From the NCBI GenBank assembly GCA_003144275.1, contig NJBF01000038.1, positions 3,580 to 35,579 of the forward strand: a stretch of DNA of 32,000 bases, written 5' to 3'. This DNA comes from Candidatus Heimdallarchaeota archaeon B3_Heim (GTDB lineage Archaea > Asgardarchaeota > Heimdallarchaeia > Hodarchaeales > Hodarchaeaceae). Position 1 is the first letter of the stretch. Each line of letters opens with the position of its first letter. Both the position numbers and the translations under genes were made by a program. Positions 1-32,000 of this stretch are shown piece by piece. The notes under the pieces were generated by a model. The model had not been told where the DNA came from and did not search any database. It worked only from the letters and a program-made list of their open reading frames with translations.

Positions 1-672
1 AGGGTTACAAACGACTACATTGAATTTACTATAGATATAAATACTTCTTCTGTATTCAAAATAAATACTACATCAGGTGAGATCATAGAACCTTCTCTAT
101 CAGGTGAGGTCAACGAACCTTCTTCAGATCAAAATCAAAGTTCTATTACTGATCTAGGATACTATGGAATCTATCCTAATTTTACAGAAATTATCACTCA
201 ATCCAAGATAGAATTTGCAAATAATACACTTCTTCACCATTCCCTCTATATATCTCAAGCTCTTATGCGTTTGGAAGGACAACCAGTCGTAATTCCAGTA
301 TCAGGATTACTAATAGAAGGGGCAAATTTTACTAAAATTGATTTCTATAATTATACTTCCGGAATGAACGAAACAACCTGGCAATGGCAAAACTTTACCT
401 TGACAATTGAAGTCCATACCCCGACCGGTATTTTAATTAATACAATGATATCTGTATTTGGTGGACTGCTCTTTATGGATCTAATAATGCCTCCATATCA
501 AGGATTTGGAACCCTTTTACAAGCTGTTGATTCTTCTGGGATATTTGAGGTGAGTAATAAAATAGATACTTCTCCCAGTTCGAGCACAACGGGCTTTTTG
601 ATAAGTGTAAGTATCTTTCCCTTCATAATACTGATTTTAATCAATCGAAAACTCAAAAAGAAAATTATTTAA
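1..672 (+). CDS. 5'-truncated secreted/surface protein with a C-terminal membrane anchor
   Basis: Frame 1 is open from base 1 to TAA at 670-672, so the 265..672 ORF is only its tail. It is Ser/Thr/Asn-rich and ends in a hydrophobic helix plus basic tail (FLISVSIFPFIILILINRKLKKKII). Short internal duplication SGEIIEPS/SGEVNEPS at about 73-123. Confidence 0.7.
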   Translation, partial: RVTNDYIEFTIDINTSSVFKINTTSGEIIEPSLSGEVNEPSSDQNQSSITDLGYYGIYPNFTEIITQSKIEFANNTLLHHSLYISQALMRLEGQPVVIPVSGLLIEGANFTKIDFYNYTSGMNETTWQWQNFTLTIEVHTPTGILINTMISVFGGLLFMDLIMPPYQGFGTLLQAVDSSGIFEVSNKIDTSPSSSTTGFLISVSIFPFIILILINRKLKKKII

Positions 673-1115
673 CATACATTATCGGCTATCATATCTATCA
701 ACCAATCGAGATAAGCAGCCAAGCTAATTATGTGGCCTGATTCACAGTATTCCAGATAATGTTTGAGGAGGCGATTGTGGCGGAGAACAAGCTGACCATT
801 ACAATACGCACAAAAGGGAATAGAACTGAAGACATATACTCCTAAGACAGGACTCCCCATTACATCAGGAGGATAGATCATATCTTCAAGCTCTAGGTAC
901 AAATGTGCGTCATCAACGAGTAATTCTTGGGGGGGCACGCGGTATATCGCCTTGCAATCCATACATTGAAATACTGCTTTTTCTTCTGGTTTATTCTGGA
1001 AGCTACTTTTTGGCTCAATAGAATGTGAAGGTTCCTTTATACTGGCATTTAGCTTCGTTATGAGGTCTTGCACCTCTGGCGTGTGGAAGTTTTTTATATT
1101 CATCGAATTCCTCAT
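669..1115 (-). CDS. Hypothetical protein with two CxxC pairs (putative Zn ribbon)
   Basis: 148-aa ORF with CMDC and CAYC motifs; stop overlaps the stop of the convergent upstream gene. Confidence 0.6.
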   Translation of the reverse strand: MRNSMNIKNFHTPEVQDLITKLNASIKEPSHSIEPKSSFQNKPEEKAVFQCMDCKAIYRVPPQELLVDDAHLYLELEDMIYPPDVMGSPVLGVYVFSSIPFCAYCNGQLVLRHNRLLKHYLEYCESGHIISLAAYLDWLIDMIADNVC

Positions 1116-1201
1116 CTAGCATAGTCGTTGAACCTTTTATACTTGAAAGGTCTCAGTATTATTAAATACCCAGTTTTTTTCCTCTATGAGGAGTTAATTC
1201 T

Positions 1202-2407
1202 ATGCGTGTATATATCATCCGCTTTACCTTCCCAAGAAATGTTTTTGAACTGTGTATGGATTTTGAGAAAAACTTCAACAATCTAGCAATGATTTTGGAG
1301 GAAAAAGATCTTGGAGATTCTCACGGTAACTTATTAGAGGCAAACTACTCTGATCTGGAATTTATACAACTTGAACAACAGTTGGGAGGCACAGGAATTT
1401 GGACTTTACCCAAAAGTGTATTACAGGGGGATATTCTCCTCTTCCAATATAGTCTAGGGAGTCGAAGACGCTTTTTACAGGTGAAAAAAGAACTCTACAT
1501 AAAAGGTTTAGATCAAAAATATGATTGGGCATCTCTTCAGTTGTTTGAATACTCAGGTATAATTGAGCAAGCTCGGGAATATGTAATAGCACAAGAAGAA
1601 ATTGTCCTCAAACACTGTGGGAAATATCTTGCCTCAGCAGTAGTTACTGGTTCCTCTTTTTATTATGTAGATGATTATGTACAACAGGGAGGACGTATCT
1701 TTGCCTCATATGGCCAGGTTCATCTCTTTGAAAATCCCCTTTCTGTTGTTGGTCCTACTTCATTGGTTAAAGAATTGCCTGAATTTGCCAGTCATGGTCC
1801 AGTGTCATTCCGTGTCTTCAAATCACAAAAGAATCTTGATTTTTTGTTAGAATGCTTAAGAAAAACGAATAACACACTCCCAGATTATCTTACTGGGATT
1901 GATTTGTCTCCATCACTAATGGGGACGAAAATTACCAAACATAATTGGCTTGATCTCTTACCTACGCTTCGAGGATTCCTTTACGAAGACCAAATGAGAT
2001 TTATGTTTACCGATTTCTTCCTAAAAGCGTTAGCAGATGGAAAAGTGTTTACTGAAAAAACCGTGGTGAAACCGAGATCCAAAGGAATAGTTGATTATAT
2101 TATCCAAATTGGGGATATCTTAATTCCGATAGAAATTAAACTCAACATCCAAACCGAGGCTGATTTTCTAGAGCAGATACTCAAATATACTGGCCCAGCG
2201 AAAATCCAATTAACCAATTCCGAGTCTATATCGTTAGAACACTCAGTTGTAGTAGCCATTGATCAGAATGGTGTGTATTTCTTAAAGGGTGGACATTTTG
2301 ATGGATGTTCTTCGTCCTTACCGATCCTTCCAATTAGCGAGATTACTCCACAGTCAATATTACAGCTAAGAAGGAAAATTAAGGATATATTAAATTTTCC
2401 CAAGTAA
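1202..2407 (+). CDS. Putative PD-(D/E)XK nuclease with a possible N-terminal EVE/PUA-like domain
   Basis: C-terminal FTDFFL...IVDYIIQIGDILIPIEIK (D..ExK) followed by EQILKY; N-terminal WTLPKSVLQGDILLFQY resembles EVE/PUA-like signatures. Confidence 0.55.
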   Translation: MRVYIIRFTFPRNVFELCMDFEKNFNNLAMILEEKDLGDSHGNLLEANYSDLEFIQLEQQLGGTGIWTLPKSVLQGDILLFQYSLGSRRRFLQVKKELYIKGLDQKYDWASLQLFEYSGIIEQAREYVIAQEEIVLKHCGKYLASAVVTGSSFYYVDDYVQQGGRIFASYGQVHLFENPLSVVGPTSLVKELPEFASHGPVSFRVFKSQKNLDFLLECLRKTNNTLPDYLTGIDLSPSLMGTKITKHNWLDLLPTLRGFLYEDQMRFMFTDFFLKALADGKVFTEKTVVKPRSKGIVDYIIQIGDILIPIEIKLNIQTEADFLEQILKYTGPAKIQLTNSESISLEHSVVVAIDQNGVYFLKGGHFDGCSSSLPILPISEITPQSILQLRRKIKDILNFPK

Positions 2408-2411
2408 GAAT

Positions 2412-2621
2412 TCATTCCATTATGATTGGTTCATTACAAATAGGACAACGCCCTTTTTGTCGGATCCATTCACCAAAATGACCTACATGAAATAATGTAG
2501 AACAGCTAGGACAATTTTTTTAAGAAGCCATCCCCCTTGGACCAGTTAGTTCTCAAGTAAGTTCTTGTTCTAAGGATAAGTGGTAAAAAACAAGTACATT
2601 TTTTCCGCACCAGTAATAGTG
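2412..2621 (-). pseudogene. Decayed RING-finger (C/H-rich) protein gene
   Basis: One minus-strand frame reads HYYWCGKNV...EQELT*ELTGPRGMAS*KNCPSCSTLFHVGHFGEWIRQKGRCPICNEPIIME*. In-frame stops at 2555-2553 and 2522-2520. Absent from the ORF track. Confidence 0.7.
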
Positions 2622-2740
2622 TTAAATTCCCTTCCATCTGATACCTGAATAATATCTTTTAGGTTTATAAATCACCAACTTTAATAATATCAGTTACTAA
2701 GACTCTAGTTGAGTCCGACTTGAGAATCCGAGATCAAAAA

Positions 2741-3577
2741 ATGTCAATTCATTATGAATCATATATATCGCGTCTACGGTCCATCTGGGAACGTTCTGAT
2801 AGTGAAAGAGAGCGAATCATTAATTTGATGAACTCTTTTTTTAATTTAAAGGGTTCTAATTCCTTAGTAAATCTACCACCTTGCTTTTTTAGTGGAAATA
2901 TTAAATCTCAAGGTAGAATTTTCCTACTGACTGCGAATCCAAAATTCACACCTATTAGTACTCCTAATGAAATAAAACAGCATGCCATGACAAAATCAAC
3001 CCGGTGGGATTTTACTAGATGGACAGATTACTGCTTAAATCGATTTCTAAAATACAAGAAAGAACAAGAAGTTCATCCAATATATAAAGAGGCAATAAAG
3101 GTAATTCTTGATTGTTCTTCAATAAAGGAATTAAGGAGAAAATTTGGTGATTCTCGAATTGTACTACAAAACAATTTAATTAATTTGGATTGGTGTCCAT
3201 ATTATTCATCTAGCTTTTCGTCATCCAAATTTCCGTTACAGATTTTGCATAAACAAAAGGCAGAATACGAAAATGTCAGTTCGGAAATCAGTTTATGGAA
3301 CGAATTATTATTAGATGCAATTTCCCTTAATCAACCAAAGTATGTCCTAGTGTTTGGTAAGAATTACGATTTCTGGCTACGATCAATAGCAGATATCGAT
3401 GATGAACCATTGGTTCGTAGTCATTCAACAGCCACTATCAATAAGGGATATTTTCGGAATAAATATCACACACCGTTAATTTACACAAATACTAGTCTAA
3501 GCGGATCAAATAAAGAATATATGCCTTTTATACGAAAAAGACTTCCAACGGTTTTAAACGCTCAGTTTAAGCCTTAG
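2741..3577 (+). CDS. Uracil-DNA glycosylase-like superfamily protein
   Basis: PPCFFSG...IFLLTANP, LDWCPYYS and QPKYVLVFGK match UDG-fold motifs. ATG 2741 preferred over TTG 2720. Confidence 0.5.
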   Translation: MSIHYESYISRLRSIWERSDSERERIINLMNSFFNLKGSNSLVNLPPCFFSGNIKSQGRIFLLTANPKFTPISTPNEIKQHAMTKSTRWDFTRWTDYCLNRFLKYKKEQEVHPIYKEAIKVILDCSSIKELRRKFGDSRIVLQNNLINLDWCPYYSSSFSSSKFPLQILHKQKAEYENVSSEISLWNELLLDAISLNQPKYVLVFGKNYDFWLRSIADIDDEPLVRSHSTATINKGYFRNKYHTPLIYTNTSLSGSNKEYMPFIRKRLPTVLNAQFKP

Positions 3578-3752
3578 TTTTTTGTCTTGATAATGCCGTT
3601 ATTGAGCTACTTTGGAGAGTCCTACTTACTAAGATAGGATTCCAAAGGCTACATACAGCTTCATAAGTCTGCGATTTTATGAATATATAAGGCATTTATC
3701 CTATCCTCATTGAATATTCCGTTAAAAGAAGATCGCAAAGAGGGGCTAAAAG

Positions 3753-6700
3753 ATGTCCACAGAAGAGGAAATGCCAGAAAAAGAAAAGAAAAAGGAACGA
3801 GAGGAACAAACAGAGGAGCAGAGAGAGATATTCACTGAAATAGAGGAAAAATTACTTGCTGAAGGCCCATACAACGATCAAACCATCGTTGAAGCGGAAA
3901 ATATGGAAATTTCCGAGTCATCCCCTCCGGAAGAGATTAATGAGAAGCCTATTGATGACCAAAAAGAGCAGAACATTGAGGATTATGCACTGCGGGAGAA
4001 TCAAAAGGAAGAAATCAAAAAGATAGAAGCTAGCTTAGTAACCATGGCAGAGGAAGGGTTTAACGATCAACAGGTAATTTATGAGGAGGAGAGAGAGGAA
4101 TCAACAAGTGAGCATGTTACATCCCAGAAGGAGCAGTTAGGGGAGCAGATAGAAGAGAATAATGAAAAAGTACAAGGAATTGAAGAAATTCCACTTACCC
4201 CAGAAAAAAATAGAGATCAAATTCAGGAGGAGGTGGAAACACCAAACGTTTTGGAGGTAGAAAGACGTGGAGAAGGTTTAGAAGAATTAGAGACAGTCGT
4301 ATCAACACAGGAACGCTTCACTGATCAACAAATTGTCTGGGAGGATGAAACGCAGAAAGATAGAGTTGTAAAGCTTAGGATCCAAGATAAATCAGATAAA
4401 AAAGATATTTTGTTTGAAAAGAACAGGAGAGAAGCAAATAAGGAGGATGAGAGGCGGTCGCAAAGCCAGATAGTACAGGAGGCTCGTGGACTAAGTAGAG
4501 AGGAAACAAAACAGAAAAATATCAAACAAAAATCAACACACAAAGAAGAAAACGATACTAGACTATCAGTAATTCAAAGTGGACAACAAGCAACCCAAAC
4601 AGGGACACACTCAGATCTTACAATCCTAGCAAGAGAGTGGAATCAATACATAACAAATGGAGGAAGAATAACAGTAGATATGTGGGAGATATATAACAAT
4701 ATACAGGAGAAGTACAATAAGCCAATTGTCTTGTACAAAGAAGATGAGGAAATAAATACCTATAGAATGAGCCCAAGTGGGAAATTGTTTTCCCAATTAG
4801 ATGCTAGTCTATTTAATGAACGATTAAGTAACCCCTCCAAACAAATTTCCAAATTACTTGATTATTGGTTAATCCAGAGAGGGAAAAAGGAAGGAATCAA
4901 ACCGTTTTTTGAAGTTACAATTGAGAATCCCAATACTAAAGAAATGGAAACATATTGGATTCCGAATGCGAGACAAAGGGTTTGGAACCCATATGAAGGG
5001 AAGGATCAGCGTTTTTTCTACGGCCCTCGTTCTGCTGGACGGATGATTACAAATTTCCTGACTGATAAGGTAAGATTATCTCAAAGCAACTTCAATGTGT
5101 ACTTAAAGTTGGAAGAGAATTTAAGAATGAAATTCCCTAAATTGGGTATTCAGACTGGAAATATGAGTTTTAACGGCCAGAAAATCTTGTTCAATACGTT
5201 TAATAGGTTAAAATATTCAAGAGAGGTGACAGAAGAAGTAATTCAACTGTTATTCTGGAAATATGTCGATTCACACTCCAAAAGATATATTCAGAATTCT
5301 TCTCTCAAAATATCAGAATTAGTGGAATACTGCAAAGAAAATGAAATTACAGGGAGAAAAAACATTACTCAGATGAAAATATTCGTTCCCAAATCTAATC
5401 CTGTTATTCTAAATAATACAATGGAAAATAAATTAAATAATGCAATGAATAAACCTTCGACTTCAGGTAGAAATAATGAGCTAACACACAAACCTAAGCT
5501 ACAAATTGTAACAAAACCGAAAGATACAGAGGCCTATATAAGTTCTAGACCCATTGTGAAAAACTTATTAACAACTCTTAAGATAATTGAGGATAATTTT
5601 GGAATAAATGGTCTTTCACCAGCATATAAACCACCTAAAAATCTTATCCTCAGTTATGATAATTCTAACAAGAATAAATTAATTATAAACGCAGAATCTG
5701 CTGATGATAAAGATCTAGCCCATTTTCTACTTGAAGGATTTCAATTGTCATCTAGAAGTAAGACCGCAAAAGGAGCCTTTTGGTTTGGAAAAATTATGCA
5801 TCCAATGAAAGGAAAAAGTAAAAATGAGTGGCACAAATTTACGAGCTTTTTGAAATCACGTTCTGAAAGAAAGATTGAGAATCATGATAAATGGTACTCT
5901 AGTAAACATGCGGGAGGAGAGAAAACTGTGAGAAGGAGAATAAATGTTGAAATCGATATTAACGGGTTTAAATTGCTAAAAGCAGAATTAATGGATAATG
6001 CGGTATCTCTGGCGAATGATAGCAGCCATAGAATATGGGTGAAACAGACTCGAGCTGATGCTAGAAGGAATAAAAATCCTACTGATGCACTTAAGCGGGC
6101 TGAGGAAAACATTCAATGGTGGAACAGCATTCGTACATTAGTACCAATTGGTTCTGAGAACTATCAAGAACAAGCATTATTGTATCTTATGAATATTAAA
6201 AAATCAGCCGATGAGAGTCTTGGTAGAACCATTATATCTCAGAAACTTACTAATATTGAATTTTCAAAAATAACACAGGAATTAGAACAAATTTCAATCA
6301 GAGAGGTGAAAGACGTAAAAACTTCTAAGTTAATGACATTGCATGAGGTGATCCCAGTTGAAGAGAGTCATCGTATAGGATCAATGGGATATGCCTTTGA
6401 TGTTTTTAACGAACATCTCGGTGCAAATATTGGTTTTAAGGCTCAATTAGCTTTTATGAACAAGTTTTGTCCTTCTCAAAGTCCACTAGCTGAATACTTG
6501 GGATTGGATAAGATTAAATTAAGGGGTTGTGAAATTGAATTAAAATGGGGTGATCGTAAAGGATATGCAAATACTGGTTTAAGCATGACTGACACTTTCG
6601 CTCCAGACGTAATCATAAAGGATAAATCAGGAAATCTGTTAGCTGTTATCCAACTGAAGGGTTATTCACAAACTAGAACTAGTATACAACCCAATGTTTC

Positions 6701-7271
6701 AGTAATCCAATTATTAGAACTTCTAAAATACAGAAAAAACCCAGCTATTAAAACAGCTTTAGTCAATGTTGATCAAATTGATGATTTCATAAGATATGAA
6801 TGGCTTGTATCTGCAAAATATCAAACTCAACAAACAGATCAAGTTATGGAAAGAATCAATCTTTTAAAAGATGGTTTCAGCAAACATCCTGAAATTGACC
6901 CTCTCATTCCTAAGAATTTGAGAAAAAGAGCATTTATCGAAGGTATTTATGAAAAAGCAATCGATGCAGACTCACAATATATATTTGAGAAAGAAATGGA
7001 CAATATAAAAACCCAGATTCATTCCTCCGAGGAAAATTTCAACCTATTTATCGGACAGAAGGGGAAAAATACAATAACTGACAAAGTAGTAGAAAATTAT
7101 ATTGGAGGCATTCAAGAGAAACTGCAAAAATTAATTAACCAGATAGGCCAACCTGATGGAATTGAGTCCATTGGGCAATTTAGGTATCATTGGGGGAAGA
7201 TTGTGACCTTGGATTATTATAGGAGAATTCAGAAGTATTTTCGGATTTTTCCCCAACAAGATAAAAAATGA
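3753..7271 (+). CDS. Large hypothetical protein: acidic low-complexity N-terminus, C-terminal PD-(D/E)XK-like motif
   Basis: 1172-aa ORF; first ~290 aa are E/Q/K-rich; FAPDVIIKDKSGNLLAVIQLKG at about 6597-6662. Confidence 0.6.
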   Translation: MSTEEEMPEKEKKKEREEQTEEQREIFTEIEEKLLAEGPYNDQTIVEAENMEISESSPPEEINEKPIDDQKEQNIEDYALRENQKEEIKKIEASLVTMAEEGFNDQQVIYEEEREESTSEHVTSQKEQLGEQIEENNEKVQGIEEIPLTPEKNRDQIQEEVETPNVLEVERRGEGLEELETVVSTQERFTDQQIVWEDETQKDRVVKLRIQDKSDKKDILFEKNRREANKEDERRSQSQIVQEARGLSREETKQKNIKQKSTHKEENDTRLSVIQSGQQATQTGTHSDLTILAREWNQYITNGGRITVDMWEIYNNIQEKYNKPIVLYKEDEEINTYRMSPSGKLFSQLDASLFNERLSNPSKQISKLLDYWLIQRGKKEGIKPFFEVTIENPNTKEMETYWIPNARQRVWNPYEGKDQRFFYGPRSAGRMITNFLTDKVRLSQSNFNVYLKLEENLRMKFPKLGIQTGNMSFNGQKILFNTFNRLKYSREVTEEVIQLLFWKYVDSHSKRYIQNSSLKISELVEYCKENEITGRKNITQMKIFVPKSNPVILNNTMENKLNNAMNKPSTSGRNNELTHKPKLQIVTKPKDTEAYISSRPIVKNLLTTLKIIEDNFGINGLSPAYKPPKNLILSYDNSNKNKLIINAESADDKDLAHFLLEGFQLSSRSKTAKGAFWFGKIMHPMKGKSKNEWHKFTSFLKSRSERKIENHDKWYSSKHAGGEKTVRRRINVEIDINGFKLLKAELMDNAVSLANDSSHRIWVKQTRADARRNKNPTDALKRAEENIQWWNSIRTLVPIGSENYQEQALLYLMNIKKSADESLGRTIISQKLTNIEFSKITQELEQISIREVKDVKTSKLMTLHEVIPVEESHRIGSMGYAFDVFNEHLGANIGFKAQLAFMNKFCPSQSPLAEYLGLDKIKLRGCEIELKWGDRKGYANTGLSMTDTFAPDVIIKDKSGNLLAVIQLKGYSQTRTSIQPNVSVIQLLELLKYRKNPAIKTALVNVDQIDDFIRYEWLVSAKYQTQQTDQVMERINLLKDGFSKHPEIDPLIPKNLRKRAFIEGIYEKAIDADSQYIFEKEMDNIKTQIHSSEENFNLFIGQKGKNTITDKVVENYIGGIQEKLQKLINQIGQPDGIESIGQFRYHWGKIVTLDYYRRIQKYFRIFPQQDKK

Positions 7272-7330
7272 GATAAACTTAACTTTGAGCTGAATATTTA
7301 CAAAAAATAAATTGTATGTGGAGAATAACA

Positions 7331-8548
7331 ATGGAATTAACATCTGAAGAACAAGAGATGGCGGCAGGGAAACATGGCAAAGCGGCTCAAACGGCCATGA
7401 ACATTTTAGTAACCTTGGGTGAAATTTACGGTGCGAAAAAACTTATTGATATTACCTCGGTTCAAATAGCTGGCGTAAGCTACGCAAATTTGAATGAACC
7501 CGGGTTAGCATGGTTAGAAGAAATGGCAAAAGACGGAAAAGTTAGAACTTTCACCACTTTAAATCCTGCTGGAAAACTTAATAGCTAGACAATAGCTATT
7601 AGGTCCAGAATGGATTTAGAGGAATGGCGTAAGTTAGCTATAAGTGAGGAGTTTGCAGAGAACCAGAAAAAGGTCGTAGAGGCATTTGGAGCCCTCGGAG
7701 TTATTACTACCTGCTCATGTACTCCCTACCTATATGGTAATCTTCCTGCATACGGCCAGAATATCGCATGGAGTGAAAGCTCTGCTGTTTGTTACGCTAA
7801 TTCTGTATTAGGTGCAAAATCCAATCGTGAAGGTGGACCAAGCGCCTTGAGTGCAGCACTTGTCGGAAAGACTCCTGAATATGGATTTCACCTTCATGAG
7901 AATCGTCAACCAGAAATCAAAGTCGATGTACAGTGTGATGTGAAGAGTACGTTTCGATTTGGTGCCTTAGGAAAAGTACTTGGAGATCGTTTCGGTAAAA
8001 AGATTACGTATATTGCTGGAATCTCCAAGGCTTCGGTTGAAGAGCTAAAATCATTTTGTGCCTCATATGCCACTTATGGTGGTGTTGCATTATTTCACAT
8101 GGAAGATATTACTCCGAATCGAGTTGATAAAATCCCTGATACGGTAGAAACTGTTACTGAGGATGATATGAAGAAGGCTCTTGGAGATTTAGACGATGAA
8201 ACCGAAATAGATTTCATCAGTTTGGGTTGTCCTCATGCTTCACTAAAGGAATTGGAATACATCGCCAAGAAATTGGAAGGAAAATCCATTAATCCAAAGA
8301 AAGAAGTATGGATCACCACTGCTCGACCAACTAAGCAAATCGCTGACCGAATGGGATTTACAAAACTAATTGAAGATTCTGGTGCCAAAGTTGCAGCAGA
8401 TACATGTTGTGTTGTAGCACCAATCAAAGGTCGATTTCACGGTTTAGCGTCTGATTCGGCGAAAATGTGTTATTATGGATCTGGACGCAACAAGTTCGCG
8501 GTAAAATTAATGTCAATGGATGAATGTCTAGAGGAGGCTTTATCATAA
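7331..8548 (+). CDS. acnX: Phosphomevalonate dehydratase large subunit (AcnX type II), interrupted by a 36-nt insertion; exons 7331-7574 and 7611-8548, 393 aa when joined
   Basis: ORFs 7316..7588 and 7610..8548 share a frame and are consecutive parts of one protein (MELTSEEQEM...TTLNPAG | MDLEEW...TCSCTPY...WSESSA...SLGCPH...ADTCCVV). GGAGA RBS precedes ATG 7331. Confidence 0.92.
7575..7610 (+). other. Putative archaeal bulge-helix-bulge/loop (EndA-type) mRNA intron, 36 nt
   Basis: Central helix CUGG 7569-7572 / CCAG 7605-7608; bulges AA^A (7573-7575) and AA^U (7609-7611); 12-bp intron stem 7576-7587/7593-7604 with GACAA loop; 10-bp exon stem 7557-7566/7612-7621. Contains an in-frame UAG (7586-7588). 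Removal gives GGA-AUG-GAU. Confidence 0.85.
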
Positions 8549-8937
8549 TGAAATTAACAGGTAGAAAAATTTTCAAAGGCAAAGCTTCTGGTGAGGCTTT
8601 AGTTACAAAGGATAGCATCTCATTTTATGGTGGGGTTGATCCAGAAAATGGTGTTGTCGTTGAAAAAGACCATGAATTAGAAGGTATCAATATCAATGAT
8701 AAAATTCTAGTTTTTCCTTCTGGTAAAGGATCTACAGTAGGATCTTACGTTATTTATCAAATGGCTATGACAGGAAAAGGGCCCAAAGCTTTAGTACTTA
8801 ATGATTGTGAAGCCATCGTTGCAGTAGGGACGATAATTTCGGAGCTTCCCTGTGTAGATCAAATAGATGTCACTAAAATCGAAACTGGAATGCAATTAAA
8901 CGTTGATGGTGAAAACGGTATAGTAGAGATACTTTAA
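8548..8937 (+). CDS. Phosphomevalonate dehydratase small subunit (AcnX swiveling domain, DUF126)
   Basis: GEALVTKDSISFYGGVDPENG...GKGSTVGSY motifs; TAATG stop/start overlap with the large subunit; GAGGAGG RBS at 8531-8537. Confidence 0.92.
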   Translation: MKLTGRKIFKGKASGEALVTKDSISFYGGVDPENGVVVEKDHELEGININDKILVFPSGKGSTVGSYVIYQMAMTGKGPKALVLNDCEAIVAVGTIISELPCVDQIDVTKIETGMQLNVDGENGIVEIL

Positions 8938-8944
8938 CATCTCT

Positions 8945-10059
8945 CTACCCTTTTTCTATTTTCATTCCTTCACTCGAAAATTCGATATCAATGGGCATTA
9001 TCCCATTTTTTATCCATTCCTTGACAATTAATGCTGCATTAATTGCATTGAAACATACTCCTACACTGCAGTCTCCACCCCCTGCGCCTGAAAATTTTGC
9101 CACTGCTCCATATTTTGATGCTGTATGACTCATAATTTGATGGGCTTCAATTTCTAGGTGACAGGAGCAGGCGAAACTTAATTCTTCTAATAAAATTCTA
9201 TTTTGGTCGAGTAATTTCAGGATAGCTACTTGGTTCTTGGATTGGATGGCTTCAATTAATTTTTCAGTCACATCCGCAATTCTAGAGATAATAGTATAAT
9301 AACTATCAGGATCTTTTTGCTTATACAGTTTCATTTCTTGGACTAATTTCTTTGTAGAAGCACTCGTGCCAGTAAATCCTACCATCATAACAAGATCGGC
9401 TGGTAAATTAATTGGGATGCATTGTAATAGAGGCCATTCTTCATTAACTAAATTACTCTGAGAGTCAGTTGATATCTTTTGTTGTAACCATTCAGGATCA
9501 AACTTTCTGTAAATAAGTGCTCCTCCGAAAGTGGATGCAGCGACATCAAACCCAGATCCGAGTTTTCCTTGCCCCAAGTAATGCGAGATTATACTCAGTT
9601 TAAATATTGCTTCTTTATCCTGTTGTGTGAATGAAGAGTTCGAATGGTATTGAATTACAGCACCAATAATTGCTACTACTGCCGCCGCGCTACTCCCGAA
9701 TCCTACCTTCATTTCTTTTCCTGTTTCCTCATTTTTAACCGAGCTGATATCACCCCAGGTTTTCAAGTGGAACGGTTGTATCGGGATGTTTCTTGCCTCG
9801 AGATACCGTAGCGCAGATTCGATGGCATACTTAGTAAATATAACTCTTGTATCTTCACTATCAATGGAAAGAGTCCCCCCAGAGTAGAAACATTTCGAGG
9901 ATAAATTGAAATCATTCAGACGGATTGAAATATGGTCATCAGGTTGAATTGCAGAAAAACTCTCTGTTGAACTGCAAGGACTATACATCTAACATTTTTC
10001 TCTAGGATACTCCATTCACCCGAGAGCATTAATTTTCCAGGAGCCGAAACTACAATCAT
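8945..10059 (-). CDS. mvaK2: Phosphomevalonate kinase (GHMP family), apparent 1-nt frameshift at 9955-9959
   Basis: The real N-terminus MIVVSAPGKLMLSGEWSILE starts at ATG 10059 in a different frame from the 8945..9988 ORF, which carries KVGFGSSAA, GSGFDVAASTFGG and KFSGAGGGDC. One extra T in the T5 run joins them colinearly into 371 aa. Confidence 0.85.
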
Positions 10060-10080
10060 CTAACAACCTCATTTACTCTG

Positions 10081-11073
10081 TCAAAATAAGTGATCCTCGG
10101 TTAATCTTGCCTCTTTACCTGGATGGCAAATAATTATATCTTTAACTAAATTTATTTCTGTTACCCTAGATTTTATTGTTTCTATATCTTTTTGTTGACA
10201 GAGAATTTTCACCTGTGGTCCTGCATCCATAGTGAAGTAGCATTCAATTCCCTCTTCTCGGAGTTTCAGTACCTCTTTCATAATAGACAATGATCCTGCT
10301 TCCCAATAAATAATAGGAGGAGTTGTTGTCTGCATGGTTGCGTGCATTTTAATAGCATTTAATTCAGCGATCTTTCCTAATTGAATAAAATCCTTTTCTG
10401 AGATTGCTTGTTTCATTTTCTCCACATCAGATTCAATCGTGTCTAACCATGCACTATAAAATGGAGAATTCTTCACCGTTTGACTCATTCCTGCACGGGA
10501 GGAGACTTTTTTCTCTTCACTTGAGATAATTGTTACAATCATAGATAATTCTGGCCAATGAGCTTCTTTCTCTATTTGGAGTGCATAGCTATCTGAGCCA
10601 TCTGACATGGAACCTTTGGTCCACTCCACAAAGCCTCCTAGAATACTTCTGGAAGCGCTTCCACTCCCTCGTCTTGCAAGAATGCTTAAATCTTTCACGG
10701 TGAAATCTTGACCTAAGGCTTTTGTCCCTGTTAAAGTGAGAGCTGCAAAACCAGAGGCCGAACTAGCTAATCCAGCTTTCTTAGGAAAATTACTTTCACT
10801 CATAACCTTAGCAAATATCTTGTGGGGGGATGATTTTTGTAATAGCTCCAGATGATTCGCTACTCTAGCCAACTCTTCACCTTTTACTACCTTTCTATTG
10901 ATGGTTACCTCGTACTCTGATAAAGTTTTATTAAATTCAACTGTTGTCTTAGTATTAAGATTATTCAATGTCATTGAAACACTCGAATTATAAGGTAAAA
11001 TTAAATCGGAGTTTCTTTTTCCCCAGTACTTTACTAATGCAATATTGGAATTTGCAATTGCAGTTGTTTTCAT
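10081..11073 (-). CDS. mvaD: Diphosphomevalonate decarboxylase (MvaD family)
   Basis: NIALVKYWGKR, AGLASSASGFAAL, RRGSGSASRS and FTMDAGPQVK motifs; start placed at MKTTA. Confidence 0.93.
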   Translation of the reverse strand: MKTTAIANSNIALVKYWGKRNSDLILPYNSSVSMTLNNLNTKTTVEFNKTLSEYEVTINRKVVKGEELARVANHLELLQKSSPHKIFAKVMSESNFPKKAGLASSASGFAALTLTGTKALGQDFTVKDLSILARRGSGSASRSILGGFVEWTKGSMSDGSDSYALQIEKEAHWPELSMIVTIISSEEKKVSSRAGMSQTVKNSPFYSAWLDTIESDVEKMKQAISEKDFIQLGKIAELNAIKMHATMQTTTPPIIYWEAGSLSIMKEVLKLREEGIECYFTMDAGPQVKILCQQKDIETIKSRVTEINLVKDIIICHPGKEARLTEDHLF

Positions 11074-11207
11074 TAGCATCATAACCATAAAGAATGTGTA
11101 GAACAAAGATTAATTAGTCAATCTATGTTAAAATGATTTATTCATAATGAAGTTATTTCCGTAGTAGTATTCTATTAAATGTAAGAATTTCTAGTGTTTA
11201 TTCTGTA

Positions 11208-11801
11208 TTGGAGAATGTATTCTTGAAATCTAAAAAAATTATTGTCGCTTTAACAGGTGCTTCTGGAATAGATTATGGAATTGAAGCAATTAGGGCTCTA
11301 TCATCTCATGATGTCGAAACTCACGTCATTATTAGTAAGTGGGCGAAGCAAGTGATCGAAAAAGAATCATTTAACACATTAGATGATTTTCAAAAGTTAC
11401 CTGATTACATGTATAAAGAGAATGATATGAGTGCAGCAATTTCCAGTAGTTCTACGATACTTGATGGTATGGTTGTGATTCCAGCCACTGTTAAGACTGT
11501 TAGCAATATTGCAACAGCTAATACTGGAAACTTAATTTCTCGAGCAGCAGATAATATGTTAAAAATGAAAAAACCACTAATTATCGGTATTCGAGAAACT
11601 CCGTTAAGTCCTGGATGTCTACACAATCTAAATCAGCTTTCCTTGTATGGTGCGATCGTTCTACCTTTGAGTCCTGGATTCTATCACCGTCCTAAATCTA
11701 TACAGGATTTATTCGATTTTATTTCGGGAAAGATATTGGATTGTTTCAATATACCCAATGATAAATATACACGATGGAATAGTGTCATACAATCAGAGTA
11801 A
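11208..11801 (+). CDS. ubiX: Flavin prenyltransferase UbiX
   Basis: IVALTGASG, LISRAAD, RETP, PGFYHRP and terminal RW motifs. Confidence 0.9.
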   Translation: MENVFLKSKKIIVALTGASGIDYGIEAIRALSSHDVETHVIISKWAKQVIEKESFNTLDDFQKLPDYMYKENDMSAAISSSSTILDGMVVIPATVKTVSNIATANTGNLISRAADNMLKMKKPLIIGIRETPLSPGCLHNLNQLSLYGAIVLPLSPGFYHRPKSIQDLFDFISGKILDCFNIPNDKYTRWNSVIQSE

Positions 11802-11843
11802 CCATTATATTTGACAAGATAACCATCAAGAAGTGTACCACAA

Positions 11844-12980
11844 ATGGAATCTAAGACCTCACCTCACGAAATTGATGAGAAAAAAGAAACAACAATTACT
11901 TCTGAACGAAAACTTGCCCATTTACAGATTTGTCTTGAAAATGATGTTCAAGGCCGTAATATCACCACAGGCTTGGAAGATATTTCCTTTGTGCATCACG
12001 CGACTACTGATCTCAATATGGAGGATATAAATTTATCAATAGAGATTTTCGGGAAAAAATTACGATTTCCAATAATTATTTCGGGAATGACTGGCGGTCA
12101 TGCCTTTTCCCAGCAGTTAAATGATTATCTATCTCAAGTAGCAGAAAAAACACAGATAGGTATGGGTGTTGGAAGTCAACGGGCTGCCTTGGAAGATGCT
12201 CAAGCACGTGAGTCGTTTGAAATTGTAAAAAATAATGCCCCTACAACCCTTAAGATTGGAAATATAGGTGCAGGACAAATAGTAGATGGTTTAACGTCCC
12301 CGGACTTGAAAGACATTGTTTCTATGATAAATGCGGATGCAGTAGCATTCCATTTTAATCCATTACAGGAATCTATTCAACCTGAAGGTGATACAAACCT
12401 TCATGGACTGATAGATCGAGTTTCACAACTGATCGATGTATCCCCGACTCCGATCATTGCGAAAGAGGTAGGTTCAGGGTTTAGTCGGTTTGATATTGAT
12501 CGTATAGAGAAATCAGGGTTTGCAGGAATTGATATTCAAGGAGCAGGGGGTACCTCATGGGCTGGTGTCGAATCTATCAGAGCAGAAGTTCCAAAATATA
12601 AAAAAACAGGGGAAATATTTTGGGATTGGGGATTACCTACAGCTATTAGCACCATTTTTGCAAAGGAATCATTTAATGGACATATTATAGGATCAGGAGG
12701 CGTCAGAAACGGATTGGAAGTTGCTAAACTACTCGCACTCGGAGTAGATGCAGCAGGGATGGCCATTCCATTCCTATTTGCTGCACAGGATCATTCAATA
12801 GAAAAATCCCTAAAATATATCGAAGAAATCGCATATCAAATTCGCCTTGCCTGTTTTTTAACAGGATCCCAAAGCATTGAAGAATTAAAATCCGTTCCTC
12901 TTATCATCTCTGGAAAAACAGCTGATTTGCTAAGAGCTTTTGGAATTGACCCAAGAGAGTACTTTTCTCGACCAAATTAA
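11844..12980 (+). CDS. fni: Type 2 isopentenyl-diphosphate isomerase (IDI-2)
   Basis: RKLAHL, ISGMTGG, GVGSQRAA, HFNPLQESIQPEGD, KEVGSG and GAGGTSW motifs. Confidence 0.96.
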   Translation: MESKTSPHEIDEKKETTITSERKLAHLQICLENDVQGRNITTGLEDISFVHHATTDLNMEDINLSIEIFGKKLRFPIIISGMTGGHAFSQQLNDYLSQVAEKTQIGMGVGSQRAALEDAQARESFEIVKNNAPTTLKIGNIGAGQIVDGLTSPDLKDIVSMINADAVAFHFNPLQESIQPEGDTNLHGLIDRVSQLIDVSPTPIIAKEVGSGFSRFDIDRIEKSGFAGIDIQGAGGTSWAGVESIRAEVPKYKKTGEIFWDWGLPTAISTIFAKESFNGHIIGSGGVRNGLEVAKLLALGVDAAGMAIPFLFAAQDHSIEKSLKYIEEIAYQIRLACFLTGSQSIEELKSVPLIISGKTADLLRAFGIDPREYFSRPN

Positions 12981-13182
12981 ATAGAAAATTAAATAGAAAT
13001 TGGGGTAAAGTCGATTTACGAATAAAACTTCAGCTAAAACTTTTTATTTATGAATTTAGGCTGATTCATTTGCCCGACCAAGGATTGGGTTGAAATTAAA
13101 CCAAAATCCGAGAACTTCTACACCATTTTTTTCAGATGCTGTAGAATTTCTTACGTCCTAGACCCTGGAGGTCGAAATAAAC

Positions 13183-13560
13183 ATGAGTAAACCATTCTAT
13201 GTAAATTATGAACAGCCTGAAGGGCTTGAAAATGATGCTTTAACGGTATTGGAAACTGTTAGTGCTGATCCATCCAATATTCGAAAAGGTACAAATGAAA
13301 CGACAAAAAGTGTCGAACGTGGAGATGCTAAGCTGGTATTCTTAGCATTAGATGTAGATCCACCTGAAATTGTAGCACATATTCCCCTCCTATGCAAAGA
13401 TAAGAAAATTCCATACATGTTTGTAACAACTAAAGAGATATTGGGAAATGCTTGTAATCTTGGTGTAAAAACAGCCAGCTGTTCAATTGTCAATGAAGGC
13501 GAAGTAAAAGCCAAAATCGATAATCTTGCAGCCCGAATTAAGGAGCTAGCTGGAATTTAA
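13183..13560 (+). CDS. rpl7ae: 50S ribosomal protein L7Ae
   Basis: IRKGTNETTKSVERG, DVDPPEIVAHIPLLC; GGAGG RBS. Confidence 0.97.
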   Translation: MSKPFYVNYEQPEGLENDALTVLETVSADPSNIRKGTNETTKSVERGDAKLVFLALDVDPPEIVAHIPLLCKDKKIPYMFVTTKEILGNACNLGVKTASCSIVNEGEVKAKIDNLAARIKELAGI

Positions 13561-13573
13561 GAGGCCTGCATGA

Positions 13574-13789
13574 ATGAGTGAGGATAATATCAGTATTCCA
13601 GCTGAAGTACTGCAGATAATTGGCCGTACAGGCGTAACAGGAGAAATCACTCAAGTTCGTGTACGAGTCTTAGAGGGCCGCGACCGTGGCCGTATTATCG
13701 TACGCAATGTAAAGGGACCTGTACGAAAAGGCGATACACTCCTCTTAAGAGAAACAGAAAGAGAAGCGCGGAATTTAAAGCGCCCGTAA
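13574..13789 (+). CDS. rps28e: 30S ribosomal protein S28e
   Basis: [12 protein letters not shown]...[20 protein letters not shown]. Confidence 0.97.
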
Positions 13790-13808
13790 AAAAAAGAAGG
13801 TAGATTAT

Positions 13809-14009
13809 ATGGTACGTTTATTTGATTGTGCATATTGCGCAAATAAAATAGAGCCAGGAACAGGCATGTCCTTTGTTCGAAAGAATGGACAACTGGTTCG
13901 TTTTTGTAGTCGGAAATGTCAACGTTCATTATTGGACTTCAAACGTGACCCTCGGAAGTTTAAATGGACTAAGAAATACGTTCCGAAGATCAAAGTTAAG
14001 GCTAAGTGA
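13809..14009 (+). CDS. rpl24e: 50S ribosomal protein L24e
   Basis: CAYC..IEPGTG..VRKNG...FCSRKC...PRKFKWT; canonical L7Ae-S28e-L24e order. Confidence 0.96.
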   Translation: MVRLFDCAYCANKIEPGTGMSFVRKNGQLVRFCSRKCQRSLLDFKRDPRKFKWTKKYVPKIKVKAK

Positions 14010-14106
14010 GTAATGATATCATTCCTTTCCTAACTTTCTGCAAAACAATCTAAAAAAGGTGTAAAATTCGGCTGTAAATCTATGCCGAATATCTCATTTT
14101 ATTTTT

Positions 14107-14859
14107 TTACTCTTCGGAAGGTGGATCCTCTTCTTTCGCTGGATCTTCTTCGGTTGGTTCTTCTTTTTTCTGATAATCGAAAACATCTTGGAATTTGACA
14201 ACTTCAAACTCTAGAAACTCATGAAGATCCGTTCCCAATGTATATTTTGCTATTGCTAATCCTTCCATGAATATTAAGTAATTTGGTAGAGAAATTACGA
14301 CAGTTTTTGGTTCTTCTGAAGTCTCGATGGTGATCTCCTCAAGATTAACACCAGGTAGACGACGAGAGATAATCTCTTTCTGAATATCTTCGACTTCAGC
14401 CAGCTGTTCGATTATTGTCACATCAAAAACTAAGTCTTTACCTGCAAGCGGATGATTATAATCAATTCTTGTCCGTCCTCCACCTGCCCAGATGATAGTA
14501 CCATTTCTACCTGCTAGTTGAACACGATTTCCTACTCGTGGATCAAGATTCGCTTTTCTTAGTTTTTTGGTAGGTACCATTTCAATTTTACTTGCGTCTC
14601 TGTCACCATAAGCATCTTTTACAGGGATTTCAATTTTAAGAGGTTTATCAAGCTCCATTCCTACTAATTGCCGTGCTAATCCAGGGATTAGAAATTTTTC
14701 ATCCCCTGCTCGACACAGAAGTGGGTTGTAACCTCTTTTTTCATCAAAGACTTGTTCTTTGCGTGCGACTTCCTCAAGAGTTGTATCAAAAATTTTCGAA
14801 TTTTCCTTCAAACGGCCAGTATAATTAATTTTAATCCAATCATTCTCTAATATAGGCAT
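14107..14859 (-). CDS. slyD: FKBP-type peptidyl-prolyl isomerase (archaeal SlyD-like)
   Basis: INYTGR...IFDTT, IPGL, AYGDRD, IDYNHPLAGKDLVFDV motifs; acidic C-terminal tail. Confidence 0.92.
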   Translation of the reverse strand: MPILENDWIKINYTGRLKENSKIFDTTLEEVARKEQVFDEKRGYNPLLCRAGDEKFLIPGLARQLVGMELDKPLKIEIPVKDAYGDRDASKIEMVPTKKLRKANLDPRVGNRVQLAGRNGTIIWAGGGRTRIDYNHPLAGKDLVFDVTIIEQLAEVEDIQKEIISRRLPGVNLEEITIETSEEPKTVVISLPNYLIFMEGLAIAKYTLGTDLHEFLEFEVVKFQDVFDYQKKEEPTEEDPAKEEDPPSEE

Positions 14860-14879
14860 GAATTTCCCTCTGGGGATTT

Positions 14880-15362
14880 TTACGAGTTTGAGTTCTCTAT
14901 TCTATCAGCAGTAATAAGTTTTAGTTGATAACCATGAGGACACTCCATCGTATCCTTTGTAATTTCAAGAATCCGTAACTTTTCTCCTTCGGGTAAAAAA
15001 GAGGGACGGCAATGATAATAATAATTGGGACACTCTATAATGTCGCATTCTCTTGGAGTGAAAGTTATCGTAGCTCCTTCTATTGCTAGTTTAGCCCCGG
15101 TACTCACTTGATACGAGGGATCAAAAATTTCAACAGTTTTTACTCCCTCATCAAACACATTACAGACATGAATAGTCTCTTTAACATTCTGGACCTCATA
15201 TACCCTACCTTTCTCGAGTTTCAAACATGCTCCACGGAGACGACAATCTGAGCATCCTTCGGTTTCACCAACAAAAATAAATTTATTTCCTGGTTTAGAT
15301 TGTTTAACACCAAGTAACGTAATTTTTAATGGTTTATCTGAAGTCATATGGCGAACACTCAA
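14880..15362 (-). CDS. UPF0179 family protein
   Basis: ITLLG...G..FIFVG....C..C.L...C..LE.GR.Y pattern of archaeal UPF0179. Confidence 0.8.
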   Translation of the reverse strand: MSVRHMTSDKPLKITLLGVKQSKPGNKFIFVGETEGCSDCRLRGACLKLEKGRVYEVQNVKETIHVCNVFDEGVKTVEIFDPSYQVSTGAKLAIEGATITFTPRECDIIECPNYYYHCRPSFLPEGEKLRILEITKDTMECPHGYQLKLITADRIENSNS

Positions 15363-15473
15363 GAAATGGTCAATATTCAGGGAATTTAAGGCTAAATAGG
15401 TATTATTATCAGTTAAACATATTTGTTTCTAAACGGATTTTGTTTCATTAAGCAGAATTGTATAGCTTATGAG

Positions 15474-16022
15474 TTAGAAATACTCTTTTTCAACTTGAGC
15501 TACTTCATCAGAGTTTGTGCAAGATAGGTAATCTGTAAGAAGATTTTGATTTAGCAATAAGAATTGATTTCCCCATTTAAAATACGATAGAATCTTTTCT
15601 GCTAATTCAGGTGAAGCTAGTATGTATAATGAAGCTGCTAGTGCCTCTACACTGCTTAATTTGGCCTGTTTCCCATAATTAACGGGATTCGCAGCAATTA
15701 AACGTGGCAGTGATCGTGAGTTTGGAAAAGTCCGTGAAAAAATATCCTCTGCCTGATTCCATGAGCAGTCAAGTACAGTTATTCCGAATCGGTGATATAG
15801 TGACTGATCAGAAATGGTCAACTTTGTCTTTGAAAGGGGATTGAGAATAATAGAGAATCTTGGGATTTGTGCAATTCGTGATACTAAGCGCAAACTTTCG
15901 ATAAATGGAAGTTTGTTTTGTTTGTAGAGTTGCCAGGTTTTGATTCCAGTACATTTCCGTCGATCACATTGATTTGCATAATAGAGTGTAATCAAATTCC
16001 TAGAAGCAATATCACTTCTCAT
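15474..16022 (-). CDS. tsr3: rRNA aminocarboxypropyltransferase Tsr3
   Basis: QCDRRKCTG, LDCSW, RSLPRLIAANPVNYGK, KLSSVEALAA, FKWG..FL.LN; start placed at ATG 16022, overlapping the ABCE1 stop. Confidence 0.93.
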   Translation of the reverse strand: MRSDIASRNLITLYYANQCDRRKCTGIKTWQLYKQNKLPFIESLRLVSRIAQIPRFSIILNPLSKTKLTISDQSLYHRFGITVLDCSWNQAEDIFSRTFPNSRSLPRLIAANPVNYGKQAKLSSVEALAASLYILASPELAEKILSYFKWGNQFLLLNQNLLTDYLSCTNSDEVAQVEKEYF

Positions 16023-17850
16023 AATAATACTCGCCCTGGCTCTTCTGTTCTCGGTCGAGTTTTGAATCAAATTTATTAACTCGGGGACGACCTGTTTTCG
16101 GATCTCTTCTAAAAGTAATTTTTAAATTCCCCAAAAATCGATTCATCCCTTTTCTTACAGCAGAAGGAGCATATGCTCGTCCATACTCACCGGGTGAACC
16201 AAGAAAGACAATAATTCGATCAGAAACGTAATCTTGGGTCACAATATCATGTTCAACTATGAATGCTGAGGCATGATGAGATTGAATCATCCTTCTAATC
16301 AATTTTGCAGCATTTAGCCTATCTTCAATAGAGAGAAATGCTGAAGGTTCATCAAAAAGGTACAAATCTGCAGATTGAGCTAAAGTTTCCACTATTGCCA
16401 CTTTCTGTTTTTCTCCCCCACTTAAATAACGAACTGGTTGATCAAGAAGGTCTTCAAGTCCGAAAGCTCTAATATTTTCACTTTTAAACTGTGGAGTAGC
16501 AACAATTGAACCCCCCTTCTTAAGCAAATATGTTTCTACTGATAGATCCGAGTCTAAAGAAATATATTGGGGTTTATAGGCAACTCGTAAAACAGAATCC
16601 TCTACATCTTCACTACTATCTACTGGTACACTCCCCACCAATTTTTGTTTTTCCACAATACCTGTAGAGGGTTTTTCTAGTCCTGCCAACATTTTAATAA
16701 ATGTCGTCTTCCCAATTCCATTAGGTCCGAGAATTCCTATTATCTCATTTTGATGAATTGTGCCTCCTCTGACATCAAGGGAGAATTCACTTTCGTTAAA
16801 CTTTTTTGAGAGATCTTCATAGGATAAAAGGGGAGCAGCATCAAGTTGGGCGGTACGATCTGAAGATTTTTTGATTTTTATTGAATAATTACGAAACCGC
16901 ATATTTTCTGAAGGAATAAATCCATCCAAGAAAACGTTAATACCTTCTTTTTCAGAATATGGTAGTGAGCAAATACCATACGATGCGGGGATCCCATAAA
17001 ACATAGTGATATAATCAGAAAGGTAATCTAATACAGCAAGATCGTGTTCCACAACAATTACAGTCTTATTATCATCAATCAAATTTCGAATGACTCTTCC
17101 CGTACGTAATCGTTCATTTATGTCAAGGAATGACGAGGGTTCATCAAAAAGATAGATATCTGCTTCTCGAGTTATTGCCACTGCAATAGCAACCTTCTGC
17201 AATTCCCCCCCAGATAAAATCGCAATTTCTCGATCCCAAATTTTTTCCAGTGCTAAATCCTCCTTAAGCTCATTTAGCACTTGTCTTTCATCAAATTGAG
17301 TTAAAACTTCTTTTACAGACCCCTTCACTTGTTTGGGAATGTTTTCAATGGTTTGAGGTTTTCTGATGCATTTTATTTCTTTGTCCATCATACGTTGGAA
17401 GAAATTTTGAAGTTCTGTGCCCTTGTAAAACTCTTTTACGGTCTCCCAATTAGGGTCTTTGTCTTGTTGCCCAAAATTGGGAATTATATCCCCTGAGAGA
17501 ATTTTTAATGCCGTTGATTTTCCTATACCATTCTGACCGACAAATCCATTCACTTTATTAGGTTTAATTATGGGTAGACGGAAAAGTGTAAATCCATTTC
17601 TGCCAAATCGTTGTGTTAGATCCTTATCAAGTTTTTCCGGAGTATTGATTATCGTAAGCGCATGAAATCGGCACGTGCGTGCACAGATACCACAACCTGT
17701 ACAGAATTGTTCATGGATGATCGGTTGTGAAATATCTGTTGGGAATTCAAACATTTCAGTTCCAGAACGAACAACAGGGCACGAACCCCGACATTCTTTA
17801 ACGCAACGCTTTGGTTTGCATTTATCGGTATTAAGAACTACAATTCGCAT
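16012..17850 (-). CDS. rli: Ribosome recycling ATPase ABCE1/Rli1
   Basis: N-terminal Fe-S Cys clusters (CKPKRC...C, CTGCGIC), two Walker A motifs (GQNGIGKS, GPNGIGKT), LSGGE signatures, C-terminal FRRDPKTGRPRVNK. Confidence 0.97.
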   Translation of the reverse strand: MRIVVLNTDKCKPKRCVKECRGSCPVVRSGTEMFEFPTDISQPIIHEQFCTGCGICARTCRFHALTIINTPEKLDKDLTQRFGRNGFTLFRLPIIKPNKVNGFVGQNGIGKSTALKILSGDIIPNFGQQDKDPNWETVKEFYKGTELQNFFQRMMDKEIKCIRKPQTIENIPKQVKGSVKEVLTQFDERQVLNELKEDLALEKIWDREIAILSGGELQKVAIAVAITREADIYLFDEPSSFLDINERLRTGRVIRNLIDDNKTVIVVEHDLAVLDYLSDYITMFYGIPASYGICSLPYSEKEGINVFLDGFIPSENMRFRNYSIKIKKSSDRTAQLDAAPLLSYEDLSKKFNESEFSLDVRGGTIHQNEIIGILGPNGIGKTTFIKMLAGLEKPSTGIVEKQKLVGSVPVDSSEDVEDSVLRVAYKPQYISLDSDLSVETYLLKKGGSIVATPQFKSENIRAFGLEDLLDQPVRYLSGGEKQKVAIVETLAQSADLYLFDEPSAFLSIEDRLNAAKLIRRMIQSHHASAFIVEHDIVTQDYVSDRIIVFLGSPGEYGRAYAPSAVRKGMNRFLGNLKITFRRDPKTGRPRVNKFDSKLDREQKSQGEYYYEK

Positions 17851-17935
17851 AGTTGGTGAAAGCTCCCTGAAGCTAACGAGCAATTCGTCTTTCTACTTCT
17901 ATATTAAAGTACTTTAGGTAAAACGTGAGAAGAAA

Positions 17936-18311
17936 GTGAGCATCGCTCCAATGAGTAATCCAGCTTCTGTTCACCTAAATAAGTCACCTAATTTAGGTTC
18001 CTGACATCAACCTAAGCGCAACTCTCCTAGATCTTGTGAAAGATCAAATGCTCTGCTTGCATTCACCGAGGGTGTTCGTCTCATCGATTCCTTATTCGTC
18101 CTCAAGAGCTTAAATAATCGTGTGTTACCACAGACTTCACTCTATCATCGCCATCTGAATAAGGGCGTGTCGTTTCTGTAACAGAGCCCAACCTCTCGAT
18201 TGACAAAGATTTTTCCAGGAAGGAAAAGCCTCTGTTCGGCATGAAAGAATGGCTGGAATTTCCTCAGATTCTCTATGAAATCCGAAGTCAGGCTGTTGCT
18301 TCGATGCCCAC
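17936..18311 (-). ncRNA. rnpB: RNase P RNA, about 376 nt
   Basis: P1 ends GUGGGCAUCG (18311-18302) / CGAUGCUCAC (17945-17936) pair. P4 halves GAGGAAAUUCCAGC and ACAGAAGCUGGAUUA pair. ACAGAAACG, GAUGAGACG and UGCAAG resemble conserved RNase P elements. Confidence 0.92.
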
Positions 18312-18334
18312 AAAAGTAAATAGAGCAATATAAC

Positions 18335-18348
18335 ATTTAAACTTTTTT
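18335..18348 (-). promoter_or_regulatory. BRE/TATA promoter of the RNase P RNA
   Basis: AAAAAAG-TTTAAAT on the minus strand, with TATA 24-30 nt upstream of the predicted 5' end at 18311. Confidence 0.7.
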
Positions 18349-18351
18349 GCT

Positions 18352-18897
18352 TTAGAAGGCAGTTTTCTCGGAGCGAAGATAAATACCAATATCAATTATG
18401 TTCTTCAGTTGAATATAGTCTTGTTTGTGTAAAATTTTGGCGTATCCAATAGGAATTCCTTTTTTATTAAACACTAGTACCATTGAACCGTCCGAATATT
18501 TCTCTAGACCCTTTTTTGTATCATCTAATTTTAAATTTATATCTTTACTATAAATAAAGCGTTCTGCCTGTCTAGGAGAGAGGAAAATTGGATTCTGACA
18601 ATAATTGGCCAAGAAGCGCAGCGACTCGATTCCAATCTTAAATTTCCCCCTGATGAAGAATCCCAGCTTTATCTTCCCAGTCAAAATTTTGCAGTTCTTA
18701 CCTCTGTCACTTGTTATAGAACTACTCAGGTAGAGGCTATCTGAATTTTTTATTAAATAGATCTCATCTCTTCTATTTATGATCTTTATAAGAGAATGAG
18801 TATCGAGGATTTGGCTTAAATCATCCGATTTCAAAATTTCATTGATTACTGTGGACACAGCGACAATTTCCTCATCAGTAAGTTTTGTTATCTGCAT
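18352..18897 (-). CDS. nip7: NIP7-like PUA-domain ribosome biogenesis protein
   Basis: LGFFIRGKFKIGIE, AERFIYSKD, GIPIGYA and C-terminal NIIDIGIYLRSE; adjacent to a NOP2-family gene. Confidence 0.75.
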   Translation of the reverse strand: MQITKLTDEEIVAVSTVINEILKSDDLSQILDTHSLIKIINRRDEIYLIKNSDSLYLSSSITSDRGKNCKILTGKIKLGFFIRGKFKIGIESLRFLANYCQNPIFLSPRQAERFIYSKDINLKLDDTKKGLEKYSDGSMVLVFNKKGIPIGYAKILHKQDYIQLKNIIDIGIYLRSEKTAF

Positions 18898-19829
18898 TAT
18901 TCACGCACCTTCTTCATCAGAGCAATGAAAAATCCATCCATTCCCTGATCGGGGAATATTCTTCTAGTATTACTGATTTGGGAATCATAAACCTTAGTCC
19001 AGCGCGTTAAATTTCCTGGATTGCCAATATTAATATTAATGGGAAGGACTTGGACTTGTTTTTCATGTCTAGCAAGAAAATTGTTAATTTGAACTTCCCC
19101 TTCTTCAGGTTCAAGGCTACATGTTGAATAAACAATTGTTCCATCGATTTTCAGTTGTTTCCATGCTTCATCTAATATTTCTCGTTGAATTAAAGATTGT
19201 CGAGTGACATCATTAAGTATCCTGCGTTCTAAACGCTTATTTTTCTTCAATTTAAGTCCTGTTCCTGTACATGGTGCATCTAACATTATATGATCGACTT
19301 TAACGTTTAATCCAGGAAATGATCTCGCATCACAGTTCAAAATGAATGTGTTATAGATGCCCATCCTGGCAATATTGGACTTGAGGGCTGGAATACGTTT
19401 CTTTGCTTTCTCAATCGCGAAAAGTGTACCAGTGTTCTCCATTACCTCCGCTAGTAAACAGGTTTTTATTCCTGGGGAAGCAGCTAAATCCGCTACTACT
19501 GACTCAGAAGAAGGATTCAAACATTTTGGGGGTATTAATGATGTTAATGCTTGGATTGTAAACAAACCAGACAGATATTCAGAAGTTGCTACAATGTTAA
19601 ACGGTTCAAACTCGAGTATAAGACAGTTAAATGGGGTTTCGGGTGCAAATCTAAATCCTTGACTTTCTAAACTTTCTTGCAGTTGCCTTCTTGTAGTATA
19701 TAGTGCGTTTGGAGAAATGATACGAGGATCTGATTGCTCTAATTCTCTAAGAATCCTTTCTGTCACATTTTTTCCGTAGAAATTTATCCATCGGTTTTTA
19801 AACTCCCTTGATATTATTTGTTCTGCCAT
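18897..19829 (-). CDS. RsmB/NOP2-family RNA m5C methyltransferase
   Basis: DLAASPGIKT, LDAPCTGTG, VYSTCSLEPEEGE and DGFFIA motifs. Confidence 0.93.
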   Translation of the reverse strand: MAEQIISREFKNRWINFYGKNVTERILRELEQSDPRIISPNALYTTRRQLQESLESQGFRFAPETPFNCLILEFEPFNIVATSEYLSGLFTIQALTSLIPPKCLNPSSESVVADLAASPGIKTCLLAEVMENTGTLFAIEKAKKRIPALKSNIARMGIYNTFILNCDARSFPGLNVKVDHIMLDAPCTGTGLKLKKNKRLERRILNDVTRQSLIQREILDEAWKQLKIDGTIVYSTCSLEPEEGEVQINNFLARHEKQVQVLPININIGNPGNLTRWTKVYDSQISNTRRIFPDQGMDGFFIALMKKVRE

Positions 19830-19853
19830 TCAAGCCCTTTCCTGATTTTTTGT

Positions 19854-20411
19854 TCATTTGTTCAGTAGGAGTTCTAAATAGGATTTTCTTTCGTTTTTTC
19901 CATTCCATTTTGGGAATAAACCTCGAGTGAATTCAAGCAGTCTTTTTTTATCGTTATGTAAGGTCGAATGGGAATTGGAGGTTAAGATTTCTACTTCTAT
20001 GAATTTTCCAAGTCCTTCAACATCATCTAAAGAAAGTGTGATTGGTTGTTTCCACCAGTTCGTACGTCTTTTTGAGACTTCCATTACAATGGAAAATCCT
20101 AATTGTTCAAGAATTTTAATGGTCTCGAAATGGCTATCTATTCCAGAGGTGATCTCTTCTCGCACTTTCATTTCTGTACCCATTTTTGGGCCTTTATAAG
20201 TTAGCTCTATTCTTTCATTCTCTCCCTGTGAGAGAATTCGTCTTATACGGAGTGCTTCATCGGTGATATAAAAGTTATTGATGGGACTTTGAAAGTAGGT
20301 ATCGAATTGTTCAATTTCCTCTTTTGAGGGGCCTATAGTCTGAGTTATATAAGATTTTGGGTCTCCATCTACGAAAATATCAGCAATTTGGATTTTTAGT
20401 TCTGCTTCCAC
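19854..20411 (-). CDS. cyaB: CYTH-domain protein (class IV adenylate cyclase-like)
   Basis: N-terminal ExExK (EAELK), DTYF, ALRIR, LTYKGPK, REEI, KRR, LDDVEGLGKFIEVE, KSYLELL. Confidence 0.9.
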   Translation of the reverse strand: MEAELKIQIADIFVDGDPKSYITQTIGPSKEEIEQFDTYFQSPINNFYITDEALRIRRILSQGENERIELTYKGPKMGTEMKVREEITSGIDSHFETIKILEQLGFSIVMEVSKRRTNWWKQPITLSLDDVEGLGKFIEVEILTSNSHSTLHNDKKRLLEFTRGLFPKWNGKNERKSYLELLLNK

Positions 20412-20542
20412 ACAATCACATCTATGGAGGAGAATAAATTACCCGTATTAATGTATTAATACGTTCGGGTTAGCAGATTTTTTATAGTAGTGCACCCATA
20501 CTGAATTGGTACACCCCCTCTACTCAAAATAGGAATTAGATT

Positions 20543-21256
20543 ATGTCACCCGTCCTTCGTCGACCAAAAAAGAAACAAGCTAGAATTCCAATCACTGATT
20601 TACCATCCCCTCCCTCTCTAGAAGATGAACTATTTGCTGAATCACTACAATATCCTATTCTTTCTCCTCCACCGACATTACCTGAGGAAATATTAACTCG
20701 CCCTCCTTTTCTTGAAGAACAAGTCCACTCTCCTATCGAAACCATTTCGTCAATGTATATTGAGGATGATCTCACCTCAGATATTCTCAGAGAATTAGCG
20801 GAGAGTGGTTTCGGGTCATTTTTATCTAGTGTCCCAGCAAAAAAACCCGTTGTACTACATATTGAAGAATTAGCTATAAAGCAGTTCAGAGCTGCGATAG
20901 ATGCTTATCTTACTGCTGGTAAAAAACATTTAGAGCTTAATTTTAATGAAAATGCGAGCAGTCTTTATTCTTGTGCAGTGTTATGTGTATTTCTGAGTGA
21001 AGATGCTTTTCAGGCAGCTCATTTAATGAAAGAACTTGTGACAAAACTTCCTTCCGAACTAGTAAAAAGTCATATATTTCAAGGCGTAAAATTATTATTG
21101 AAAGTGACTCTGCTCAGGGATATTTCCTACTTGAAACGAGCTGAGAAATGGCTGTTTTATGATACAAATCATATGTACAAAGAAGATCAAGAACTCATCC
21201 ATAGAGCTATTCATGAGTCAAAATTGGTAATAGAAACTCAAATATTTGACGCTTAA
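20543..21256 (+). CDS. Hypothetical protein: Pro/acidic disordered N-terminus plus helical-repeat (possibly SNAP-like) C-terminus
   Basis: 237-aa ORF; Pro-rich first ~65 aa; helical C-terminal half with the pattern A..Y..AVLC...D...A. Confidence 0.55.
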   Translation: MSPVLRRPKKKQARIPITDLPSPPSLEDELFAESLQYPILSPPPTLPEEILTRPPFLEEQVHSPIETISSMYIEDDLTSDILRELAESGFGSFLSSVPAKKPVVLHIEELAIKQFRAAIDAYLTAGKKHLELNFNENASSLYSCAVLCVFLSEDAFQAAHLMKELVTKLPSELVKSHIFQGVKLLLKVTLLRDISYLKRAEKWLFYDTNHMYKEDQELIHRAIHESKLVIETQIFDA

Positions 21257-21844
21257 TCAAGTAGCTAGAATGGAGGATTCTCTTCCAAAAAGTGATTTTA
21301 TTTGATATAATTCCATGGGGGAATGTTTTCCTTCCTGAATTGCATCAGCTAACCAGTATATTCCTTTATGGATACCTTCACCAGTTACAGCACTAGTTTT
21401 GAAAATAGACAGTACTCTACTCATCTTCTTATTTATACCCATGAAATTTGCTAAATCCTCCTCTGTGCAATCCACCAAGTCTATTTTATTTGCGAAAATT
21501 GCCAATGGAATATTTTTCAAGTGAGTCATTTTCAACATTCTCCAGAGATAATTTCGACTCTCTGGAAATCGGGCTGGATCACTTAAATCGATTACATATA
21601 TGAGCCCCTTTGAGTTTTTGGTGTACATTTCCCATAAAGCCCGTCTAAACTGCAATTGGCCTCCTAAATCCCATGCAGAAAAAGTAACATCGCCTATCTG
21701 TATCGTTTCAGCGTTCATTCCAATAGTTGGGGTAGTATCAGGAATCCATCTTCCCGTTTTTAATCTCTGGAGCATTGTTGTTTTTCCAGCCCGATCTAGG
21801 CCTAATACACTAATCTTCGCATTTTTCTTCATCAAGTAAAACAC
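21257..21844 (-). CDS. Arf-family small GTPase
   Basis: GLDRAGKTT, PTIG, WDLGGQ, NKID and SAVTGEG motifs. Confidence 0.93.
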   Translation of the reverse strand: MFYLMKKNAKISVLGLDRAGKTTMLQRLKTGRWIPDTTPTIGMNAETIQIGDVTFSAWDLGGQLQFRRALWEMYTKNSKGLIYVIDLSDPARFPESRNYLWRMLKMTHLKNIPLAIFANKIDLVDCTEEDLANFMGINKKMSRVLSIFKTSAVTGEGIHKGIYWLADAIQEGKHSPMELYQIKSLFGRESSILAT

Positions 21845-22038
21845 ATCTCCTTATATTTTGCGATTCTGTGTGTCTATCATATAAAGAATCTAGTATGTCC
21901 TCTTATATAATTAACGATTCTAACTATTGGTAAATAATTTAATGAACTGAGTAATCATTTAGAAGGATACTTATGGGGAAGATTTGAACAATTTAAATAT
22001 TAATGAATTGATGATTATTACAATTGGGACCTGCAAAG

Positions 22039-23220
22039 ATGAAAAAAACGGGAATAGTTTGGTCTGACCAATTCACTAAATACAATTTAGGTGAGGGGCA
22101 TCCAATGAATGCGAGACGGTTGGATATTCCTTATCAATTATATAGAAATCTCGATTTTCATGATAGTCAATCTTTTGTTGAGTTTTCCCCTTCTGAAGCT
22201 TCAGAAGACGATCTCCTACGATACCATTCAAAAAACTATATTAAAATGGTCAAATCTCTCTCTAAGGCGGGTGATGGATATTATGGTAGATATGGTCTAG
22301 GAACAGGAGACTGCCCTGTGTTTCCTGAAATGCATGAATCGTCTAGCCTTATTGTAGGTGGAACATTAGAGGGAATCAAGCGTATCATGAATAATGATGT
22401 TGACCAAGCATTCTCATTAATGGCTGGTTTACATCATGCCTTTGAAGAACGAGCTGCAGGATTCTGTTATTATAATGATGCTATTATCGCAATCAATTAC
22501 CTTCAAGAGGAACACGGGATTGAGCGAGTTCTTTATATCGATACAGATGTCCATCATGGAGATGGAGTATTAAATGCCTTCTACTCAAATAGAAATATGC
22601 TAGGAATTTCTATTCATGAATCACCCCAATTTTTATTTCCAGGCACGGGGTTATCCGATGAAATTGGAAAGGGAGAAGGTTTAGGGTATACGATTAACGT
22701 ACCACTATTCCCAGGAACTTGGGATGAACTCTATATTGATCTCTTCGAAAAAATTGTTCCCTGTATTTGGAGGAAATATGATCCTGAGTTTATTATTTGG
22801 CAATGTGGTGCTGATGGCCATTTTGGTGATATACTAGGCCATTTAAATTTAACCACCAATTTATATAACTTTCTGGGAAAAAGAATTGCAGAATTAAGTG
22901 ATAATTTCTCTGCGAATGGACGATTACTGTTACTAGGAGGAGGTGGGTATAATCCTGACTCTGTTGCTCGTGTGTGGATGGCAACATTAGCTGGAATTAG
23001 TGGAATCTCTCTCCCTGAAGTATCTCCCCAAGGATGGATTGATTATTGCAAAAAAACCTATCAAATTGATGTGAGTTCAAAATTAAATGATACTAGACTA
23101 GACCCGCTAAAGATCGAACGTCATTCCTTGATTGAAGAAGCAAATTCTCAATACCTCCAAGTATTAAAGGAAGAATTGCTGGAAGTCGGGGTATGGAATC
23201 CCTGTGCTGAAAAAATTTGA
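22039..23220 (+). CDS. Zn-dependent deacetylase, AcuC/class I HDAC-like
   Basis: GHPM, GLHHA, GFCYYND, DTDVHHGDG, FPGTG, GADGH and GGGGY motifs. Confidence 0.93.
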   Translation: MKKTGIVWSDQFTKYNLGEGHPMNARRLDIPYQLYRNLDFHDSQSFVEFSPSEASEDDLLRYHSKNYIKMVKSLSKAGDGYYGRYGLGTGDCPVFPEMHESSSLIVGGTLEGIKRIMNNDVDQAFSLMAGLHHAFEERAAGFCYYNDAIIAINYLQEEHGIERVLYIDTDVHHGDGVLNAFYSNRNMLGISIHESPQFLFPGTGLSDEIGKGEGLGYTINVPLFPGTWDELYIDLFEKIVPCIWRKYDPEFIIWQCGADGHFGDILGHLNLTTNLYNFLGKRIAELSDNFSANGRLLLLGGGGYNPDSVARVWMATLAGISGISLPEVSPQGWIDYCKKTYQIDVSSKLNDTRLDPLKIERHSLIEEANSQYLQVLKEELLEVGVWNPCAEKI

Positions 23221-23322
23221 TTACTTAGGATTCTAAAACAATAAAAAACTCTTAAAATAGAAAACAGCTTTGAGTAAACCCAATTATGATTCGATTTTGA
23301 TTAAGCAAAGGAAATTAGTTAT

Positions 23323-24546
23323 ATGAATGATAAAAAATCAGTTGATATTATCCAAGAGGCCTTATTTTCATCATCCGTATTTAAAGAAGGAGGAGAAAGA
23401 ACTCTCAATCAATCTTATATCCCTGAGTACCTGAATTTCCGTGAAGATCATATTCGGAGAATTTCTCAGAATTTTCGTGAACTCTTTGCTTCAGAAAGAG
23501 GGGGATATTCAGGTTTTTCGATAAATCTGGCGATTACTGGATCTGCTGGAATTGGTAAGACAGTAACTAGCCGATATACAGTGGATAGGATACAATCCAC
23601 TGCAGAGAAATATCATCTCAAACTTTACACTGAATACAAGAATTGTTGGACTACTCGAACGAAAACGTCTATTCTTAGATCAATCCTACGTGATCAATTT
23701 GGTGTGGCAAGCCGAGGATTTAGTGATGAGGAATCGACGGATATTCTCATAAGACGCTTGAACTCCGAACAAGCTTATCTTTTGTTGATTCTTGACGAAG
23801 CTAGTGTCTTAAATCAAAAAGATATACGTGGTTTTGTTCACTTATCAGAAGAATTTGGCATGGAACACAGAATTTCACTGATCATGATCAGCCGTCCTAC
23901 TGAATGGAAAGTGGCTCTTTCATCGATGGTTTCCCAAAGGATTTCAGACGTAATTCACTTTCAACCTTATAACTATGAGGAAACCCGTAAAATTCTTGGG
24001 TATCGCTCAGAACTTGCATTCAAATCTTACGCACTATCAGAAGATATAGTCGATATGGTCGCGGAAATATCCGATCAAACAAAAAATTTACGGCACGGGA
24101 TTGAAACTCTTTATCGTGCAGGAAGAGCTGCCGATCAAATGAGGATAGATGAAATTACACCTGAACTTATTCGTAGAGCTAAAAACGATGTATATCCCGA
24201 AATGCGGGCCGATATTTTAGAAGAACTAAACCCACACGAATTGTTTGCCACTCTCAGTGTTGCTCGGAGACTACACCATAAGGGAATTACAGCAACAACG
24301 ATTGAACACTCATTTAAGAATTATCGAATCATTTGCGAAGAATGGAATGCTACACCTAATGGGGAAGCAGCATTCAGAAACTACTTATCTACCCTAGAAG
24401 CAATAGGTATTTTGGGTAAAGTTACTAAGGGTGTCAAAGGACGAAAAGGAGTACGAGCACGATTAACAATTCATGATGTTCCTGCTGCAATCCTCATTGA
24501 GAGAATAGAAGTTTTTCTCGCTAAACAATTGAAAAACGAGACATAA
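23323..24546 (+). CDS. cdc6: Orc1/Cdc6 replication initiator
   Basis: YIPEYLNFRE, Walker A GSAGIGKT, Walker B LILDE, FQPYN..E...IL..R, winged-helix C-terminus. Confidence 0.95.
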   Translation: MNDKKSVDIIQEALFSSSVFKEGGERTLNQSYIPEYLNFREDHIRRISQNFRELFASERGGYSGFSINLAITGSAGIGKTVTSRYTVDRIQSTAEKYHLKLYTEYKNCWTTRTKTSILRSILRDQFGVASRGFSDEESTDILIRRLNSEQAYLLLILDEASVLNQKDIRGFVHLSEEFGMEHRISLIMISRPTEWKVALSSMVSQRISDVIHFQPYNYEETRKILGYRSELAFKSYALSEDIVDMVAEISDQTKNLRHGIETLYRAGRAADQMRIDEITPELIRRAKNDVYPEMRADILEELNPHELFATLSVARRLHHKGITATTIEHSFKNYRIICEEWNATPNGEAAFRNYLSTLEAIGILGKVTKGVKGRKGVRARLTIHDVPAAILIERIEVFLAKQLKNET

Positions 24547-24945
24547 ATTCATCTAGTCTGATAAAGGAAAAATAGGGGGTATTTTCTACTTAAAATTGAT
24601 GCAAGGATTGTTACTTCCTTCATATCATCTTCTACTTTATTTTAACTTTCTAGAATGAATCTCACAACGCTTAAAGAGAAGTAATTGTACATATAAGAAG
24701 ATTGTAAGTTTAAACGCAGAATGGGGAAGTAATTTATTTGTAATACGGGAAGGAAGGTCTTTTAACTTAACGCTCAAATAATTCGTTTGTAAAGGGGTTT
24801 GTAAAACTGGTCGGATTTCCAACACAAATGAATCAACTTCCTGAACTGTGAAGAATAAGCATTTTTCGTGGAGGAAATTTCCATCAATCCAAGTATTTAC
24901 CTCCCAAGTTGTTGAGGAAAATCACCAAAATAATGATGAGTTTAG

Positions 24946-25542
24946 GTGGAGAATATTATCACTGATAAACCTGAGAAAATTCAATCCGAACAAATGGAAC
25001 TGGAGTTAGAATTAAAGAGAATACTGTTTGAGTTCACTGATAGTTCTATTTCAGTGAAATTTACTAGTTCTTTTTCTGGTTTTGAATTTGGAGGGATTAA
25101 TATCCCATCTACAACAGAAAACAGTAGAATAGATATTCCTTATTTTATTGCTGAAATTTTATTAAAAGAAAATCTAATTGAAGATTTTAGAAATGATTTT
25201 CCTTTGTCTTTACAAGAGCTAACTGCAGCAGTGCGAAAAGAAGTGCGCCATGGGGAAGTTCAACAGCTTCATCCATACTTCTATTCATTGTTCAGTGAGC
25301 AGGTTATAAAATCAGACATTAACGATTCACATTATGATGAAATAGAGTTAAAACGTCAAAAAGATCGTGTAAAACAATTAATAACCGAAAGACTATCAAA
25401 AATCATTAAATTAACCGATAGTAACGATTTTAATCCTCGGAGACTCAATTTAACTGCATCTGAGGTAATACTTATGACAAAAATACATTCTTGGGTTGTA
25501 AACTGGAAATCGTTAATTAATCAAGAGGAACGAGGAGTGTAG
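24946..25542 (+). CDS. gins23: GINS subunit, GINS23 type (B-A domain order)
   Basis: Beta-rich segment with IPYFIAEILL followed by a helical domain ending RLSKIIKL...NLTASE; directly upstream of mcm. Confidence 0.75.
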   Translation: MENIITDKPEKIQSEQMELELELKRILFEFTDSSISVKFTSSFSGFEFGGINIPSTTENSRIDIPYFIAEILLKENLIEDFRNDFPLSLQELTAAVRKEVRHGEVQQLHPYFYSLFSEQVIKSDINDSHYDEIELKRQKDRVKQLITERLSKIIKLTDSNDFNPRRLNLTASEVILMTKIHSWVVNWKSLINQEERGV

Positions 25543-25545
25543 ACA

Positions 25546-28500
25546 ATGAGTTTACCCTTTGATATTAGAGGACGATTTGAATCCTTCATCAATGAATTTG
25601 CCGATGAAGCAGGCATGCTGTGCTATCGTGAAAAAATACGCGATATGCCTCGAAAAGGACTAAGAAGCCTGCCTATTTCGTACAATGATTTGTTACATCA
25701 CGATCCCCGATTAGCGAGAGAGATAGTACTCAATCCTGAAGAGTGCTTTAACGAGGGAGAAAAAGTTCTACACGATATCTTAATGCAAATTGATCCCGAT
25801 TACTTCGATAAATATCGGCAAGCTCATATTCGAATAGAAAATTTCACTGACAAGGTCCTTCTCCGTACTTTAAAAACTGAACATTTAGGCCAGCTTACGA
25901 GTTTTGAGGGTATTGTTATAGGTGTAACAGAGACAAAACCATTATTAATTGAAGGGCATTTTAAATGTGCATCGTGTGGCCACCACCAAGTGGAGGGATT
26001 TCCAGAAGGAATTTACAGCCCCCCCTATCAATGCGGAGATGAGCATTGTCAGAGAAAAGGTTCCTTGGTACTTCTACTTGAAGATAGCCTGTTCATTGAC
26101 TGGCAAAAAATCACTATACAAGAAAAACCTGAAGAGTTACCACCTGGGCAATTACCCCAAAGCATAATGATTCATGTCCTCGATGATCTCGTAGATCAAG
26201 CTCGTCCAGGTGATCGTGTCCAAATCGTAGGAATTTTGAAAGCAAGAGCAACTCGATTGCTGAAAAGAGGCCAATTAGCTACTTATAATAAGTTTTTTCA
26301 AGGAGTTAATGTCGCAAAGGAAACTGCGGAATACGTAGATATCGAAATTACTGAAGAGGATTTTAAACAGATCACGGAATTGTCAAAATCCCCTTATATA
26401 ATCAAAAAAATACGGGATTCCCTGGCTCCCTCTATTTATGGACATGACCTAGTTAAGGAGGGCATAGCGGCATTACTATTCGGAGGGAGCGAAAAAATAA
26501 CACCTGACGGAATGAAAATCCGTGGAGAATCGAATATACTACTTATTGGTGATCCAGGAGTAGGTAAAAGTCAATTATTAAAATTTGTTTCGAAATTAGC
26601 ACCTAGAGCGCTATATACAACAGGAAAAGGAAGTACAGCTGCAGGCCTTTGTGTTTCGGCCGATAGTGAAGTTCTACTTTCACAAAATATTCTTCCAATT
26701 TCTTTATTAGTCGAAAACGAGATGAAGAATGGAGGAGTAATCCAGTATAAAGATGATATTGATTATAAGGAAGTTTCTAATTCATTTAATGTATTTCATT
26801 CTAAGAATCTCAAGTTAGAAACTCAACCGGCATCTAGAGTTTGGAGAATAAAAAGTCCAGAAAAATTATGGAAAATTAGGACTAAGACAGGAAAGGAATT
26901 GAAATTAACAGGGCCGACCTCTTTACTCTCTATCGATAATTTCAGAGGTCTAATATGGAAACCTGCAAACTCACTGAATGTAAAAGATAAAATAGCCAGT
27001 CCAAAATATTTTCCAAAGGTAATTTCTTTACAAGTGCCTAATGTTTATGATCTTTTGAAGGACTATCCAAAGGATTTCTATATTTATAATCTCTCAGAGA
27101 ATGTTGAAAGTATACTAAATCAAATTAAACTGAGATTCGGGATTTCGAATCGTGACATTTCTGATCAGCTCAATATTAATGAAGATACTCTATATCGTTG
27201 GAAGAGCAAACAACGAAAAGGAGGGATTCCTCTAAGGAAATTTGAAGAGCTATGTAAGATTTTGAATAAACCAGTGATAAATTTCCTTCCCAATAATATT
27301 ATTCTCCAAGTGAAGAGAGGACAAACAATCAATATACCATTGAAACTTTCTAAAGATTGGTTTTATATTATGGGTTTGATTATTGGTGACGGACGAATCA
27401 CTCTTGATCGTAGAATTGATGGATATGGGGGAGTTACAATAGGATTCTCTAATCAAGAAGAGGTGTTATTAAAAATATTTCAAAGTTTTTTTGAACAATT
27501 GGGCTTAAGTGTAAATAGAACTCCCAAATCTGAGACAAAACCTTCTGAATATCGAATATTCTCATCCATTATTTTTTATATTCTATCAAAATTCGGATTG
27601 TCGCCATCACCAAAATCCAATTCAATAAAATTGAATAATGAGCTTCTTTTCTTTCCGGAAAAATTTATTTTTTCTTTACTACGAGGATTATATGATTCAG
27701 ATGGATGGATATCAATTCGAGAACAAGGATCTTCTCAAATAGGTCTTTCATCAACGAGTCAAGCGTTAATACGATTTGTTCAACATGCTCTCCTTAAACT
27801 GGGAATAATAGGATATTTAAAGATAAGGAAACCTAAAAAGTCGTTTTTAGCAGATGGAAGGAGTATTGAATCTCGTTTCCCTAGATATGAACTTACGTTT
27901 AACGCATATTCCGATTTTCTAACTTTTAAAAAGCATATTGGCTTTAATCATCCTAAGAAAAGAGTTAAATTAGAAAAATTTTGTTTGAAAAAGAAAAAAT
28001 GGCACAGAAACGACGATAATCTACCTGGAACACGAAATATTCTTAGGGAAATTTTAACTTTTTATAATATTCATAGTAGAGAAATTTTCGGATATAAAGG
28101 AGCACTGGCACCCTCAAAAACGAACAGAGATTTCTCTCGTCCTTATTTAAAACAAATACTCCGTAATGCACAATTTAAATGGCTAAATCATCGTGTCGTT
28201 CTCCCTGATACAATACGAGATAACATATATTCCATATTATCTAACAATTTTACTTTTGATCAACTATCAAAGGCATTTAAAATTCCAAAAACTCGTTTAT
28301 ATGAATATTTTAAAAGAAAAAACCGAAAAATGAAAATTCCAGTGGGAGTTCTTATTTCTACGAAGAAATTGGTTGGTAAACAGCTGTCAATGGAAATTTC
28401 TACCTATATAGATGATTTGATAAACACAGTACAGCTTAAAAATGAGGATTATCAAACGAAAATAGAGTTCTTGAATCAACTCTGCGACTCAGATTTATAC

Positions 28501-29577
28501 TGGGATGAGATAATAGAAGTTAAAGAAATTCCCAAGGAAGATCCATTCGTTTATGATTTATCTATTCCTACAACACACAATTTTATCGTCAATGGAATCA
28601 TAGTACATAATACTGCAGCTGTGATTCGAGACCAAGATACGGGAGAAATAACCCTAGAAGCAGGAGCATTAGTACTTGCGGATCAAGGGATTGCTATGGT
28701 AGATGAATTCGATAAAATGCGTCCTGAAGACCGTACGGCGATTCACGAAGCGATGGAACAACACACGATAAGTATAGCTAAAGCAGGTATTGTAGCCACC
28801 TTGAATGCACGAACCTCAATATTAGCAGCAGCTAATCCACGAAGAGGACGCTGGAATCCTTATAAAGCTACTGCAGAAAATTTAAATCTCCCTCCAACCA
28901 TCTTATCACGTTTTGATTTGATTTTTGTTCTTGAAGACAAGCCTGATTTGAAAGAGGATCATGATAAAGCATCTCATATCTTGAAACTTCATAAACTCCA
29001 AACTCTCCCAATTGATCCTCCAATTGACCAGACTCTTTTACGAAAATATATTGCACATGCTCGTAGGACTAAGCATCCGAAACTCACCGATGAAGCTGAA
29101 GCCCGATTACTGGAATATTATACTGATCTAAGGGCTTCAAGTGGAAAGATCGAAGAAGGCAGACCAGATCCAATCGCTATTACTCCACGTCAACTCGAGG
29201 CATTAGTAAGGTTATCAGAAGCTCGTGCTAAAATGCGATTGAGCGAAGAGGTCACTTATGAGGATGCCTCGGGAGCTGTGAATCTCATGAATGCAACACT
29301 AGAGAAATTGGCCAAGGATGCTGAAACTGGGAAACTAGACATCGATAAATACTCCTCTGGGATAAGCGATCAAAGTCGAAGAAGATTGGATCGGATTGAT
29401 GCATTAATTGATCATATGTTAAAGGAATCAGAAAATGAACCTGTACCAATCACTGCAATCATTGAGCAAGCTGTAGAGGATGGTTTAGATCGAAATCAAG
29501 TAGAACAAGCTCTAACTAAAATGATTCGAATAGGGAAATTGTTTGAACCCCAACCAGGTCGGGTTCAGAAGATCTAA
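25546..29577 (+). CDS. mcm: MCM replicative helicase with one intein (689 aa after splicing)
   Basis: Zn finger CASC...C..C, GDPGVGKSQ, LEAGALVLADQG, VDEFDKM, AAANP, SRFDL and RQLEAL motifs. Confidence 0.97.
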   Translation: MSLPFDIRGRFESFINEFADEAGMLCYREKIRDMPRKGLRSLPISYNDLLHHDPRLAREIVLNPEECFNEGEKVLHDILMQIDPDYFDKYRQAHIRIENFTDKVLLRTLKTEHLGQLTSFEGIVIGVTETKPLLIEGHFKCASCGHHQVEGFPEGIYSPPYQCGDEHCQRKGSLVLLLEDSLFIDWQKITIQEKPEELPPGQLPQSIMIHVLDDLVDQARPGDRVQIVGILKARATRLLKRGQLATYNKFFQGVNVAKETAEYVDIEITEEDFKQITELSKSPYIIKKIRDSLAPSIYGHDLVKEGIAALLFGGSEKITPDGMKIRGESNILLIGDPGVGKSQLLKFVSKLAPRALYTTGKGSTAAGLCVSADSEVLLSQNILPISLLVENEMKNGGVIQYKDDIDYKEVSNSFNVFHSKNLKLETQPASRVWRIKSPEKLWKIRTKTGKELKLTGPTSLLSIDNFRGLIWKPANSLNVKDKIASPKYFPKVISLQVPNVYDLLKDYPKDFYIYNLSENVESILNQIKLRFGISNRDISDQLNINEDTLYRWKSKQRKGGIPLRKFEELCKILNKPVINFLPNNIILQVKRGQTINIPLKLSKDWFYIMGLIIGDGRITLDRRIDGYGGVTIGFSNQEEVLLKIFQSFFEQLGLSVNRTPKSETKPSEYRIFSSIIFYILSKFGLSPSPKSNSIKLNNELLFFPEKFIFSLLRGLYDSDGWISIREQGSSQIGLSSTSQALIRFVQHALLKLGIIGYLKIRKPKKSFLADGRSIESRFPRYELTFNAYSDFLTFKKHIGFNHPKKRVKLEKFCLKKKKWHRNDDNLPGTRNILREILTFYNIHSREIFGYKGALAPSKTNRDFSRPYLKQILRNAQFKWLNHRVVLPDTIRDNIYSILSNNFTFDQLSKAFKIPKTRLYEYFKRKNRKMKIPVGVLISTKKLVGKQLSMEISTYIDDLINTVQLKNEDYQTKIEFLNQLCDSDLYWDEIIEVKEIPKEDPFVYDLSIPTTHNFIVNGIIVHNTAAVIRDQDTGEITLEAGALVLADQGIAMVDEFDKMRPEDRTAIHEAMEQHTISIAKAGIVATLNARTSILAAANPRRGRWNPYKATAENLNLPPTILSRFDLIFVLEDKPDLKEDHDKASHILKLHKLQTLPIDPPIDQTLLRKYIAHARRTKHPKLTDEAEARLLEYYTDLRASSGKIEEGRPDPIAITPRQLEALVRLSEARAKMRLSEEVTYEDASGAVNLMNATLEKLAKDAETGKLDIDKYSSGISDQSRRRLDRIDALIDHMLKESENEPVPITAIIEQAVEDGLDRNQVEQALTKMIRIGKLFEPQPGRVQKI
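26650..28611 (+). mobile_element. 654-aa intein with LAGLIDADG homing endonuclease in MCM
   Basis: Junctions GSTAAGL|CVSAD and FIVNGIIVHN|TAAVIRD (Cys1, His-Asn, Thr+1); block B-like LTGPTSLL; LAGLIDADG motifs YIMGLIIGDG and LLRGLYDSDG. Confidence 0.96.
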
Positions 29578-29600
29578 TAATCTGATTATTTGGGGTACCA

Positions 29601-31829
29601 ATGAATATTGAAACATTACCGATAAAGTCGGGAATCAAAAAAATAATCATTGAATCTGACGGTATAAGCGAGTTATATCCCCCCCAAGAAGCTGCTATAA
29701 AACAAGGATTATTAGAGGGAAAAAATCTCGTAATTTCTATACCCACTGCAGCTGGGAAAACATTGCTTGCAGAAATCGCCGCAATACAACATATCATGGA
29801 AAATAAAGGGAAAGTTGTTTATTTATGTCCCTTACGTGCCCTTGCGAGTGAAAAGTTTCGAAATTTTAAACGGTTTCAAAGTTTAGGTGTAAGTGTCGCA
29901 ATAACGTCAGGGGATTACGATTCAAAGGACCATTATCTTCCTCGTTATGATATCATTATCTCAACAAATGAGAAATTTGATGCACTTCTACGCCATCAAG
30001 TGAGTTGGGTTGAGGATGAGGTAAGTCTTGTTATTGTTGATGAGTGCCACCTATTAAACGATCAACATCGTGGTCCTACACTCGAAATTCTTTTAGCTCG
30101 ATTATTACTTAGAAATACACAATTACAGATTGTGGCTTTAAGTGCAACCGTTGGAAATAGTGAAGAACTAGCTGAATGGTTGAAAGCTGAATTAGTGCAA
30201 AGTGACTGGCGACCAGTTCCATTAAAGGAAGGTGTCTTTTATGATAATTATGTAACCTATTCAGATTTCACCACCCGTGACGTAATATACAGGCAAAAAG
30301 AAGCTCTTCTCAATCTTGCTCTCGATTCATTCCATTCACAAGAACAAGTGCTTATTTTTACTCCTTCCCGTAGATCAGCGGTTACAACCGCAAATAAGAT
30401 CGGAGATAAGATAGAACCTTTACTCGGTCCTCGTGAAAAAAAAACCTTATCAGATCGAGCCGTATCCTTAACTACTAACCTATCGGACCCATTATCCAAA
30501 CAGTTAGTAGCTTGTATAAAAAAAGGGGCCGCATTTCATCATGCTGGGTTAAATTCCAACCAACGTATGATTATTGAGGATTCATTTAAAGAAGGAATCA
30601 TTAAAGTATTATGTGCTACTCCTACTTTGGCTTCTGGAATAAACATACCAGCCAAACGTGTTATTATTTCTAGTGTTTATCGATATTCAGTAGAACGGGG
30701 TTCATATCCTATTATGACGTTAGAATACAAGCAGATGAGTGGTCGTGCAGGACGCCCTCAATATGATACAGAGGGAGAAGCTATTTTAATTGCAAAACAA
30801 CCTCATTCTGTTAGATGGCTCATGGATCGATATATTTTAAAGGACTCTGAAGCAGTTTATTCTAAGTTAGCGGCAATGCCAGCATTAAGACGAAGCATTC
30901 TGGGACTCATTGCCTCGAAAGTTATTCCTGACATTGATGAATTGCTGAATTTTTTCGAAAAGACATTCTATGGATTTCAATATGAAGCTGTCCTCTTGGA
31001 GGGGAAAATTCGAGAGGTAATTGACATGTTAATAGTCTGGGAAATGATTGATCCATTAGATGCAGGTGAGACCCTGAGAGCCACTCAGTATGGAGTTCGT
31101 GTAAGTCAGCTGTATCTTGATCCTGAGACTGCAGCAAATATTGTTGAAGGGCTGAAAACTGTAATAGAGAACGGATCCTCTAAAATTCATCCGTTGGCTT
31201 TCTTTGATTTATTGGTGGGTACTCCAGACATGGTTACATTAATGTTTGGAAAGGCAAACCAAGCTGTTACTGAAAGAAGATTTGATAAATTTGCCACACG
31301 CTTAATAAAATCCGCTCCAACAAAAGATGATATAGAATATGATTTTCGGCTACGTGATTTTTATACTGCCTTATTTTTATGGGATTGGGTCAATGAATTA
31401 CCCATAGAAAAGTTAATTATTCGATATAAAATTGGATCTGGTGACATTCACCGAATTACTGATACTGCTACATGGTTAACAGCTGCAATAAGTGAAATTG
31501 CCTCTATTTTTGCTAAAAACAATCCTCGATACCTTTTCATTGCAAAAAAATCCGAGTCTTTATCAGAAAGAGTAAAATATGGCATTAAAAGCGATGCAGT
31601 AAGCTTAACAACAATAAAGGGTATAGGACGAAAGAGAGCTCGAATTTTACTTGATCATGGAATTCGAAACACCACACAATTAGCGGATTTGAATCAGTCG
31701 AAGTTAGCAAATATTCCTGGTTTTGGAATTGAGCTAGCAAAAACTATATTAGAAGAAACTAAGAAGACTCAAGAATCAGAACAGGATAGGCAATTAGAAA
31801 ATACTGGTATATCTGATTTTTTACATTGA
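29601..31829 (+). CDS. hel308: Hel308/Hjm (Ski2-like) SF2 helicase
   Basis: LYPPQ, PTAAGKT, PLRALASEK, DECH, SAT, HHAGL, QMSGRAGRPQYD and C-terminal HhH (IKGIGRKRAR, IPGFG). Confidence 0.95.
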   Translation: MNIETLPIKSGIKKIIIESDGISELYPPQEAAIKQGLLEGKNLVISIPTAAGKTLLAEIAAIQHIMENKGKVVYLCPLRALASEKFRNFKRFQSLGVSVAITSGDYDSKDHYLPRYDIIISTNEKFDALLRHQVSWVEDEVSLVIVDECHLLNDQHRGPTLEILLARLLLRNTQLQIVALSATVGNSEELAEWLKAELVQSDWRPVPLKEGVFYDNYVTYSDFTTRDVIYRQKEALLNLALDSFHSQEQVLIFTPSRRSAVTTANKIGDKIEPLLGPREKKTLSDRAVSLTTNLSDPLSKQLVACIKKGAAFHHAGLNSNQRMIIEDSFKEGIIKVLCATPTLASGINIPAKRVIISSVYRYSVERGSYPIMTLEYKQMSGRAGRPQYDTEGEAILIAKQPHSVRWLMDRYILKDSEAVYSKLAAMPALRRSILGLIASKVIPDIDELLNFFEKTFYGFQYEAVLLEGKIREVIDMLIVWEMIDPLDAGETLRATQYGVRVSQLYLDPETAANIVEGLKTVIENGSSKIHPLAFFDLLVGTPDMVTLMFGKANQAVTERRFDKFATRLIKSAPTKDDIEYDFRLRDFYTALFLWDWVNELPIEKLIIRYKIGSGDIHRITDTATWLTAAISEIASIFAKNNPRYLFIAKKSESLSERVKYGIKSDAVSLTTIKGIGRKRARILLDHGIRNTTQLADLNQSKLANIPGFGIELAKTILEETKKTQESEQDRQLENTGISDFLH

Positions 31830-32000
31830 TTTCATGTTTATGACCTTTTTTAGACCGATGTCGCCAAACTGCTCAGTACTTCGTATCACCTCCTCGAAAC
31901 CACATCTTGTTCCCTAAACATCGCCCGGTGCCACGATGTGAGAAGGAATTCACAGAAATCGTTTGCAGTATAAACAAAATCTACCCGACACCTCCGACTA

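What the first reader, a model, noticed from the sequence alone, without database searches (positions are those of the whole stretch)
7557..7621. Candidate tRNA-endonuclease-spliced mRNA intron in the phosphomevalonate dehydratase (acnX) gene
Seen: 36 extra nt split the conserved TTLNPAG-MD motif, keep the frame and carry an in-frame UAG. The RNA can fold as a 4-bp helix CUGG/CCAG, a 3-nt bulge AAA, a 12-bp intron stem with GACAA loop, and AAU opposite UG (2x3 loop) closed by a 10-bp exon-exon stem (bulge-helix-loop geometry). Established: EndA cuts after the 2nd nt of each 3-nt bulge and RtcB ligates; such introns occur in archaeal tRNA/rRNA and in crenarchaeal cbf5 mRNA. Applying that rule gives cuts at 7574/7575 and 7610/7611, removing exactly 36 nt and restoring GGA-AUG-GAU and a 393-aa protein. 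Inference: splicing is required for expression, making this an mRNA intron in a core lipid-pathway gene of a probable Asgard archaeon. I know of no precedent in this gene. Annotation would call two ORFs or a pseudogene, so more such introns may be hidden genome-wide. Caveat: A7573-U7604 allows an alternative 5-bp helix register.
Basis: partly seen in the sequence, partly recalled or inferred. Interest (0 to 1): 0.95.

Follow-up and report, generated by a model that had tools for sequence, protein, structure and literature searches.

The report
tRNA-type intron splits Asgard acnX gene
A 36-base hairpin insert shaped like an archaeal tRNA intron interrupts the only aconitase-X (mevalonate-pathway dehydratase) gene of this Hodarchaeales (Asgard) archaeon; a dozen related alleles conserve it as RNA structure, so the mRNA very probably has to be cut and re-joined, which the papers I searched report inside a coding sequence for only one other archaeal gene.

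Summary
The acnX large-subunit gene (7331-8548) carries a 36-nt insert (7575-7610) with an in-frame TAG, exactly between Pfam AcnX profile positions 82 and 83.

New evidence:
- Twelve further alleles from congeneric Hodarchaeales MAGs and metagenomes carry a homologous insert at the same site. Lengths are 36, 34 or 29 nt, so most shift the frame.
- Removing it by the BHB rule gives a 393/394-aa ORF in all 11 full-length intact alleles (a 12th is cut by a contig end).
- Six of 8 hairpin pairs show compensatory changes.
- The exon codons inside the central helix are fixed (GCU GGA) only in intron-bearing alleles.
- dN/dS is 0.02-0.07 in both exons.
- Intron-bearing and intronless alleles are interleaved on the gene tree.
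- The genome encodes an alpha/beta EndA with the crenarchaeal-type loop lysine, and RtcB. It lacks Pyl genes, and TAG is an ordinary stop.

No RNA data exist, so splicing is inferred (about 0.8). The main rival is a split gene.

In print, only cbf5 (Crenarchaeota) has a BHB intron in a coding sequence. This scan has already noted similar mRNA introns in other Asgard and DPANN genomes. I call it a new member of a known kind.

The parts
7331..7574 (+). acnX large-subunit exon 1. It covers codons 1-81 plus the first base of the Met82 codon. The SD-like GGAG lies at 7320-7323.
   Evidence: Residues 1-81 match Pfam PF04412 profile positions 1-82, E 1.6e-28. Orthologues start at MELT....
7575..7610 (+). 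36-nt BHB/BHL-type intron. Because GAA is repeated at both borders, cut pairs shifted together by 0 to -3 nt give the same product.
   Evidence: Homologous inserts of 36/34/29 nt sit at the same site in 12 other alleles.
7586..7588 (+). In-frame TAG inside the intron. It ends the unspliced reading after 85 aa (...PAGKLNS*).
   Evidence: TAG behaves as a normal stop genome-wide.
7569..7572 (+). 5' strand of the central 4-bp helix (CUGG). These are exon bases from the Ala and Gly codons GCU GGA.
   Evidence: It pairs with 7605-7608. GCU GGA is fixed in 11 of 11 scored intron alleles against 1 of 19 intronless alleles.
7573..7575 (+). 3-nt bulge AAA holding the predicted 5' splice site (7574/7575).
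   Evidence: Geometry. The cut rule is that of cbf5 introns (PMC2738675).
7576..7604 (+). Intron hairpin: 12-bp stem (7576-7587 with 7593-7604) and GACAA loop (7588-7592).
   Evidence: Across 13 alleles, 6 of 8 scored pairs show compensatory changes and 86.5% of cells are paired.
7605..7608 (+). 3' strand of the central helix (CCAG), made of intron bases.
   Evidence: CCAG in 5 alleles, CUAG (one G-U pair) in 1, and ACAG (one G.A mismatch) in 7.
7609..7611 (+). AAU holding the predicted 3' splice site (7610/7611). It lies opposite UG 7567-7568, forming a 2x3 internal loop, so this is the relaxed 'loop' form.
   Evidence: The bases are invariant in 13 alleles.
7557..7566 (+). 5' strand of the exon-exon helix. 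It is 10 bp in this allele; only 7564-7566 (UCC), and mostly A7563, pair in relatives.
7612..7621 (+). 3' strand of the exon-exon helix.
7611..8548 (+). acnX large-subunit exon 2. It runs from the last two bases of the Met82 codon to the stop at 8546-8548.
   Evidence: Residues 1-308 match Pfam PF04412 profile positions 83-400, E 4.2e-108. The intact orthologue matches PDB 7CNR (T. kodakarensis AcnX) at E 9e-101.
8548..8937 (+). acnX small (swivel) subunit, same operon. The listed ORF starts at 8524; the family match starts at Met 8548.
   Evidence: PF01989, E 6e-32. NF003046, 179.5 bits, over its cut-off.
8945..9988 (-). Convergent GHMP kinase, phosphomevalonate-kinase type. It gives mevalonate-pathway context.
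   Evidence: TIGR01220, 186 bits, over its cut-off of 165.7.

Best explanation
Bases 7575-7610 are an archaeal bulge-helix-bulge type intron (relaxed bulge-helix-loop form) inside the coding sequence of the aconitase-X large subunit. This is the probable phosphomevalonate dehydratase of a Hodarchaeales (Heimdallarchaeia, Asgard) archaeon.

Proposed mechanism:
1. The acnX pre-mRNA folds locally (shown in silico). Exon bases CUGG pair with the intron's last CCAG to form the 4-bp central helix. The 5' splice site sits in a 3-nt bulge (AA|A) next to a 12-bp intron hairpin. The 3' splice site (AA|U) sits in a 2x3 internal loop closed by a short exon-exon helix.
2. The heteromeric (alpha-beta)2 splicing endonuclease EndA, which also serves this genome's many tRNA introns, cuts both sites, which lie 4 bp apart (inferred).
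3. RtcB joins the exons and probably circularises the 36-mer (inferred).
4. The spliced mRNA reads GGA-AUG-GAU and encodes the 393-aa enzyme (shown in silico).
5. Unspliced mRNA stops after 85 codons.

The intron is old within the genus. It evolves under constraint on RNA structure rather than on coding, hence the 36/34/29-nt forms, and it has been precisely lost or exchanged several times.
For: 1. The insertion is clean: it falls between Pfam AcnX profile positions 82 and 83, and this is the only PF04412 locus in the genome.
2. The local fold has z -6.46. It is the best ORF-merging BHB candidate of 71,160 raw hits in the first scan and 119,092 in the second.
3. Thirteen alleles carry a homologous insert at the same site, with lengths 36, 34 and 29 nt. 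The 34- and 29-nt forms shift the frame. The 36-nt forms carry TAG or TAA. One cut rule restores a 393/394-aa ORF in all 11 full-length intact alleles; the contig-end-truncated G014 allele stays open across the junction for its 365 available codons.
4. The intron stem covaries: 6 of 8 pairs have double compensatory changes, 86.5% of cells are paired, 0 of 500 shuffles reach the observed score, and slid controls are far lower.
5. Exon synonymous sites inside the helix and bulge are fixed as GCU GGA in 11 of 11 scored intron alleles, against 1 of 19 intronless alleles (Fisher p 2e-7, not corrected for phylogeny). dS between the compared alleles is 0.6 to >3.
6. dN/dS is 0.02-0.07 in both exons, the same as between intronless alleles.
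7. Intron-bearing and intronless alleles are interleaved on the gene tree. Well-supported branches force at least 3 changes, and a single intron clade is rejected (p-AU 3e-16).
8. The splicing machinery is encoded.
   - There are two EndA homologues.
   - One has the Tyr/His/Lys catalytic motifs and aligns without gaps to the A. pernix alpha subunit (PDB 3P1Z_B, E 8.5e-43), including the loop lysine.
   - The other lacks the catalytic His, as a beta subunit does.
   - RtcB is present.
   - Asgard (alpha-beta)2 EndA with the L1 loop is reported as the broad-specificity type (PMC5829648).
9. aragorn calls introns in 18 of 34 tRNAs of this genome.
10. The precedent, the cbf5 introns, uses the same cut rule, relaxed motifs and a hetero-oligomeric EndA (PMC2738675).
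Against: - There is no RNA evidence. No RNA run holds this sequence, so excision is inferred.
- The thermodynamic optimum is not the frame-restoring register. In the 36-nt class the MFE has a 5-bp central helix. In the ACAG class (7 of 13 alleles) the canonical register needs a G.A mismatch, and the MFE prefers a 3-bp helix with a GAA bulge. Two of nine relatives folded do not recover the architecture as MFE at all.
- The 3' site lies in a 2x3 internal loop, not a strict bulge.
- The exon helix is conserved for only 3-4 bp.
- Exon 2 begins with the family's conserved Met. A GGU/AGGU/GAGGU stretch lies 6 nt upstream, so separate translation of the 312-aa part cannot be excluded.
- The site is followed by a 9-residue gap in the alignment to T. 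kodakarensis AcnX, so a chain break there might be tolerated.
- Transcription and translation are coupled in archaea (established knowledge). Splicing would therefore have to outrun the first ribosome.
Confidence: 0.82

Rival explanations
1. Split gene. The insert is a structured intercistronic spacer. The 85-aa N-terminal piece and the 312-aa C-terminal piece are translated separately, by re-initiation at AUG 7610, and assemble with the small subunit into a three-chain enzyme.
For: - Exon 2 starts with ATG in every allele.
- A partial SD-like GGU/AGGU/GAGGU lies 6 nt upstream.
- Gene callers annotate two ORFs.
- The break is followed by a 9-residue gap against PDB 7CNR.
Against: - It does not explain the exon-intron helix CUGG/CCAG, nor the fixation of the synonymous exon sites GCU GGA only in insert-bearing alleles.
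- It does not explain why the canonical BHB cut rule gives exactly the intronless sequence.
- The C-terminal tails of the N-piece are unconserved and vary from 2 to 18 residues.
- The SD-like bases are buried in the stem and are not conserved.
- Repeated exact reversion to a fused gene is hard to explain without an RNA-level or allelic template.
- The Met is conserved in all intronless orthologues as an internal residue.
Confidence: 0.1
2. Pseudogene. acnX has been inactivated by a small insertion and is decaying.
For: One copy, the second partial copy in G007 (L032), really is degenerate: after removal of its 29-nt insert the frame stops at 93 aa.
Against: - dN/dS is 0.02-0.07 in both exons of intron alleles, with dS of 0.6 to >3.
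- There is no other disruption in 12 alleles.
- The interrupted copy is the only acnX locus found in G000 and in G013.
- The insert itself is conserved in structure.
Confidence: 0.02
3. The insert is decoded, not removed. TAG is read as pyrrolysine or suppressed, adding 12 residues, or ribosomes frameshift or hop over it (as in T4 gene 60 or mitochondrial 'byp' elements).
For: - The window's insert is a multiple of three.
Against: - PylS and PylD score below their cut-offs.
- ORFs ending in TAG run on in frame no more often than those ending in TAA or TGA.
- One relative's 36-nt insert has TAA.
- The 34- and 29-nt inserts shift the frame, and all seven fetched alleles hit stops when read unspliced.
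- There is no matching take-off and landing codon: GGA is followed by ...AGA AUG, and landing on the GGA of AUGGA gives the wrong frame.
Confidence: 0.02
4. A small mobile DNA element or palindromic insertion (MITE-like) with no RNA-level function, tolerated by chance.
For: The insert is a hairpin, and GAA is repeated at both borders, which could be read as a 3-bp target duplication.
Against: - There is no other copy in the genome (blastn-short).
- In 400 Asgard genomes the boundary pattern with a hairpin occurs only in acnX of this genus.
- It would inactivate a gene that is clearly under selection.
- Covariation and the exon-site constraint point to a selected RNA structure.
Confidence: 0.02

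Closest known systems
BHB-like intron in the cbf5 (pseudouridine synthase) pre-mRNA of Crenarchaeota (Watanabe 2002; Yoshinari 2006; Yokobori 2009, PMC2738675)
   Same: - A short intron inside a protein-coding sequence.
- An unconventional (relaxed) BHB motif.
- Cuts between the 2nd and 3rd bulge residues match the expected exon borders.
- Dependence on a hetero-oligomeric EndA.
- Lineage-specific loss of the intron.
- Hosts rich in non-canonical tRNA introns.
   Different: - A different gene: a metabolic Fe-S dehydratase instead of an RNA-modification enzyme.
- A different phylum: Asgard, Hodarchaeales.
- The intron is polymorphic among congeneric species, with three length classes.
- Splicing is experimentally shown for cbf5 (cDNA, in vitro cleavage) but not here.
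BHB intron in the 5' UTR of Haloferax volcanii HVO_1309 (Schwarz 2020, PMC7714728)
   Same: It is an mRNA substrate of the tRNA splicing endonuclease. A 46-nt intron is excised as a circle.
   Different: It lies in a UTR, so it does not interrupt a reading frame. The host is a euryarchaeon with a homodimeric EndA and a strict BHB.
Non-canonical tRNA introns of Thermoproteales, TACK and Asgard archaea, cut by (alpha-beta)2 EndA with the L1/CSL loop (PMC5829648)
   Same: - The same predicted motif class (HBh' with a relaxed second site).
- The same size range.
- The same enzyme type, encoded in this genome.
- This genome's tRNAs are intron-rich.
   Different: The host RNA is an mRNA. The central helix is built from codons, which constrains synonymous sites.
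Unconventional HAC1/XBP1 mRNA splicing in eukaryotes (IRE1 cuts, tRNA ligase/RtcB joins); from my own knowledge and the review PMC13149111
   Same: - Spliceosome-independent excision of a short intron from a coding mRNA at stem-loop sites.
- Ligation by the tRNA ligase (RtcB in animals).
- Removal changes the reading frame.
   Different: The nuclease is IRE1, not EndA/TSEN. That system is regulated by ER stress. No homology of the introns is implied; this is an analogy only.

Membership tests
Archaeal EndA-dependent (BHB/BHL) intron | Two splice sites in 3-nt bulges (or a bulge plus a loop) on opposite strands, separated by a 4-bp helix | tested here: met
   The 5' site fits a canonical helix-bulge-helix. 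The 3' site lies in a 2x3 internal loop, the relaxed form. The central helix has 4 standard pairs in 6 of 13 alleles (5 CCAG, 1 CUAG with a G-U) and 3 pairs plus a G.A mismatch in 7 of 13. The MFE often prefers a neighbouring register.
Archaeal EndA-dependent (BHB/BHL) intron | Cutting after the 2nd bulge nucleotide and joining the exons restores the functional sequence | tested here: met
   A 393/394-aa uninterrupted AcnX ORF results in all 11 full-length intact alleles of three length classes. The G014 allele, cut by a contig end, is open through the junction (365 codons). The junction equals the intronless orthologue sequence.
Archaeal EndA-dependent (BHB/BHL) intron | The structure, not the sequence, is conserved (compensatory changes) | tested here: met
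   Six of 8 intron-stem pairs show double changes, and 0 of 500 shuffles reach the observed score. Exon helix codons are fixed only when the intron is present. There are only 13 related sequences, so this is supportive rather than proof.
Archaeal EndA-dependent (BHB/BHL) intron | The host encodes a splicing endonuclease able to accept relaxed motifs, and an RtcB ligase | tested here: met
   Alpha-like and beta-like EndA genes are present. The alpha aligns without gaps to A. pernix alpha, including the loop lysine. RtcB scores 560 bits. Enzyme activity was not tested.
Archaeal EndA-dependent (BHB/BHL) intron | Excision is observed in RNA (spliced junction, circular or linear intron) | not testable with these tools
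   No RNA run holds the locus. The DNA contigs laid on it did not cover the site.
Split (two-cistron) gene | Conserved, accessible translation start signals for the downstream piece, and a defined end of the upstream piece | tested here: inconclusive
   ATG is always present, but it is the family's conserved internal Met. The SD-like bases vary (GGU to GAGGU) and lie in the stem. The upstream tails vary from 2 to 18 residues.
Pyrrolysine or stop-codon recoding | Pyl machinery is present, or TAG is not used as a stop | tested here: not met
   PylS scores 28 bits against a cut-off of 178. PylD scores 22 bits against a cut-off of 150. TAG ends 21% of long ORFs, with a normal in-frame continuation rate.
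Programmed translational bypass (T4 gene 60 / byp type) | Matching take-off and landing codons flank the gap | tested here: not met
   The take-off codon is GGA, but the codon before AUG is AGA. The only nearby GGA lands out of frame.

The most novel reading that the evidence does not exclude
EndA/RtcB splicing of messenger RNA is a living, evolving process in Hodarchaeales, the archaea usually placed closest to eukaryotes. On this reading the acnX intron is not a frozen accident. It is gained, resized and precisely lost within a genus, through spliced-RNA or allelic templates. It may also gate production of the mevalonate-pathway dehydratase, so that splicing efficiency acts as a regulatory step, comparable in logic to HAC1/XBP1 splicing.
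Probability: 0.15. Interest if true: 0.85.

Novelty: new member of a known kind. Interest (0 to 1): 0.66.

Why it matters
In the papers I searched, tRNA-type introns inside archaeal coding sequences rest on a single gene (cbf5, Crenarchaeota, 2002-2009), plus one 5' UTR case in Haloferax.

This is a second, independent gene, in a different phylum (Asgard, Hodarchaeales). It comes with a natural series of 13 alleles that already provides covariation, frameshifting length variants and presence/absence polymorphism. That makes mRNA splicing by the tRNA machinery directly testable in the closest known relatives of eukaryotes.

It also has a practical side. Public annotations split this enzyme into an 83-112-aa ORF and a 312-aa ORF, both named 'aconitase X' where sources name them. 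That is about 19 of the 63 nearest exon-2 protein clusters and about 30 exon-1 clusters. Pathway reconstructions for these genomes can therefore mis-score the archaeal mevalonate pathway.

Finally, it shows codons being constrained by an intron's recognition helix.

Tried and rejected
- **RNA evidence.** No RNA holder was listed for window 6800-9200. Laying four DNA runs (Logan contigs) on 7200-8000 gave only short, low-depth pieces, and none crossed the insert. Neither result says anything about expression.
- **Collection scan.** The pattern CCTGCTGGAAN{20,50}CAGAATGGA on genome contigs was too loose. It gave 120 mostly bacterial chance hits and only one relevant locus, L084.
- **Metagenome scan.** The scan with exon 2 found 7 loci. 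The four that span the site are all intronless.
- **Other mRNA introns in this genome.**
  - A strict scan and a relaxed scan that required ORF merging found nothing near the acnX score: 26 against at most 20.
  - The other hits look like intergenic hairpins between adjacent genes.
  - The strict scan finds a hit within only about 7 of the 34 aragorn tRNA calls, and only about 3 of those match a predicted intron. This negative is therefore weak.
- **Other copies of the intron.** blastn-short against the genome found none.
- **Covariance model.** A model of the intron core was abandoned because MAFFT misaligned the trimmed sequences.
- **More distant short AcnX N-terminal fragments.** P0151-P0176 run past TTLNPAGMD, so they have no intron at this site.
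  - P0159 is broken by a tandem duplication of about 22 nt.
  - P0169 is not interrupted by a hairpin insert and looks broken by frameshift(s).
  - P0073 is simply cut by a contig end.
- **Readings considered and rejected.** Pyl or suppressor read-through, translational bypass, pseudogene and MITE; see the rival explanations.
Full report
**Observation**

The window is G000:C91:3580-35579 of a 3.95-Mb, 94%-complete archaeal MAG. Its closest named relatives are 'Candidatus Hodarchaeota/Hodarchaeales' MAGs, including Ca. Hodarchaeum mangrovi in the same genus.

The acnX large-subunit gene starts at 7331 and is interrupted. ORF 1 ends at TAG 7586-7588 (...TTLNPAGKLNS*), and ORF 2 starts at ATG 7610. 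Pfam AcnX (PF04412) aligns ORF 1 residues 1-81 to profile positions 1-82, and ORF 2 residues 1-308 to positions 83-400. The extra DNA is therefore a clean insertion with nothing missing.

The 79-nt region folds at -32.3 kcal/mol against -13.1 +/- 3.0 for dinucleotide shuffles (z -6.46).

**Relatives**

A family search in 41 related genomes found intronless, uninterrupted acnX in most congeners. The same site is interrupted in G013 (36 nt, TAA), G018 (two alleles, 36 nt with TAG and 34 nt), G014 (34 nt), and a second, degenerate copy in G007 (29 nt).

A protein search showed that 19 of the 63 nearest exon-2 clusters (at least 78% identity) are 312-313-aa gene calls that start at the exon-2 Met. 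About 30 clusters are 83-112-aa exon-1 calls. Fetching the DNA of several gave seven more distinct alleles with inserts of 29, 34 or 36 nt.

There are now 13 alleles, and all inserts are homologous: they share the ends AAUCU...GGUNCAGAA. Applying one rule (cut after ...CUGGAA and after ...AGAA) gives a 393- or 394-aa ORF in all 11 full-length intact alleles, and the contig-end-truncated G014 allele stays open across the junction. Unspliced, they stop after 2-18 extra codons.

A boundary-pattern search in 400 Asgard genomes found such hairpin inserts only in acnX of this genus. The four metagenome loci that span the site were intronless.

**What constrains the insert**

1. Its length varies by non-multiples of three (36/34/29). 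The flanking exons have no frame-disturbing change, and dN/dS is 0.02-0.07 in both exons at dS of 0.6 to >3. The insert is therefore not translated as part of the protein, and the gene is not decaying.
2. The intron hairpin covaries. Six of 8 scored pairs have compensatory double changes, 86.5% of cells are paired, no shuffle of 500 reaches the observed covariation, and slid controls drop to 10-45% pairing (the six-allele version is).
3. The central helix is built from exon bases (CU of the Ala codon, GG of the Gly codon) and the last intron bases. In 11 of 11 scored intron alleles, and also in L214 and the G007 pseudogene copy by eye, these codons are GCU GGA. In 19 intronless congeneric alleles they vary freely, and only one has GCU GGA (Fisher p 2e-7, uncorrected for relatedness). 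That one allele, G003, sits inside the 36-nt clade, as expected after a precise loss. A stand-alone spacer hairpin would not constrain exon synonymous sites.
4. On the gene tree, intron-bearing and intronless alleles are interleaved. Well-supported branches force at least three changes, and a single intron clade is rejected (p-AU 3e-16). Three short fragments were left out of that tree. Precise repeated loss or exchange is typical intron behaviour, as shown for cbf5 (PMC2738675).

**Machinery and rival codes**

The genome has two EndA homologues.
- One is 182 aa, with the Tyr/His/Lys motifs. It aligns without gaps to the catalytic alpha subunit of the Aeropyrum pernix heterotetramer (3P1Z_B, E 8.5e-43), including the lysine of the crenarchaeal loop. 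That APE Lys44 matters for relaxed substrates is from my own memory of Hirata 2011.
- The other is 215 aa and lacks the catalytic His, as a beta subunit does.

Published work assigns Asgard archaea an (alpha-beta)2 EndA with the L1 loop, which is the broad-specificity type (PMC5829648). RtcB is present. aragorn calls introns in 18 of 34 tRNAs, and earlier unchecked notes of this scan describe multi-intron tRNAs throughout this genome.

PylS and PylD are absent, and TAG behaves like the other stops. Read-through, frameshifting and hopping do not fit the TAA and frameshifting alleles, nor the codons at the borders.

**Caveats**

- No RNA data exist for this organism in the runs served, so splicing is inferred.
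- The 3' site lies in a 2x3 internal loop.
- Seven of 13 alleles have a G.A mismatch in the central helix.
- MFE folds prefer a 5-bp helix (36-nt class) or a 3-bp helix (ACAG class). Two of nine relatives do not fold into the architecture as MFE at all. The frame-restoring cuts follow from the canonical 4-bp ruler, not from thermodynamics alone.
- Only the inner 3-4 bp of the exon helix are conserved.
- Exon 2 starts with the family's conserved Met, with a weak SD-like stretch upstream. In the alignment to T. kodakarensis AcnX (7CNR) the site is followed by a 9-residue gap.

A split three-chain enzyme therefore remains the main rival, at about 0.1.

**Function and context**

The best solved relative is T. 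kodakarensis AcnX (7CNR, E 9e-101). In relatives the gene sits between a UbiD-type decarboxylase, the AcnX small subunit and a UbiX-type flavoprotein. That is the gene set of the archaeal mevalonate pathway (established knowledge, Hayakawa 2018). In the window, the small subunit follows and a phosphomevalonate-kinase-type GHMP kinase converges on it. 'Phosphomevalonate dehydratase' is thus a reasonable but inferred name.

**Genome-wide**

Two BHB scans that required ORF merging ranked acnX first by a wide margin and gave no second convincing case. The strict scan recovers few of the tRNA introns, so other mRNA introns with weaker motifs could be missed.

**Comparison with the known**

Papers up to 2025 cite only cbf5 for archaeal pre-mRNA splicing, plus the Haloferax HVO_1309 5' UTR intron. 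Searches for BHB, Asgard, Hodarchaeales and mRNA introns found nothing on this.

Within this scan, follow-up agents have already reported BHB-type mRNA introns in other Asgard (Loki-, Odin-, Jord- and Baldr-type) genomes and in DPANN genomes. Those are unpublished AI notes that I did not re-test.

**Verdict**

- It is a new member of a known kind: a new gene and a new lineage, with an unusually informative allelic series.

Noticed in passing
L032 (G007:C46:54600-57100), minus strand about 1142-1199: G007 has an intact intronless acnX. About 3.6 kb away on the same contig it also has a second, partial copy that keeps a 29-nt version of the intron but is otherwise broken (stop after 93 codons once the insert is removed). 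This is a pseudogene that preserves the intron.
   Followed up: partly
L019/L031 (G018) and L028/L033 (G014): Two MAGs each hold two acnX alleles from different clades of the gene tree (36 nt plus 34 nt in G018; 34 nt plus intronless in G014). This suggests mixed populations in the bins, or real paralogues.
   Followed up: partly
window 3753-7271 (+): A 1172-aa ORF directly upstream of acnX has a very acidic, Lys/Glu-rich N-terminal third and no Pfam match.
   Followed up: no
window 17944-18303 (-): Archaeal RNase P RNA (RF00373, 128 bits).
   Followed up: no
window 8945-9988 (-) and relatives L209, L212, L213: A phosphomevalonate-kinase-type GHMP kinase (the classical mevalonate route) lies next to acnX. 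In relatives acnX is flanked by UbiD and UbiX (the archaeal route). The genus may carry parts of both routes.
   Followed up: partly
G000:C10:37765-37873 and G000:C80:40049-40151: aragorn calls an intron-containing 'tRNA-Pyl(CUA)' and a 'tRNA-Stop(UUA)'. These are probably mis-read anticodons of intron-bearing tRNAs. The second has a strict BHB at 40088-40114 (CUUU UA|G ... AAAG AA|A). The genome lacks Pyl genes.
   Followed up: partly
L215 about 1757-1805; L216 about 1770-1870: In two more distant metagenomic lineages acnX is broken differently, and neither break is a hairpin insert. L215 has a tandem duplication of about 22 nt (GAATGGAAGAAGCATGGAATA twice). L216 looks broken by frameshift(s).
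   Followed up: partly
G000:C55:1486-1545: The tRNA-Lys(CUU) intron of 60 nt is a textbook strict hBHBh' (CUCU UA|A ... AGAG AA|A, with a 7-bp exon helix and a 10-bp intron helix). It is a useful positive control for this organism's EndA.
   Followed up: no
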